A stretch of DNA of 64,000 nucleotides from an uncultured Candidatus Rokubacteria bacterium (GTDB lineage Bacteria; Methylomirabilota; Methylomirabilia; Rokubacteriales; DASRDR01), in the NCBI GenBank assembly GCA_963708025.1, contig CAVPSB010000031.1:224001-288000 (forward strand). Direction: 5' to 3'. Both the position numbers and the translations under genes were made by a program. A model generated the notes under the pieces. That model ran no database searches, was not told the origin of the DNA, and saw nothing but the letters and a program-made list of their open reading frames with translations. The stretch's first letter is position 1; each line of letters begins with the position of its first letter. Shown piece after piece: positions 1 to 64,000 of the stretch.

Positions 1-567
1 GCCCGCCCGGCGCTGCGGGTGGTCCTGCTCACCACGTTCGTCAGCTCCCTGGCGGCGGCGGCCCTGCTGACGATCGAGGTGGTCTACGTGAAGGACGTGC
101 TCCGTGGCGGCGACCGGGGCTACGGCGTCCTGCTCTCGGTGTGCGGCCTCGGGGCCGTGGTGGCCTCGGCGGCCGCCGGGCCGCTGGGCCGGCGGGTCGG
201 CCTGGCGGGCCCCTACGTCGTCAGCGCGGTGCTGGCCGGTCTCCTGTTCTTTCCCTACGCCAACGTGCCGGTCCTCTGGTTCGTCGTGGTGACGTCCGGG
301 CTCCAGACCGTCCCCTGGGTCCTCGGCTCGATCCTGGTCGACACGATGGTGCAGCAGTGGGTCGCGCCGGACGTGCGGGGCCGGGTCTTCAGCCTCCTCC
401 ACGTCCAGCGGAGCGCCGGCGCGGTCCTCGTCGCCGCGGCCCTGGCCCCGCTCGTCGATCGCTGGGGGCCGGTGGCGGTGCTGAACCTGTCGGGCGGCGT
501 CTACACGCTGGCCGGCCTCTACGCGCTGGCCCGCCTGCGCGTGCTGGTCGGTTCGGATCGGGACTAG
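1..567 (+). CDS. MFS transporter, C-terminal part (5' end outside window)
   Basis: Multiple hydrophobic helices and MFS-like motifs (GPLGRRVG, DVRGRVFS); the frame is open from the window start. Confidence 0.8.
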   Translation, partial: ARPALRVVLLTTFVSSLAAAALLTIEVVYVKDVLRGGDRGYGVLLSVCGLGAVVASAAAGPLGRRVGLAGPYVVSAVLAGLLFFPYANVPVLWFVVVTSGLQTVPWVLGSILVDTMVQQWVAPDVRGRVFSLLHVQRSAGAVLVAAALAPLVDRWGPVAVLNLSGGVYTLAGLYALARLRVLVGSDRD

Positions 568-1100
568 CGAGGCAGGGCGGCGAGGAGGGCGGTGGGGTCG
601 GCGTTGTCGCCGAAGGTCCGGCTCAGGTGGGCGAAGCGGTCGACGTTGCCGGGGCCGAAGACGAAGCTGCCCCCGAGCTGGAACGGGTTGTGTCCCGTCC
701 GGTACTGCCGGTGGCCCGCCGCCTTCGCGCGGGCCCGGGCGGCGGCGTTGCCGAGGCGGAGGAGGTGCAAGATCGACGCGCGGTGGAGGCCGGCGGCGCG
801 GTAGGCTTCCCGCTGCTCGTCGAGCAGGAGCGGAAAGCGGATGCCGGTCTCGTCGCGGAACGCCCGCGCGTACTCGCGGTCCCCGAGCCCGATGGCGGCC
901 AGATTGACGCCGGCCTTCTGGAATTCCCGTTCGTGCGCGCGCAACTGCGCCACGTGCTGGCGGCAGAAGATTCAGCCGTAGTGGCGAAGGAAGACCAGGA
1001 CCGCCACGTTCTCCGCCCACAGGAAGCCCAGCCGGACCTTCCGGCCCTCGGGGTCCGGCAGGGTGATCGGGGCCAGCCGCTGGGCGAGGGTCAGCGCCAC
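564..1100 (-). CDS. Peroxiredoxin-like AhpC/TSA (PRXL2/SelU-like) redox protein, probable selenoprotein (UxxC)
   Basis: GTG start at 1100 with GGAGG 7 nt upstream. Reads ...VLVFLRHYG-TGA(972-974)-IFCRQHVAQL... and continues in frame to ...FQLGGSFVFGP... The TGA occupies the first Cys position of the family CxxC motif. 178 aa. Confidence 0.85.
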
Positions 1101-3121
1101 GCGGCCACCTCCACCCGGGTGTCGTTGAAGCAGGCCCCACCGGAGAGGTCGGCGTGGTGGCCGGGGACCAGGGCCGAGACGGTCTGCCCGTTGTCGCTGG
1201 TCCGGAGCCAGGTGCCCTTCCACGTGGCGACGACACCGGCGGGGACGACGTCGGTCACCCGGAGGGGCAGGTGGACCTCGCCGAGGTCGTTCCAGACCTT
1301 CACGGTGGTCCCGTCGGCGAGCCCGCGGGCCCGGGCGTCCTCCGGGTGCATCTCCAGGGGCGGCGGCCCGCCGCTCGACCGGGAGGCCCCGAACGTCGAG
1401 GTGATGCGCCGGTCCGAGGCGGGCGAGATCAGGAGCAGCGGGAAGGGGGACTCGTACGGCCGGTAGCCGGGCAGCGGCTGGCCGAACTTGTCGCCCAGGT
1501 AGCCCGAGAGCAGCTCGACCTTCCCCGACGGCGTCTTGGGGAAGACGTTGCGGAAGAGCACGGCGTCCTCGCCGTCGACCGTCATGGCGAGAGCCCGGTC
1601 GGTCGGCAGCTGGCTCGGCCGCACGCCACCGAGCCGTGGGTCGGCGGGATCGAGCGCCTCGTCCATCAGCTGGGCGTCGCTGGCCCGGAAGGCCGGGTCG
1701 TCGAAGCCGAAGCGGGCGGCGAGCCGCCGGAAGATCTCGGTGTTGGGGAGCGACTCGCCGACCCGCGCGATGACGGGCTCGGCCCGCTGGAGCCAGTGCT
1801 GGCCGTAGGCGGGGTAGATGTCGTCGAACTCGAAGTGGCTGGAGGCCGGCAGCACCACGTCGGCGTACGCCAGGCTGTCCGTCATCACCACGTCGATGCC
1901 CACCGTGAACAGGTCGTCCCGCTCCAGCCCGCGCCGCATCCGGTTCTGGTCGGGGTGGACGATGAGCGGGTTGTGGTTGTAGACGAAGACCGCCTTGATC
2001 GGCGGCGCCAGCGTCGGGTCGGTGAGGTGGGCGCCGACGTCCACGATGTTCAAGGTCCGCGTGCCCGGGGGGCAGAGGTCCGGCCGCTGGAGCCGCTGCG
2101 GGGTCTTGGGGAAGGCGTAGCCGGCGCCGTTGACCAGGCCGCCGCCCGGCACGCCGAGCTTCCCGGCCAGCGCGGCCAGGGCAAAGATGGCGCGGATGCC
2201 GCTGCCGCCGTTCTGGTTGCGCTCCAGACCGTTCCCCACGCTGATCGCAGCCGGCGAGAGGTTCTGGTACCACTCGACGAGCTGGCGGATCTGGTCCTCC
2301 GGCAGATTGCAAACGCGGGCGGCCCCGGCCACCGTCACCTGGCGCGCCCGCGCCATGTACTCCTCGAAGCCGTGGACGTGGCGCTCGATGAACGCCCGGT
2401 CGAGCCCGCCCCGCCGCTCCAGCTCGGCCGTCACCGCCCAGGCCAGGATCACGTCGGTGCCCGGGCGGAGCGCCAGGTGCAGGTCGGCCTGCTCGGCGAT
2501 CTTGATGCGGCGGGGGTCGACCACGACCAGCTTGCCGCCGGCGCGGCGGGCCTCGTTGATGACCGGGGTGAAGTGCAGGTTGCAGTAGGTGACGTTGTTG
2601 CCCCACGCGACGATGAGCCGGGCCTGCGCCGCCTGCTCGGGCCGGATGCCGGGGACCGGGCCGAACGTCCCCAGCCAGGCCTCGGTGCGGATGCCCCCGC
2701 AGAGCGGCTTCCGGTCCAGGAGCGACGCGCCCAGGCGGTGGAAGAAGCGCAGGTCCATGGAGGCGTACGCCAGCATCCCGTGCGGGCCCGCGTAGTTGAG
2801 CGGGAGGACGGCCTCCGGCCCGTGGGTCCGGACGACCGCGCCGACCCGCTCGTGGATCAGGTCCAGCGCCGCGTCCCAGGCGATCCGCTCGAACCGCCCC
2901 TCGCCCTTCCGCCCGACGCGACGGAGCGGCGTGAGGAGCCGCCCCTCCCCGTGGACGAACTCGGGGTGATCACGGGCCACCTTGGTGCAGATCACGCCGG
3001 CCGTGTAGGGGTTGGCCCGGGACCCGCGGATCTGGACGATCCGCTCGTCCTCGACCGTGACGGTGAGGCTGCAGGTGTCGGGGCAGTCCAGGGGACAGAC
3101 GCTGGCTCGCTCGCTGCGCAT
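1091..3121 (-). CDS. Molybdopterin-dependent oxidoreductase (DMSO reductase superfamily)
   Basis: N-terminal CPLDCPDTC...C Fe-S motif, WGNN, VVVDPR, PGTD, ADVVLPA motifs, and a C-terminal molybdopterin-binding domain (MHPEDA). Confidence 0.9.
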   Translation of the reverse strand: MRSERASVCPLDCPDTCSLTVTVEDERIVQIRGSRANPYTAGVICTKVARDHPEFVHGEGRLLTPLRRVGRKGEGRFERIAWDAALDLIHERVGAVVRTHGPEAVLPLNYAGPHGMLAYASMDLRFFHRLGASLLDRKPLCGGIRTEAWLGTFGPVPGIRPEQAAQARLIVAWGNNVTYCNLHFTPVINEARRAGGKLVVVDPRRIKIAEQADLHLALRPGTDVILAWAVTAELERRGGLDRAFIERHVHGFEEYMARARQVTVAGAARVCNLPEDQIRQLVEWYQNLSPAAISVGNGLERNQNGGSGIRAIFALAALAGKLGVPGGGLVNGAGYAFPKTPQRLQRPDLCPPGTRTLNIVDVGAHLTDPTLAPPIKAVFVYNHNPLIVHPDQNRMRRGLERDDLFTVGIDVVMTDSLAYADVVLPASSHFEFDDIYPAYGQHWLQRAEPVIARVGESLPNTEIFRRLAARFGFDDPAFRASDAQLMDEALDPADPRLGGVRPSQLPTDRALAMTVDGEDAVLFRNVFPKTPSGKVELLSGYLGDKFGQPLPGYRPYESPFPLLLISPASDRRITSTFGASRSSGGPPPLEMHPEDARARGLADGTTVKVWNDLGEVHLPLRVTDVVPAGVVATWKGTWLRTSDNGQTVSALVPGHHADLSGGACFNDTRVEVAAWR

Positions 3122-3142
3122 CGTTGGCTCCCGTGCCCGGTC

Positions 3143-3171
3143 ATGCTAAGCCGAGCCGGCCAGTCGCGCAA
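3143..3171 (-). promoter_or_regulatory. Putative sigma70-type promoter for the oxidoreductase-selenoprotein pair
   Basis: Minus strand TTGCGC-N17-TAGCAT, about 20 nt upstream of the ATG at 3121. Confidence 0.45.
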
Positions 3172-3431
3172 GCGCGGGATTGCCGGCCCGGCGGTTGATC
3201 GCGGCCCCTCCGGGAGTATAAGGAGATTGCTCGCCGAGGGAGGCGGCCTCACCAACCTCGACTTCCGGGCCGGCGCCGGTGAGCTATCCTTCCCGGAGGC
3301 GGGCGACGACCCGATCGCCCGACTCGGCCAGCGGAAAGCCCCCGCGGCGATCCACGGCACCATGGACGATTTCTACCCGGAGACGGTTCGGGTCCTGAAG
3401 CCCTCACCGCGGAGCTGACCGGGCCGGCCCG

Positions 3432-5843
3432 TCAGCGGCCGAGCGCGAGCCCGGCGGCCACCGCTTCCCGCGCCGTGGCGCGGGGCGCCGGCCCGGGGGC
3501 GCTGAGGTCGATGGTCACGCGCAACGCCCGCAGCCCCTGGACTCCCTGCAGCTCTTCCAGCTCCAGCTCCTCGGGCTCCCCCGTCAGGTAGCCGATCGCC
3601 TTCAGGTACTCGAGATACTCGCGGTACTCCACCGCCTCGGACCGCTGGGAGTACACGATGGCGATCTTCCCCGGCTGGGTGACCCGCTCGGTCGTGCCCC
3701 GGATCACCGCCTTGTCGATCCGCTTCTTGATGACCTCGTAGCGGACGTTGTAGGCGCCGTCCACGTCGAACCGCTTCTCGTCGAAGCGGAAGCGGATGGC
3801 CAGGGGGACGTGCTGGACGAGGATCAGGTGGGCGGTCTCCAGGGGCACCGGCAGACGGCCCCGCAGGGCGTCGGTCCGCCGCGCGACCCCGCAGGTGACC
3901 ATGAGCTGCCAGAGGCGGAGGTTCCGCAGGTACAGCTCGTCGAACACGCCGTCTTCCACGAGCGAAGCGCCGGCGTAGATCCCGTAGTCGACGCCGTCGG
4001 TCTGCTGCTTCTCGTAGTAGTGGGGGAACATCGCCTGCGCCATCTCCTGCTCGGCGTCGAGGTAGCCGGAGATGGTGTCGTTGATCAGGGTGACGCTCTC
4101 CTCGTACTCCTTCCGGCGCCGGTACACGGTGCCGAGTCGCGGGTCGAGGGCCGCCCGGTAATCCTCGACCCGCTCGCGCACGGCGGGAGCGAACCCGGCC
4201 AGGTGGTCGAAGCGAGGCTCGACCTGCTGCCGCAGGAAGCCCACGGTCCGGAGGTCGTCGCCCGTGCTCGGGTTCGTCTCGACCCGCGCGATGTACCGGT
4301 CGATCCGGTAGCCGAGCTCGTCGAGGGCCGGCAGGGGCTTGGCCTCCCGCGCCGCCCGCACGATCTGCCGGGCCAAGTCGAGGTGGGTGAGGAGGTCGGC
4401 CTGGACGGCCAGGTTCCGCTCGGTCGAGGAGCCGCGGATGTCGGAGACCGCGTACAGGGGGTACACGTCCCGGAAGACGATCGGCTCCATCTCCACGGCG
4501 CCGCTCTCGGCCCGCCGCTCCATCGTCTGGAGGGCAGCCTGGCGGAAACGCCACTCCACCGAGGGATGGATCGCCGTGCACTTCTCCTTGATGATCGTCT
4601 GGATCCGGTGCTCCAGCTCCTCCAGGCTCCGCTTGACGGCCATGGAGAAGAGCGGCAAGACCTCCCGGAGCTTCAGGGCGCTCATGGGCGTCAGGTCGCC
4701 GGGGCTGGGCGAGCCCAGCTCGAGGGTGCCGATCAGCTGGTCCTGGTAGTGAAGGGGGGCCACGATCATGCTGCGCACGCCCCGCTCCAGGATGGCGTCC
4801 TCGATGCAGGTCCGGTCGGGGTACGCGGCCAGGTCCGGAATGATGAGCGGCTGACCCTGGCGGCAGGCCCGGTCGTACACCGATCCGGCGAATTCCTTCA
4901 GGGTGTGGTGGGCGGAGTCGGCGAACAGGCAGCGGTGCTCGAACTGGTGCCCGTAGTTGAGCACGAACACCTGTTCTCCCTGGATGGCGGCCAGGCCGAG
5001 CCGCAGGTCGCAGCGGCGGAGGAACGCGCACAGCTTGTCCTGGAGGTGCTGGAAGCGGGCGTTCGAGACGATCGACTCCCGCTCGATCAGGTCTCGCTTG
5101 AGGGCGGAGAGGATCTCCTGGTCGGTGACGTCCACGGCCTTGAGGACCCCGAACCCCCGGAAGACGAACGACCCGGGCGGGATCAGCTCGAGCAGGAGGT
5201 CCGGGTCGCCGAGGTTCGCGAGGAGCCGCCGGCGATCGGCGTCGCCGAGAGGGGGCGCCCCCCCGATCGCCTCGACCTCGAGGAAGCGGGGATCGTGCTG
5301 GAGGCTGAAGTGGCGCTCGAGTCCGGAATCGGGATCGGTGGTCGTGACGATGATCGGGTAGTCGAGGGTCAGCTCGATGTCGTAGTACTTGCGGAGGATG
5401 AGGCCGTAGGCCTTCAGGAGCTTGCCGGCGGCCATGGTGTGCGAGTCGAGGTTGAGCCGCCCCCGCAAGCCGCCCCCGTCGGCCATCAGCAGGCGCTCGA
5501 ACGTCGGCGAGGCGTAGACGTATTGCATCGCGAAGGGGACCATCGCCGCCGCCACGTCCCGCTCCCACGACGCCGCTGGAAAGACCTTGGCCATCAGGAC
5601 CTCGACCAGCTCCCGGTGCCGGGCGATGCTCGCCAGGTCGTGGATCGGCTCGAGCAGCTCGGGCGCCTTCCGCAGCGCCTCCTGGACGGCCCCGAGGAGG
5701 GCCGCCTTGACCCCCGGCTCACCGGGTCCGGTCTCGTGCCAGGCGGCGATCAGCGGCGCGAGGCTCAGCTCTCGCCGGAAGGGGAATCCCGTCGGGTCCA
5801 GGTTGACCGGGAAGCGGGTCTCGACGGTCGCGGTCCGGTTCAT
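3432..5843 (-). CDS. Large GAF-domain-containing protein
   Basis: 803-aa ORF with host-like codon usage and a central GAF signature (GVRSMIVAPLHYQDQLIGTLEL); TACAAT -10 box at 5884-5889 on the minus strand. Confidence 0.75.
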   Translation of the reverse strand: MNRTATVETRFPVNLDPTGFPFRRELSLAPLIAAWHETGPGEPGVKAALLGAVQEALRKAPELLEPIHDLASIARHRELVEVLMAKVFPAASWERDVAAAMVPFAMQYVYASPTFERLLMADGGGLRGRLNLDSHTMAAGKLLKAYGLILRKYYDIELTLDYPIIVTTTDPDSGLERHFSLQHDPRFLEVEAIGGAPPLGDADRRRLLANLGDPDLLLELIPPGSFVFRGFGVLKAVDVTDQEILSALKRDLIERESIVSNARFQHLQDKLCAFLRRCDLRLGLAAIQGEQVFVLNYGHQFEHRCLFADSAHHTLKEFAGSVYDRACRQGQPLIIPDLAAYPDRTCIEDAILERGVRSMIVAPLHYQDQLIGTLELGSPSPGDLTPMSALKLREVLPLFSMAVKRSLEELEHRIQTIIKEKCTAIHPSVEWRFRQAALQTMERRAESGAVEMEPIVFRDVYPLYAVSDIRGSSTERNLAVQADLLTHLDLARQIVRAAREAKPLPALDELGYRIDRYIARVETNPSTGDDLRTVGFLRQQVEPRFDHLAGFAPAVRERVEDYRAALDPRLGTVYRRRKEYEESVTLINDTISGYLDAEQEMAQAMFPHYYEKQQTDGVDYGIYAGASLVEDGVFDELYLRNLRLWQLMVTCGVARRTDALRGRLPVPLETAHLILVQHVPLAIRFRFDEKRFDVDGAYNVRYEVIKKRIDKAVIRGTTERVTQPGKIAIVYSQRSEAVEYREYLEYLKAIGYLTGEPEELELEELQGVQGLRALRVTIDLSAPGPAPRATAREAVAAGLALGR

Positions 5844-6014
5844 GTCTCACCTCGGTCCGGCCAGCCTGGGGCCGGTACGCTCGATTGTACCCCCCGGGGC
5901 CGCGCGGGCGCCCGGAAACGGTCGGCGGTATGATGACGGCGTCGTGCCGGGGGATTCGGTGACGGGGGCCGACCCCTGGGGAGCTGCCCTGGACACGCGG
6001 CCAAGAGTTTGGGA

Positions 6015-6644
6015 ATGAAGCAGTGTTTTACTCAGGAGGCGTCGGCGCGTAAGGCCGAGCTGCGGCGGCTCGTCCTGGAGCGGCGCGAGGCGCTCGGGCC
6101 CGCGCGGCGGGCCGAGCTGAGCGCCCGGATCTTCGCGACGGTTCTCGCGCTGAATGCGTTCCGGGCCGCGCGGACGGTGCTGGCCTACCATTCGTTCGGC
6201 AGCGAGCCGGTGACGGCCTCGTTCCTTCGGGAGGTGCTCGGTCGGGGCCAGACGCTGGCGCTGCCGCGGGTGAATCGGCAGGCCCGGGCGCTGGATCTCC
6301 ACCAGGTGAGCGAGCCTGACCGCGATCTGGTGCCGGGCGTGTGGGGGATCCACGAGCCCGATCCGGCCCGGTGCCCGCCACTGGCGGTCGAGGCGCTGGA
6401 CTTCGTGCTCGTTCCGGGGGTGGCCTTCGACGCCAACGGCGGACGGATCGGCTACGGCGCCGGGTACTACGATCGACTGCTCCGCTGCTGTCCGGCCGGC
6501 GCGGCGCTGGTGGCCGCCGCGTTCGAGGCTCAGCTGGTGGACGCGGTCCCCTTGGAAGCGCACGATCGCCGGGTCGACCAGGTCGTCACCGAGCAGCGCA
6601 TCTATCCGGATGAGCCTCGCGCGAGGCAAGGAGCGGACGTGTGA
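6015..6644 (+). CDS. 5-formyltetrahydrofolate cyclo-ligase
   Basis: KAELRR N-terminus, VLVPGVAFD...RIGYGAGYYDR motif, HD..VD.VVTE C-terminus. Confidence 0.92.
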   Translation: MKQCFTQEASARKAELRRLVLERREALGPARRAELSARIFATVLALNAFRAARTVLAYHSFGSEPVTASFLREVLGRGQTLALPRVNRQARALDLHQVSEPDRDLVPGVWGIHEPDPARCPPLAVEALDFVLVPGVAFDANGGRIGYGAGYYDRLLRCCPAGAALVAAAFEAQLVDAVPLEAHDRRVDQVVTEQRIYPDEPRARQGADV

Positions 6645-7207
6645 GCACCCCGATCAAGATTCTCGGCATTGCCGGCAGTCTGCGGCGCGCCTCCTACAAT
6701 CGGGCGGCCCTCCGGGAAGCCCAGCAGCTCGTCCCGGGTGACGCGAGCCTCGAGACGTTCGAGCTGGACGGGATCCCCGGCTTCAACGAGGACGAGGAGC
6801 GCAACCCGCCCGCCAGGGTGGTCGACCTGAAGGCCCGGGTGCGGGCGGCCGACGCCGTCCTCTTCGTGACCCCGGAGTACAACTACTCCATTCCCGGGGT
6901 GCTCAAGAACGCCATCGACTGGGGATCCCGGCCCTACGGGGACAGCGCCTGGACCGGCAAGCCGGTGGCCGTGATGGGCGCCTCCGTCGGCGTGTTCGGC
7001 ACGGCTCGTGCCCAGTATCATCTGCGCCAGTCGTTCGTCTTCCTCAACATGTACCCCCTCAACCAGCCCGAGGTGATGATCGCGAATGCCGCGCAGAAGT
7101 TCGATACCGACGGGAAGCTGACCGACGAGAAGGCCAGGGAGCTGATCGGCCGGCTCCTCCAGAACCTGGTAGCCTGGGCGCGAACGCTCCAGGCGGCCTC
7201 GGCCTGA
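6641..7207 (+). CDS. NADPH-dependent FMN reductase (ChrR/YieF-like)
   Basis: GSLRRASYN and TPEYNYSIPGVLKNAIDW motifs. Confidence 0.92.
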   Translation: MSTPIKILGIAGSLRRASYNRAALREAQQLVPGDASLETFELDGIPGFNEDEERNPPARVVDLKARVRAADAVLFVTPEYNYSIPGVLKNAIDWGSRPYGDSAWTGKPVAVMGASVGVFGTARAQYHLRQSFVFLNMYPLNQPEVMIANAAQKFDTDGKLTDEKARELIGRLLQNLVAWARTLQAASA

Positions 7208-7214
7208 GCCCGCC

Positions 7215-8189
7215 ATGGAATCCGCGTCGCTCGGACGCTCGGGGCTGCGGGTCTCCCGCCTGTGCCTGGGGACGATGCTCTTCGGCACCCAGTGCGACGA
7301 GGCCGCCTCGGTCGCCGTGCTGGACGAGGCCGCCACCCTCGGCATCGACTTCCTGGACACCGCCGACGTCTACCCGGTGCCGGCCACCCCCGAGACGTGG
7401 GGACGGAGCGAGGAGATCGTCGGCCGCTGGCTTCGCGGCCGGCGCGAGCGCTTCGTGGTCGCGACCAAGTGCGGCGGCCGGGTCGGCCCCGGCGCCAACG
7501 ACGCCGGCGGGAACCGTCGCCACGTCATCGCGGCGTGCGAGGCGAGCCTGCGCCGCCTCCAGACCGACCGCATCGACCTCTTCTACCTCCACCACGCCAA
7601 TCTCGACGCCCCGATCGAGGAGACCTTCGAGGCGCTCGACCGCCTCGTCCGGGACGGGAAGGTGCTCTACCTCGGGGTCTCGAACTTCGAGGCCTGGCAG
7701 TGTGCCCTCGCCATGGCGGCCATCGCCGAGCATGGGTGGCACCGGATCACGGCGCATCAGCCTCGCTACAACCTGCTGCACCGGCCTGCGGAGCGGGACC
7801 TCCTGCCGCTCGCTGGGGCGGCGGGCATCGGCGTCCTGCCCTACAACCCGCTCGGCGGGGGGTTTCTGACCGGCCGGTACCGGCGCGATGCGCCGCCCCC
7901 CGCGGACTCGCGCTTCGGCCGGGGCGACTGGGGGCGGATCTACCAGGGCCGGTACTGGTCAGATCGGATGTTCGACGTGGTCGAGACCGTGGTGGACGTC
8001 GCGAAGGCGGAGGGCCTGACGCCGGCGCAGGTCGCGCTGGCGTGGCTGCTCGATCGGGACGCGGTGACGTCGGCCATCGTCGGCGCCAGTCGTCCCGAGC
8101 AGCTTCGTGACTGCGCGGCCGTCGTGGGCCGCCGGCTGTCCGGCCCGGCGGTGGAGCGACTCGACGAGGCCTCGCGCGCCTTCGTCTGA
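7215..8189 (+). CDS. Aldo/keto reductase
   Basis: LCLGTM, DTADVY, ATK, SLRRLQTDRIDL and GVSNF motifs. Confidence 0.92.
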   Translation: MESASLGRSGLRVSRLCLGTMLFGTQCDEAASVAVLDEAATLGIDFLDTADVYPVPATPETWGRSEEIVGRWLRGRRERFVVATKCGGRVGPGANDAGGNRRHVIAACEASLRRLQTDRIDLFYLHHANLDAPIEETFEALDRLVRDGKVLYLGVSNFEAWQCALAMAAIAEHGWHRITAHQPRYNLLHRPAERDLLPLAGAAGIGVLPYNPLGGGFLTGRYRRDAPPPADSRFGRGDWGRIYQGRYWSDRMFDVVETVVDVAKAEGLTPAQVALAWLLDRDAVTSAIVGASRPEQLRDCAAVVGRRLSGPAVERLDEASRAFV

Positions 8190-8211
8190 GAACCCACGGA
8201 GCATGGGGAGC

Positions 8212-8275
8212 CTCCGGCTCCCCCCTCCCCCCGGTGGGTGGGGGAGGGGGGCTGGGGGGGTAGGAGGGAGGTTCC
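8212..8275. repeat. REP-like C-rich/G-rich palindrome (family A)
   Basis: CCCCCCTCCCCC...GGGGGAGGGGGG followed by GGGGGGGTAGGAGGGAGGTTCC; related copies at about 12602, 33018, 41535 and 57545. Confidence 0.7.
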
Positions 8276-8281
8276 AAGAAA

Positions 8282-9094
8282 ATGCAGATCGATCTGCGGG
8301 GCAAGGTCGCGATCGTCACCGGGGCGGGCCGGGGCATCGGCCGCGAGATCGCCACGACGCTGGCCGCCGAGGGGGTGACGACCGTAGTTACCGACGTCGG
8401 CCAGGAGTCGCTGGACGCGCTGGCCGGTGAGTTCAAAGCCGCGGGCTGGGTCGGCCGGACGTACCGCTGCGACGTGCGGGACGCGACGCGGATCGCCGAG
8501 GTGGTGGCCGACGTGACCGCGGCGTACGGACGGATCGACATCCTGGTGAACAACGCCGGGGTGGCGCCCGGCGGCCCCGTCGCCGAGCTGTCGGAGGAGA
8601 CCTGGGACCTCAACCTGGACGTGAACCTCAAGGGGACCTTCCTCATGTGCCGCGCGGTGGCACCGGTCATGAAGCGGCAGCGATGGGGTCGCATCCTGAA
8701 CGCCGCCTCGTTCGCGGCGATCGTGCCGATCGCCGGGAGCGCCGCCTACGCGGCGTCGAAGGCCGGCGTCCACTACTTCACCCGGGTGCTGGCCGGGGAG
8801 CTGGGCCCCTGGAACGTGACCGTCAACTGCTACGCGCCCGGCATGATCCCGACGGCCATGAACCGCTTCGCCGACGCGGCGCCGGCCCACCAGCAGCGCC
8901 TCCTCGACACGCTGACCCTCCGGCGCTGGGGCCACGCCCGGGACGTGGCGCACGTCCTCTGCTTCCTGGCCTCCGACCTGGCCGGCTACGTCACCGGCAC
9001 GATGATCGACCTGAGCGGCGGCAAGCTGGCGACCCAGATCCCGCGCCTGCCCTACGAGGCGGCGGCCGCGGCCGGGGAGTACGAGCTCGAGTGA
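8282..9094 (+). CDS. Short-chain dehydrogenase/reductase (SDR)
   Basis: TGAGRGIG, NNAG and YAASK motifs. Confidence 0.92.
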   Translation: MQIDLRGKVAIVTGAGRGIGREIATTLAAEGVTTVVTDVGQESLDALAGEFKAAGWVGRTYRCDVRDATRIAEVVADVTAAYGRIDILVNNAGVAPGGPVAELSEETWDLNLDVNLKGTFLMCRAVAPVMKRQRWGRILNAASFAAIVPIAGSAAYAASKAGVHYFTRVLAGELGPWNVTVNCYAPGMIPTAMNRFADAAPAHQQRLLDTLTLRRWGHARDVAHVLCFLASDLAGYVTGTMIDLSGGKLATQIPRLPYEAAAAAGEYELE

Positions 9095-9098
9095 CGCC

Positions 9099-10442
9099 GT
9101 GGACGACCAGGCGCTGCTGGACGAGCTGCTCGGGGTCGCGCGGAAGCTCGGCGTTCCGGTCCGCGTCGAGCCCTTCGAGACGCCGCCGGCCGGGGGCGGC
9201 GGGCTGTGCGTCGTCCACGGGCGGGACCTGGTCCTGCTCGATGCGCGGGCCTCGGCGGGCGATCGCGTCCGGGCGCTGGCCCGGGCGCTGGCCGGCCTCG
9301 ACGTGGACGCGGTCTACATGGCGCCCGAAGCCCGGGAGCTGGTCGACTCGATGAGCCCGGTGGTGGGCCGGCCGCGCGAGGCCGTGTCGCTCGCGCCGCT
9401 CTGCACCCTGGGCGTCGGCGGCCCGGCCCGCTTCTTCGTCGAGGCGGAGACCGAGCGGGCCGTGATCGAGGCCCTCGACTGGGCGAAGGGCCGGGGCGTG
9501 CCGGTCCGCGTCCTCGGCGGCGGCTCGAACCTGGTCGTCGCTGACGCGGGTGTGGACGCCCTCGTCCTCAAGCTCGGCCTCCGCGGGGTGACGACGCGGG
9601 AGGTCGACGGGGCCGTCGAGCTCACGGCCGGCGCCGGCGAGCCGTGGGACGAGCTGGTCCGGCTGACGGTGGAGCGGGGGTGGGCGGGCCTCGAGTGCCT
9701 GAGCGGGATCCCGGGACTCGTCGGGGCGACGCCCATCCAGAACGTGGGCGCCTACGGCCAGGAGGTGAGCGAGACGGTGACCGCCGTGCGGGCGCTCGAC
9801 CGGGCGACCGGGCGGATCGTCACGCTCGACCGGGCCGCCTGCGGCTTCGCCTACCGGGACAGCGTGTTCAAGAGCGGGGAGCCGGATCGCTACGTGGTCC
9901 TCGCCGTGACCTATCGGCTGACGCCGGGCGGCCCGCCGGCCGTCCGCTACCCGGAGCTGGCACGCCACCTCGCGGCGCGGAGCCTCGCCGCCCCGTCGCT
10001 CGGGGACGTCCGCGAGAGCGTCCGGGCGATTCGCCGGGCGAAGTCCATGGTGCTGGAGGCCGACGATCCGAACCGGCGGAGCTGCGGCTCGTTCTTCGTG
10101 AACCCGATCGTGACGGCCGCGCAGGCGGCGCGGGTCGAGACGATCGCCGGCGACCCGGCGATGCCGCGCTGGCCCCAGCCCGACGGCCGGGTGAAGCTCC
10201 CCGGGGCGTGGCTGATCGAGCGAGCCGGCATCGAGCGCGGTGAGGCGGACGGTCCGGTCGGGCTCTCGACCCGTCACGCGCTTGCCATCGTCGCCCACGA
10301 GGGCGCCCGCGCGGCCGACGTGGGCGCCTTCGCCCGGCGTCTCCGGGCGCGCGTGGAAGCCCGCTTCGGTGTGCGGCTCTACCCGGAGCCCGTCTTCTGG
10401 GGCTTCGAGCGACTGGAGGACGGGCTCCCCGCCGAGGACTGA
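9099..10442 (+). CDS. murB: UDP-N-acetylenolpyruvoylglucosamine reductase with an extra ~85-aa N-terminal domain
   Basis: LGGGSN, GIPGLVGATPIQNVGAYG, FAYRDS, GSFFVNP and HAL motifs; the MurB core starts around residue 85 (ATG at 9351). Confidence 0.9.
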   Translation: MDDQALLDELLGVARKLGVPVRVEPFETPPAGGGGLCVVHGRDLVLLDARASAGDRVRALARALAGLDVDAVYMAPEARELVDSMSPVVGRPREAVSLAPLCTLGVGGPARFFVEAETERAVIEALDWAKGRGVPVRVLGGGSNLVVADAGVDALVLKLGLRGVTTREVDGAVELTAGAGEPWDELVRLTVERGWAGLECLSGIPGLVGATPIQNVGAYGQEVSETVTAVRALDRATGRIVTLDRAACGFAYRDSVFKSGEPDRYVVLAVTYRLTPGGPPAVRYPELARHLAARSLAAPSLGDVRESVRAIRRAKSMVLEADDPNRRSCGSFFVNPIVTAAQAARVETIAGDPAMPRWPQPDGRVKLPGAWLIERAGIERGEADGPVGLSTRHALAIVAHEGARAADVGAFARRLRARVEARFGVRLYPEPVFWGFERLEDGLPAED

Positions 10443-10477
10443 CGCCGGCCGTTGGTCGGGACCTCCCTCACACGCTC

Positions 10478-11683
10478 TCAGAGTGTCCGCAGCCGCGGGA
10501 AGGCGAGCGCCGCGGCCGCCGTGATGAGGATGAGGGCCACCCCGCTCACCCCGAGAGCCACGCTCACGCCCACGAGCGAGGCCAGCGCGCCGACCTGGAG
10601 CTGGCCGAGCGGGGCCGTCCCGATGGCGACGACCCACGCGCCGCCGGCCCGTCCCCGCTGCCCGCTGGGGGCCGTGAGCTGGATCAGGCTCTGCGAGAGG
10701 ATGTCCGAGAGCCCGCCCACGGCGTTGACCACGACCAGGAGCAGCAGCACCCACACGAAGCTCGACGCGAAGCCGAGGGCGACGAGCGACCCGCCGAAGA
10801 CGAGGAGCACCGCGAGGAAGACGCCGCCGCTGGCCCGGGTCTGGCCGAGCCCGGTCATCAAGAGAATCCCCAGGATGCCGCCCACCGAGCGCGCCCCGGT
10901 CATCGCCCCCAGCCCGCCGGCGCCGACCGCCAGGACGTCGCGCGCCAGGCTGGGGAGGACCGCTTGGTGCGAGAAGCCGAGCATCTCCGCGCCGGCGGTG
11001 AGCACGATGAGGCCGGGTAGGAGCCGGTCGTGCCGGAGGGCCCGGACGAAGTCGGCGAAGCCGCGCCACACCGAGCCGGCCTCCGGAGCCGCGTGCCCGG
11101 GGCCGGCCCGGGCCGGCAGGAGAGCGGCCGCGCTGGCGAGGTAGCCCGCGGCGGCCGCGAGGTAGGCCGCGCCGGCGCCGAACCGTGCCGTGAGGGCCCC
11201 GCCCAGGAGCGAGCCGAGCAAGCCCCCCACGCGCATCGCGATCCCGAGGAGGGCCAGGGCGTTGATCAGCCCGGAGGCCCCGACCAGGTCGTGGATGTAG
11301 CTCTGGCGCGCCGCCTGCTGGAGCGCCCGGACGCAGCCGGCCGCGAACGTCAGGACGAGCAGGTGCCAGACCTGCACGACGCCCGTTAGCGCGAGGACGC
11401 CCGGGACCGCGCCGGCCAGCGCCAGGAGCAGGGCCGTGGCCCGTAGCAGCCGGACGCGGTCGCCACGGTCGGCCAGGACGCCGGCGGGGATCCCGACGAG
11501 GAGGAGCGGGACCATGCGCAGCCCGAGGGCCACGCCCACGATCAGCGGAGAATCGGTCAGCTCGAGCGTGAGCCAGCCGAGCGCGACCTGCTCGGCGACG
11601 GCGGCCAGCCAGTCGAAGGCGCCGGAGGCTCCGAGGGCGCGGAAATCGCGGTGGCGCAGGAGGGAGGTCTGGACGAGGGGCAT
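10478..11683 (-). CDS. MFS transporter
   Basis: About 12 hydrophobic segments; GVLADRGDR motif A. Confidence 0.85.
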   Translation of the reverse strand: MPLVQTSLLRHRDFRALGASGAFDWLAAVAEQVALGWLTLELTDSPLIVGVALGLRMVPLLLVGIPAGVLADRGDRVRLLRATALLLALAGAVPGVLALTGVVQVWHLLVLTFAAGCVRALQQAARQSYIHDLVGASGLINALALLGIAMRVGGLLGSLLGGALTARFGAGAAYLAAAAGYLASAAALLPARAGPGHAAPEAGSVWRGFADFVRALRHDRLLPGLIVLTAGAEMLGFSHQAVLPSLARDVLAVGAGGLGAMTGARSVGGILGILLMTGLGQTRASGGVFLAVLLVFGGSLVALGFASSFVWVLLLLVVVNAVGGLSDILSQSLIQLTAPSGQRGRAGGAWVVAIGTAPLGQLQVGALASLVGVSVALGVSGVALILITAAAALAFPRLRTL

Positions 11684-11938
11684 GGTCAGGGAGCCGCGGC
11701 GCCGGGTCGGCGCGCCGCCCTGCTCCCTTGCATGCCCGGCATGCTACGACCCCGGGGCCGCCGGGGCAAGGGGCCGCAACCGCTGGCCGATGTCCGCGAG
11801 ATTGACATTCTTGATCGGATTAGGTACTCGTTAGGATCAACACGATCATCGCCCTCAACCGCGAGCTGCCACAGAAGCTGGTCATGCCGTCCACGGGGAC
11901 CCGCGTGGTCTTCGGGGCATGACGGGGAGGTTGACGCC

Positions 11939-12574
11939 ATGAGCCTTCGCCTGGGAGACACCGCGCCGGACTTCGCGGCCGAATCGACCGAGGGTCCGAT
12001 CCGCTTCCACGAGTGGATCGGGGACCGCTGGGCGATCCTCTTCTCGCACCCGCGCGACTTCACCCCGGTCTGCACGACCGAGCTGGGCTACGTCGCGCGG
12101 TTGAAGCCCGAGTTCGAGAAGCGCAACGTCAGGCCGATCGGGCTGTCGATCGATCCGGTCGAGTCGCATCGGGGATGGGCCCAGGACATCAAGGACACCC
12201 AGGGCCACGCCCCGAACTTCCCGATCATCGCCGATCCCGAGCGGAAGGTGGCCGACCTCTACGGGATGATGCACCCGGCCCACGACGAGGTCTACACCGT
12301 GCGCACGGTGTTCGTGATCGATCCGAAGAAGAAGATCCGGCTGATGATCACGTATCCTCAGACGACCGGGCGCAACTTCGACGAGATCCTGCGGGTGATC
12401 GACTCGCTCCAGCTCACCGACCAGTACCGGGTGGCCACGCCGGTGAACTGGAAGCAGGGCGAGGACGTGATCATCGTCCCGGCGGTCACCGACGACGAGG
12501 CCAAGGGGAAGTTCCCCAAGGGCTGGAAGGCCCTCAAGCCCTACCTCCGCCTGACCCCGCAGCCCAATCGCTGA
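11939..12574 (+). CDS. 1-Cys peroxiredoxin (Prx6)
   Basis: FSHPRDFTPVCTTE, GRNFDEILR and TPVNWK motifs; GGAGG RBS; ATG at 11939 (the ORF-track start is too far upstream). Confidence 0.93.
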   Translation: MSLRLGDTAPDFAAESTEGPIRFHEWIGDRWAILFSHPRDFTPVCTTELGYVARLKPEFEKRNVRPIGLSIDPVESHRGWAQDIKDTQGHAPNFPIIADPERKVADLYGMMHPAHDEVYTVRTVFVIDPKKKIRLMITYPQTTGRNFDEILRVIDSLQLTDQYRVATPVNWKQGEDVIIVPAVTDDEAKGKFPKGWKALKPYLRLTPQPNR

Positions 12575-12601
12575 GCGTGTGAAGCAGTCGGGTTCATCCT
12601 G

Positions 12602-12730
12602 CCCCCCTCCCCCCCGGCCACAGGCCGAAGGCCGTCCAACGGTGGGGGAGGGGGGCTGGGGGGTGGGCGGGAGGTCCCGAGCTGAGGCCAGCGGGAGGGG
12701 GGCTCGGCCCCCTCCCGGACCTCCCCCGCC
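12602..12730. repeat. REP-like family A copy with extra hairpins
   Basis: CCCCCCTCCCCC..GGGGGAGGGGGG-CT-GGGGGGTGGGCGGGAGGTCCCGAGCTGAG plus a GGGAGGGGG/CCCCCTCCC hairpin. Confidence 0.7.
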
Positions 12731-12733
12731 ACC

Positions 12734-14221
12734 GTGTCGACCGACCCGCCGCTCGACCTCGTCGTCAAGCACGTCCGCGTCGTGCGCCCGAACCGGGCGG
12801 CCGTCGAGACGCTGGACCTCGGGATCAAGGACGGCCGCTTCGCCCGGGTCGCGCCGGAGATCGCGGCCGCCGACGCCCGCGAGGTCTTCGACGCCCGGGG
12901 TCTCCTGGGATTCCCGGGGGTCGTGGACGCTCACACCCACGTCGGGATCTACGCGCCCCTCGCCGACGACGCGGTGACCGAGAGCCGGGCCGCCGCCGCC
13001 GGCGGCGTGACGACCATGCTGACCTACTTCCGGACCGGCCAGTACTACCTGAACCGGGGCGGGTCCTATCGGGACTTCTTCCCCGAGGTGCTGCGGGGCT
13101 CGGAGGGGCGTTACCAGGTGGACTACGCCTACCACCTGGCGCCGATCCAGGCCGCTCACCTCGACGAGATGGAGTGGCTGGCCAGCACCCAGGGGGTGCC
13201 GTCGTTCAAGATCTTCATGTTCTACGGGGGCTACGGGCTCCACGGCCAGACCGACCGGGACACCCAGCGCCGGTTCCTGGCGCTGGACGAGGGTGACCAC
13301 TACGACTTCGCCCACTTCGAGTTCGTCATGCGGGCGGCGGCCCGGGTCGCCGAGAAGCACCCGGGGCTGGCCGAACGGGTGAGCGTGAGCCTCCACTGCG
13401 AGGTCGCCGACATCCTGAACGCCTACACGAGGCGGGTCCAGCGGGACGCCTCCCTCACTGGGCTACGGGCCTACAGCGCGGCCCGCCCGCCCCACGCCGA
13501 GGGGCTGGGCGTCTGGATCGCCGCCTACCTGGCGCACGAGACGGCGTGCCGTAACGTCAACCTGCTCCACCTGTCCTCCCGCAAGGCGCTCGAGGCCGCC
13601 CTCATGATGCAGGGCTGCTTTCCCCACATCGACTTCCGGCGCGAGGTCACCGTCGGCCACCTCCTCCTCGACCACGACGCGCCGGCCGGCGTGCACGCCA
13701 AGGTCAACCCGCCGATCCGGTCGCGCGAGGACGTGGAGTACCTGTGGCAGGCCGTCCTCGACGGGCGGGTCGACTGGATCGTGAGCGACCACGCCTGCTG
13801 CGCGACGGAGCAGAAGGTCGCGGCGGCGCGGCCCGACGACATCTGGCTGGCCAAGGCGGGCTTCGGCGGCACCGAGTACCTGCTGGCCGGCGTCTTCAGC
13901 GAGGGATCGAAGCGCGGGCTGGCGCATCACCGGATGGCCGAGCTGACGAGCTGGAACCCCGCCCGCCGGTTCGGTCTGGGGACGAAGGGCGACGTCGCCG
14001 TCGGCTACGACGCCGACCTGGCGCTGCTCGACCCGACGCGGACCTTCACGGTGCGCGCCGCCGAGTCACCCTCGGCCCAGGGCTACACGCCCTTCGAGGG
14101 CCAGGAGCTGACCGGTCAGGTGCGGGCGACCTTCCTGCGCGGGCAGCTCGTCTTCGACGCCGGCCGGATCGTCGGGCCGGCCCGCGGGCGGTACCAGAAG
14201 CGCCCGACCCCCGCGCCCTAG
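12734..14221 (+). CDS. Cyclic amidohydrolase (allantoinase/dihydropyrimidinase-like)
   Basis: PGVVDAHTH, AAAGGVTT, SFKIFM, KVNPPIR, SDHA and NPARRFGL motifs. Confidence 0.85.
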   Translation: MSTDPPLDLVVKHVRVVRPNRAAVETLDLGIKDGRFARVAPEIAAADAREVFDARGLLGFPGVVDAHTHVGIYAPLADDAVTESRAAAAGGVTTMLTYFRTGQYYLNRGGSYRDFFPEVLRGSEGRYQVDYAYHLAPIQAAHLDEMEWLASTQGVPSFKIFMFYGGYGLHGQTDRDTQRRFLALDEGDHYDFAHFEFVMRAAARVAEKHPGLAERVSVSLHCEVADILNAYTRRVQRDASLTGLRAYSAARPPHAEGLGVWIAAYLAHETACRNVNLLHLSSRKALEAALMMQGCFPHIDFRREVTVGHLLLDHDAPAGVHAKVNPPIRSREDVEYLWQAVLDGRVDWIVSDHACCATEQKVAAARPDDIWLAKAGFGGTEYLLAGVFSEGSKRGLAHHRMAELTSWNPARRFGLGTKGDVAVGYDADLALLDPTRTFTVRAAESPSAQGYTPFEGQELTGQVRATFLRGQLVFDAGRIVGPARGRYQKRPTPAP

Positions 14222-14244
14222 GTCCCGCTGGTTAGTCCCGCTGG

Positions 14245-15235
14245 TCAGTCCCGGCGCCCGACCCGCGGCCACACCTCGGGGTTGGCGAGGACGTGGGGTC
14301 GCTCGCCCCGCAGCACCCGGAGCATCTCGCCGGTGACCTGGAGGCACGCGACCCGGATGGCCTCCTTGGTGCCGCCGGCGATGTGCGAGGTGCACAGGAC
14401 GTTGTCGAGGTTCAGCAGCGGGTTGTCCACCGGGGTCGGCTCCTCCTCGAACACGTCGAGGCCGGCGGCGGCGAGCCGCCCGGTGACCAGCGCCTGGAAC
14501 AGGGACGGCTCCTCCTGGACCGGGCCCCGGGAGGTGTTGATGAAGATCGCCCCGGGCTTCAGGAGGGCGAGCGTCTTCTCGTTGATCATGTGCCGGGTCT
14601 CGGGGGTGAGGGGCGTGTGGCAGGTCAGGATGTTCAACCTGGGGCAGGAGCGCCTCCAGGCTCTCGACCGGCTCGGCGCCGCGCCGGCGGACCTCGTCGG
14701 CCGGCACGTAGCGGTCGTAGCCGAGCACCCGCATGCCGAAGGCGGCGGCGAGCGCCGCCACCCGGCGGCCGATGTTCCCCACGCCGACGATGCCGAGCGT
14801 CTTGCCGGACAGCTCGACGTTGTTGATGACCCGGCGGGCTTGCCAGTCACCGGCCCGGGTCATCCGATCGATCGACCGGACGTGCTTCACGCAGCCCAGC
14901 ATGAGCATGAGCGCGTGCTCGGCCACCGCCTGGGAGTTGGAGCCGGGGGCGTGCACGACGGCGACCCCGAGCTGCGTCGCCGCGGGCAGGTCCACGGTGT
15001 CCAGCCCCACGCCGTGCCGGCCGACGACCTTGAGACGGGGGCAGGCGGCCATCAGCCGCTCGGTCACGCGGGGCCGGGCCCGGATGAGGAGGCCCTCGGC
15101 CTCGGCGGCGGCCCGGATGACGCCCTCCTCGCTCTCGTCGCTCACGACGACCCGGGCCTCGCGCTCGAGCTGCGCGTGGCCGTCGGGGTGGATCGGGCCG
15201 GCGAGGATGACGAGGGGACGGGGGTCGGGGGTCAT
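14245..15235 (-). CDS. D-isomer-specific 2-hydroxyacid dehydrogenase (SerA-like), apparent +1 frameshift at ~14635
   Basis: The 5' frame gives GRHGVGLD and GIVGVGNIG; the 3' frame gives HTPLTPET, INTSRG, LDVFEEEP and SHIAG. Removing one A from GTTGAAC (14632-14638) restores V-D-I-L. Confidence 0.85.
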
Positions 15236-15330
15236 CGAGCGATCTCCTTTCGCTGCGAGCTCGGGACGAGGCGCCGCACGGCGCACGGGTCCCCAGTGTA
15301 CCGCACGGTTTTCAGCGGCGCGTGGCGGGC

Positions 15331-15963
15331 CTACTGGCCCCAGAACTGGCGGTAGTGGGCGGCGAGCTGATCGAGGGCGGAGCGGACGTCCGGATGGCGC
15401 CGGGCCTGGATGTAGGCGGCGCGCACGGCGGGGTCGTCGAAGTTCAAGCTGTTCGCGTCGCAGCACATGAGCGACGCCGCGTCGTTCCGGTGGGGCAGGC
15501 CGAGCGCGTGGCCCAGCTCGTGTGCGGCCACCTGGTAGAGGAGCTGCTCCGCCGACGTCTGCCCCCGGGCCACCGGCTGGCTGAGCGTGATCCGGACGGG
15601 CAGGCGCAGGACGCCCTGGTCGTCGGCGTCCAGCCAGGTCTCGCCGAACAGCCGGTCCGGCGCGTCCGTCAGGAGCCGCAGCCGGACGCCGGCACCGTCC
15701 TCCTGCCCGCTCCACGCGAAGACGGGCACCCCGAGGGCCTCCGTCGAGATCCGGTTCCAGTCGTCCACCGCCCGGCGCACCGCAGCCTCGAGCGGGGCCG
15801 GCGCGCCGGCCAGGGAGACGGTCAGCGGGAATCGCGCCCGGGGATGGCCCACGAGCCGCCCGCGGGCCACCGGGACGTCGGAGGCGTCACCCGATGCCGC
15901 CAGGAGCAGGCCGAGCGCGGCCAGCCCGGCCAGCCGGACGCCGAGGCGTCGTGACGCGCGCAT
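15331..15963 (-). CDS. Exported matrixin (M10)-family zinc metalloprotease
   Basis: Signal peptide; HELGHALGLPH zinc motif followed by a Met-turn (SLM). Confidence 0.8.
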   Translation of the reverse strand: MRASRRLGVRLAGLAALGLLLAASGDASDVPVARGRLVGHPRARFPLTVSLAGAPAPLEAAVRRAVDDWNRISTEALGVPVFAWSGQEDGAGVRLRLLTDAPDRLFGETWLDADDQGVLRLPVRITLSQPVARGQTSAEQLLYQVAAHELGHALGLPHRNDAASLMCCDANSLNFDDPAVRAAYIQARRHPDVRSALDQLAAHYRQFWGQ

Positions 15964-15999
15964 GGGGTCATCGTATCAGTTTGAGACCTCCCGAGGCCC

Positions 16000-16124
16000 A
16001 TCGGCTTCTCGCAGCCCTCTGCCTCTGGCCGCGCGGCCCGGGGCGTTCCGCTTCGAGCCGCGGCTTCGCCGCGGCCTCCGCGGGGGGCATCGGGGGGGGT
16101 CTTCCGAGGCCCCCCCGAAGGTTC
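16000..16124. repeat. Intergenic repeat family C (left of the dienelactone hydrolase gene)
   Basis: GCGGCTTCGCCGC..GGGGGCATCGGGGG..CCGAGGCCCCCCGAA, with an inverted relative at 16965-17035; the 16000-16035 part resembles 36988-37023. Confidence 0.6.
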
Positions 16125-16187
16125 TATAGTTCATCGGCGGCGTGTTCCGATGAACGTCGCCGTCCCTTCACCACCGAGGAGGCCCCC

Positions 16188-16964
16188 ATGTGCTTCGATG
16201 CCGACTCCCGACCGCCGATCCCGCCCATCGCCGGCGGGGCCACCGACGCCCGCGCCCTGGTCCTCACCTCGTCCGACGGCACGCGCTTCGGCGCCTACGC
16301 CGCCCGCGCCGCGCGGCCGACGGGCGCCGGGATGATCGTCCTGCCCGATGTGCGGGGGCTGCACGCGTACTACACGGAGCTGGCCGAGCGCTTCGCGGAG
16401 GCCGGCGTGAACGCGGTGGCCATCGACTACTTCGGCCGGACGGCCGGTGTCGGCGGCCCCGCCGAGCGCGGAGAGGGCTTCGACTTCCTGGCCCAGGTGC
16501 CCCAGACCAAGCCGGAGACCATCCAGGCCGACATCGCGGCGGCGGCGGCCTTCTTGCGCTCCGGGGAGGGCGGGGCGGTCCGGGCGCTGTTCTCGGTCGG
16601 CTTCTGTTTCGGGGGAGGGATCTCGCTCCTCCAGGCCGCGAGCGACCTCGGGTACGCCGGCGTGATCGGCTTCTACGGCTGGCCGCTCGGCCTGGCCCGC
16701 TGGCCCGACCGGCCGCGGCCGATCGACGCGGTCTCCCGGTACCGCTGCCCGGTGCTGGCGCTCTACGGCGGAGGCGACCCGGGCATCCCGCCGAGCGCGA
16801 TCCAGGAGTTCGGCCAGGCGCTCGACCGGGCCGGGGTGGCCCACGAGTCGGTCACCTACGACGGGGCGCCGCACAGCTTCTTCGACCGCCGGCAGACGGA
16901 GTTCGCGGATGCGTCGGCGGACGCCTGGCGTCGCGTCCGGGAGTTCGTCGCCGCCCACCGCTGA
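16188..16964 (+). CDS. Dienelactone hydrolase family protein
   Basis: PDVRGL, GFCFGG nucleophile motif, APHSFF; GAGGAGG RBS before the ATG at 16188. Confidence 0.92.
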   Translation: MCFDADSRPPIPPIAGGATDARALVLTSSDGTRFGAYAARAARPTGAGMIVLPDVRGLHAYYTELAERFAEAGVNAVAIDYFGRTAGVGGPAERGEGFDFLAQVPQTKPETIQADIAAAAAFLRSGEGGAVRALFSVGFCFGGGISLLQAASDLGYAGVIGFYGWPLGLARWPDRPRPIDAVSRYRCPVLALYGGGDPGIPPSAIQEFGQALDRAGVAHESVTYDGAPHSFFDRRQTEFADASADAWRRVREFVAAHR

Positions 16965-17035
16965 GTCTTTCGGGGGGGTCTCGAACCCGCCCGATGCCCC
17001 CGTCGTGGCGGCGGCGAAGCCGCCGCTCGGAGGCT
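16965..17035. repeat. Intergenic repeat family C, inverted copy
   Basis: The reverse complement reads GAGCGGCGGCTTCGCCGCCGCC..GGGGGCATCGGGCGGGTTCGAGACCCCCCCGAA. Confidence 0.6.
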
Positions 17036-17083
17036 CCTCCTGTTCGTGCGCCGGCGGGCACCAGATACTTCGGCGGGCGTCGA

Positions 17084-18320
17084 TCAGAAGCTCCACTCCA
17101 GGCCGAAGGTCGGGGTGAGGTTGTCCCGGACGCCCGTGTCGTTGAGCGGGATCAGGACGTTCACGAAGAGCAGGACCGTGCTGATGGGATTGACCTTGAT
17201 CCCGAACGACCCGGTGACGGTGTCCGGGCCGGCTGGCCGCCCAGCCCGGTGCTCGTGACTCTCGGTCGGCCGACACTGGTGATGGCGTGGCGACCGAGGA
17301 TGTCGGCCGACAGCGTGACGCGCTTGAAGAGGGTATAGTCGAGTCCCACCTCGTAGATGAAGTCGTTCGTGATGCCCTGGGTCTCGCCCAGCTGGAACCC
17401 CGCCGTGATGTGCGGCGAGACGCCGAAGAAGGTCCCGGAGGCGATGAGCAGCGGCTTGACCCGCACGATCCCCGTGCCGGTTGGCGGATCGCCGATCGTG
17501 ATGAACGACCCGGTCACCGTTCCGGTGGGAGGCGCATGACCTGGGGGTTGTTGAACTTCTTCCGCTCGCCCTTGTTGCCGGTGGGGAGCGACACGTCGAT
17601 CGCGGCCGCCACGCCGCCGCGCCCACCCATCAGGCTGGTCGAGCTCCAGAAGTTGTACTTCGCGCGGAGGACGAGGTCGCCGATGTCCGTGGTCTCGCCG
17701 GTCTGGGGGACGAGCGACTCGCCCGTGGCCACGGGCGTGTCGCAGGCGCTGAGATCGATGGAGACAATCGACGAAGCCGACGCGCTTCGGGGACTCCTTC
17801 ACCTTGACGTGGACGATCGGGAGCGTCAGCCCGACGTCGACTGGTCGGTGACACCGTAGAGGCCGCCGATCGTGAAGACGTCGGCGTCCACCTCCTCTTT
17901 GAAGCTGAGGAGTTGAGCCGCGACCGCGCTGAAGTCGGACGAGACACCGAGCGCCAAGACGCACGTCGCCATCCCGGAGGCTCTGGCCATCGATGTCGTC
18001 GAAGGTGTGCCGGGTGTAGCTGGCGGTCAGGGTGATGCGTCCCTTGCCGATCGTCTCGGCGCGCTGGGAGAAGATTGGCCCGAAGCCTTCGCCGGTCGGG
18101 CTGAAGACACCGAGCGCGGGGTCGAACTTGTAGGTGAACCCGACCCCTGCCGGCTGTGGAAGGGCCCCGACCTGGTTGGCGAGCGCGCTGAAGATCGCCT
18201 GGCGCAGCGGCGAGACGTCGAAAAGATCGAGCTGAGCGGCGGCTGGCGTGGCCGTGACCACGAGCCCGCCAGGGCTACCAGCAAGGCGTTGACTGCACGG
18301 ACTCCCGACCACCGTCTCAT
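17084..18320 (-). CDS. Putative outer-membrane beta-barrel protein, broken by several frameshifts (assembly error or pseudogene)
   Basis: Signal peptide MRRWSGVRAVNALLVALAG..TPAAAQ. Segments GFGPIFSQRAETIGKG, DIGDLVLRAKYNF, SLPTG and FIYEVGLDY lie in different frames. C-terminal FGLEWSF is typical of a barrel beta-signal. Confidence 0.6.
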
Positions 18321-18341
18321 GGCTCTCCCTCCCATTGGCTG

Positions 18342-21300
18342 TCAGTTCACTGCCTGGATCACCCAGCCGCTCGCGGTCTTCTTCAGCTTGAAGACGAAGG
18401 GCGCCTCGTTCTGGACCGGGCGGCCCTCCTTCGGCACGAACACGTCCAGCCGCCGGCCCTTGGCCTGGGCCTCGTCGCCGTTCACCTCGATGCTGTCGAT
18501 CTTGAGGTCGACCGTCTGGCTCTTGCTCTGCTCGAACGACGCGCGGACCCGTCGCAGCTCGGCGTCCGACAGGTTCGGACGGACCTGCTGGAAGAGTCCC
18601 ACGTCCTTGTTCTCGATGGCCCGCTTGTACGTGTCGAGGGTGGCCCGGATCTCGTTCCGCGGATCGGCCGCCGGGGGGCGCGGCTGGGTTGTCGGCACCG
18701 CCGCCTTCGCGAAGAGCCCCTGGCCCGTGGAATAGTGGCCCGTGGCCTCCTTGAAGGCGAGCTTCTGGTAGCTGCTGTCGCCCTGCTGCTCGGCGGTGAG
18801 CCCCGCCCTGAACTCGGTGGCGTCGGACCGCGCCTTCTGCTTCTCGGCCTGCATCCGGCCTCGGGCCTGATCCGCCTCGGCCCGGTCCTGGCGCAGTACC
18901 TGCGCCCGGCGGGTCGCCTCGCCGTACCGCTGGGTGGCGTCCTGGTAGGCGGCCGTGGCCTGGGCGACCTGCGGACCCCTCGCGAGCCCGTCGGCCTCGG
19001 CCTCCTTGGTGCGCCCCGCCTCGAACACGTCCCTCACGAGCTTGTCGGCCTCACCCTTGAGCGCCTGGTCGCGTCCCGCGATCGCGGCCCCCCGAGCCCG
19101 GTCCAGATCCTGCTTGAGGGAAGCCTGCCGGCCCGCCTCCTCCTGCTGCTGTCTCTGGAGGGCGGCCACGCGCTGGCGCTCGGCGTCGGCGGCGGCCTTC
19201 TGGCGCTCGGCCTCCAGGCGCTGGCGCTCGGCGTCGGCGGCGGCCTTCTGGCGCTCGGCCTCCAGGCGCTGGCGCTCGGCGTCGGCGGCGGCCTTCTGAC
19301 GCTCGGCCTCCAGGCGCTGGCGCTCGGCGTCGGCGGCGGCCTTCTGGCGCTCGGCCTCCAGGCGCTGGCGCTCGGCGTCGGCGGCGGCCTTCTGGCGCTC
19401 GGCCTCCAGGCGCTGGCGCTCGGCGTCGGCGGCGGCCTTCTGGCGCTCGGCCTCCAGGCGCTGGCGCTCGGCGTCGGCGGCGGCCTTCTGGCGCTCGGCC
19501 TCCAGGCGCTGGCGCTCGGCGTCGGCGGCAGCCTTCTGGCGCTCGGCGTCGGCGCCCTTCACGGCCTCCTGGCGGGCCCGATCGAACTCCTGCTGCGCTT
19601 CCTTGAACCGCTGGGTCGCGGCGGCGTATTGACCGCGACCGAGCGCGGCCTGCCCGTCGGAGTCCTTCGCGAGGGCATCCTGATAGAGCTTGCCCGCGTA
19701 GCGTCTGGCGTCGGCCTGCTCGGCCTGGGTCCGGGCCTGGGCGGTCACGGTCCGGGACTGCTCGGCCTCGCGCTTTTCAGCCTCGGCGCCCCTCACGGCG
19801 TCCGAGCGGGCCCTCTCGTACTCCTGCTGGGCGTCCTTGAACCGTTGGGTGGCGGCCGTGTACTGGCCCTGCCCGAGCGCCGCCTGGCCTTCGGACTCCT
19901 TGGCGAGCGCGTCCTGGTAGAGCTTGGCGGCGTAGCGCTTGACGTCGGCCTGTTCGGCCTGCGTCCGCGTCTGGGTCATCTGGGTCCGGGCGGCCTCGGC
20001 CTCGCGCTGCCGCTGGGCCTGCAGCTCGGCCTCGCGCTGGGCGGCCTCCGCCCCCTTCATGGCCTCCAGCCGCGCCTTCTCGTACTCGTCGCCGGCCTCC
20101 CGGAAGCGGCGCTGGGCGCCCGGGTAGTCCTGGGCCTTGAGCGCGCTCTGTCCCTCCTTCTCCCTTTCTTGCGCGAGCGCGAAGAGCTTCAGCGCAAAGC
20201 GCTGCGCCCCGGCCTGCTCCGCCTTGCCGCGGGCGTCGGTGGCCTTGGCCGCGAGCTGCTCGGTCGCCTGCAGATCGCGTCGGAGAGCTTCGAACTTCTC
20301 CTGGTCCTCCCGGTTCTTCGCCAGCTGCTTCGCGGCCTCGGCCTCGGCCGTCTTGTAGGCTTGCTCCGCGTCCTTGTAGAGCGCCGTCGCCTTGACGTAG
20401 CCGAGCTGCTTCAGCGCGTCGTCGGCGCTCCTCTCGACCTCGGTGGCCTTGATCCACAGCGGCGCGGCGAGCTTCAACGCCTCGGCCAGCTCGGCCCGGC
20501 GCCGGGCCTGGGCCGCCTGCTCCTGGAACGGCCGCACCTTCGCGAGCTCCGTGAGCTGGTCGATCTGCTTCCGCGCCTCGACGGCGGCCGTCTGGTAGCG
20601 CTGCTGCGCCTCGCCGTACCCGGCCTGCGCCCGGGCGAAGTCCTGCTTGCCCAGCGCCACCTCCGCCTCGCGCTCCTTGTCGAGCGCCACCCGCCACGAC
20701 TCGGAGGCCAGCCGCTCCGCCGCGATCTTCTGCGCGTCCTCGCGCGCCTGCAGCATCGCCTTTCGGAGCTCCTCGGCCTTGACGCGCTCGGGCGGGACCA
20801 CGGGTGGCGTGGACTGGCCGGGCGTCGGAGTCTGAACGGGGGCTGGGGTAGGCTGTGGCAAGTCCGCCTTCTTCTCGGGCTGGGGGGTCGGCGAGGGCCA
20901 CATCGTGTATACCGCGCCGCCGGCGACGGCGAGGACGACGACCGCCGCGATGGCGATCCGGGACGGCCCGAAGCCTCCGCGTCGCTCGGACAAGCTCGTC
21001 GGTGGCGGACGGGATCGCGATCGGGCGCGTAGCCGTCCGCTGGACCGGGGCCGGCCGGGTGGCGGTACCCGTCTTGACGGCGGTTTCCAGGTCCTCGGAG
21101 CTCGGGGTGTCGGGCACCGGCATCCCGGCCTGGCGGGTCCGCTCTCGGAGGTCGTCCCGAAGCCGGAGCGCGGCCGCATCGTCGGGCACCAGCCGGACAG
21201 CCTCTTCGGCCAGCTGAAGGGCCTTCGCCAGCTCGCCGTGAGCCGTGAGCTTCCGGGCGTTGTCCAGGAGCCCGCGGACCCGCTCCCGGGTCTTCCGGGC

Positions 21301-24003
21301 CTCCATCGACCGCTGGGCCTGGGATTCCAGTCGGGGCAGCTCGGGATGGCCCGGGACCAGCGCCCGCACCCGGGCCAGCGCTTCGAGCGCGCGGTCGGCC
21401 CGGCCCTCGCCCATCAGCCGCTGCGCGTCGGCCAGGGCGGCCCGGACCTCCTGCTGCTCGGTGGCCTGGCGGGCCGCCTGCTGGTACGCCTGCTCGGCGG
21501 CGCGGAAGCGGCTCTGGGCATCGACGAACACCGAGCGGCCGAACGAGGCCTCCCCCGCCTGCTCGGCCGCCTCGCCGTCGCCGAACGGGCCGGGGGCGCC
21601 CTGGCGGGCTCCGGCCTCCTCGGCCGCGGCCCGCGCGGCCGCCGCCGCCTGGCGGAGCCGGGTCGCCTCGGCCTGCTCCGCCTTCCGCCGGGCCTCGGCT
21701 TCGGCCGCCAGCCGCGCCTCCCGGGCCGTCTCGTCGTAAAGGCGCCGGGCCTCGTCGTAGAGCTGCTGCGCGGCGACCGGATCATTGCGGCCCAGCGCAC
21801 CCTGGGCGTCCGCTTCCTTGGCCTGGGCGGCCGCCCACTTCGGGGCGGCATAGGTGGATGGCTTCAGCGAGGCCGCCGCCTGTCGGGCCTGACCCACGTC
21901 GCGGCCGGCCTGCTCCGCCCGGGCCCGGACGTTCTGGCGCGCCGCGGCGGCTTGCCGTGCGGCCTCCTGATAGGTCTGCTCCGCGGTGGAGAAGCGGGTG
22001 AGGGCGTCGGCGAAGGCCTGCCGGCCGAGCGCCTCGGTGGCGCTCTTCTCGAGGGCCTCGGCCTTCCCGAAGGTCGCCCCGGCGAGCTGCGGCGCCCCGG
22101 CCTCCTCGGCGGCTCGGCGGGCGGCGAGGACGACCTGCCGGACCCGCTCGGCTTCCGCCTGGCTGGCCTTCCGCTGGGCCTCGGCCTCGGCCGCCACCCG
22201 GGCCTCCTGCGCCGCCTCGTCGTAGAGACGCCGGGCCTCGCCGAACAGCGTCCGGGCCGCGGGGAAATCGCCACGCCCCAGCGCGCTCTGGCCGCCGGCT
22301 TCCTTGGCCTGGGCGGTGGTCCACTTGGCAGCCGCCGACGTGGACGCCTGGACCCGGCTGGCGGCCTGGCGCGCCGCGCCCGCCTCCCGGCTCGCCGCCT
22401 CGGCCTGGGCCCGGGCCGCCTGGAGCGTCTGCGCCTGGTCCTGCGCGCCGGCCGCCGCGCGCTCGTAGGCCTGCCGGGCCTCCTGGAAGCGGGTCGCCGC
22501 CGTGCCGAAGGCGCGCTGGCCGATCGCCCGTTCCCCCTCGGCGGCCTTCGCCTCGGCCTCGTTCCAGATCGCCGCCGCCAGCCGGGCCGCGTCGGCCTCC
22601 TCGGCCGCCCGCCGCGCCGCCTGCATCGGCCCCCGGGCCTGCTCGGCAGCGGCCTGGGCGCGCTGGGCGTTCTCCGCGGCCTGGCGGAGCTGCGTCGCCG
22701 CCGGCGCCGCCGCGGCGGCGGCCGAGAGGCCGGCGAGCTGGTTCAGGAGCTGGAGGCACCGGGCGTGGTCGGACTGTCCCTGCGCCGCCTTCGCCTCGGA
22801 TAGGAGTCGGTCAACCTCGGCCTGGTGCGCGCGGGCCCGCCGCAAGCCTTCCTGGGCCGCCTGGTGATCCGGTCGCTGCTTGAGCGCCTGCTCGTACTCC
22901 CGGATGGCCGCCGCGACGTCGCCCTGGGCCAGGAGCTGGTCCGCCCGGGTCAGGGCCGGGGCCGGCTGCGCCGTCTCCGACTGCTCGACGCGGGCGCGCA
23001 GGGCGGCGATCTGCTCGGTGAGCTGGCGCTCGAGCGCGCGGAGGTCGCCCATCCCGACGCGCTCGTCCAGCACCGGCATCGTCTCGTCATCGAGCGCGCC
23101 GCCGCCGGACGTCTGGAGCTTCCGGTGCAGCTCGCGGAGCTGGTCGATCAGGCCCCGGACGTGGGCGTGCGTCCGCTCGGTCTCGTCGGTGATCTTCCGG
23201 CGAACCTGCTCCAGCTTCGCCCGCATCTGCCCCAGGTCCGGGAAGCGCTGGGCCGGATCCTTGCGCAGGGCCCTCTCGATGGTGGTGGCCAGGTCCGCGG
23301 GGATCGAGGGGTCGACCTGGGCCAGCGCGGGCGGGTCCTCCGACCGGAGCTTCTCGAGCGTCTCCATCGGATCATCGGCATCGAAGGCCGGCCGATAGGT
23401 CAGGAGCTCGTAGAAGACCGCTCCTGCCGAGAACTGGTCCGAGCGCTGGTCCACGCGGCCCCGCGCCTGCTCGGGCGACATGTAGCGGAGGGTGCCCATG
23501 ATCAGGCCGGTTCGCGTGAGCCCGGAGTCGGTGGTGGCGATGCGGGCGATGCCGAAGTCGAGGATCTTCACCTGCCCGTTGCGCAGGACGAAGATGTTCC
23601 CCGGCTTGACGTCGCGGTGGATGATCCCGTTCTGATGGGCGTAGTGGAGCCCGTCGCAGACCTGGACCATCAGGGCCAGCTTGTCCTCGAGCGGGACCTT
23701 GCGGCGCTGGCTGATGAGGAGCTTGAGCTCCTCGCCGTCGAGGAACTCCATGACGATGAAGAGGCGACCCTCGTCCTCGCCCAGGTCGTGGACGACGACG
23801 ACGTTCGGGTGGTTGAGGCGGGCGCAGGCCTGGGCTTCCCGGTAGAATCGGGTCTTCAGCTCGTCGGTGATCTCCGCTTCGCTCGAGATCACCTTGAGCG
23901 CGACGAGCCGATCGAGGATCGGGTCGTGGGCCTTGTAGACGGTGCCCATCCCGCCGCGGCCGATGCGCTCGATGATCCGGTACTTCCCGATCTTCTCGAT
24001 CAT
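18342..24003 (-). CDS. Giant membrane Ser/Thr protein kinase (~1,890 aa): kinase, helical repeats, TM, helical repeats, NTF2-like C-terminal domain; frameshift near 21000
   Basis: IGRGGMG, VALK, HRDVKPGN, DFG and YMSPE motifs from the ATG at 24003. The ORF-track 19777..24054 frame becomes non-protein-like at ~21000, where the 18342..21179 frame gives a TM helix (IAIAAVVVLAVAGGAVY) and the remainder. Confidence 0.85.
19170..19547 (-). repeat. Coding tandem repeat, 48 bp x ~7.9 (AERQKAAADAERQRLE)
   Basis: Units start at 19170, 19218, 19266, 19314, 19362, 19410, 19458 and 19506 (partial); nearly identical DNA. Confidence 0.95.
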
Positions 24004-24276
24004 GGGCCCGCGTCGATCCGGGACCCCGGGACGCGGCGACGGCGCGTTCCACACTGCGCGAAGCCGCGGGGGTCAACTCGGCTATCCGTGACCATGTTCA
24101 CCGGTCCGTCCTGAGACAGCAACAGTTGGGTCATGGCATTCGGCGTGCGGCCGCCGGCCGATGTCCCGTCTGGCCGAGCGATACATGATGCTCGCACTCC
24201 CCGGAGCAGAACCGTGCGCTAATTCTGTCATGCCGGCCGATGGAGAGTCAACGCGTCCGAGCCCGCGCCCGAGCCC

Positions 24277-24305
24277 TTGACAAGGGCTGCCGCGATCCGT
24301 AGAGT
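24277..24305 (+). promoter_or_regulatory. Putative pyr operon promoter
   Basis: TTGACA-N17-TAGAGT directly upstream of the PyrR-binding hairpin. Confidence 0.7.
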
Positions 24306-24317
24306 GACGCTCGATGG

Positions 24318-25124
<807 letters not shown>

Positions 25125-25137
25125 AAGGGGGGACCGC

Positions 25138-26070
25138 ATGGGACTCAAGCGGAAGGACCTCCTGGAGATCCGGACCCTGGACGCGGCCGAGATCCAGACG
25201 ATCCTCGACACGGCGGCGTCCATGAAGGAGATCGCCAGCCGCGAGATCAAGAAGGTTCCGGCCCTCCGCGGGAAGACCGTGGTCAACCTGTTCCTCGAGC
25301 CCTCGACCCGGACGCGGACCTCGTTCGAGATCGCCGGCAAGTGGCTGTCCGCCGACGTCATCAACGTCTCGGGCTCCTCCTCGAGCGTCGTCAAGGGCGA
25401 GACGCTCATCGACACCGCGAAGAATCTCGAGGCGATGAGCCCCGACTGCGTCGTGATCCGCCACTCGGCCTCCGGCGCGCCCCACATGCTGGCCCGGGCG
25501 CTCCGCTGCTCGATCATCAACGCCGGGGACGGCATGCACGAACATCCGACCCAGGCGCTCCTGGACCTCCTGACGATCCGGGAGAAGCGCGGGCACCTCG
25601 ACGGGCTGTCGGTGGCCATCGTGGGGGACATCGCCCACAGCCGGGTGGCGCGCTCGAACATCGCCGGAATGCGGAAGATGGGGATGAGCGTGACGGTCGC
25701 CGGGCCGCCGACCCTGATCCCGACGGGCGTCGAGGAGCTGGGGGTGAAGGTCGCCTACCGGCTGGAGGACGCAATCCGGGACGTGGACGTCATCATGATG
25801 CTCCGTCTCCAGCAGGAGCGGATGACCGCCAACTACATCCCGTCGCTCCGCGAGTATTCCCGCCTGTACGGGCTCTCGCTCGACAAGCTCCGGGGAGCCC
25901 GCGACGACGTGCTGATCATGCACCCGGGCCCCGTCCACCGGGGCATCGAGATGGCGCCCGAGGTCGCCGACGGCCCCTACTCGGTGATCCTGGAGCAGGT
26001 GTCGAACGGCGTCGCGGTGCGCATGGCGCTCTTGTTCCTGCTGCTCGGCGGCAAGCCGGCCGAAGGGTAG
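25138..26070 (+). CDS. pyrB: Aspartate carbamoyltransferase
   Basis: [21 protein letters not shown] and HPGP motifs. Confidence 0.96.
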
Positions 26071-26089
26071 CGGGCGGGGCCGATGAGCG

Positions 26090-26179
26090 TCGCATCGCGT
26101 CGTCCTCGGTCGTCGCCGATCCTCGGCGTACTAGGAGTACGCCTCCGGTCGGCGACTCCCTGCGTCCTAGCGCTGCTCG
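26090..26179. repeat. 90-bp palindromic intergenic repeat (family B), copy 1
   Basis: 88/90 identical to 39451-39540; nested GTCGCCGA..GGCGTACT/AGTACGCC..TCGGCGAC stem. Confidence 0.85.
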
Positions 26180-26333
26180 CTCCTCGACCCCGCCCCCGAG
26201 CGCTTGACTCATCTGCCATGACTTTGACACACGGGTCTGCCTTGGTCGGCGGCCTTCGGCCTGTGGGGGCTGCTCGGGTCTCGGCCCGGCGCGAAGGCCA
26301 TGTCCAACGCGTAGAGCAGTGGAGCGTGATGCG

Positions 26334-27638
26334 ATGAATCTGCTGGTCAGGAATGGTCGAGTGATCGATCCAGCCAACGGGCTCGACGGCCCCGCCGATG
26401 TCCTGATCCGGGACGGCGCGGTCGAGCGCGTCGGGCCGAAGCTGGTCGCCCCCCCAGGGACGCCGACGATCGACGCGGCAGGGCGCGTGGTCGCGCCGGG
26501 GTTCATCGACATCCACGTCCATCTGCGCGAGCCCGGCTACGAGTACAAGGAGACGATCGCTACCGGAACGCGGGCGGCGGCGGCCGGTGGCTTCACCGCC
26601 GTGGCCTGCATGGCGAACACGAGCCCGGTCAACGACACGCGGGCCGTCACCGACTACATCGTCGCCCAGGCGCGCGCGGCGGGGGTGGTGCGCGTGTACC
26701 CGATCGGCGCCGTGACGCGGGGTCTCCGGGGAGCGGAGCTGGCCGAACTGGGCGAGCTGGCCGAGGCGGGCTGTGTGGCCTACTCCGACGACGGCCGTCC
26801 GGTCATGAACGCCGCCCTCCTCAGACGCGCCCTCGAGTACGCCCAGGCGTTCGGGAAGCCGATCATCTCCCACGCCGAGGACGCCCATCTCTCCGAGGGC
26901 GGCGTGATGCACGAGGGCTTCGTCTCGACGGACCTCGGGCTCCGTGGCGCCCCGTCGGCCGCCGAGGAGATCATGGTGGCGCGCGACATCGCGCTGGCCG
27001 AGCTGACCGGGCAGCGGGTCCACATCGCCCATGTTTCGACCGCCGGGGCGGTCCGGCTGATCCGGGAGGCCAAGGCGCGCGGGGTCCCGGTGACCGGCGA
27101 GGTGACGCCGCATCATCTCCTCCTGACCGACGAGGCCATGCGGAGCTACGACCCGAACGCGAAGATGGCGCCGCCGCTCAGGGGCAAGCGGGACGTGGAG
27201 GCCTGCCGGGAGGCGCTGGCGGACGGGACGCTGGATGCCATCGCGACGGACCACGCGCCCCACGCGCTCGCCGATAAGGAGGTCGAGCTGGACCACGCGG
27301 CCAACGGGATCGTCGGCCTCGAGACCGCGATCCCGCTCTGCCTGACGTACCTCGTGCGGGAGCGGGTCCTCGACCTGCCGGCCCTCGTTGCCCGGCTGAC
27401 AGCCGGGCCCGCCCGGGTCCTGGACCTGCCCGGCGGGACGCTCACGCCCGGGACGCCCGGCGACGTGACGATCCTCGACCTCGAGCGGGAACAGACGATC
27501 GATCCCGCCCGTTTCCACTCCAGGGGGCGCAACAGTCCGTTCGGCGGGTGGCGGTGCACCGGCGCCGCCTGGATGACGATCGTCGGCGGCCGGGTGGTGA
27601 TGCGGGAGGGCGTGCTGGAGGGAGTGGCCGAGCGATGA
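26334..27638 (+). CDS. pyrC: Dihydroorotase
   Basis: [28 protein letters not shown] and ATDHAPH motifs. Confidence 0.95.
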
Positions 27639-28771
27639 GCGGAGAAGCCCGGGCCGTGCTCGCCCTGGCCGACGGCCGGGTCTTCGAGGGCGAAGCGCTC
27701 GGGGCCCATGGGGAGGCGATCGGCGAGGTGGTCTTCAACACGGCGATGACCGGGTACCAGGAGGTCCTGACCGACCCCTCGTACAAGGGTCAGCTCGTCT
27801 GCATGACGGCGCCGCACATCGGGAACACCGGGGTCAATCCCGAGGACGTCGAGTCCGACCGGCCCTGGGTGGAGGGCTTCATCGTCCGCGAGGCCTCGCC
27901 AGTCGCCTCGTCGTGGCGGGCGACCGCGACGCTCGGCAGCTACCTGGCCGCCCACGGCATCGTGGGCATCCACGGCATCGACACCCGGGCCCTCACGCGG
28001 CACATCCGGGACCACGGCGCCCAGGAGGGCGTCATCTCGACGCGGGACCTGGACGCGCGGAGCCTGGTGGCGAAGGCCCAGGCCTCGCCCGGGCTCATCG
28101 GTCGCGACCTGGTGAAGGAGGTCACGTCCCCGGACCCTTACGCGTGGACCGAGTCGGTCTGGCGCCACGGGCAGGGCTACGGAGCGGGCGCCGAGGCCCG
28201 CTATCACGTCGTGGCGTACGACTCCGGGGTGAAGCGCAATATCCTGCGCGAGCTGGTCGCCCTCGGCTGCCGGGTCACGGTGCTGCCGGCCTTCGCGACC
28301 GCCGAGGACGCCCTCGCCCGCGAGCCGGATGGGATCTTCCTCGCCAATGGTCCCGGCGATCCGGAAGGGGTCCCGTACCTGGCCGAGGCGGTGCGCCGCC
28401 TCCTCGGCCGGGTGCCGGTCTTCGGGATCTGCCTGGGGCACCAGATCCTGGCCCTGGCGCTGGGGGCCCGGACGTACAAGCTGCCGTTCGGCCACCACGG
28501 CGCCAACCACCCGGTGAAGGATCTGGTGTCGGGGCGGGTCGAGATCACCTCCCAGAACCACGGCTTCGCGGTGGACCTCGACTCCTGCGCCGCCCGGGGG
28601 CTGGAGCCCACCCACGTGAACCTCAACGATGGCACCTGCGAGGGCCTGCGGCACCGGAGCCTCCCGGTCTTCTCCGTGCAGTACCACCCGGAGGCCTCCC
28701 CGGGGCCGCACGACGCGCACTACCTGTTCCGCCGCTTCATCGAGTCCATGGACCAATCGGGAGGCAGGTGA
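27635..28771 (+). CDS. carA: Carbamoyl-phosphate synthase small subunit
   Basis: [28 protein letters not shown] and [10 protein letters not shown] motifs. Confidence 0.96.
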
Positions 28772-28775
28772 GCCG

Positions 28776-29045
28776 ATGCCGCGTTACTTCATCGCCTATC
28801 GGAAGACCGAGGAGGCCGGGCAGAAGCCGGAGTGGGCCTCGTTCACGACGGAGTCCGACGCCGCGCTCGAGGCGCACGGGGTCCGGGAGCGCGTGGACAA
28901 GCGCCTCTCCGTGTTCGGCGAGAGGCTCGCCGGCTCCGGCGAGGTCCGCTGGCTGGGATCGAGCCGGCTGGTGGAGTTCCTCGTCAAGCGGGAGGAATCC
29001 TCCCCGGAGGTGTCGATCGTGTACGGCCTCCTGGAGGATCGCTGA
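28776..29045 (+). CDS. Small hypothetical protein (89 aa) between carA and carB
   Basis: Fills the gap neatly (4 bp after carA, 7 bp before carB) with host-like codon usage. Confidence 0.6.
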
Positions 29046-29052
29046 AGGTCCG

Positions 29053-32000
29053 ATGCCGAAGCGGACGGACCTCCGGACAATCCTCCTGATCGGGTCGGGG
29101 CCGATCGTGATCGGCCAGGCCTGCGAGTTCGACTACGCCGGCACCCAGGCCGTCAAGGCCCTCCGCGAGGAGGGGTTCGAGGTGGTGCTGGTCAACTCGA
29201 ACCCGGCCACGATCATGACCGATCCCGAGATGGCGGACCGCACCTACGTCGAGCCGCTCACCGTCGAGGTGCTGGAGCGGATCATCGCGGCCGAGCGGCC
29301 GCAGGCGCTGCTGCCGACCCTCGGTGGCCAGACCGGGCTGAACCTGGCGGTGGCCCTGGCCGAGGCCGGGGTGCTCGAGCGCCACGGCGTCGAGCTGATC
29401 GGCGCCAAGCTCCCGGCGATCAAGAAGGCGGAGGACCGCGAGCTGTTCAAGGCCGCGATGGAGAAGATCGGTCTCAGCCTGCCCCGCTCGGGCCTGGCGC
29501 GCTCGGTCGAGGAGGCGCGCGACGCGGTGCGCGAGGTGGGGTACCCGGTCATCATCCGGCCCTCGTTCACGCTGGGCGGCGCCGGCGGCTCGGTCGCCTG
29601 GAACCCCGAGGAGCTGGAGGGCGCCGTGCGGTGGGGGCTCCAGCAGAGCCCGGTCGGCCAGGTGCTGGTGGAGGAGTCGGTCATCGGCTGGAAGGAGTTC
29701 GAGCTGGAGGTGATGCGCGACCTCGCCGACAACGTCGTCATCATCTGCTCCATCGAGAACGTCGACCCGATGGGCGTCCACACCGGCGACTCCATCACGG
29801 TGGCGCCGGCCCAGACGCTGACCGACAAGGAGTACCAGGCCATGCGCGACGCCGCCCTCGCGATCATCCGCGAGATCGGCGTCGAGACCGGCGGCTCCAA
29901 CATCCAGTTCGCGGTGAACCCGGCCGACGGCCGGATGGTCGTCATCGAGATGAACCCCCGGGTCTCCCGCTCGTCCGCGCTGGCCTCCAAGGCGACCGGC
30001 TTCCCGATCGCCAAGATCGCGGCCAAGCTCGCCGTCGGCTACACGCTCGACGAGCTACGGAACGACATCACCCGCGAGACGCCCGCCTCCTTCGAGCCGA
30101 CCATCGACTACTGCGTGGTCAAGATCCCCCGCTGGGCCTTCGAGAAGTTCCCCGAGGCGGACCAGCGCCTGACGACCCAGATGAAGTCGGTCGGCGAGGT
30201 CATGGCGATCGGGCGGACCTTCAAGGAGGCGCTCCAGAAGGCGCTCCGCTCGCTGGAGCAGGACCGGTACGGCTTCGGGCTCCCCGATCCGGCGCCGGAG
30301 CCGGAGGCGCTGCGGGACCGGCTGCGGGTGCCGAACGCCGAGCGCGTCGTCTACATCGCCGAGGCGTTCCGGGTCGGCATGGCCACCGAGGAGATCGCGG
30401 CGCTCACCCGGATCGACCCGTGGTTCCTCGTCCAGATCCGGGAGCTGGTCCAGTTCGAGGAAGCGTGGCGGACGGCGCCCGATCTGTCGGCGCCGGCCCT
30501 CCGCCGGGCCAAGCGGCTCGGCTTTGCCGACCGCCGGCTGGCCGAGCTCAGCGGGCGGACCGAAGGGGAGATCCGGCTGGTCCGCCAGGCGCACGGCATC
30601 CGCGCCACCTTCAAGATGGTCGACACCTGCGCGGCGGAGTTCGTCGCCTACACGCCCTACCTCTACTCCACCTACGAGGAGGAGGACGAGGCGCCGCGGA
30701 CCGACCGGCCGAAGGTGGTGATCCTCGGCTCGGGGCCGAACCGGATCGGCCAGGGCATCGAGTTCGACTACGCGTGTGTCCACGCCGCCTTCGCGCTCCG
30801 CGAGGCCGGGGTGGAAGCCATCATGGTCAACTGCAACCCGGAGACCGTCTCCACCGACTACGACACCTCCGACCGCCTCTACTTCGAGCCGCTGACGCTG
30901 GAGGACGTCCTGAACATCGTCGAGAGAGAGCGTCCCCTCGGGGTGGTCGTGCAGTTCGGTGGACAGACGCCGCTCAAGCTGGCGGTGCCGCTGGAGCGGG
31001 CCGGGGTCCGCATCCTCGGCACGCCACCCGACGCGATCGATCGGGCCGAGGACCGCCAGCGCTTCGCCGAGCTGCTCCGGACGCTTCAGTTGAACCAGCC
31101 GCCGAACGGGTCCGCCCGCACGGTGGACGAGGCGGCCCGGATTGCGGGAACGCTCGGCTACCCGGTGCTCGTGCGGCCCTCCTACGTCCTGGGCGGCCGG
31201 GCCATGGAGGTCGTCTACGAGGAGGAGCGGCTCCGGGCCTGGATGGTAGAGGCGACGCGGGTCGCACCCGAGCACCCGATCCTGATCGACAAGTTCCTGG
31301 AGGACGCCCTGGAGATCGACGTGGATGCCCTGGCCGACGGCCGGGACGTCCTGGTCGGCGGCGTCATGGAGCACATCGAGAAGGCCGGCATCCATTCCGG
31401 CGACTCGGCCTGCGCGCTGCCGCCGTACTCCATCGGGGACGACCAGGCCGAGCGGCTGCGGAGTCAGACGCGGGCCCTGGCCCTCGAGCTGGGCGTGGTG
31501 GGCCTGCTCAACATCCAGTTCGCCATCAAGGGGGAGACGATCTACGTCCTCGAGGTGAACCCCCGGGCCTCGCGGACGGTCCCGTTCGTGTCGAAGGCGA
31601 TCGGCCTCCCCCTGGCCAAGGTGGCGACCCGGCTCCTGCTGGGCGCGCGGCTGGCCGACCTGGGGCTGAGCGAGCCGCACGACCTGCCCCACGTCGCGGT
31701 GAAGGAGGCGGTGTTCCCCTTCGTGAAGTTCCCCGGCGTGGACGTGATCCTCGGTCCCGAGATGCGGTCGACCGGCGAGGTGATGGGACTCGACCGCGAG
31801 TTCCGGGTGGCCTATCTGAAGTCGCAGCTGGCCGCTGGCTCGCCGCTCCCGCGCGCCGGCAAGGTGTTCCTCTCGGTGCGGAACCGGGACAAGCGGGCCG
31901 TGGTCCCGATCGCCCGCAGCCTCTACGACGTGGGCTTCCAGCTCGTGGCGACCGGAGGGACGGCCAAGGTGCTGGAGCGCCACGGGATGCGGGTGATCCT

Positions 32001-32265
32001 GATCAACAAGGTCGCCGAGGGCTGGCGGCCCAACATCGTGGACCTGATGAAGCAGGGGGAGATCGGCCTGGTGATCAACACGCCCGAGGACGGGCGCGCC
32101 CGGCGCGACTCGTACCTGATCCGGCGCACCGCCGTCATGCAGAACATCCCGTACTACACGACGATCGAGGGGGCCCAGGCGGCGCTGGAGGCGATCGAGG
32201 CCCAGCGGACCGGGACGCTCGAGGTGAAGCCGCTGCAGGCGTACCACCAGGCGCTCATCCGATGA
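29053..32265 (+). CDS. carB: Carbamoyl-phosphate synthase large subunit
   Basis: [21 protein letters not shown] start, two ATP-grasp halves and an MGS domain. Confidence 0.97.
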
Positions 32266-32972
32266 ATCCCGGGCCGATCGATCGCCTGTGGGTCGCCCTG
32301 GACGTGGCGGGCCTGGCCGAGGCCGAGGCGCTTCTCGACCGCCTCGGCGGCGTCGTGTCGGCCTTCAAGATCGGCTCCCAGCTTTTCACGGCGGCCGGGC
32401 CGGCCGCGGTCGAGCTCGTCCGGAAGCGCGGCGGGCGGGTCTTCCTCGATCTCAAGTACCACGATATCCCGGTCATCGCCGCGGGCGCCGTGCGGGAGGC
32501 GGCCCGGCTCGGCGTCACGCTGCTGACCGTCCACACCTCGGGCGGGAGCGCCATGCTCCGGGCCGCCGTGGCGGCCGCCGCCGACGCCGGACGGGAGCGC
32601 CCCCGCATCCTCGGGGTCACCGTGCTGACCAGCCTCGACCGCGCCACGCTCCAGCGGGAGCTGCAGGTCCCGGTCTCGGTCGAGGGGCAGGCGGTACACC
32701 TGGCCGATCTGGCCCGGGAGGCGGGCTGTGACGGGGTGGTCGCGTCGCCCCGGGAGGCGCGCCGCCTCCGGATGACGCTGGGGCCCGGCATGCTGATCGT
32801 CACGCCGGGCATCCGCCCGATCGGCGCCGACGCCGGGGATCAGGCGCGGGTAGCGACGCCGCCGGCCGCCCGCCGGGCCGGCGCCGACGCGATCGTCGTC
32901 GGCCGCCCCATCACCGGGGCGGCCGATCCGGCGCGGGCAGCCGAGGCGATCCTCCGGGAGCTCGGCGAATGA
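32262..32972 (+). CDS. pyrF: Orotidine-5'-phosphate decarboxylase
   Basis: [25 protein letters not shown] and VVGRPI motifs. Confidence 0.95.
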
Positions 32973-33017
32973 GACACCCTGTGTCAACCCTCTCGTTCCG
33001 CCGACCTCGTACACCGT

Positions 33018-33115
33018 GGGGAGGGCGGGGCGCCTCCCCTCCCCCCGGCCAAAGGCCGCAGGCCGTCGAACTGGTCGGGGGGGGTCGCCAAAGGCCGCAG
33101 GCCGTCGACGGGTCG
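33018..33115. repeat. Variant REP-like family A element with an internal direct repeat
   Basis: CCCCTCCCCCCGGCC followed by GCCAAAGGCCGCAGGCCGTCGA twice. Confidence 0.55.
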
Positions 33116-33139
33116 GGGTGGACCCAAGTGAACGGGACG

Positions 33140-33742
33140 ATGGACCAGGCCGCCTTGATCCGCCGGCTCTACGACATCGGGGCGATCCGGTTCGGCGAGT
33201 TCGTTCTGAAGTCCGGCATCACCTCTCCGTTCTACATCGACCTCCGCGTCGTGATCTCGTATCCCCCCGTCCTGGCGGAGATCGGGTCCCGCCTGGCCGC
33301 CGAGGTCGGCCGGTACCGGGCCGACCGGATCGCCGGGATCCCCTATGCCGGGCTGCCCCTGGCCGTGGCGGCCAGCCTGGCCGGCGGCGTCCCCCTCGTG
33401 TACCCCCGCCGCGAGGCCAAGGGCTACGGGACGAAGCGCCAGGTCGAGGGGATCTTCGAGGCCGGCGAGCACGTCGTCGTCATCGACGACATGGTCACCG
33501 ACGGGACCAGCAAGCTCGAGGCGATCGCGCCCCTGGAGGCGGCGGGCCTGATCGTCCGGGACCTGGTGGTGCTGATCGACCGCGAGCAGGGCGGGCGCGA
33601 GCGCCTGGCGGCCCGGGGATACGCGCTCCACCCGCTGGTGACGATCTCGGAGTGCTTCGACGAGCTGGAGCGAGGGGCGCTGGTCGAGCCGGGCGTCGTC
33701 CAGGCGGCCCGCCGGTTCGTGCAGGCCACCCGCTTCGCCTGA
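33140..33742 (+). CDS. pyrE: Orotate phosphoribosyltransferase
   Basis: [17 protein letters not shown] and the [15 protein letters not shown] motif. Confidence 0.92.
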
Positions 33743-33751
33743 TCCCTGGCC

Positions 33752-34576
33752 CTACCCCCGCGCCTGGTACTCCGGGCGCCAGCGGAGAAGCCGCGCCTCC
33801 ACCTGCCGGATCCCGACCGCCAGCGCGATCCCGGTAACGGCCAGGACGATCAGCGCGACCATCATGTCGGCGGCGTTCAGCGTGCCGAGCGACGCGATGA
33901 TCAGGTAGCCGATCCCGCCCCCCGACTCGCCGCCGATGAACTCGCCGATCACCACCCCGATCAGCGCGAAGGACACCGAGGGCGTCAGCGAGGCGAAGGT
34001 CCACGCCAGGGCCGATGGCACGACCACCGTCCACATGATCTGCCGCTCGGACGCGCCCAGGAAGCGGGCCGAGTTGATCAGGTCCGGGTCCACTCCGCGG
34101 GCCCCCTGGAAGGTGTTGAAGAACACGATGAAGAAGACGATGAGCCAGGCCAGCACCACCTTGGCGGCCAGCCCGAAGCCGAAGATCATGGTGACCAGCG
34201 GGACGAGCGCGATCCGCGGCAGCGAGTTCACGGCCACGATGTAGGGCTCCAGGATGAGCGCCAGGCGGTCGTTCCGCCCCAGGACGAGCCCGGCCACGAA
34301 TCCCGTGGACACCCCCGCCGCGAAGCCGAGCGCGGTGGACTGGAGCGTCGAGAGCAACAGCTCCCACAGCGGCACCCGCACCGCCGGAGAGTTGAGGTGC
34401 CAGAACCGGCTCCAGATGGCCGAGGGGCGGCTGATGAAGAAGGGGTCGATGAAATAGACGGTGCGAGACACCGACTTGGTGATGGCCGGGTGGGTCAGGC
34501 CTTCCCACAGGCCGAAGAACACCACCAGGATGCTGGCCCGCCAGATCTGGATCCGGGACCGCTCGGTCAGCTTCAC
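33752..34576 (-). CDS. ABC transporter permease (NitT/TauT family)
   Basis: NSLPRIAL and SARFLGAS EAA-type motif; TM helices. Confidence 0.9.
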   Translation of the reverse strand: MKLTERSRIQIWRASILVVFFGLWEGLTHPAITKSVSRTVYFIDPFFISRPSAIWSRFWHLNSPAVRVPLWELLLSTLQSTALGFAAGVSTGFVAGLVLGRNDRLALILEPYIVAVNSLPRIALVPLVTMIFGFGLAAKVVLAWLIVFFIVFFNTFQGARGVDPDLINSARFLGASERQIMWTVVVPSALAWTFASLTPSVSFALIGVVIGEFIGGESGGGIGYLIIASLGTLNAADMMVALIVLAVTGIALAVGIRQVEARLLRWRPEYQARG

Positions 34577-34592
34577 CAGAGCCCCCGACGGA

Positions 34593-35381
34593 TCACGACT
34601 CGGCGTCGGCCCTGGCGAATTCCTCGCCGAGGACGTGCCACAGGCTGCTGAACTCGCGCGCGTACTCCTCCGTCTCGCGGATCCGGATGACGTCGCGCGG
34701 CCGCGGCAGCTTCACCTCGTGGACGAGCTTCACCCGGCCCGGCCGGCTGGTCAGCACGATGACCCGATCGGAGAGCGTGATGGCCTCGGCCAGATCGTGG
34801 GTGACGAAGATCACCGTCTGGCGCTTGGCCACCCAGAGGGAGAGGAGCTGGCCCTGGAGCCGGAGCTTCGTGTGGGTGTCCAGGGCGCCGAAGGGCTCGT
34901 CCATCAGGAGGATCTCGGGCTCCACGACGAGCGTCCGCATGAGGGCCACCCGTTGCCGCATCCCACCCGACAGGGTGGCCGGATAGGCGTCCTCGAAGCC
35001 CTCCAGCCCGACGAGCCGGATCGCCGCCGTCACGCGCCGCTCCCGCTCGGAAGCCGCGATGCCCCGGTACTCGAGGCCGAGGCCGATGTTTCGCCTGACC
35101 GTCCGCCAGGGAAGGACCGTGTCCTTCTGGAAGACGTAGCCGACCTGCGGCGGCACCCCAGAGTACGGGTGGCCGTCGAGGCGGATCTCGCCCGCCGATG
35201 GCGGGATCAGGCCGGCGATCATGTTGAGCACCGTGGACTTGCCGCACCCGGAGGGACCAACCAGGGCGACGAACTCCTTGTCGCGGACGTCGAAGGACAC
35301 CGAGGCAACCGCGGGCACGTCGCGGCCGCCTCCGGTGAACGTCTTGCCGAGGCTCTCGACCTCGACCCGGGACGGGGTCAG
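34593..35381 (-). CDS. ABC transporter ATP-binding protein (NitT/TauT family); start probably CTG at 35381
   Basis: GPSGCGKST, LSGGMRQR and LLMDEPF motifs; the N-terminal strand (RVEVESLGKTF) lies upstream of the ORF-track GTG at 35318. Confidence 0.9.
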   Translation of the reverse strand: MTPSRVEVESLGKTFTGGGRDVPAVASVSFDVRDKEFVALVGPSGCGKSTVLNMIAGLIPPSAGEIRLDGHPYSGVPPQVGYVFQKDTVLPWRTVRRNIGLGLEYRGIAASERERRVTAAIRLVGLEGFEDAYPATLSGGMRQRVALMRTLVVEPEILLMDEPFGALDTHTKLRLQGQLLSLWVAKRQTVIFVTHDLAEAITLSDRVIVLTSRPGRVKLVHEVKLPRPRDVIRIRETEEYAREFSSLWHVLGEEFARADAES

Positions 35382-35383
35382 GC

Positions 35384-36475
35384 TTACCCCTTCTGGTGGG
35401 CCTTGCGGACGAACGACATGTCAGCGACCTGGGCGAAGGGGATCTCCTTGTCGAGGGTTTTCGTCGCCAGGAAGATCTTCAAGGCCTCGTTGTACTCCTT
35501 CTCGTCGACCAGGAAGTCCCAGTCGAAGATGCCCTTGTAGTAGCGGATCGACTTGAGGACCTCCTCGCGGGAGAAGGTGTCCATGTACGGCCTGTAGAGC
35601 AGCTCCAGGATCTCCGTGTCACTCGCCTTCTGGATCCACTTCTGCGCACGGTAGCAGGCGGTCACGTAGCCCTGGACCGCGTCGGGCGCCTTCTCGATAG
35701 TCTCCTTCAGGCAGTAGCCGACGGTGACGGGGAGGGGACCACCGAAGACCTGGTTCCAGGTCTTCTCGTCCAGGATGTTGTAGATCGTCTTCCCGAAGCC
35801 CTGGTCCTCGGCCGCCCACAGCCACTCCGGCACCGCCATGATCCCGTCGAACTTCCCGGCCTTGAGGCCACCCAGCATCGTGGTGGAGGCGCCGCCCCCG
35901 ACCCACTCGACCGCGCCGTTCAGTGGCCGGCCGTCGGGCGACCGGTACTGCTCGAGCACGTAGTTGCCGTAGACGTAGGTGCCGGAGCCGATGGCGGTGG
36001 CGGCGATCACCCACTTGCTGCCGCCCGGCTTCTTCATCGTCCCGAGCTTCTCCACGGTGGTGAGCCCGGCGTCGTACAGCTCCTTCCGGATCACGATATT
36101 CGCGTACGAGCACCGGGTGTCGGTCGCGAACAGGATGACGGCGTCCTTGCCCTTTTCCGAGATCTTCAGCGGGTGATTGGAGTCGCCGAGGGCGAACATC
36201 ACCTGGCCGGCGGCCAGGGCCTGGACCACCTTGGCGCCGCCGCCGGGCACGATGAAGCCCTTGTCCGGGGTAACCCCCTCCTCCTCGAACAGCTTCTTCT
36301 CCCTGGCCACGAGGTGCTGCGCGTAGACGAAGGTCGAGACGCTGTGGGACGCGGTGATGGAGCGGGGGGCCCGGGTCTGCGCGGCGACGGAGCTGGAAAG
36401 GGTCGCTGCCGCGCCGAGCGCGCCCGCGGCGACCAGGAACTCCCGGCGAGTGTGATCACGGGGGAGCGTCGGCAT
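35384..36475 (-). CDS. ABC transporter substrate-binding protein (NitT/TauT family), Tat signal
   Basis: TRREFL twin-arginine signal, GGAGG RBS, in an operon with the ATPase and permease. Confidence 0.88.
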   Translation of the reverse strand: MPTLPRDHTRREFLVAAGALGAAATLSSSVAAQTRAPRSITASHSVSTFVYAQHLVAREKKLFEEEGVTPDKGFIVPGGGAKVVQALAAGQVMFALGDSNHPLKISEKGKDAVILFATDTRCSYANIVIRKELYDAGLTTVEKLGTMKKPGGSKWVIAATAIGSGTYVYGNYVLEQYRSPDGRPLNGAVEWVGGGASTTMLGGLKAGKFDGIMAVPEWLWAAEDQGFGKTIYNILDEKTWNQVFGGPLPVTVGYCLKETIEKAPDAVQGYVTACYRAQKWIQKASDTEILELLYRPYMDTFSREEVLKSIRYYKGIFDWDFLVDEKEYNEALKIFLATKTLDKEIPFAQVADMSFVRKAHQKG

Positions 36476-36560
36476 GAATCCTCCTGTGCGAAGCGCGCGG
36501 GCGCAGCGCGATCGCGGGCCGAAGCGCGCCAAACGCGGACAAGCCGGCGAAATCGGGAGG

Positions 36561-36590
36561 ACTATACCCGCCGGGCGGCGGCCCTGTCAA
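36561..36590 (-). promoter_or_regulatory. Putative promoter of the ABC operon
   Basis: Minus strand TTGACA-N18-TATAGT. Confidence 0.6.
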
Positions 36591-36657
36591 CGGCCGCCGG
36601 CCGGCGTCCGGGGCGATGGAGCCGGGTAACTTCCTGGAAGGACTCGGGAATCAGGAC

Positions 36658-36983
36658 CAACGCCTCTGAATCAGTGCCGGCGCCCTCAGTTCCACCGGCC
36701 CGGAGCGCGCCGAGGGCGGCGTCTAGCGCAACGCCTCTGAATCAGTGCCGGCGCCCTCAGTTCCACCGGCCCGGAGCGCGCCGAGGGCGGCGTCTCGCGC
36801 AACGCCTCTGAATCAGTGCCGGCGCCCTCAGTTCCACCTGGCCCGGAGCGCGCCGAGGGCGGCGTCTCGCGCAACGCCTCTGAATCAGTGCCGGCGCCCT
36901 CAGTTCCACCTGGCCCGGAGCGCGCCGAGGGCGGCGTCTCGCGCAACGCCGCTGAATCAGTGCCGGCGCCCTCAGTTCCACCG
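36658..36983. repeat. Non-coding tandem repeat, 71/72 bp x ~4.5
   Basis: Units start at 36658, 36729, 36800, 36872 and 36944 (partial): CAACGCCTCTGAATCAGTGCCGGCGCCCTCAGTTCCACC(T)GGCCCGGAGCGCGCCGAGGGCGGCGTCT[AC]GCG. Confidence 0.95.
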
Positions 36984-37062
36984 CTGTCGGCTTCCCGCAA
37001 CCCTCTGAGTGTGGCCACGCGGTCGCGGTCTCCGAGGGGGCTTCCGAGACCCTCCGCTGTTC

Positions 37063-37341
37063 CTAGCCGCGGGCGCGGCGACTCTCGGTCACGTGGCTCC
37101 CCAGCCCGAGCCGCTGGTGAAGAAGCTCGACCAGGTCGTCGGGGAGGACCTCCGTGGCGCCCAGGCAGTACTGGCAGATCATCCGGACGTGACCCGTCCA
37201 GAAATCCGACCAGAGGCCGATCTTGTGGAACATCTCGACCGACTTGGTGGGCGGGTCCCACGACAGGAGATAGAGATGGCAGCTCGGACATACGTAGTGG
37301 GTGGGGCGGAACCGCGATGGTTTGGAGGCATCGGGACCCAT
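37063..37341 (-). CDS. Small putative zinc-ribbon protein (92 aa)
   Basis: GGAGGGA RBS; CPSC...CQYC cysteine pairs. Confidence 0.6.
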   Translation of the reverse strand: MGPDASKPSRFRPTHYVCPSCHLYLLSWDPPTKSVEMFHKIGLWSDFWTGHVRMICQYCLGATEVLPDDLVELLHQRLGLGSHVTESRRARG

Positions 37342-37558
37342 GCTGGACTCCCTCCTGCCCGGGCTATCCTCGACCGGGCGCAGCGCACGCGGGCCACTCA
37401 AACGATCGCAAAGAGCGTAGAACTGTCAACGCTTGTCTGTCAATAATAAACATCGGAGGCGGCCGCGGGCACCCTCCCCGACCGGCTCCGGCCGTGTCTC
37501 GTCCAGGAGTGAGCTCCATCTCCTCGTCATTTCGAGAGTTCCGCCGCTTTCGCGCGCG

Positions 37559-37588
37559 TTGACACCGTCGGGAGGCATCGGCTAGCAT
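37559..37588 (+). promoter_or_regulatory. Putative promoter of the yicC-gmk operon
   Basis: TTGACA-N18-TAGCAT, 12 nt before the ATG. Confidence 0.55.
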
Positions 37589-37600
37589 GGGAAAATCGCA

Positions 37601-38485
37601 ATGGGCCTGATTGCCAGCATGACGGGGTACGGCCGCGCGGAGGCGCGAGGCGCGCGGCTGGCGGTCGTCGTCGAGGCCCGCTCGCTCAACCATCGCTTCC
37701 TCGAGATCGGCGTCAAGCTCCCGCGGGCGCTCTCCGGGCACGAGACCGGCCTCCGCCAGCTCGTCCAGGGACGCGTCGCCAGGGGGCGTCTGGACGTGTC
37801 GGTCGTCGTCCGGCGCATCGCCGGAAGCCAGAACGTCGTCCGGACCGATCTCGCGCTCGGCGCGGACTACGTCCGGGCGGCCCGGGCCCTCGCCGACGCG
37901 CTCGGGCTCCCGGGTGACCTCCCCGTTGCGGATCTGCTGCGGCTGCCCGGCGTGGTGGCGGTCGAGGAGGCGGAGGACGAGGAGGGAGAGAGCGCCGTCC
38001 TGCTGAAGGAGGCCGCCGGGCAGGCGCTCGGCGAGCTGGTCCGGATGCGGCAGACCGAGGGCGCGGCGCTCTCGGCCGACCTCGGCGGTCACCTGGGGAC
38101 GCTCGAGGGCTGGGCGGCGGGCCTGGCCGGGGTGCTGCCGGTTGTGCTCCGGCGCATCCAGGAGCGCCTCCGGGCTCGGATCCGCGCGCTGCTCGAGGAG
38201 GCGCCGGCGGATCCGGCCCGGATCGTCCAGGAGGCCGCCATGCTGGCCGCTCGGAGCGATGTCGCCGAGGAGCTGGCCCGGCTCACGTCACATTGCGGCC
38301 AGCTTCGCGCGCTGCTGGTGGGCGGCGGCCCGGTCGGCCGCCAGCTCGACTTCCTACTGCAGGAGATGCATCGCGAGGTGAACACGATCGCCTCGAAGGC
38401 CGATGACCAGGAGATGGTGGCCCGGGTCCTGGAGGCCCGCACCGTCGTCGAACGCCTCCGCGAGCAGGCTCAGAATGTCGAGTGA
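37601..38485 (+). CDS. yicC: YicC/YloC family endoribonuclease
   Basis: SMTGYG, RSLNHRFLE, GRQLDFLLQEMHREVNT and REQAQNVE motifs. Confidence 0.93.
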   Translation: MGLIASMTGYGRAEARGARLAVVVEARSLNHRFLEIGVKLPRALSGHETGLRQLVQGRVARGRLDVSVVVRRIAGSQNVVRTDLALGADYVRAARALADALGLPGDLPVADLLRLPGVVAVEEAEDEEGESAVLLKEAAGQALGELVRMRQTEGAALSADLGGHLGTLEGWAAGLAGVLPVVLRRIQERLRARIRALLEEAPADPARIVQEAAMLAARSDVAEELARLTSHCGQLRALLVGGGPVGRQLDFLLQEMHREVNTIASKADDQEMVARVLEARTVVERLREQAQNVE

Positions 38486-38543
38486 CGGCTGCGTTGCCCC
38501 CGCCGCGAGGAGCCGACCCCCGGCGGCCGGCCCGGGCGCGTAG

Positions 38544-39200
38544 GTGTCTGGCCGGCGCGGCATGCTCATCGTGGTCTCGGCGCCCTCGGGCGCCGGGAAG
38601 ACCTCGCTGTGCCACGAGATTCGGAAGGTGGTCGCCAACCTCGGCTACTCGGTCTCCCACACGACCCGCCCGCCGCGACCCGGGGAGGTCGAGGGGCACG
38701 ACTTCTACTTCGTCGCCGAGCCGGTCTTCCGGGCGATGGCCGAAGGGGGGCAGTTCGCCGAGTGGGCGCGGGTGCACGGCAACCTGTACGGCACCACGGC
38801 GCGCGCCCTGGAGGACGCGATCGAGCGGGGGGAGGACATTCTCCTCGACATCGACACCCAGGGGGCCCGCCAGCTCCGCAGCCGGTACCCACAGGGACTC
38901 TACGTGTTCGTGGTGGCGCCGTCCCTGAAGGATCTGGAGCTGCGCCTGCGTGAGCGGAAGTCCGATGCGCCCCAGGAGATCCAGCGACGGCTGGCGCGGG
39001 CCGTCGAGGAAATCGCGGCGTGGCGGGAGTATGATTACCTCATCGTCAACCGGCACCTGGACGAGGCGGTGCGACAGCTCGCCTGCATCATCGAGGCCGA
39101 GCGCTGTCGCACCTCCCGGCTGGCGCTGATGCTGCCCGACTTGCCGGCAGCCGGCGGAGAGCCGAAGACGGAGTCGACCGATCAAGGAGGCGTGCACTGA
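38544..39200 (+). CDS. gmk: Guanylate kinase
   Basis: SAPSGAGKTS, SHTTRPPRPGE and YGT motifs. Confidence 0.95.
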   Translation: MSGRRGMLIVVSAPSGAGKTSLCHEIRKVVANLGYSVSHTTRPPRPGEVEGHDFYFVAEPVFRAMAEGGQFAEWARVHGNLYGTTARALEDAIERGEDILLDIDTQGARQLRSRYPQGLYVFVVAPSLKDLELRLRERKSDAPQEIQRRLARAVEEIAAWREYDYLIVNRHLDEAVRQLACIIEAERCRTSRLALMLPDLPAAGGEPKTESTDQGGVH

Positions 39201-39433
39201 TGTCGTTCCCCGCTCTCGAAAAGGCTCTGGAGCGAATCTCGAACCGGTACCTGCTCGTGGTGCTGACCGCCAAGCGGGCCCGGCAGCTCAACCGCGGCGC
39301 GAATCCGCAGGTCGAGAGCAAGCGCAAGAAGTGGACGAGCGTGGCCCTGGAAGAGGTGATCGCCGGCAAGGTCCATCCCAAGCGTCCGGAGGACGAGGTG
39401 AAGCCAGAGACGCCGGCTCCGACCGGCGCCTAG
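39200..39433 (+). CDS. rpoZ: RNA polymerase omega subunit
   Basis: NRYLLV..AKRARQL..ALEEV, in the usual position after gmk. Confidence 0.92.
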   Translation: MSFPALEKALERISNRYLLVVLTAKRARQLNRGANPQVESKRKKWTSVALEEVIAGKVHPKRPEDEVKPETPAPTGA

Positions 39434-39450
39434 GGCCGGGCCGATACCCT

Positions 39451-39540
39451 TCGCATCGCGTCGTCCTCGGTCGTCGCCGATCCTCGGCGTACTCGGAGTA
39501 CGCCTGCGGTCGGCGACTCCCTGCGTCCTAGCGCTGCTCG
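39451..39540. repeat. 90-bp palindromic intergenic repeat (family B), copy 2
   Basis: 88/90 identical to 26090-26179; enclosed by GGGCCGGGCCGA/TCGGCCCGGCCC arms. Confidence 0.85.
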
Positions 39541-39594
39541 GGTCTCGGCCCGGCCCACCCGGGTTCAGTAGCCAGGCGGTCAGGAGTTCGTAGG

Positions 39595-40824
39595 GTGGCT
39601 GTGTTGACCGGGCGGGAGGTGGTTCTCGGCGTCACCGGGAGCATCGCCGCCTACAAGGCCGCCTACCTGCTGCGCGAGCTGCGCCGCCTGGGCGCCGGCG
39701 TCACCGTCGTGATGACCGCGCACGCCCGGGAGTTCGTGACGCCGCTCACCTTTCGAACGCTCTCCGGCCGGCCGGTCCTCTCGGATCTGTTCGATCCCGG
39801 GGAGCCGGCCGCGGTCGAGCACGTGGCCCTGGCCGAGCGGGCGGAGCTGATCGTGGTCGCCCCCGCCACCGCCAGCGCGCTGGCCCGGGCGGCGCTCGGG
39901 CTCGCCGACGATTTCCTCGGGACCGTGCTCCTGGCCGCCCGGGCGCCGGTGCTGTTCGCGCCGGCCATGGACGGCGAGATGTGGCACCATCCCTCCGTGC
40001 AGGGACACGTGGCCACCCTCCGCGCCCGTGGCGTCACCGTGATGGACCCCGGCCTCGGCGAGCTGGCGTCGGGGCTGTCGGGCGTCGGCCGGTTTCCCGA
40101 GATCGTCGACATCGTGGAGGCCGCGGCCGCGCTCGTCTGGCCCAAACGTGATTTCGAGGGCGATCACGTCCTGGTCACCGCCGGCCCCACGCGGGAGCCG
40201 ATCGATCCGGTCCGTTACATCTCCAACCGCTCCTCGGGCCGCATGGGCTACGCCCTCGCCACGCTGGCCGTCCGGCGCGGCGCCCAGGTGACCCTGGTGA
40301 CGGGCCCGACCGGGCTCGCCGCACCGCCGGGCGTGCGGGTGATCCCGGTCCAGACGGCGGAGGAGATGCGGGAGGCGACGCTGCACGCCCTCGGCGCCGC
40401 CACGGTGGTGATCAAGGCGGCCGCGGTCGCCGACTACCGGCCGGCGGCGCCGGCGAGCGCCAAGATCCGCTCGAGGCAGGACGGGCTCGCCCTCGCTCTC
40501 ACGCCCACCCCGGACATCCTGAAGGAGATCGGCCGTACGAAGGGCCAGCGGTTCGTCGTGGGCTTCGCGGCCGAGACGGGCGACCTGGCCCGGAGCGCCC
40601 GCGCCAAGCTCGAGGCGAAGGGCGTGGATCTCATGGTGGCCAACGACGTGAGCCGGCGGGACATCGGGTTCGACGTCGAGGAGAACCAAGTGGTCATGCT
40701 GGATCGCTGGGGGGGCGTGGTCGAGCTGCCGCGCCGGCCGAAGCTCGAGATCGCCGACGCCATTCTCGACCGCGTCCAGACGTTGCGACGGGCGGCGAGC
40801 ACCGCCCGCGTGACGGTGTCGTGA
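39595..40824 (+). CDS. coaBC: Phosphopantothenoylcysteine decarboxylase/ligase
   Basis: GVTGSIAAYK, TAGPTREPIDPVRYISNRSSG and GFAAET motifs. Confidence 0.95.
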   Translation: MAVLTGREVVLGVTGSIAAYKAAYLLRELRRLGAGVTVVMTAHAREFVTPLTFRTLSGRPVLSDLFDPGEPAAVEHVALAERAELIVVAPATASALARAALGLADDFLGTVLLAARAPVLFAPAMDGEMWHHPSVQGHVATLRARGVTVMDPGLGELASGLSGVGRFPEIVDIVEAAAALVWPKRDFEGDHVLVTAGPTREPIDPVRYISNRSSGRMGYALATLAVRRGAQVTLVTGPTGLAAPPGVRVIPVQTAEEMREATLHALGAATVVIKAAAVADYRPAAPASAKIRSRQDGLALALTPTPDILKEIGRTKGQRFVVGFAAETGDLARSARAKLEAKGVDLMVANDVSRRDIGFDVEENQVVMLDRWGGVVELPRRPKLEIADAILDRVQTLRRAASTARVTVS

Positions 40825-41516
40825 GCGAGGCGGCCCGGCTCCTCGCCGAGGCGGCGCGCGGCCTGGCCGATCACCTCCGGTTCCAGCAGGCCCTCGGCCT
40901 GCGGGAGCTCCCCTTGACGCAGGACTACCTGGCCGGGCCCGATGTCGCGCTCCGGCGCGTCCAGAGCGCGATCGCCGGCTGCACCCGCTGCAAGCTCTCC
41001 AAAGGCCGGACCACCATCGTCTTCGGCAGCGGCGCTCCCGGCGCCCGTCTCGTCTTCATCGGGGAGGGGCCCGGCGAGGAGGAGGACCGGCAGGGTCTGC
41101 CCTTCGTCGGCCGGGCGGGGCAGAAGCTCACCGAGATGCTCGCCGCGGTCGGGATCACGCGCGACGAGGTCTACATCTGCAACATCGTGAAGTGCCGGCC
41201 CCCCGGGAACCGGAATCCGGAGTCGGACGAGATCGCGTCCTGTGCCCCATTCCTCGCCGGCCAGCTCGCCGCGATCCGCCCCGGCGTCATCGCGGCGCTG
41301 GGGACGTTCGCCGCCCAGACGCTTCTCAAATCGAAGGAGCCGATCAGCCGCCTGCGCGGTCGACTTCACGAATACGGCGCGGCCGTCGTCGTGCCGACGT
41401 TCCACCCGGCCTTCATCATCCGCAACCCGGGGCTGGAATACCGGAAGCAGGCCTTCGAGGACATGAAGCTGATCCGCCGGGAGTACGACCGGGTCCGCGG
41501 GGTCGCCGCAGGGTGA
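40821..41516 (+). CDS. Uracil-DNA glycosylase family 4
   Basis: CxxC, GEGPG, PFVGRAG, KCRPPGNR and TFHPA motifs. Confidence 0.92.
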   Translation: MSEAARLLAEAARGLADHLRFQQALGLRELPLTQDYLAGPDVALRRVQSAIAGCTRCKLSKGRTTIVFGSGAPGARLVFIGEGPGEEEDRQGLPFVGRAGQKLTEMLAAVGITRDEVYICNIVKCRPPGNRNPESDEIASCAPFLAGQLAAIRPGVIAALGTFAAQTLLKSKEPISRLRGRLHEYGAAVVVPTFHPAFIIRNPGLEYRKQAFEDMKLIRREYDRVRGVAAG

Positions 41517-41565
41517 AGGACAGGCAATCGGTCCCTCCGGCTCGGGGTGGGCGGGAGGTCCCGAG

Positions 41566-43416
41566 CTGAGCTCGGCGCCGGAGCCCGGCGCCCGCCGGGC
41601 CCAGGTCGTGGTCGGGCTACCCGTCCCCCGCGTCTTCAGCTATTCCGTCCCCCCGCACCTGGCGGCCGGGCTCGCCCCGGGCCACCGGGTGCGCGTGCCG
41701 TTTCACGGCCGGGCCCGGGCCGGCGTGGCGGTCGAGGTCGCGGACGGGGAGGTCGCCGGGCTCGAGCCGGTCGAGGCGCTTCTCGATCCGGTCCCGGCGC
41801 TCACCGAGCCGCTACTGGCCCTCGCGCGCTGGGCCGCCATCGAGACCGCCAGCGCCTGGGGCGAGGCCGTCGCGCGCGCCCTGCCGCCGTCGGCCCGTCC
41901 GCGCGGCCCGGCGTCGCTCCCGGGAGACCCGCCGCCATCGCCGCCGGGGCCGCTCGTCGTCGGCTACGGCGGCGGGCGAGCTCGCCTGGTGGAGGCCGCG
42001 GTGCGGCGGGCGCTCGACGACGGCCGAGGGGCGCTGGTCCTCGCTCCGGAGATCGAGACGGCGGCCGCCTGGGCCACGGTCCTCGAGCGACTGGTGGGCG
42101 AGCCGGTGCCCTGCCTCACCAGTGACGCGAGCGCCCGCCGGCGGTGGGAGGTCTGGTGGGCCTTCCGGCAGGGCGCCATGCGTGTCGCGGTCGGCACGCG
42201 GGTCGCCGCGTTCCTGCCGGTTCGCGCGCTGGGCCTCACGGTCGTCCTCGACGAGCACGACCCGACGCACAAGGCGGTCGACGTGCCGCGCTGGCACGCG
42301 CGGGAGCTGGCGATCGGCCGCGCGCGCATCGAGGGCGGGGCCTGTCTGCTTGCCAGCGCCACGCCGAGCCTCGAGAGCTGGGCGCGCCTCCAGGCCGGCC
42401 AGGCGACGGCCGAGGAGGCGAAGACCGACGGGTGGCCGGTCGTCCACCGAGTCGACCTCCGGACTGGCGCCGGCGCGGGTTGCCTGTCGCCCGAGCTGCG
42501 GGAGGCGGTGCGGGCAGCGCTCGCCGCCGGGCAGTCGGTGCTCCTCCTCCTGAACCGCCTGGGTTACGGTCGCGCCCTCGGCTGTGGAGACTGCGGCGCC
42601 GTCCGTCGCTGCCCCCGCTGTCGGGTCGCCTTCACGTACCATTTCGGCACGCGCCTCCTGGCCTGCCGGCTCTGCGGCGAGCGGGAGCCCGCCCCGCGCC
42701 AGTGCGAGCGCTGCCGCGGCCGGCGCCTCCAGGCGCTCGGCTGGGGGACGGAGCGGCTCGAGGCCGAGGCGCAGGCGACCTTCCCCGGGGTCCAGGTCGC
42801 GCGCTACGACGGCGAGCTGAGCCCGGAGCGGGCCATGGCGGTCCGCGACGCGTTTCGCGCGGGTCAGGTGCGGGTGCTCGTCGGGACGCAGATGGCGCTC
42901 CGGCTGGGCGCCGGGGCCCCGGTCGGCCTGGCCGCCCTCGTCCTGGCCGACGCGAGTCTGCATCGGCCCGACTTCCGGTCGGGCGAGCGGACGTTCCAGC
43001 TCGCCTGGCACCTGGCCGAGGCCGTGGCGCCGGGAGGGAGCCTGTGGCTCCAGTCCTACTATCCGGACCACCCGGCGCTGGAAGCCGTGGCCCTCGGCGC
43101 CCGCGAGCGATTCTACGAGCCCGAGTGGGCGGACCGCCGAGAGCTCGGGTATCCGCCCGCGCGCCGGATGGCCCGGATCGTCGCCGAGGGCGCCGACGCC
43201 AGCCGGCTGGCGACCGACCTGGCTGGCCGCGCCCGGGCCGCCGGACTCTCGGTCCTCGGGCCCGCCCGGATGGCGGCCGGCCGGTTGCAGCTCCTGCTGC
43301 TGGGCGGTGACGAGCTGCCGGCCGCCGTGGCGGACACCCTCGAGCCGCTTCGCGGCCGGCGCCGGGTGGGCTCGGTCCGGCTGACGGTCAACGTCGATCC
43401 GGTGGAGCTCTCCTGA
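41566..43416 (+). CDS. priA: Primosomal protein N' (PriA), short form with degenerate helicase motifs; start uncertain (CTG 41566 or GTG 41608)
   Basis: N-terminal FSYSVP..GHRVRVPF, LAPEI, SATPSLES, NRLGY plus four CxxC pairs, GTERL, PDFR and ELGYPP. Confidence 0.85.
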   Translation: MSSAPEPGARRAQVVVGLPVPRVFSYSVPPHLAAGLAPGHRVRVPFHGRARAGVAVEVADGEVAGLEPVEALLDPVPALTEPLLALARWAAIETASAWGEAVARALPPSARPRGPASLPGDPPPSPPGPLVVGYGGGRARLVEAAVRRALDDGRGALVLAPEIETAAAWATVLERLVGEPVPCLTSDASARRRWEVWWAFRQGAMRVAVGTRVAAFLPVRALGLTVVLDEHDPTHKAVDVPRWHARELAIGRARIEGGACLLASATPSLESWARLQAGQATAEEAKTDGWPVVHRVDLRTGAGAGCLSPELREAVRAALAAGQSVLLLLNRLGYGRALGCGDCGAVRRCPRCRVAFTYHFGTRLLACRLCGEREPAPRQCERCRGRRLQALGWGTERLEAEAQATFPGVQVARYDGELSPERAMAVRDAFRAGQVRVLVGTQMALRLGAGAPVGLAALVLADASLHRPDFRSGERTFQLAWHLAEAVAPGGSLWLQSYYPDHPALEAVALGARERFYEPEWADRRELGYPPARRMARIVAEGADASRLATDLAGRARAAGLSVLGPARMAAGRLQLLLLGGDELPAAVADTLEPLRGRRRVGSVRLTVNVDPVELS

Positions 43417-43902
43417 TGCCAATCAGGAGTCTCGCGTTTCGCGTCGAGGCGCGCTGGCCGATCCCTGGGGCCCGCGCCGCCTCCGCCCGAGTCCGGGACG
43501 CCGACGCAGGCGTGAGTGGACCGGAGCCGTCCTTCGGAACAGAGCGATTGACGCGATTCGCCTCTCGGTCATGGGTGAGGCTCTCAGCACGACCATGATC
43601 TACACTAATCTACACTCACGTTCTGAACCGCGCCCGGGCGCGGTCCGAAGTCCGGCGGACCGGAAGTTCCGCACATGACGCCATCGCCCTCGGCTGGCGC
43701 CGCGCATCGTCTGACCAGACTCGACGGTTCCGCAGAGCACGGACGGCTTCCGCACGACGGCGTGACCTAAGCTGTGGAAACTCCACGTTGAGGTTTCCGG
43801 TCGATTCCGAGCCCTACGCGGCTGCTACACTGCAGCGCACGCTGCGTCACCGTTTCTCGACGGTTCCGCCGAATTCACGTTAGCCCGCTTCAGGAGCACA
43901 TA

Positions 43903-44469
<567 letters not shown>

Positions 44470-44591
44470 AGTCTATGATTCCCAGGTCGTCGTTCCTTCT
44501 ACATCGGGCCGCCAGCGGTCGCTTGGCGTGTCGCACTTAGCATGCGAATTCGCGGAAGCGGGCTAACACTTATCAGGCCCCCGGTTGTCAA

Positions 44592-45094
44592 GAGGAGACA
44601 CCGGTCCGTTCGCGGGAGCGGGAGGGTTCCCGCGTGACGAGGCGGCCCCGTTCGGCGCAGCGAGCCGTGCGCTGACTTGATTTCGAAGGCGGCGTCAGAC
44701 CACGTGGTCTGCACCAAACACTTATTGACGCTCAATCTGGCGACCGGACAGCCGTCGGGTCCCCAGAGCGGAGAGGGCATCTCCGCGGCCTAGAAACTCA
44801 TCGGTGCCCTCCTGCCGGCCGACTCAATGCGGGCGGGCTCTGGCGCAAGACCAGTCCCAGTTAGCACGCAGCTCGGGGGAGGGGCAGCCCACAGCGCTCG
44901 GGCCGATAGGGCGCCGAGAGGAAGGTCGAGCGGGCACGGCGTCCAATCAACGCACCGGACTCCGGGACATGCACGGCCCACATGCCGGCACGCGGTCGCG
45001 GCCGCAGGAGACGACGCGGCATCACGGTCGGGCTCAGTCCCCGGGCGGGTCCAGTTAGACGGCAGGCTCATCCGTGCCCCTCGAGCGCAAGCGG
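44592..45094 (-). ncRNA. Candidate bridge/seek RNA region of the IS (exact ends unknown)
   Basis: About 500 bp non-coding downstream of the transposase, as in the IS1111 group; contains a 9-nt match to the IS end junction and CUAAC attC-like motifs. Confidence 0.5.
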
Positions 45095-46291
45095 TTAGCC
45101 GGTGGCGGTCATGACGGCCTCCGGGGGATTGGCGGTGGGGACAATGGACCGTGGCTTCCGAGCCCCGCGCCGCCGGGCGCCGGCGATCGCCGGGTCCAGC
45201 GGAGCGTCGGGCTCGACCTCGGCGCGCACCGGCGGCGCCGGGGTGGTGGGCAGGGGGAAGAAGCGGGTCGCATCGAAGGCCTGCTCGCGGTGGAGCATAT
45301 AGTAGATGGCCCGCGCGAGCTTGTGGGCCAGGATGGTGAGCGCTTTGGCCTTGCCGTGCTGCTGGGCGAGGCGAGCGACGTACCGCTGGGCCGCGGGATT
45401 CTTGCGCAAGCTGAGGACGGCGGCCTCGGAGAAGGCCCACTTGAGATGGACGTTGCCGATCTTCTTGCCGGAGTATCCATAGTGCTTCCCGTCGGACTGC
45501 TTGGCGCACTTGACGAGCCGGCAGTAGGAGACGAAGTCCTGGACGCGCGGGAAGCGGTGGATGTCGTGGATCTCGTAGAGGAGCACGAGCGACAGGATCT
45601 TGCCGATCCCCGGCACGGAGCGGAGGCGGTAGAAGGCGTTGACGTCGTGGACCTTGGCGCTGCGGGTGAGATGCAGCTCGAGGTCGGTGAGGAGCCGATC
45701 GTAGTGGTCGAGGAGGTCGAGGTTCGTCTCGATGCTCTTGCGCACCTCGGGATCGGCAAACTGCTCGGCCACGTCGGTCCGGTTGGCTTTGTAGGCAATC
45801 TTCTTGCCGAAGGTGGGCAGGATGTACTGGCTGGTGGTGTTCTGGATGTGGGTCAGGAGCTCGGCGCGCTGGCGCATGAAGTGGCACCGCCGGCGCAGCA
45901 GGTCCCGGGTGGCCCGCATCTCGCGCGGGTAGACGTAGGCCATCGGCAGCATACCGCCGCGCAGCAGCACGGCGATCTTGTGGGCGTCGATCTTGTCGTT
46001 CTTGGCCTTGCCGCCGTGGATCGCCTTCATGTACAGGGCGTGACCGAGGACGAAGGCGATCCCCTCCTGCGCGCAGAGGTCGGCGACCCAGTACCAGGTG
46101 AAGATGCACTCGACGGCCACCACGATGTCCTCGCGGTATGCCGCGATCGTGGCCAGCAAGTGCTCCGGGGTGGCGGGGCCATTGCGGTGGACGCGCACCT
46201 TACCCTCGGCGTCCAGCACGCAGATGTACATCCGTCGGGCGTGCAGATCGATCCCACAGTAGTATCGGTGCTGCGCAGTGTAGAATCTCAT
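45095..46291 (-). CDS. IS110-family DEDD transposase/recombinase
   Basis: YCGIDLH, VAVE, KNDKIDA, SVPGIG, SYCRL..SDGK and GNVHLKWAF motifs; AGGAGGAG RBS before the ATG at 46291. Confidence 0.95.
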   Translation of the reverse strand: MRFYTAQHRYYCGIDLHARRMYICVLDAEGKVRVHRNGPATPEHLLATIAAYREDIVVAVECIFTWYWVADLCAQEGIAFVLGHALYMKAIHGGKAKNDKIDAHKIAVLLRGGMLPMAYVYPREMRATRDLLRRRCHFMRQRAELLTHIQNTTSQYILPTFGKKIAYKANRTDVAEQFADPEVRKSIETNLDLLDHYDRLLTDLELHLTRSAKVHDVNAFYRLRSVPGIGKILSLVLLYEIHDIHRFPRVQDFVSYCRLVKCAKQSDGKHYGYSGKKIGNVHLKWAFSEAAVLSLRKNPAAQRYVARLAQQHGKAKALTILAHKLARAIYYMLHREQAFDATRFFPLPTTPAPPVRAEVEPDAPLDPAIAGARRRGARKPRSIVPTANPPEAVMTATG

Positions 46292-46380
46292 CCAGTCTCC
46301 TCCTTGCCCCGGCGGGGCGGTGTTGTTTGGCCGCAATCACCTTACCCTGACGTGTGGCAAGGGGGGGCCTGGATGAGGAT

Positions 46381-46438
46381 CAACTCGCTCCAGCCGACCC
46401 CTCGCTGCGCTCGGGGCGGCTGAGCTCGGCCGTTAGCG
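46381..46438 (+). other. attC site of cassette 1 (3' part; its R'' GGCTAAC is at 44561-44567)
   Basis: CAGCCGACCCC..GGGGCGGCTG stem; R' GTTAGCG at 46432. Confidence 0.85.
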
Positions 46439-46453
46439 GGCTGAAGGTGTCGC

Positions 46454-46933
46454 GTGGTTGATCGTGCAGACGAAATGCTGGCCCGCATTGCCGGCGCGAT
46501 CGTGCCGCCTGCGGTTCGACAGCAGACGGAGCATGCGGCTCTTCACGACCTATACGCGGAGATTCCGATCAGATTCCCGGTTCTCTACGAGGACCTGATC
46601 CTTGGGTATCGGTGGGAAGCTGGTGCGGAACTCGGCTCGTTGGAGCTTCTCGCGAACCCAATGGGGCATGCATCGCTGGCAGGCCTTCTGGTATCGATTC
46701 GCTACGATCCGCACCTGGCGGCGGCCTTGCTGCCCGCGAGCCTCGTGCCGTTCGCGCGGCCAGCCGGCGGGAGCTATGACCCAGTCTGCTTCAGGAAGAG
46801 CGCGGGCGTACGTGACTGCGAGGTTGTCCAGATCGATCACGAGAGCATTCTCTGCAACCACAAGATCAAGGTCACCGCGGTCCTTGCCCCGAGCTTTCGG
46901 AGGTTGGTCGAGAATGTGCTGTCAGCCCGCTAA
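46454..46933 (+). CDS. Hypothetical cassette protein (possibly SMI1/KNR4-like), cassette 2
   Basis: The TAA stop lies inside the inverse core CGCTAAC; YDPVCF..VVQIDHE resembles SMI1/KNR4 C-termini (weak). Confidence 0.6.
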   Translation: MVDRADEMLARIAGAIVPPAVRQQTEHAALHDLYAEIPIRFPVLYEDLILGYRWEAGAELGSLELLANPMGHASLAGLLVSIRYDPHLAAALLPASLVPFARPAGGSYDPVCFRKSAGVRDCEVVQIDHESILCNHKIKVTAVLAPSFRRLVENVLSAR

Positions 46934-46959
46934 CAAGCGCGTTACGCACAACGTTATGC
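46928..46959 (+). other. Internally deleted attC (32 bp)
   Basis: R'' CGCTAAC and R' GTTATGC are only 18 nt apart, with no L boxes or stem. Confidence 0.65.
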
Positions 46960-47057
46960 GGCATTCGACGCCGTGCGGCGTATCCTGTGTGATGGCCGCT
47001 ATGGCCAGAAGCCGGCATTGGCTGCCGCTGCGGATTGACCGGCCAGGTCACCAAAGG

Positions 47058-48095
47058 ATGCCCGGCGCGATAAGAACCGCTTGCCTGGTGCTCCCGTTGT
47101 TGTTGACGTCCTCGCTCGCGGAGGCGAACGGGAAGGATATCGTTCTCGCCGATAGCCGGAGCGATGAGATAAGGAAAGGGACAGTTATCGGAAGTAAGGG
47201 ACGACATCTGAACGCCGATGACCGCATACGCGATCTCCTCGGCCACCCAGCCTTCGCCGGTTTCGCGAGGCTGCTGTTGCCGTGGGATGGCCGTAGCTAT
47301 GACCAAGCCATGCGCCTGAGCGATATCGGCTCGCTCCTGCCGTATCACAGCCACGTGGATCCTAAGACGGTGGTGGGCGCACTCAATCGCATGATCGACG
47401 ATGTAAATAGCGGTCACGCCGTGTTCTTCCCGTTCTACAGCGAAGAACAGAAGCAGAAGCAACCCGCACGCGAACATACAGGTTTGTTCTTCTTCCGCGG
47501 AAAGCCCAGTGCTCCCTTCGCCGTGATATCCCCCGGCGGTGGCTTCTCCTATGTTGGGGCCGTCCACGAAGGGTTCCCCTATGCCAGCGAAATCAGCGCC
47601 ATGGGCTACAACGCTTTCGTGCTGCGATATCGCGCAGGCTATGGCGGCGCAGTGGCCACCGAGGATCTAGCTGCAGCCATCTCCTACATCTTCCGCAACG
47701 CGAAGGCGCTCGGCGTCAGCGTCCGAGACTACTCCCTTTGGGGAAGCTCGGCCGGCGCAAGGATGGCGGCTGCCATCGGTTCGCACGGCGTTGCCGCCCA
47801 TGGTGGCGACATGATTCCAAAACCGTCAGCGGTCGTGATGGCCTACACAGCCCATTCAGATCACTCGTCCGCTGAGCCTCCGACCTTCGTCGTGGTCGGC
47901 GAACAGGACGCAATCGTGCCGCCGGCTTCGATGGAAAGGCGAATTGCGGCCCTGCGCAGCGCAGGAACAGAGGTGGAGTACCATAAGTATAGAAATCTCG
48001 GTCATGGCTTCGGGCCAGGAACCGGGACCAGCGCCGAAGGCTGGATCGCGGACGCCGTTCGGTTCTGGGAAAAGTTCATCACCCAACGGAACTGA
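47058..48095 (+). CDS. Exported alpha/beta hydrolase, cassette 3
   Basis: Signal peptide; PGGGF oxyanion motif, GSSAG nucleophile, GEQD and GHGFG motifs. Confidence 0.85.
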   Translation: MPGAIRTACLVLPLLLTSSLAEANGKDIVLADSRSDEIRKGTVIGSKGRHLNADDRIRDLLGHPAFAGFARLLLPWDGRSYDQAMRLSDIGSLLPYHSHVDPKTVVGALNRMIDDVNSGHAVFFPFYSEEQKQKQPAREHTGLFFFRGKPSAPFAVISPGGGFSYVGAVHEGFPYASEISAMGYNAFVLRYRAGYGGAVATEDLAAAISYIFRNAKALGVSVRDYSLWGSSAGARMAAAIGSHGVAAHGGDMIPKPSAVVMAYTAHSDHSSAEPPTFVVVGEQDAIVPPASMERRIAALRSAGTEVEYHKYRNLGHGFGPGTGTSAEGWIADAVRFWEKFITQRN

Positions 48096-48255
48096 TGCGC
48101 CGGATGCCCCGCTGCTCCGTCTGTTTACGCGGCTATTCAACCGCTTCCAATGCCGGTGGCGTCAACTCGCATCTGCGTGTCCCGTCCTTCCCCAAGCAAA
48201 ACATGTCTGCTTTGGGCGAAAGTGGATAACCAGTGGCTGCCTCAACCAAAATGCC

Positions 48256-48333
48256 GCATAACTTCCGCATGCACCTGACCGGCTACAGCGGGCTTCGCCC
48301 GCTTCCGCCGGCAGGTGATGCGGGGCGTTAGCG
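48256..48333 (+). other. attC site of cassette 3
   Basis: GCATAAC-TTCCG-CATGCACCTG...CAGGTGATGCGG..GTTAGCG with a central GCGGGCTTCGCCCGC hairpin; 78 bp. Confidence 0.88.
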
Positions 48334-48368
48334 CGCATTCGATTAAGGCCGGTGGATAGGGGTGGGGC

Positions 48369-48650
48369 GTGGCCTACGTCTTCGAATGGGACGCGGCAAA
48401 GGCGATCGCGAATGTCCAGAAGCATCGTGTCACGTTCGACGAAGCGTCCACGGTCTTCGGCGACCCGCTGGCGTTGCTAATGCCCGATCCGGATCACTCG
48501 GAAGGCGAGGAGCGTTACCTGCTCCTCGGGATGTCAACTCGTCAGCGGCTCTTGGTGGTAGCCTTCTCAGAGCGCCTACCCCAGACGCGGCTCATCTCAG
48601 CCAGACGGGCGACCCGACGAGAGCGGAGGCGATATGAAGCGAAGAGCTAG
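48369..48650 (+). CDS. BrnT-family toxin (type II TA), cassette 4
   Basis: FEWDAAKA..N..KH.V.F.EA..VF.D, EER and RLISAR.A motifs. Confidence 0.9.
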   Translation: MAYVFEWDAAKAIANVQKHRVTFDEASTVFGDPLALLMPDPDHSEGEERYLLLGMSTRQRLLVVAFSERLPQTRLISARRATRRERRRYEAKS

Positions 48651-48882
48651 GGGCGGTAACGGAGCAGCCGAGCGCGACACACTGCGGCCTGAGTACGATT
48701 TCACTCGAGCTGTCCGCGGTGCAACTGCAGCCCGGTACGCCGAGGGCGCCAATATCGTAGTCGTCGATCCCGCGGTCCTCGACGTGTTCCCAGACGGAGC
48801 GTCGGTAAACGAGGCGCTCAGGGCACTGGCACCCGTCATTCGGCGAGGTCGGCGTGGCGTGCGCCGGCGGCGAAGCGCCTGA
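48634..48882 (+). CDS. Cognate antitoxin (BrnA-like), cassette 4
   Basis: Overlaps the toxin gene; LRPEYDF..RG..YA..VFPD..SVNEALRAL. Confidence 0.8.
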   Translation: MKRRARGGNGAAERDTLRPEYDFTRAVRGATAARYAEGANIVVVDPAVLDVFPDGASVNEALRALAPVIRRGRRGVRRRRSA

Positions 48883-48933
48883 CTTCGGCATGCAGCCGAC
48901 GCCTTCGGCCGCGGCTGACGCCGATCGTTCGGC
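48877..48933 (+). other. attC site of cassette 4
   Basis: GCCTGAC-TTCGG-CATGCAGCCG...CGGCTGACGCCGA-GTTCGGC; 57 bp. Confidence 0.75.
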
Positions 48934-48986
48934 GGGCAAGAAGCACCCGTGAGTGGGGCTCGGTACAAGCGCGAAGGCCAGGTGCC

Positions 48987-49544
48987 ATGACACTTGAACG
49001 CATTGAACGCTATGTCATCGAGCCGAGTGCTCATGGCGCCGTCCTGAGAATGCGCCAAGGCCGGCGTGCCCTGGGCGTCGCGTTCTTGTCACTCGCCGTT
49101 TTGCTCGTGAGCTGGTGGTTCGGGCCGTATGAACCACGGCCTGGTTCGGACTGGGCGCTATCGGATTCGTTTTACTGGCTTTGGTCCGGCTTTTTTTCGC
49201 TGGGCTTCATCTTGGGACTGCTTGGCGCCTTGTACCGAGAGAATTGGACCATCAGCGCGCAGGATATCGTCGTGACGAGATCGGTCGGGCCCTGGCGCAG
49301 GACTCGCCGCGTCTCGAGGGGTCGCTCGGTAGGGATTCGCGTTGAGATCATCACGGGCGGAGGCGATGGGCCGATCTTCCCATACCAACTCCGCTTCTTG
49401 GATGCTGAGCAGAAAGATTCGGGACTTCGGATTGAATTGCAACTGACCCGCAGCGTGGATCAGGTTCTCGAGGCGTTACGTCCAGTGCTGGCATTGGAAG
49501 TCGATGACCGGAGGAAGAGCTACCGAACAACCGGATGCAGCTGA
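48987..49544 (+). CDS. Hypothetical two-TM membrane protein, cassette 5
   Basis: Two hydrophobic helices; the ORF fills the space between two attC sites. Confidence 0.65.
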   Translation: MTLERIERYVIEPSAHGAVLRMRQGRRALGVAFLSLAVLLVSWWFGPYEPRPGSDWALSDSFYWLWSGFFSLGFILGLLGALYRENWTISAQDIVVTRSVGPWRRTRRVSRGRSVGIRVEIITGGGDGPIFPYQLRFLDAEQKDSGLRIELQLTRSVDQVLEALRPVLALEVDDRRKSYRTTGCS

Positions 49545-49646
49545 CGAGCGCCCTCGCTGCGGCCCCACGGGGACGGAGGAGGGGCACTCCGCGTGCTCGC
49601 CCTTCGGCGAGCACCGGGCGCTCGCAGCTGATCCGGGGTGTTCGGC
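49522..49646 (+). other. attC site of cassette 5
   Basis: ACCGAAC-AACCG-GATGCAGCTGACGAGCGCCC...GGGCGCTCGCAGCTGATCCGG..GTTCGGC; 125 bp. Confidence 0.85.
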
Positions 49647-49710
49647 TCCGAGGACCAGACCAGAGGGAGGTGAGTCTCGACGCGGCAGGGTCCGGCCCGG
49701 AATACGGCCA

Positions 49711-49797
49711 ATGACAAGGCAGGCGATCCTCTTCGGTTGCGATGGACCACGCATCGGTCTTGTCACTCTCGGCGTCGCCGACCTTGAAAGAGCCTGA
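49711..49797 (+). pseudogene. Remnant of a VOC/glyoxalase-family cassette gene
   Basis: PRIGLVTLGVADLERA* matches the N-terminus of VOC proteins and then stops. Confidence 0.55.
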
Positions 49798-49851
49798 GTC
49801 GGGTCGAGCTCCTGAGGGTACAATAGGTCGGCAAGGGAGAGGGGACGGCCC

Positions 49852-50373
49852 ATGGCGATCCTTCCGGTCCGGCTCTATGGAGACCCCCTGCTTCGCCGGC
49901 GCGCCGAGCCGGTTCGGGAGGTCACGCCCGAGATCGACGCGCTGATCGACGACATGATCGAGACGATGTACGACGAGACCGGGATCGGGCTCGCTGCTCC
50001 GCAGGTCGGCTGCGGCCTCCGCCTCCTGGTGGTGGACGAGGGGAAGGGCGTGGCGCGGGCGTACCTGAACCCCGTCGTCGTGGAGCAGAGCGGGCAGGCC
50101 GTCGCCGAGGAAGGCTGCCTCTCCCTGCCCGGGATCTTCGCCGACGTGGCGCGGGCCGAGTCGGTGGTGGTGGAGGCTCGGGACCGGGCGGGCGCCCCCA
50201 TCCGCCGCCCGGCGTCGGGCCTCCTGGCCCGGGTCTTCCAGCACGAGATCGATCACCTGGATGGCGTCCTCTTCATCGATCGCCTGGACCGCGTCACGCG
50301 CGACCGGATCAAGCGCCGGATCAAGCGCCACGGGTTTCCGGAGGACGTCCCCGCGGGCGCCGCGGCCCTCTAG
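49852..50373 (+). CDS. def: Peptide deformylase
   Basis: GIGLAAPQVG, EGCLS and QHEIDHLDG motifs. Confidence 0.96.
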   Translation: MAILPVRLYGDPLLRRRAEPVREVTPEIDALIDDMIETMYDETGIGLAAPQVGCGLRLLVVDEGKGVARAYLNPVVVEQSGQAVAEEGCLSLPGIFADVARAESVVVEARDRAGAPIRRPASGLLARVFQHEIDHLDGVLFIDRLDRVTRDRIKRRIKRHGFPEDVPAGAAAL

Positions 50374-50403
50374 TCGGGCCGACCCCGGGCGCGCGGCCGC
50401 CTC

Positions 50404-51333
50404 ATGCGCGTCCTCTTCTACGGCACCCCGGCTTTCGCCCTGCCCACGCTCCGCGCCCTGCTCGCCCGGCACACCGTCGTCGCCGTGGTGACCCAGCCCG
50501 ACCGCCCGGCCGGCCGCGGCCAGCGGCTCCAGCCCTCGCCGGTCAAGCAACTCGCCCTCGCCCAGGGACTGCCGCTGCTCCAGCCGCCCCGCCTTCGCGA
50601 TCCGGACTGGGTCGCGCCGCTCCGGGCCTTCGACGCCGAGGTGGCCGTCGTCATCGCCTTCGGCCAGATCCTGCCCCGGGTCGTCCTCGACATTCCCGCT
50701 CGCGGCTCGATCAACGTCCACGCCTCGCTCCTCCCGCGCTACCGGGGCGCCGCCCCGATCGCGTGGGCGATCATCCGGGGCGAGCGCGAGACCGGCATCA
50801 CGACCTTCCAGATGGACGAGGGGATGGACACCGGGCCGATGCTGCTCCGGCGGGCCGTCGCGATCGGCCCCGAGGAGACGGCCGGGGAGCTGGCCGCGCG
50901 CCTGGCCGAGGTGGGCGCGGAGATGCTCCTGGAGACGCTCGACCGGCTGCCGGCCCTCACCCCGGCCCCCCAGGATCACGGGACGGCGACCCTGGCGCCC
51001 CGGCTCCGCAAGGAGGACGGTGCGCTCGACTGGACGCGGCCGGCGGCGGAGCTGGCGGCCCGGGTCCGCGGCGTCAACCCCTGGCCCGGCGCCGTCACCG
51101 CGACGCCCGTCGGGCGGCTCCTGGTGTGGCGGGCGCGGGCCGTGACCGGGCAGGGAGACCCCGGGGTCTTGACGCCGGCCGGCGGACGGCTCTACATCGG
51201 CAGCGGGGAGGGACTCCTGGAGCCGATCGAGGTCCAGCCCGAGAGCCGGCGGGTTCTGTCCTGGGAGACGTTCCTCCGCGGGGCGCGGCTCGAGCCGGGC
51301 GCCGTGTTCGGTGAGCATGTCCCGGCGCGGTGA
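50404..51333 (+). CDS. fmt: Methionyl-tRNA formyltransferase
   Basis: GTPAFA, TQPDRPAGRG, INVHASLLPRYRGAAPI and MDTG motifs. Confidence 0.96.
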   Translation: MRVLFYGTPAFALPTLRALLARHTVVAVVTQPDRPAGRGQRLQPSPVKQLALAQGLPLLQPPRLRDPDWVAPLRAFDAEVAVVIAFGQILPRVVLDIPARGSINVHASLLPRYRGAAPIAWAIIRGERETGITTFQMDEGMDTGPMLLRRAVAIGPEETAGELAARLAEVGAEMLLETLDRLPALTPAPQDHGTATLAPRLRKEDGALDWTRPAAELAARVRGVNPWPGAVTATPVGRLLVWRARAVTGQGDPGVLTPAGGRLYIGSGEGLLEPIEVQPESRRVLSWETFLRGARLEPGAVFGEHVPAR

Positions 51334-52706
51334 GCTGGCCGCCGCCCCGGCGCGGGAGCGTCGGGGGTCGGCGCGCGAGGTGGCGCTGGAGATCCTCCGC
51401 CGCGTCGAGCACGACCTCGCCTATCCGGACCCGCTCCTCGATCGCCTCCCGGTGCGGGCGGGCCTCGACGCCCGGGACCGGGGCCTGACGACCGAGCTGG
51501 TCTACGGCACGCTCCGCTGGCAGCGCTGGCTCGACTGGCAGTTGGGGCGCGTCTCGCGTCGCCCGGTCGGCGAGCTGCCCGGCTGGCTCCGCGCGCTGCT
51601 CCGCGCGTCGGCCTACCAGCTCGCCTTCCTGGACCGCATCCCGGCGCGCGCCGTGGTCCACGAGGCGGTGGAGCTGGCCAAGCGACGCCGCCGGCTCGGC
51701 GTTCCCCTGTTCGTCAACGCGGTGCTGCGCGCCCTCGCCGACGGTCCGCGCCCGTGGCCGGAGCCGGCGCCCGCCGACGCGGAGGACCCGGTTGACCGGC
51801 TCGCCCTCCGGACGTCGCAGCCGACCTGGCTCATGCGCCGCTGGGTGGCCCGCTACGGAGAGGCGGAGGCCGAGGCCCTCGCCCGGGCGCTCAACGAGCG
51901 GCCGCCCCTCACGCTCCGGGTCAACACCCTCCAGACCACCCGGGAGGCCCTGGTCGAGGCGCTCCGTCGCCACGGCGCCCGCGTGGCGCCCGGCCGCTGG
52001 GCTCCGGATGGGCTCGCGGTCGAGGAGGCCGGCGACCCCCGGGAGTTGGCGCCGCTCCGGGCCGGCTGGTGCGCGGTGCAGGACGAGGCGGCGATCCTGG
52101 TGGGACACGCGCTCGATCCGCAGCCGGGCGAGACCGTCGTTGAACGTCGGGGCCGCGCCGGGGACGAAGACCACGCACCTCGCCCAGCTCATGGAGAACC
52201 GTGGCCGCATTCTGGCCGTCGATCGCCAGCCGGCGCGGCTCGCCCGACTCCGGGCGGCGTGCCTGCAGATGGGGGCGCGCATCGTGGAGACCCACGAGAG
52301 TGGGGTGGAGGCGATCGCGCCGACGGTCGGCGCGGTCGCCGACCGTGTCCTCGTCGACGCGCCGTGCTCGAACCTCGGCGTCCTGCGCCGGAACCCCGAC
52401 GGCAAGTGGCGTCGCCAGGCGGCCGACCTGCCCGCGCTCGCCCAGGCTCAGGGCGCGATGCTCGACGCGGCGGCGAGTCTCGTGCGGCCGGGTGGGGTCC
52501 TCGTCTACGCCACCTGCTCGCTGGAGCCCGAGGAGAACGAGGAGGTCGTGGCCGCGCTCCGCGCGCGGCGGCCCGAGTTCGCGCCCGATCCCATGCCCGG
52601 GGCGATTCCGGCCCCGTGTCTGGACGCCCCCGACCGGCTGCGCACGTTCCCCCATCGCCACGGCACCGATGGCTTCACGGCCCACCGCCTGAGGAGACGC
52701 CCATGA
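51317..52706 (+). CDS. rsmB: 16S rRNA m5C967 methyltransferase (Sun/RsmB), apparent +1 frameshift at ~52142
   Basis: NusB-like N-terminal domain, LRVN and VQDE, then in the next frame AAPGTKT, DAPCS and YATCS..EENE. Removing one A from GTTGAAC (52139-52145) gives V-D-V-G-A-A-P-G. Confidence 0.9.
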
Positions 52707-53350
52707 TCAAGATCGCCCCCTCGATCCTCTCCGCTGACTACGCCATCCTCGCCGACGAGATCGCACGCGTCGAGGCGGGCGGCGCTGACGTCCTCCACGT
52801 CAACGTGATGGACGGCCACTTCGTCCCCAACATCACGATCGGCCTCCCGGTGGTCGAGGCCATCCGCAAGCGCACGCGGCTGCCGCTCGACCTCCACCTG
52901 ATGATCTCCAACCCGGACCCGTTCCTGGAGCGCTTCGTCAAGGCGGGCGGGGACTGGCTCACCGTGCACGTCGAGGCGTGCCCGCACCTCCACCGGACGC
53001 TCGGCCGGATCCGGGAGCTGGGCGCCCGGGCCGGCGTGGCGCTCAACCCCGCCACGCCGCCCGGGGTCCTCGACTATGCGATGGACAGCGCCGACCTCGT
53101 GCTCGTCATGTCGGTGAACCCGGGCTTCGGGGGGCAGAAGTTCATCCCGACCACCTACCCGAAGGTCCGCGACGTCCGGCAGCGGATCGGGGCCCGCGCG
53201 CTGGACGTGTCCATCGACGGCGGGGTGAAGTTCGAGCACGTGAAGCCGCTGGCCGACCACGGCGCCAGCGTCCTGGTCGCCGGCTCGGCCATCTTCGAGG
53301 CCAAGGACCCCGGCGCCGAGGTGCGCCGGATGCGGGAGGCCGCCGGCTAG
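52703..53350 (+). CDS. rpe: Ribulose-phosphate 3-epimerase
   Basis: IAPSILSAD, H-V-N-VMDGHFVPN, MSVNPGFGGQ, IDGG and VAGSAIF motifs. Confidence 0.94.
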   Translation: MIKIAPSILSADYAILADEIARVEAGGADVLHVNVMDGHFVPNITIGLPVVEAIRKRTRLPLDLHLMISNPDPFLERFVKAGGDWLTVHVEACPHLHRTLGRIRELGARAGVALNPATPPGVLDYAMDSADLVLVMSVNPGFGGQKFIPTTYPKVRDVRQRIGARALDVSIDGGVKFEHVKPLADHGASVLVAGSAIFEAKDPGAEVRRMREAAG

Positions 53351-53359
53351 GTCGGCGGG

Positions 53360-53470
53360 GAGGATGTCGCGCCCGAACTCGTCCGTGCCGAAGAGGTGGA
53401 GCCGGGCCGGCCGGTGCAGCCGCTCCGGGGGTTCGATCTCCAGGGGGTCGTACGGCGCCAGCCACGGGGC
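53360..53470 (-). pseudogene. Fragment of a peptide ABC permease (DppC/OppC N-terminal region)
   Basis: The minus strand reads APWLAPYDPLEI...HLFGTDEFGRDIL, with no start and no continuation. Confidence 0.7.
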
Positions 53471-54453
53471 AACGTGGCGCCGCTCGTCGGTCACGTGACG
53501 CTCCGGGCCACGGTCATGGGATACGCCCAGCGGCCGCCGACCGCCGAGGAGCTGGAGCGGATGCGGGGGCTGGCCCGGGAGGCGATGCGCGACGGCTGCT
53601 TCGGGCTCTCGACGGGGCTCGTCTATCCGCCCGGCGCCTACGCCGATACGGAAGAGCTCGTCGAGCTGGTCCGGGTCGTGGCCGAGGCCGGCGGCTTCTA
53701 CGCGAGCCACATCCGCGGTGAGGGGTACTCGCTCTTGCGCGCGGTGGCGGAGGCCCTCGAGATCGGCGAGCGCGCGGGGTTGCCGGTCCAGATCTCGCAC
53801 CACAAGGCGTCCTTCCGGCCCTACTGGGGGCGTCTCCGCCACGCGCTCCGGCTCTCGGAGTGGGCGCGAGAGCGCGGCCAGGACGTCGCGTTCGACGTCT
53901 ATCCCTACACGGCCGGCAGCGCGCCGCTGACCCAGATCGTCCCCGACTGGGCCCACGAGGGCGGGCTCCCCGTGCTGGTGGCCCGCCTGCGGGCCGCCGA
54001 GACGCGGGCGCGCCTCACCCGGGAGATCGCCGAGCAGGGCCGCGAGTGGGACCAGACGCTCGTCGCGTGGCTGCCGGACGGACCGGGCAAGGCCGACGAG
54101 GGGCGCTCGCTCGCGGAGGCCGCGGAGCGCCGGGGAACCGACCCCATCGCCGCGCTTTTCGCCCTCCTCGATGAGTCCGAGGGCCGGGCCATCATGGTCC
54201 ACTTCGTGATGGCCGAGGAGGACGTCCGGACCGCGCTCCGCCACCCCTTCGCCACGTTCGGGTCCGACGGCTGGGTGCTGACCCCCGCCGGCCCGCTCTC
54301 AGAGGGGAAGCCGCATCCGCGCTGCTACGGGACGTACCCGCGCATCCTCGGGCACTACGTGCGCGAGCTGAAGGTCCTCGGGCTGGAAGAGGCCGTGCAC
54401 AAGGCCGCCTACCGCCCGGCCGAGCGGCTCGGGCTCCGGGGCAAGGGACGCGT
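53471..54453 (+). pseudogene. Internal fragment of an N-acyl-D-amino-acid deacylase
   Basis: NVAPLVGH..R, GLSTGLVYPPG, SHIRGE, ISHHK, DVYPY, GSDG, HPRCYGTYPR and GLRGKGR are present, but the N-terminal metal-binding region and the C-terminus are missing. Confidence 0.75.
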
Positions 54454-54543
54454 CCGGAAGCGTCCCCCGTCTGCTACTCGACGTCTCTTCTGGCTTGGGG
54501 CACACGTCCTGCACCGCTCCGGCCATTTGCTCCGGCCATTTGC

Positions 54544-54572
54544 TTGACGAGCGGGGAAATCTCTTATAATCT
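54544..54572 (+). promoter_or_regulatory. Putative promoter of the ffh operon
   Basis: TTGACG followed by TATAATCT in an AT-rich patch about 50 nt before ffh. Confidence 0.6.
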
Positions 54573-54619
54573 AAGGTGCTTTCAGCGCTTCCAGCACACC
54601 GAAGCCCTGAGGTTTACCG

Positions 54620-55969
54620 ATGTTCGAAGCCCTGACGCAGCGCCTCGAAGGCATCTTCGACCGCCTCCGTGGAGCCGGCCGCCTGACCGAGGAGAACATT
54701 CAGGAGGCCCTCCGCGAAGTGCGCGTCGCCCTGCTCGAGGCCGACGTCAACTTCAAGGTCGTCAAGTCGTTCGTCGAACGGGTGCGCGAGCGAGCGGTCG
54801 GCCAGGACGTGCTGCGGAGCCTCACGCCCGGCCAGCAGGTGGTCAAGGTCGTGCACGCCGAGCTGGTGAGCCTGCTGGGCGAGTCGGCCACTCGCCTGAG
54901 CATGGCCCCGCGCCCGCCCACGGTCATCATGCTGATCGGGCTCCAGGGCTCCGGGAAGACGACGAGCGTCGCGAAGCTCGGCCGTCACTTCCAGCGCGAG
55001 GGCTTCCGGCCGCTGCTGGTCGCCGCCGACATCTACCGGCCGGCGGCGATCGACCAGCTCAAGATCCTCGGCGCGGAGCTCGGCATCCCGGTCCACGGGG
55101 CCGAGGGCCGCCGGCCGGTCGAGCTGGCCCGGGAAGCGGTGGAGCAGGCGGCCGCGCAAGGGCTCAACCCGGTCATCCTCGACACCGCCGGGCGGCTCCA
55201 CATCGACGAGGCGATGGTCGAGGAGCTGAAGCTCCTCCGCCGCGAGGTCACGCCGCATCACGTCCTGCTGGTGGTGGACGCCATGACCGGACAGGACGCC
55301 GTCACGATGGCCGAGCGCTTCAACGCGCAGGTGGGCTACGACGGCGTGATCCTGACGAAGCTGGACGGCGACGCCCGGGGCGGGGCGGCGCTCTCGATCC
55401 GGGCCGTGACCGGGCGGCCGATCGTCTTCTGCGGCGTCGGCGAGCGGACGGATGCCCTCGATCCCTTCCACCCCGACCGCATGGCCTCCCGGATCCTCGG
55501 CATGGGCGATGTCCTGTCGCTCGTCGAGAAGGCGCAGGCGACCGTGGACGCCCGGCAGGCCGAGGAGCTGGCCAGGAAGCTCCGCGAGGACAGCTTCACG
55601 CTGGAGGACTTCGCCGAGCAGCTCCGCCAGCTCCGGAAGATGGGGCCGCTGGATCAGATCATGGACATGGTGCCGTTCTTCAAGGGCGCCAAGCTCGGAG
55701 CGGACGAGCTGGACGGGGAGAGCCGGCAGCTCCGGCGCTTCGAGGCGATCATCGGCTCGATGACGCCGGAGGAGCGGCGGTCGCCGGCGATCATCAACGG
55801 GGACCGTCGCCAGCGGATCGCGCGAGGCAGCGGCACCTCGGTGTCGGACGTGAACCGGCTGCTCAAGCAGCACGCGCAGCTGCGGAAGATGATGAAGGGA
55901 CTCAAGGGCATGCAGGGGCGAGCAGGGATGAAGCAGCTTCGCCGGGCCATGCCGTTCCTCGAACCATAG
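54620..55969 (+). CDS. ffh: Signal recognition particle protein
   Basis: [31 protein letters not shown] and RILGMGD motifs. Confidence 0.97.
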
Positions 55970-55985
55970 ACGGAGGAGACAGAAG

Positions 55986-56234
55986 ATGGCGGCTCGAATT
56001 CGGCTGCGGCGGACGGGCACGACCCGGCGCCCCACCTATCGGGTGGTGGTGGCGGACCAGCGGAGCCCCCGCGACGGGCGCTTCGTGGAGCACCTCGGGT
56101 ACTACAATCCCCTGACCAAGCCCCCCCAGCTCAAGATCGACACCGAGAAGGCGGCCGCCTGGCTGAAGAAGGGCGCCCTGCCGTCCAACACCGTCCGCCA
56201 CCTGCTGGCGCGGGCGGGGCTGCGCGTCGGCTGA
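55986..56234 (+). CDS. rpsP: 30S ribosomal protein S16
   Basis: [32 protein letters not shown]. Confidence 0.96.
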
Positions 56235-56257
56235 GACCCCGGGGAGGACGCCCGACC

Positions 56258-56773
56258 ATGGAGCTGATCGCGGTCGGCCGTATCCTCCGCCCCCAGGGAC
56301 GGCGAGGAGAGGTCCGGGTGCAGCTCTTGACCGACGAGCCCGGCCGCCTGGCCGAGCTGACCGACTGCTATCTGGTCCCGCCCGAGGCCGGGGAGCCGGT
56401 CCGGATCGAGACCGTCTGGTTCCAGGGGCCGGTGCCGGTGGTCAAGCTGGCCGGGACCGACTCCATCGGAGCGGCCGAGGCGCTGGCCGGCCGCCTGCTG
56501 TCGATCCCCCGGGCAGCGGCGCGACCGCTCGCCGTTGATCGCTTCTATGCCTTCGACCTGCTGGGCTGCGCGGTGCGAACCCCGGACGGCCGGGCCCTGG
56601 GCGTGATCGCCGAGGTGAACCCCGGGCCGGCGCACGACTTCTGGGTGGTGCGGGCGGGGGAGCGGGAGTGGCTCCTTCCGGCCGTGACCGCGATGGTGGA
56701 GCGGGTGGATCTCGGGAGCCGGGTCGTGGTCGTGACGCCCCCCGACGGGCTGGTGGAGCTGGACGGGGCCTGA
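56258..56773 (+). CDS. rimM: Ribosome maturation factor RimM
   Basis: VGRI..PQG.RGEV and FY..DLLG motifs; position between rpsP and trmD. Confidence 0.92.
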   Translation: MELIAVGRILRPQGRRGEVRVQLLTDEPGRLAELTDCYLVPPEAGEPVRIETVWFQGPVPVVKLAGTDSIGAAEALAGRLLSIPRAAARPLAVDRFYAFDLLGCAVRTPDGRALGVIAEVNPGPAHDFWVVRAGEREWLLPAVTAMVERVDLGSRVVVVTPPDGLVELDGA

Positions 56774-57519
56774 TGCGCATCGACGTCGTCACCCTCTTCC
56801 CCCAGATGTTCCCCGGTCCGCTGGCCGAGTCGATGCTGCGCGTCGCCCGGGACAAGGGCGCGGCCGAGATCCGGGTCGTCGACCTCCGGGAATACACCGA
56901 GGGCCGGCATCGGGTCGCCGACGACTATCCCTTCGGCGGCGGTGGCGGGATGATCCTGAAGCCGGAGCCGCTGTTCCGGGCGGTCGAGGCGCTCCGGGGC
57001 CCCGAGACCCGGGTCGTCCTGCTGTGCCCGCAGGGCCCGACCTTCGGCCAGGCGACGGCCATCCGGCTGGCCACCGTCCCGCATCTCGTCCTCCTGTGCG
57101 GGCACTACGAGGGCGTCGACGAGCGGGTCCGGAGGCATCTGGCGGACGAGGAGCTGTCGATCGGCGACTACGTGCTGACCGGGGGCGAGCTGCCGGCGCT
57201 GGTCGTGATGGACGCGGTGGTCCGGCTCCTGCCGGGCGTCCTCGGTGACCCCGACGGCCCCGCCCGGGAGTCGTTCGCCGAAGGCCGGCTCGACTATCCG
57301 CAGTACACCCGCCCCGCCGAGTTTCGCGGCCACGGCGTGCCTGAGGTGCTCCTGTCGGGGGACCACGAGCGGATCGCCGCCTGGCGGCGCCGGGAGGCGC
57401 TCCGCCGAACGGTCGAGCGCCGGCCCGATCTCCTGGCGGGCGTGCCGCCCACGGATGAAGAGAAGCGCTGGCTGGCCGAGCTGCGGGAAAGCGCGCGCGG
57501 CTCGGGCCACGGGAACTAA
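56773..57519 (+). CDS. trmD: tRNA (guanine37-N1)-methyltransferase
   Basis: [31 protein letters not shown] and YPQYTRP motifs. Confidence 0.97.
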
Positions 57520-57544
57520 CTCAGAGCGTATGTGACGATTGGTT

Positions 57545-57608
57545 CCTCCGGCCCCCCCTCCCCCCAGTGGGTGGGGGAGGGGGTTGGGGGGTGGGCGGGA
57601 GGTCCCGA
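57545..57608. repeat. REP-like family A copy
   Basis: CCCCCTCCCCC-CAGTGGGT-GGGGGAGGGGG-TT-GGGGGGTGGGCGGGAGGTCCCGA. Confidence 0.7.
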
Positions 57609-57626
57609 ACGGAGAGGAGCGACGTC

Positions 57627-57986
57627 ATGGATGCGATCTCGGTCGTCGAGGCGAGCACGCTCAAGCGGGACCGGGGCGAGTTCGCGCCCGGGGACACCGT
57701 CCGCGTGCACGTCAAGGTCGTCGAAGGTGAGAAGGAGCGCGTGCAGATCTTCGAAGGCGTCGTCATCCGCAAGCGCGGGGAAGGCGCCCGGGCCAGCTTC
57801 ACGGTCCGGCGCGTGTCCTACGGCGTGGGCGTCGAGCGGACCTTCCCGCTCCACTCGCCGCGGGTCGATCGGGTCCAGGTGATGAAGTCGAGCCACGTGC
57901 GGCGCTCCAAGCTCTACTACCTGCGCGAGCGCACCGGCAAGGCGGCGCGCCTGAAGGAGAAGCGGACCACCGCCGCCCCCGCCTGA
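57627..57986 (+). CDS. rplS: 50S ribosomal protein L19
   Basis: [30 protein letters not shown] and [10 protein letters not shown] motifs. Confidence 0.97.
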
Positions 57987-57998
57987 GCCGGGCGTCCC

Positions 57999-58694
57999 GT
58001 GGGACGCAAGGCCGCGAGGCCCGTCCAGCCGGCGCTGTTCGACCTGGCCGAGGGCCTGTACGCCCAGGAGCAGGAGTTCTGGGCGCGCCGGCGCCACGTG
58101 GCCGGCGTGGACGAGGCGGGGCGCGGCCCGCTCGCGGGGCCGGTCGTCGCGGCGGCCGTGATCCTGGATCCCCGCCGGCCTCCCATCGACGGGCTGCGGG
58201 ATTCCAAGCTCCTCACCGCGCGGCAGCGGCGGCGGTTGGCCCGCGTGATCCGTGGCCAGGCCCTGGCGTGGGCCGTCTGCCGCGCCGGTCCGGGCCGCAT
58301 CGACGCGGACAACATCCTCCAGGCGACCTGGCACGCGATGCGCCGGGCGCTGTCGCGCCTGACGGTCGCGCCGGCCGCGGTGCTCGTCGATGGCCGGCTT
58401 CGCGTGCCTCGGCTCGACTGCCCGCAGCGCGCCATCGTCAAGGGCGACCGCCGCTGTGCGTCGATCGCGGCCGCCTCGATCCTGGCCAAGGTCGCCCGGG
58501 ACATCATCATGATCCGCGCGGACGGGCGCTATCCGGGTTACGGCTTCCGCCTCCACAAGGGGTACGCCACGGCGGCGCACCTCGAGGCGCTCGGCCGGCT
58601 GGGACCCTCGCCGATCCATCGCCGGAGCTTCCACGGCGTGGTCCGGGTGCTGGACCTCGGCCCGTCGATCCTTCCGCTGATTCCGCCGGAATAA
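57999..58694 (+). CDS. rnhB: Ribonuclease HII
   Basis: [31 protein letters not shown] and HKGY motifs. Confidence 0.95.
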
Positions 58695-58716
58695 GCACCG
58701 CCGCCCGGGTCGGGTG

Positions 58717-60084
58717 ATGGGGTATCGGGTCGTCCGCCGTCTGGCCCGGTGGCTCCTGAGTCTCTTCTACGGGCGCGTCGAGGTGGTCGGCGCCGAGCGC
58801 ATCCCGCCATCCGGCCCCCTGATCCTGGTGGCCAATCACCAGAACGCCCTCGTGGACCCCATGCTCCTCATCGCCGCGGTGCCGCGGCGGCTCCGGCCCG
58901 TCGCCAAGGCGCCGCTGTTCCGCTACCCGGTCCTCGGCCCGCTCGTCCGCCTGGCCGGGGCGATTCCCGTGCACCGGCGGCACGATCCCGGGAGCGACCC
59001 CGCGCAGAACGCCGCGATGTTCGCGGCCGCCACCGCGACGCTGGCCGCCGGAGGCGCCGTCCTGATCTTCCCCGAGGGCGTGAGCCAGGCCGAGCCGCGG
59101 CTGATGCCGCTCCGGACCGGGGCGGCGCGCATGGCGCTCGCGGCGGCGGCGGCCGGCGTGACGCCGACCCTGCTTCCCGTGGGGCTCGTCTATCACGAGC
59201 CCGGCACGTTCCGCACCGGGCGCGCGATCGTCCTGGTCGGCGAGCCGGTGCCGCTCGTCGACGGCGCCGCCCTCCACGCGACGGCACCCGAGGCCGCCGT
59301 CCGCCAGCTCACGGATCGGCTGGAGACGGCGCTCCGCCGGCTCATCGTCGAGGCGCGCGATCGGCACGTGCTGGGGCTGGCGCGGGCGGCCGAAGCCATC
59401 TGGCGGGCAGAGGCGGGTGAGCCGGCCGCCGCCGGCGCGGGGGAGGCGCCCATCCCGACCGCGTGGCTCCAGCGGGCGCTCCGGGCCTATCGGTACCTGC
59501 TGGCCCGGGATCCCGATCGGATCCAGGCGCTGGTGCACGCGCTGGAGCGATACGCGCGGGACCTCGCGGGCGCGGGGGTCACCGACGCGCAGCTTTCCCG
59601 GAGTTACGCGCCGTCGGTCGTCCGGCGCTACGCGCTCCGCGAGGGCCTGCCCCTGCTCCTGGGGGTCCCGCTCGCCGCCCTGGGTCTCGTCGTTCACCTG
59701 CTGCCCTACCAGCTCACCCGGCTGGTCGTCCGGATCTTCCGGCCCGACCTCGACGCTGAGGCCACTTACAAGATTCTCGCGGGGGTGGTCCTTTATCCGC
59801 TCGGCTGGGCAGCGGAGGGCTGGCTGGTCTGGCGCCTGGGCGGCAGCCCGGCCCTCGTCCTCTTCGTCCTCCTGCTCGCCCCCACGGGCTTCTTCGCGCT
59901 CACGTGGTGGGAGCGCCTCGCGCGTGTCCGCCGCGAGGCGCGCGGCTTCCTGCACTTCGTGGTGCGCCGGGATCTCCACACCCGTCTGGGCGAGCGGCGA
60001 CGCGCCCTCGTCCGGGAGCTGGAGGCGCTGGCGGAGCAGGTACCCGAGACCGTGCTGGCCGCGGATCGCCAGGAGGCGGGGTAG
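58717..60084 (+). CDS. Lysophospholipid/glycerol-phosphate acyltransferase family membrane protein
   Basis: ANHQNALVD and IFPEG motifs; C-terminal TM helices. Confidence 0.88.
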   Translation: MGYRVVRRLARWLLSLFYGRVEVVGAERIPPSGPLILVANHQNALVDPMLLIAAVPRRLRPVAKAPLFRYPVLGPLVRLAGAIPVHRRHDPGSDPAQNAAMFAAATATLAAGGAVLIFPEGVSQAEPRLMPLRTGAARMALAAAAAGVTPTLLPVGLVYHEPGTFRTGRAIVLVGEPVPLVDGAALHATAPEAAVRQLTDRLETALRRLIVEARDRHVLGLARAAEAIWRAEAGEPAAAGAGEAPIPTAWLQRALRAYRYLLARDPDRIQALVHALERYARDLAGAGVTDAQLSRSYAPSVVRRYALREGLPLLLGVPLAALGLVVHLLPYQLTRLVVRIFRPDLDAEATYKILAGVVLYPLGWAAEGWLVWRLGGSPALVLFVLLLAPTGFFALTWWERLARVRREARGFLHFVVRRDLHTRLGERRRALVRELEALAEQVPETVLAADRQEAG

Positions 60085-60237
60085 CCGACCGGCACCGGCC
60101 ACGATCCGATACACCCCGTCGGCGGATCGGCTCGGCGATCGGCGCGCGCCCCGCTGACGGACTCCCGGAATCCGGCGCCGGCGTACGCGGTGCCGATGCC
60201 CGGCGCCCTGGCGCACCCCTTGCACCGCGGGTTCGCC

Positions 60238-60645
60238 ATGCCGACGAAGAAGGCGTTCCGGGGCTCGACTCCCCCGCTCGGTCAGCTCGGCGAGCAGATC
60301 GCGGCCCGCTATCTCGAGGCGCGCGGCTTCGAGATCCTGGCCCGCAACCTGCGGTCGCGCCTCGGGGAGATCGACCTCATCGCCCGGGATGGGCCGACGC
60401 TCGTCTTCGTCGAGGTGAAGACCCGGCGGGGCCGGCCGGCCGATCCGCCGCAGGCGGGCGTGGACGCGCGCAAGCGAACTCGGCTGGCCCGCCTCGCGCT
60501 CGACTACCTCGCGCGCGAGTGGCTGCGCGATCTGGCGTGCCGGTTCGACGTCGTCGCGGTGACCCTGGATCCCGACGATACGGGGGGTCCGCCCCGGGTC
60601 GAGCACTTCCCCGGTGCCTTCACCGCCGACGGCTGGAGCGGGTGA
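60238..60645 (+). CDS. yraN: YraN family (UPF0102) protein
   Basis: GEQIAARYL, GEIDLIA, LVFVEVKTR and RFDVV motifs. Confidence 0.92.
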   Translation: MPTKKAFRGSTPPLGQLGEQIAARYLEARGFEILARNLRSRLGEIDLIARDGPTLVFVEVKTRRGRPADPPQAGVDARKRTRLARLALDYLAREWLRDLACRFDVVAVTLDPDDTGGPPRVEHFPGAFTADGWSG

Positions 60646-60652
60646 GCCCGCG

Positions 60653-62176
60653 ATGCTGGCGCGGGTCTTCTCGGCGTGTCTCTCCGGCGTCGAGGCGGCC
60701 CTGGTGCGCGTCGAGGTGGACGTGAGCCACGGTCTGCCGACCTTCACCACCGTCGGGCTGCCGGACCCGGCGATCCGCGAGAGCCGGGATCGCGTCCGGG
60801 CAGCCCTCCGGAACTCGGGGTTCACGTTTCCCCAGGATCGGATCACGGTGAACCTGGCGCCGGCGGACCTCCGGAAGGAAGGCGTGAGCTTCGACCTGCC
60901 GATCGCGCTCGGGCTCCTGGCCGCCGCCGGCGCGCTGAAGCGCGAGCGCCTCGACGGCCTGCTGGTGGCGGGCGAGCTGGCGCTCGACGGCGGCATCCAT
61001 CCGGTGCGGGGCGTGCTGTCGATGGCCCTGGCGGCTCTGCGCGCCCGGGTCGGCGGCTGTCTCTTGGCGCCGGGGAACGCGATGGAGGCAGCGGTCGTGG
61101 ACGGCCTCGCCGTGTACCCGGCGGCGTCGCTCGCCGAGGCAGCGGCCTTCCTGAACGGGGAGCGTCGGGTCGAGGCGGCCCGCGCCGATCCGGCGACGCT
61201 GCTGGCGGCCCCGCGCGTGGACGAGGTGGACTTCGCCGACGTGCGGGGACAGCTCCACGCCAAGCGCGCCCTGGAGATCGCCGCGGCCGGCGGCCACAAC
61301 GTCCTGATGGTCGGGCCCCCCGGGACCGGCAAGACCATGCTCGCGCGGCGGCTCCACACCGTCCTGCCGCCGCTCACCCTGGCCGAGGCGCTGGAGGTCA
61401 GCGTGGTGTGGAGCGTCGCCGGTCACTTGCCGGCGCTGGGGCTCATGGTGGACCGTCCCTTCCGGGGGCCGCATCACACGACGTCGGATGCCGGCCTGAT
61501 CGGCGGCGGCCGGCTCCCGCATCCGGGCGAGGTGAGCCTGGCGCATCTGGGCGTGCTGTTCCTGGACGAGCTGCCGGAGTTCCAGCAGCACGTGCTGGAG
61601 ACGCTCCGGCAGCCGCTCGAGGACGGAGCGGTGACCGTGTCACGGGCGGCGGGGAGCGTCCGGTTTCCGGCCGAGTTCCAGCTCGTGGCCGCCACCAACC
61701 CGTGCCGGCGCGGATGCCGCAGCCTGGAGGCCTGCGGCTGCACTCCGGGCGAGCGGGCGCGCTATCTGGCCCGGCTCTCGCGGCCGCTTCTCGACCGGAT
61801 CGACGTCCACGTGGAGGTACCGCCGGTCCCCTACCGGGAGCTGGGCGCCGGCGGGCTGGTCGGAGAAGCCTCGGCGACGATCCGGCGGCGGGTCGTGGCG
61901 GCGCGGGAGCGCCAGCGAGCGCGGTTCGGCCGGGCGCGCGTGCGAGTGAACGCCCGCATGACCCCGCGGCACGTCGGGCGCTACTGCCTCCTCTCGGACG
62001 ACGGGCGGGAGCTGGTGGCACAGGCGGTGGACCGGCTGGGGCTGTCGGCGCGGGCCCACGATCGCGTGCTCAAGGTATCGAGGACCATCGCCGACCTGGC
62101 CGGCGAGGAAGCGATCGGCGTCGAGCACCTCGCCGAGGCGCTCCAGTACCGCGGGCTCGATCGGTGGTTCGGGTGA
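60653..62176 (+). CDS. comM: YifB/ComM Mg-chelatase-like AAA ATPase
   Basis: VGLPD..ES.DRV, NLAPADLRKEG, GPPGTGKTM, PHH, LFLDELPEF and LSARA motifs. Confidence 0.92.
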   Translation: MLARVFSACLSGVEAALVRVEVDVSHGLPTFTTVGLPDPAIRESRDRVRAALRNSGFTFPQDRITVNLAPADLRKEGVSFDLPIALGLLAAAGALKRERLDGLLVAGELALDGGIHPVRGVLSMALAALRARVGGCLLAPGNAMEAAVVDGLAVYPAASLAEAAAFLNGERRVEAARADPATLLAAPRVDEVDFADVRGQLHAKRALEIAAAGGHNVLMVGPPGTGKTMLARRLHTVLPPLTLAEALEVSVVWSVAGHLPALGLMVDRPFRGPHHTTSDAGLIGGGRLPHPGEVSLAHLGVLFLDELPEFQQHVLETLRQPLEDGAVTVSRAAGSVRFPAEFQLVAATNPCRRGCRSLEACGCTPGERARYLARLSRPLLDRIDVHVEVPPVPYRELGAGGLVGEASATIRRRVVAARERQRARFGRARVRVNARMTPRHVGRYCLLSDDGRELVAQAVDRLGLSARAHDRVLKVSRTIADLAGEEAIGVEHLAEALQYRGLDRWFG

Positions 62177-62462
62177 GCCGGGCCCCGCTCGCCCGCGGAC
62201 CCGGCGCCAGCTTCGTTCTCATTGACCCGAGCGGTGGCGCACCATTCGCGCTCGCATCGTCCCTCCTCCGGATCCCCTGTGGTGAAAACCTCGAACGTCG
62301 ACGCTGCGCGGGAGACGATGCCGGGCACCTGCCGCGGCGGGCTGGATCGCCGGTAGGTGATGCGTCAGGCGCAGGCCAAGAAATCGGGGTGTCGAGATCG
62401 GGCGCTCGGTTCCGCCGCGACGCCCCTGGTCGGCCCTCGCGTCGCGGGCGCCTCGCTGTTCC

Positions 62463-62549
62463 GGGTTGTTCCGGCCCGACGGTCTGCCGCACCCGCTCGC
62501 CTTCGATCACGAGCGGATCCTGGCCGACTACTTCGACGGTCGCTACTGA
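62463..62549 (+). pseudogene. C-terminal remnant of a NUDIX hydrolase
   Basis: GLFRPDGLPHPLAFDHERILADYFDGRY* (LAFDH..IL.DY signature) with no upstream Nudix box in frame. Confidence 0.55.
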
Positions 62550-63280
62550 GTGGTGGGGGGCCTGAGGGTCGGAGTGGGCCGGGGCGGCAGGTTCGTGAAC
62601 GTGACCGTCCCGTCGGCCGAGACCTGCCGGTAGATCTGCTGGGGTGCCTCTCCGGCGGCCCAGGCCCGCCCGGGCCCTTCGACGCCCTCGTAGAGGGCGC
62701 GAATCCTCCGGACATACTCCTGGGTCTCGGGATACGGGGGAACACCGCGGTAGTTGCGAACCGCCTCTTCTCCCGCGTTGTAGGCAGCCAGCGCCCGCGT
62801 CACGTCGCCCCCGAACCGCTGGAGCAGGTCGCGCAGGTGCCGGACGCCGCCGTCGACGTTCTGCTCCGGATCGAAGGCGTTGCGCACGCCCAGCTCGGCG
62901 GACCGCTGGGGCATGAGCTGCATGAGCCCCTGGGCGCCCTTGCGGGACACGGCGCGCGGGTTGCCTCCGGACTCGACGGTGACCACGGCCTCGACGAGTC
63001 GGTGGTCGACCCGGTGTCGCTCCGCCGTGGTCCGGATCAGGTCGGCGTAGGGGCCGACGCCGAGACCGCGGAGGACCGGGCGGGCGGCGAAGGGGACCGA
63101 GGCGCGGTCCGCCGGCAGGCCGCGCACCCGGCGATACCGGGGGTCGGCCGGAGCGTTCGTGTAGTGAATGGTACCGGCTTCGTCCTGGTAGCGGAACGTG
63201 CCCGCTTCCGCCGTGCCCGCGAGCACGAGAGCCACCAGCGCGCCCAGCCACATCGTCGTGGAGACACCCCTACCGAGCAT
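62543..63280 (-). CDS. Lytic transglycosylase (SLT) with DUF4124-like terminal modules
   Basis: ES..NPRAVS.KGAQGLMQLMP, ALAAYNAG and GVPPYPETQEYV; D..GT..(Y/F)TN.P at both ends. Confidence 0.92.
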   Translation of the reverse strand: MLGRGVSTTMWLGALVALVLAGTAEAGTFRYQDEAGTIHYTNAPADPRYRRVRGLPADRASVPFAARPVLRGLGVGPYADLIRTTAERHRVDHRLVEAVVTVESGGNPRAVSRKGAQGLMQLMPQRSAELGVRNAFDPEQNVDGGVRHLRDLLQRFGGDVTRALAAYNAGEEAVRNYRGVPPYPETQEYVRRIRALYEGVEGPGRAWAAGEAPQQIYRQVSADGTVTFTNLPPRPTPTLRPPTTQ

Positions 63281-63288
63281 GGGGCGTC

Positions 63289-63318
63289 AGTCTAGGAAAG
63301 CGCGAGGCGCGCTGTCAA
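63289..63318 (-). promoter_or_regulatory. Putative promoter of the SLT gene
   Basis: TTGACA-N18-TAGACT, 8 nt before the ATG at 63280. Confidence 0.55.
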
Positions 63319-63358
63319 TGTTTCCGGGGCTCCCAGGTGGGAGCCCCGGAAGCGCCCG

Positions 63359-64000
63359 TCAGTTCGGCTGGTACCCCGCGAGAGCCGGCACCGGCCGGCG
63401 CGACGATGGTTCGGGCAAGGCCAGGCGGAGCACGTCGGCCACGCTGGAGACCAGGTGGACGGTGAGGGCTCGCCGGACCTCGGCGGGCACGTCCTCCACG
63501 AGCGCCTTCTCGTTCTGGCGAGGGAGGATCAGGGTGGTGATGCCCGCGCGATGCGCGGCCAGGACCTTCTCCTTGATGCCGCCCACCGGCAGGACCCGAC
63601 CGCTCAGCGTGATCTCGCCCGTCATGGCGAGCCGCCCGCGCACCGGCCGGTTCGTCAAGAGCGACACCAGCGCGGTGGCCAGGGTGATCCCCGCCGAAGG
63701 CCCGTCCTTGGGGATCGCGCCGGCCGGGACGTGGAGGTGCAGGTCGTACTCGCTCCAGAAGCCCGGGTCGATGCCCAGGTCCTCGGCGTGCCCCCGCACC
63801 CACGACACCGCCGCCTGCGCGGACTCCTTCATCACGTCCCCGAGCTGCCCGGTGAGGGTGAGGGACTTCCCCCCCTTCATCTTGGAGGCCTCGATGAAGA
63901 GGAGGTCGCCGCCGGCCGGCGTCCACGCCAGCCCGACACTGACGCCGGGTACGCGCGCCCGCTCGTCCAGCTCCTCCTCGACGAGGAAGCGCGGCGCGCC
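63359..64000 (-). CDS. lon: Lon protease, C-terminal protease domain (5' end outside window)
   Basis: [34 protein letters not shown] and GGIKEK motifs. Confidence 0.95.

Follow-up and report, generated by a model that had tools for sequence, protein, structure and literature searches.

The window, a 64-kb stretch of DNA analysed as a whole, contains an IS110-family insertion sequence with an IS1111-like layout (short left end, subterminal repeats and long 3' non-coding region), which probably uses the known bridge RNA/seekRNA mechanism. The element has inserted by recombination at a 2-nt core (TG in IS orientation) within the R'' box of an integron attC. The preliminary description of this DNA had proposed an RNA-guided, attC-targeting recombinase whose donor, core and target guides are readable from the sequence, and a comparison of 50 relatives supports this as the probable reading.

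In the proposed mechanism, a structured RNA would be made from the non-coding region, in the same sense as the transposase, and its unpaired strands would pair with DNA. Module 1 of this RNA would read the target through a strand complementary to the right flank and a second strand with the sequence of the left flank, and module 3 would read the joined ends of the element, with one strand pairing with the left end. Extensions of two nucleotides would fit the junctions formed by recombination ("handshake"). Strand exchange at the core by the DEDD/Ser recombinase would follow, so that nothing beyond the core would be duplicated. Sequence comparison itself establishes the anatomy of the element, the common target, the guide covariation and the RNA-type stems; production of the RNA, its binding to the transposase and the activity of the window copy are predictions from it.

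The element and the attC site that it splits

The element, 1812 bp long and in minus-strand orientation, encodes an intact DEDD/Ser transposase (Table 1). Its boundaries were set by the rejoined attC, by an 86% copy on contig C18 and by end motifs common to the relatives. When the IS and one of the two flanking CA copies were removed in silico, GGGCTAACA joined ACTCGCTCCAGCC...GTTAGCG, and the bottom strand of the rejoined attC folded as a single long hairpin with the boxes paired at its base (dG -19.3, with a weak z of -1.70; the two neighbouring attC sites have fold z of about -5). The earlier claim that this excision rebuilds an attC was confirmed, and, as also claimed, there was no target duplication beyond the CA core. 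Read in IS orientation, the left part of the split site is the right target flank, TG-TTAGCCC. The R'' and R' boxes, the imperfect hairpin and the cassette-array setting of an integron attC are all present. The array lies between priA and def and is without an integrase, for which no match was found on the same contig. The low-GC island that houses this attC spans 43.4-49.8 kb and includes other attC sites (48250-48332, 49522-49646).

The subterminal inverted repeats, noted before, are perfect over 9 bp and stand 5 and 9 nt from the tips. A variable left-end base beside AGGCC covaries with the right end and was complementary in all 48 scored relatives. Near the right tip, TTGACA may serve as the -35 of a promoter formed solely at the circle junction; a promoter scan gave no sigma-70-like (linear) site, and four terminator-like sites, all on the plus strand. 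The genome contains two copies of the element, and the second, that on C18, is also at an attC-like site.

Table 1. Features of the element and of its target site, in window coordinates.
Feature	Position	Strand	Basis or remark
Insertion sequence	44569..46380	-	left end 46380, right end 44569
Left part of split attC: R'' box GGGCTAACA, 3'-terminal core copy 1 (CA 44567-44568)	44560..44568	+	sequence and rejoined-site fold
Remainder of split attC: core copy 2 (CA 46381-46382), L'', L', R' box GTTAGCG (46432-46438)	46381..46438	+	
Right-end subterminal inverted repeat, CAGGCCCCC on + strand	44574..44582	.	direct reading
Left-end subterminal inverted repeat, complement of CAGGCCCCC	46363..46371	.	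direct reading
TTGACA, candidate -35	44586..44591	-	17 nt from right tip; family consensus keeps CTCTTGACA
Transposase gene, 398 codons and stop	45095..46291	-	ORF 45098-46291 without stop
Module 1, candidate target-binding loop, 10-bp closing stem	44923..45088	-	stem covariation
Candidate right-target guide, RNA CCGUCUAAC	45054..45062	-	complementary to core G and TTAG.C of right flank; 6/8 here
Candidate left-target guide with handshake, RNA GUGCGUUG-AU	44946..44955	-	identical to left flank and core (6/8), then first 2 nt of left end
Module 2, second stem-closed loop, paralogous to module 1	44802..44893	-	stem pairing
Second CUAAC strand, RNA GUGCUAAC	44860..44867	-	pairs 7/8 with GTTAGCCC in this copy
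Module 2 3' strand, RNA CCGCAUUG-A	44823..44831	-	resembles left flank and core
Module 3, candidate donor-binding region, multi-loop	44655..44813	-	family alignment
Candidate left-donor guide, core and handshake, RNA AUAAG-UG-UU-UGG	44714..44725	-	identical to right end, core and first 2 nt of right flank
Hairpin (16-nt palindrome) beside donor guide	44696..44711	-	relatives: hairpin of other sequence at same place
Candidate right-donor guide, RNA GAUGAGUUUC	44794..44803	-	complementary to left-end positions 4-9, position 1 and core G; 8/10 here

The transposase has the domain set of the IS110 family, with an N-terminal, RuvC-like DEDD domain (Pfam DEDD_Tnp_IS110, PF01548, 7.3e-15) and a C-terminal Transposase_20 domain (PF02371, 2.3e-18). 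It scored 211 bits against the NCBIfam model NF033542, "IS110 family RNA-guided transposase" (cut-off 140), and matched IS621 in the PDB over its full length (E 1.4e-9). Among the 50 relatives, conservation of the catalytic residues D15, E61, D99, D102 and S266 is 98% or higher. Named elements among the matches listed were IS621, ISEc45, ISGsu4 and IS1328.

The label "IS1111-type" given earlier holds for the layout and fails for the transposase sequence. In the portions of the literature drawn on here, the IS1111 group is defined by subterminal inverted repeats of 7-17 bp, and its transposases are described as 330-350 aa long with the motif GL-P----S(t)G. The element has the layout, with its 9-bp subterminal repeat and 526 nt of non-coding DNA from the transposase stop to the right end (about 500 bp had been claimed), against 89 nt upstream of the transposase. 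The motif, however, reads RLvKc.k.S.GK in this transposase, and full-length relatedness was lacking in BLASTP against the IS4321 transposase, the sole IS1111-family reference compared, with which only 145 C-terminal residues align at 24%.

Relatives, their common target and the candidate guides

One scan yielded 533 relatives, from which 80 loci in at least 14 named phyla were kept, the hosts being mainly uncultured soil and groundwater phyla. The 82 elements examined were these loci and the two copies of this genome; one or both ends were not located in 26, many of them on short contigs, and these were dropped before counting. Four loci with doubtful end calls (L049, L067, L080, L052) and two with lengths outside 1500-1900 (L022, L045) were dropped as well; L045, whose short length had suggested a missing module, is truncated and interrupted by Ns and is uninformative on this point. 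The alignment used for the counts comprised 50 relatives from many phyla. These have common ends, are inserted mostly at ...GCGnnTTG/TTAGGC (attC L''/R''), and have a 3' non-coding region of about 500 nt with three conserved modules, the conserved part being about 430 nt.

TG precedes the left end in 51 of the 52 relatives in which that end was located, and the left flanks have the common form ...GTCGGCTGCAGCGnnTTG. The right flank (n = 47) starts with TG in 33, GG in 10, AG in 3 and CG in 1, and its next letters are TTAG (20), TTGG (8), TTAT (5), TTAA (5) or TTCG (4). An exact R' partner upstream, the inverted partner of the junction 7-mer, was found in 9 of 42 relatives against 7 of 42 in the control, and this negative test was replaced by one on duplex energy. 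At the rejoined junction, the upstream 124 nt gave a better duplex than the downstream 124 nt in 34/42, with z < -2 in 18/42 and no significant hairpin at the other 24/42 sites. Insertion into attC in a fixed orientation is seen in the window copy and in the family consensus flanks, with the hairpin clear in those 18. The earlier expectation that other copies would occupy attC sites is in keeping with this common attC-type target and with the second genome copy.

Within the non-coding region, the repeats reported before were all found. The IS-end junction AACACTTAT occurs twice in the 64 kb (44565-44573 and 44717-44725) with 0.00 expected, and CCAGTTAG also twice (44857 and 45051) with 0.21 expected, a count of two being reached in 1 of 100 shuffles; the 16-nt palindrome is present as well. 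The check on homologues proposed at that time was carried out: the two CUAAC motifs are exact in 44/50 and 35/50 relatives, and the guides covary with ends and flanks.

Module 1 gives an RNA-type signal. Its stems have 87.8% of cells paired, compared with 64.8% in shuffled data (0/500) and 39-46% when partners were slid, and 171 cells are changed on both sides versus 56. G-U cells occur in 12 of its 14 pairs; the other strand would give C-A, which indicates the transposase strand. Strands matching both target strands around the core are present in the non-coding region. The candidate right-target guide matches its own right flank at 6.02 of 8 positions, compared with 5.53 after permutation (0/5000), and the candidate left-target guide its own left flank at 3.16 of 7, compared with 2.30 (0/5000). 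For the latter, contiguous runs of at least 5 were found in 12/49 relatives with 3.3 expected, and the left-flank match covers 2-3 nt in 29/49. Two relatives are informative individually: L074 has an odd site, TAGGTGT, to which its guide is complementary at 7/7, and L033 has a left end beginning with AC and a handshake that is also AC.

In module 3, non-coding strands matching the element's own ends are present. The sequence AUAAGUG, proposed before as a guide for donor end and core, takes the form AUA(A/G/U)GUG across the family and tracks the right-end variant (position -2) in 47/50 relatives; mapped on the transposase tree, this position shows 7 or more changes. Among well-supported independent contrasts (n = 3), 2.5 went in the same direction and 0 in the opposite one (sign test p 0.25), and with only three pairs the test cannot reach significance. 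The candidate right-donor guide matches its own left end at 3.84 positions, compared with 3.32 after permutation (0/5000); this permutation, like the donor tests in general, ignores shared descent. The tetranucleotide AUCA (44678-44681), proposed earlier for the other donor half, is kept in 10 of the 44 relatives in which the block was matched (50 searched) while its DNA partner is nearly invariant, so AUCA is not a guide. Of the earlier guide set, the left-donor and right-target candidates were supported, AUCA gave way to GAUGAGUUUC as the candidate for the left end, and the left-target guide had been missed. RNAalifold gave no consensus structure on module 3 because the alignment is too gappy, and the hairpins of this module were read by eye. 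When mutual information was computed across the full alignment, little emerged apart from the right-end position and the terminal repeat, and anchored extraction was used instead.

Module 2 also has well-paired stems (98.2% of cells, compared with 89.4% shuffled and 29-54% with partners slid). The two-loop bridge RNA model leaves this module unexplained. Its 3' strand was also tried as a left-end guide, which was unsupported (4.38 vs 4.29, 313/5000).

Sequence sets were also searched for the RNA. A search of Rfam across 44300-46600 (E up to 1) returned two chance miRNA matches and nothing else. In public runs, at most 37% of the sampled words were found in any one run. Contigs built from four of these runs, two of them RNA libraries, came from relatives in metagenomes (90-99% alike) and reveal neither transcription nor RNA ends.

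Known systems and alternative readings

The element resembles IS621 (Durrant 2024; Hiraizumi 2024) in its DEDD and Ser recombinase, its 2-nt core and its four putative guides under one strand rule, by which the bottom strand is the partner of the left guides and the top strand that of the right ones, with the core in all, and in extensions that match the recombinant junctions ("handshake" guides). In contrast to IS621, the predicted RNA lies 3' of the gene and not 5', the guide order is reversed within each loop, and there are one extra target-type loop and long subterminal repeats; the donor guides are in a multi-loop, as noted for many IS1111 elements in the part of the bridge RNA account of Durrant 2024 (PMC11208160) considered here. 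IS4321/IS5075 of the IS1111 family are similar in having subterminal repeats and non-coding DNA 3' of the gene, and they too insert at a specific, hairpin-prone site, but this site is the inverted repeat of Tn21-type transposons. Group IIC-attC introns are another mobile class specialised on attC, as far as the source used here goes (PMC3001079); they differ in being retro-elements, whose machinery is a ribozyme plus a reverse transcriptase and not a DEDD recombinase.

Several other readings have to be weighed against the main one. That the element simply belongs to the published IS1111-attC group (ISPa21, ISPst6, ISKpn4, ISPa25), with no distinguishing features, is quite unlikely, although attC-targeting IS1111 elements with a seekRNA (ISKpn4, ISPst6, ISPa25) are described in the relevant part of Siddiquee 2024 (PMC11187229). 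Insertion at one end of attC, subterminal repeats and a non-coding region downstream of the transposase are common to both, and so is the order of a top-strand match 5' of the bottom-strand match, overlapping at the insertion point. In Table 1 of a review, as far as it was consulted, the crossover of ISKpn4, ISPst6 and ISPa25 is GAA/CG or GAG/CG and their seekRNAs are 82-172 nt, whereas the crossover here, TTG/TTAG in the R'' box, is 8 nt away to the right and the three modules span about 430 nt; the transposase is also longer (398 aa), with the altered motif and remote relation to IS4321 given above. This separation from ISKpn4, ISPst6 and ISPa21 is drawn from published descriptions; a Pseudomonas plasmid match considered as a comparator of their type was rejected as not in an integron, and the matches to an IS4321 query were saturated by IS4321/IS5075. 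Less probable still is that the internal copies of end and target act as DNA, as subterminal transposase-binding repeats or captured attC fragments, and that the protein chooses the target. The shortness of the motifs, the absence of a relevant Rfam match and conservation that could partly stem from the DNA ends themselves would suit such a reading, and different end recognition in IS1111 and IS110 is left open in the part of Siddiquee 2024 cited above. It is countered by loop-closing stems that stay paired through two-sided changes, by G-U pairs that fit one strand only, by guides that obey the published strand rule (one identical, one complementary, each with the core), and by the own-site matching of the target guides, which is unexpected for fixed protein sites.

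The RNA-guided reading could also be right for the family while the window copy is an immobile fossil, which we consider somewhat doubtful. There are only two genome copies, the other having 13 coding indels of which 11 are frame-breaking; the guides of the window copy fit its own site by short, imperfect matches (6/8, 6/8 and 8/10), and there is no linear promoter-like site. Against this, its ORF is open over 398 codons with all five catalytic residues, and both tips, both core copies and the three RNA modules are intact. How the loops divide the work is another question, and it is unlikely that module 2 is the working target loop, forming a canonical two-loop bridge RNA with module 3 and leaving module 1 as a seekRNA-like accessory or redundant duplicate. 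Module 2 is placed immediately 5' of the donor region, as the target loop is in IS621; its CUAAC strand fits the target better in this copy (7/8 vs 6/8), its 3' strand matches its own left flank above chance (2.26 vs 1.61, 0/5000), and in L074 both CUAAC strands are altered toward the odd target. Across the family, however, its 5' strand is not site-specific (4.70 vs 4.62, 1315/5000), and the own-site signal is stronger for both strands of module 1, which we continue to regard as the target loop.

For many bacteria the chief reservoir of mobile genes is the integron cassette array, and cassettes become frozen and fused when an element splits an attC. SeekRNA-using IS1111-type elements were already known to split attC in clinical integrons; the present element belongs to a second, very widespread lineage in environmental cassette arrays with a different crossover point, members of which may already be included in the supplements of the seekRNA and bridge RNA papers. 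Tentatively, and with the balance of probability against it, this lineage might have come to target attC independently of the classical IS1111-attC group, with an R''-box crossover and a guide RNA of three loops: one that is site-specific and reads the target, a multi-loop for the donor, and a functional, paralogous target-type loop with generic guides. If so, module 2 might let the element hit a broader set of attC variants or might hold the flanks during excision, and natural bridge RNAs could have more than two DNA-reading loops; for the engineering of bridge recombinases, the extra conserved loop is a feature of interest. The family also provides a natural data set in which all four putative guides and both handshakes are legible from sequence, and in which L074 appears as a naturally retargeted element.

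A probable RNA-guided transposase within a split attC site

The insertion sequence contains an open reading frame of 398 aa with both Pfam domains of IS110-family transposases. It matches the NCBIfam model 'IS110 family RNA-guided transposase' with 211 bits (cut-off 140) and can be aligned from end to end with the IS621 recombinase of known structure (E 1.4e-9). Residues D15, E61, D99, D102, and S266 are conserved in 98% or more of 50 relatives. Stretches of 89 nt and 526 nt separate the start codon from the left tip and the stop codon from the right tip, respectively; the element also has a perfect 9-bp inverted repeat, set in from the tips by 5 and 9 nt. In addition, TTGACA, 17 nt from the right tip, is conserved across the family. 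In a circle, it would lie across the junction from the left end, as the candidate -35 of a junction promoter; junction promoters in the same arrangement are described for these families in a review. In a public sequencing run (X1), one metagenome contig joins 44590 in the right-end region to 46319 in the left-end region with 4 other letters between, skipping 1728 bp. This contig, the only one of its kind and short on both sides, may represent a miniature derivative without the gene.

CA is present at both tips, and excision of the insertion sequence with one CA joins the R'' box to L''...L'-R', confirming the preliminary description of an attC split at a CA core (TG in the orientation of the element). 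On its bottom strand, the rejoined site folds as one hairpin (dG -19.3, z -1.70), at the base of which the two boxes lie. The site belongs to a low-GC island (43420-49800, about 62% GC versus about 75%), in which cassettes encode a RibD_C protein, an alpha/beta hydrolase, a BrnT toxin (probably with a partner ORF), and two unknown ORFs of 159 and 185 aa. No integron-integrase match was detected on the contig of the element. The only strong match in the genome (C24:97846-98792; L083, L084) is divided between two reading frames, one covering profile positions 1-191 and the other 192-315. It lies at the extreme end of another contig, C24, so attI and cassettes were not assembled with it. The array is thus integrase-less. 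A short attC-like junction at 46922-46972 folds poorly (z about -0.3) and contains GTTATGCGGCATT, the inverse of AATGCCGCATAAC, with which the next attC begins at 48250; this junction may represent a truncated or a hybrid attC.

Coordinates of the element, its modules, and neighboring features (window positions; L-numbers denote loci outside the window)
Feature	Position	Strand	Remark
priA	41608-43416		one side of the low-GC island
Insertion sequence	44569-46380	minus	1812 bp
Module 3	44655-44813	minus	holds donor guides
Module 2	44802-44893	minus	compact paralogue of module 1
Module 1	44923-45088	minus	closed by a 10-bp stem with pairs changing on both sides
Transposase ORF	45098-46291	minus	398 aa
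Further attC site	48250-48332		z about -5
Further attC site	49522-49646
def	49852-50373		other side of the low-GC island
Nitrospiraceae 244-bp end repeats	L038:3825-4313 and L037:4964-5207

Relatives and their common target

A scan of one genome per species detected 533 transposase relatives, the best 80 of which (58-86% identity) were kept. Among these 80 are Thermodesulfobacteriota, Pseudomonadota, Acidobacteriota, Nitrospirota, Binatota, Myxococcota, Gemmatimonadota, Planctomycetota, and other phyla. Boundaries were fixed by copies within one genome; of 82 elements examined, 56 had two recognizable ends. Alignment of the non-coding regions of 50 elements revealed three conserved modules. 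The left end is conserved as AT(A/C)CTCATnnAGGCC and the right end as GGCCTnATA(A/G)G. The genome under study has one further copy, on contig C18 (L002:1515-3353; 86% identical), which is flanked by the same CA and attC-like sequence. Of the 13 indels in its coding region, 11 break the frame and nearly all are single-base insertions; they reflect either decay or assembly error.

TG precedes the left end in 51 of 52 relatives, and the left flanks share ...GTCGGCTGCAGCGnnTTG. Among 47 right flanks, the first two bases are TG (33), GG (10), AG (3), or CG (1), followed by TTAG (20), TTGG (8), TTAT (5), TTAA (5), TTCG (4), or others (5). The combined flanks read as L'' and R'' of an attC, bottom strand. 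In 34 of 42 cases, the rejoined junction shows stronger pairing with the 124 nt upstream than with the 124 nt downstream, with z < -2 in 18 of 42, indicating that roughly half of the sites are unambiguous hairpin sites and the others degenerate sites or off-target insertions. A more stringent test for an exact partner was negative (9/42 versus 7/42 in the control).

Several relatives lie in unusual surroundings. On a Vibrio campbellii plasmid, the relative has another IS110-family transposase gene, different from its own (L089:1068-2084), immediately upstream and adjoined by an IS4 transposase, forming an insertion sequence cluster. A Nitrospiraceae genome contains a tandem repeat of the element's final 244 bp (donor module and right end) directly behind one copy, and the same piece lies 1.1 kb downstream of a truncated element at another; these repeats may be footprints or partial re-insertions. 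A relative on a 2.8-kb contig (L031) is binned as Heimdallarchaeota, and on so short a contig a binning error may explain the assignment instead of an archaeal host.

Three modules with putative guides

The interpretation of an RNA-guided, attC-targeting element is supported by comparison with the relatives. The stem of module 1 is paired in 87.8% of cells, versus 64.8% in shuffles (0/500) and 39-46% with partners slid, and changes on both sides occur in 171 cells versus 56 in shuffles. G-U cells are found in 12 of 14 pairs, in keeping with an RNA of the transposase strand. The 5' strand, ACG(Y)CUAAC (CUAAC exact in 44/50), is complementary to core G plus TTAG(G/A)C, and the 3' strand, nnnnUUG-AU, is identical to left flank and core and then, as a 2-nt handshake matching the recombinant junction, to the two initial bases of the left end. 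The 5' strand matched its own site better than the sites of other elements (6.02/8 versus 5.53/8; 0/5000), and so did the 3' strand (3.16/7 versus 2.30/7; 0/5000), with match runs of at least 5 in 12 of 49 elements versus 3.3 expected. As flanks are not passed on together with the element, shared descent affects these tests little.

Individual relatives vary together with their sites. L056 matches 8/8 on the left and has CGAAC for a TTCG flank, L035 has UUUAAC for TTAAA, and in L033, whose left end starts AC, the handshake reads AC. A Syntrophales element (L074:2419-4089) occupies a non-attC site, left ...GGATTTG and right AG TAGGTGT. It shows 7/7 complementarity to TAGGTGT, its handshake is changed to UA, and both CUAAC strands and the handshake are altered to fit the site. 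This element is a natural retargeting case.

Module 2 has a stem paired in 98.2% versus 89.4% in shuffles, and its 5' strand carries the second CUAAC (exact in 35/50). No site-specificity of this strand was found in the own-site test across the family (1315/5000). Its 3' strand, nnnUUGA, matches the own left flank above chance (0/5000), less well than that of module 1. In the window copy, the CUAAC strand of module 2 fits the target slightly better (7/8) than that of module 1 (6/8). The two CUAAC motifs may be alternative target guides, as suggested earlier.

In module 3, AUA(A/G/U)GUG-UU-UGG (44714-44725) is identical to right end, core, and the two initial bases of the right flank. This guide includes the AUAAGUG previously proposed as donor end plus core, and its variable base agrees with the right end in 47 of 50 elements. 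On the transposase tree, the state of the right end changed 7 times or more, with only 3 well-supported independent contrasts (2.5 the same way, 0 opposite, p 0.25). GAUGAGUUUC (44794-44803) shows complementarity to core G and to left-end positions 1 and 4-9. Family-wide, this guide scored 3.84 versus 3.32 (0/5000), a statistic that ignores shared descent; matched variants occur in L021 (7/7) and, with a 1-nt shift, in L012. These assignments follow the published rule that left guides pair with the bottom strand and right guides with the top strand, all including the core (Durrant 2024, PMC11208160); the same paper notes donor guides in multi-loops for IS1111 elements. The top-strand guide comes first, the order reported for IS1111 elements by Siddiquee et al. 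(Siddiquee 2024, PMC11187229).

The repeats highlighted earlier are real and beyond chance, with 2 occurrences each of the end-junction 9-mer (0.00 expected) and of CCAGTTAG (0.21 expected). At the place of the palindrome, itself a hairpin, relatives have hairpins of varying sequence. AUCA, suggested as a donor guide, is kept in only 10 of 44 relatives and was rejected. The relative on the Vibrio campbellii plasmid (53% identity) likewise has all three modules.

Comparison with known attC-targeting elements

IS1111 elements that target attC were reportedly described in 2008-2009. Siddiquee et al. (PMC11187229) showed that a seekRNA is produced by ISKpn4 and ISPst6 and co-purifies with their transposases, and predicted one for ISPa25; this kind of element has therefore already been published. 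The attC insertion and the motifs of the non-coding region are confirmed here, the guide RNA being putative, and, judged from sequence, the element is a variant of the published kind that differs in crossover position, transposase, and third loop. Its crossover is TTG*TTAG, unlike the GAA*CG or GAG*CG, 8 nt left of GTTAG, that a review table lists for ISKpn4, ISPst6, and ISPa25. The conserved RNA region of about 430 nt has a third loop, unlike those of the known elements. The transposase lacks GL-P----S(t)G, given as the IS1111 motif by Siddiquee et al. (Siddiquee 2024, PMC11187229). Among the papers searched on bridge RNA and attC and on IS1111, attC, gene cassettes, and metagenomes, none was found to describe these features. 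The IS4321 transposase aligns only over 145 C-terminal residues (24%). Klebsiella accounts for 2985 of the best 5000 IS4321 records, and for the present protein, which matched 823 plasmid records, it falls outside the ten commonest genera (tenth, 16 records).
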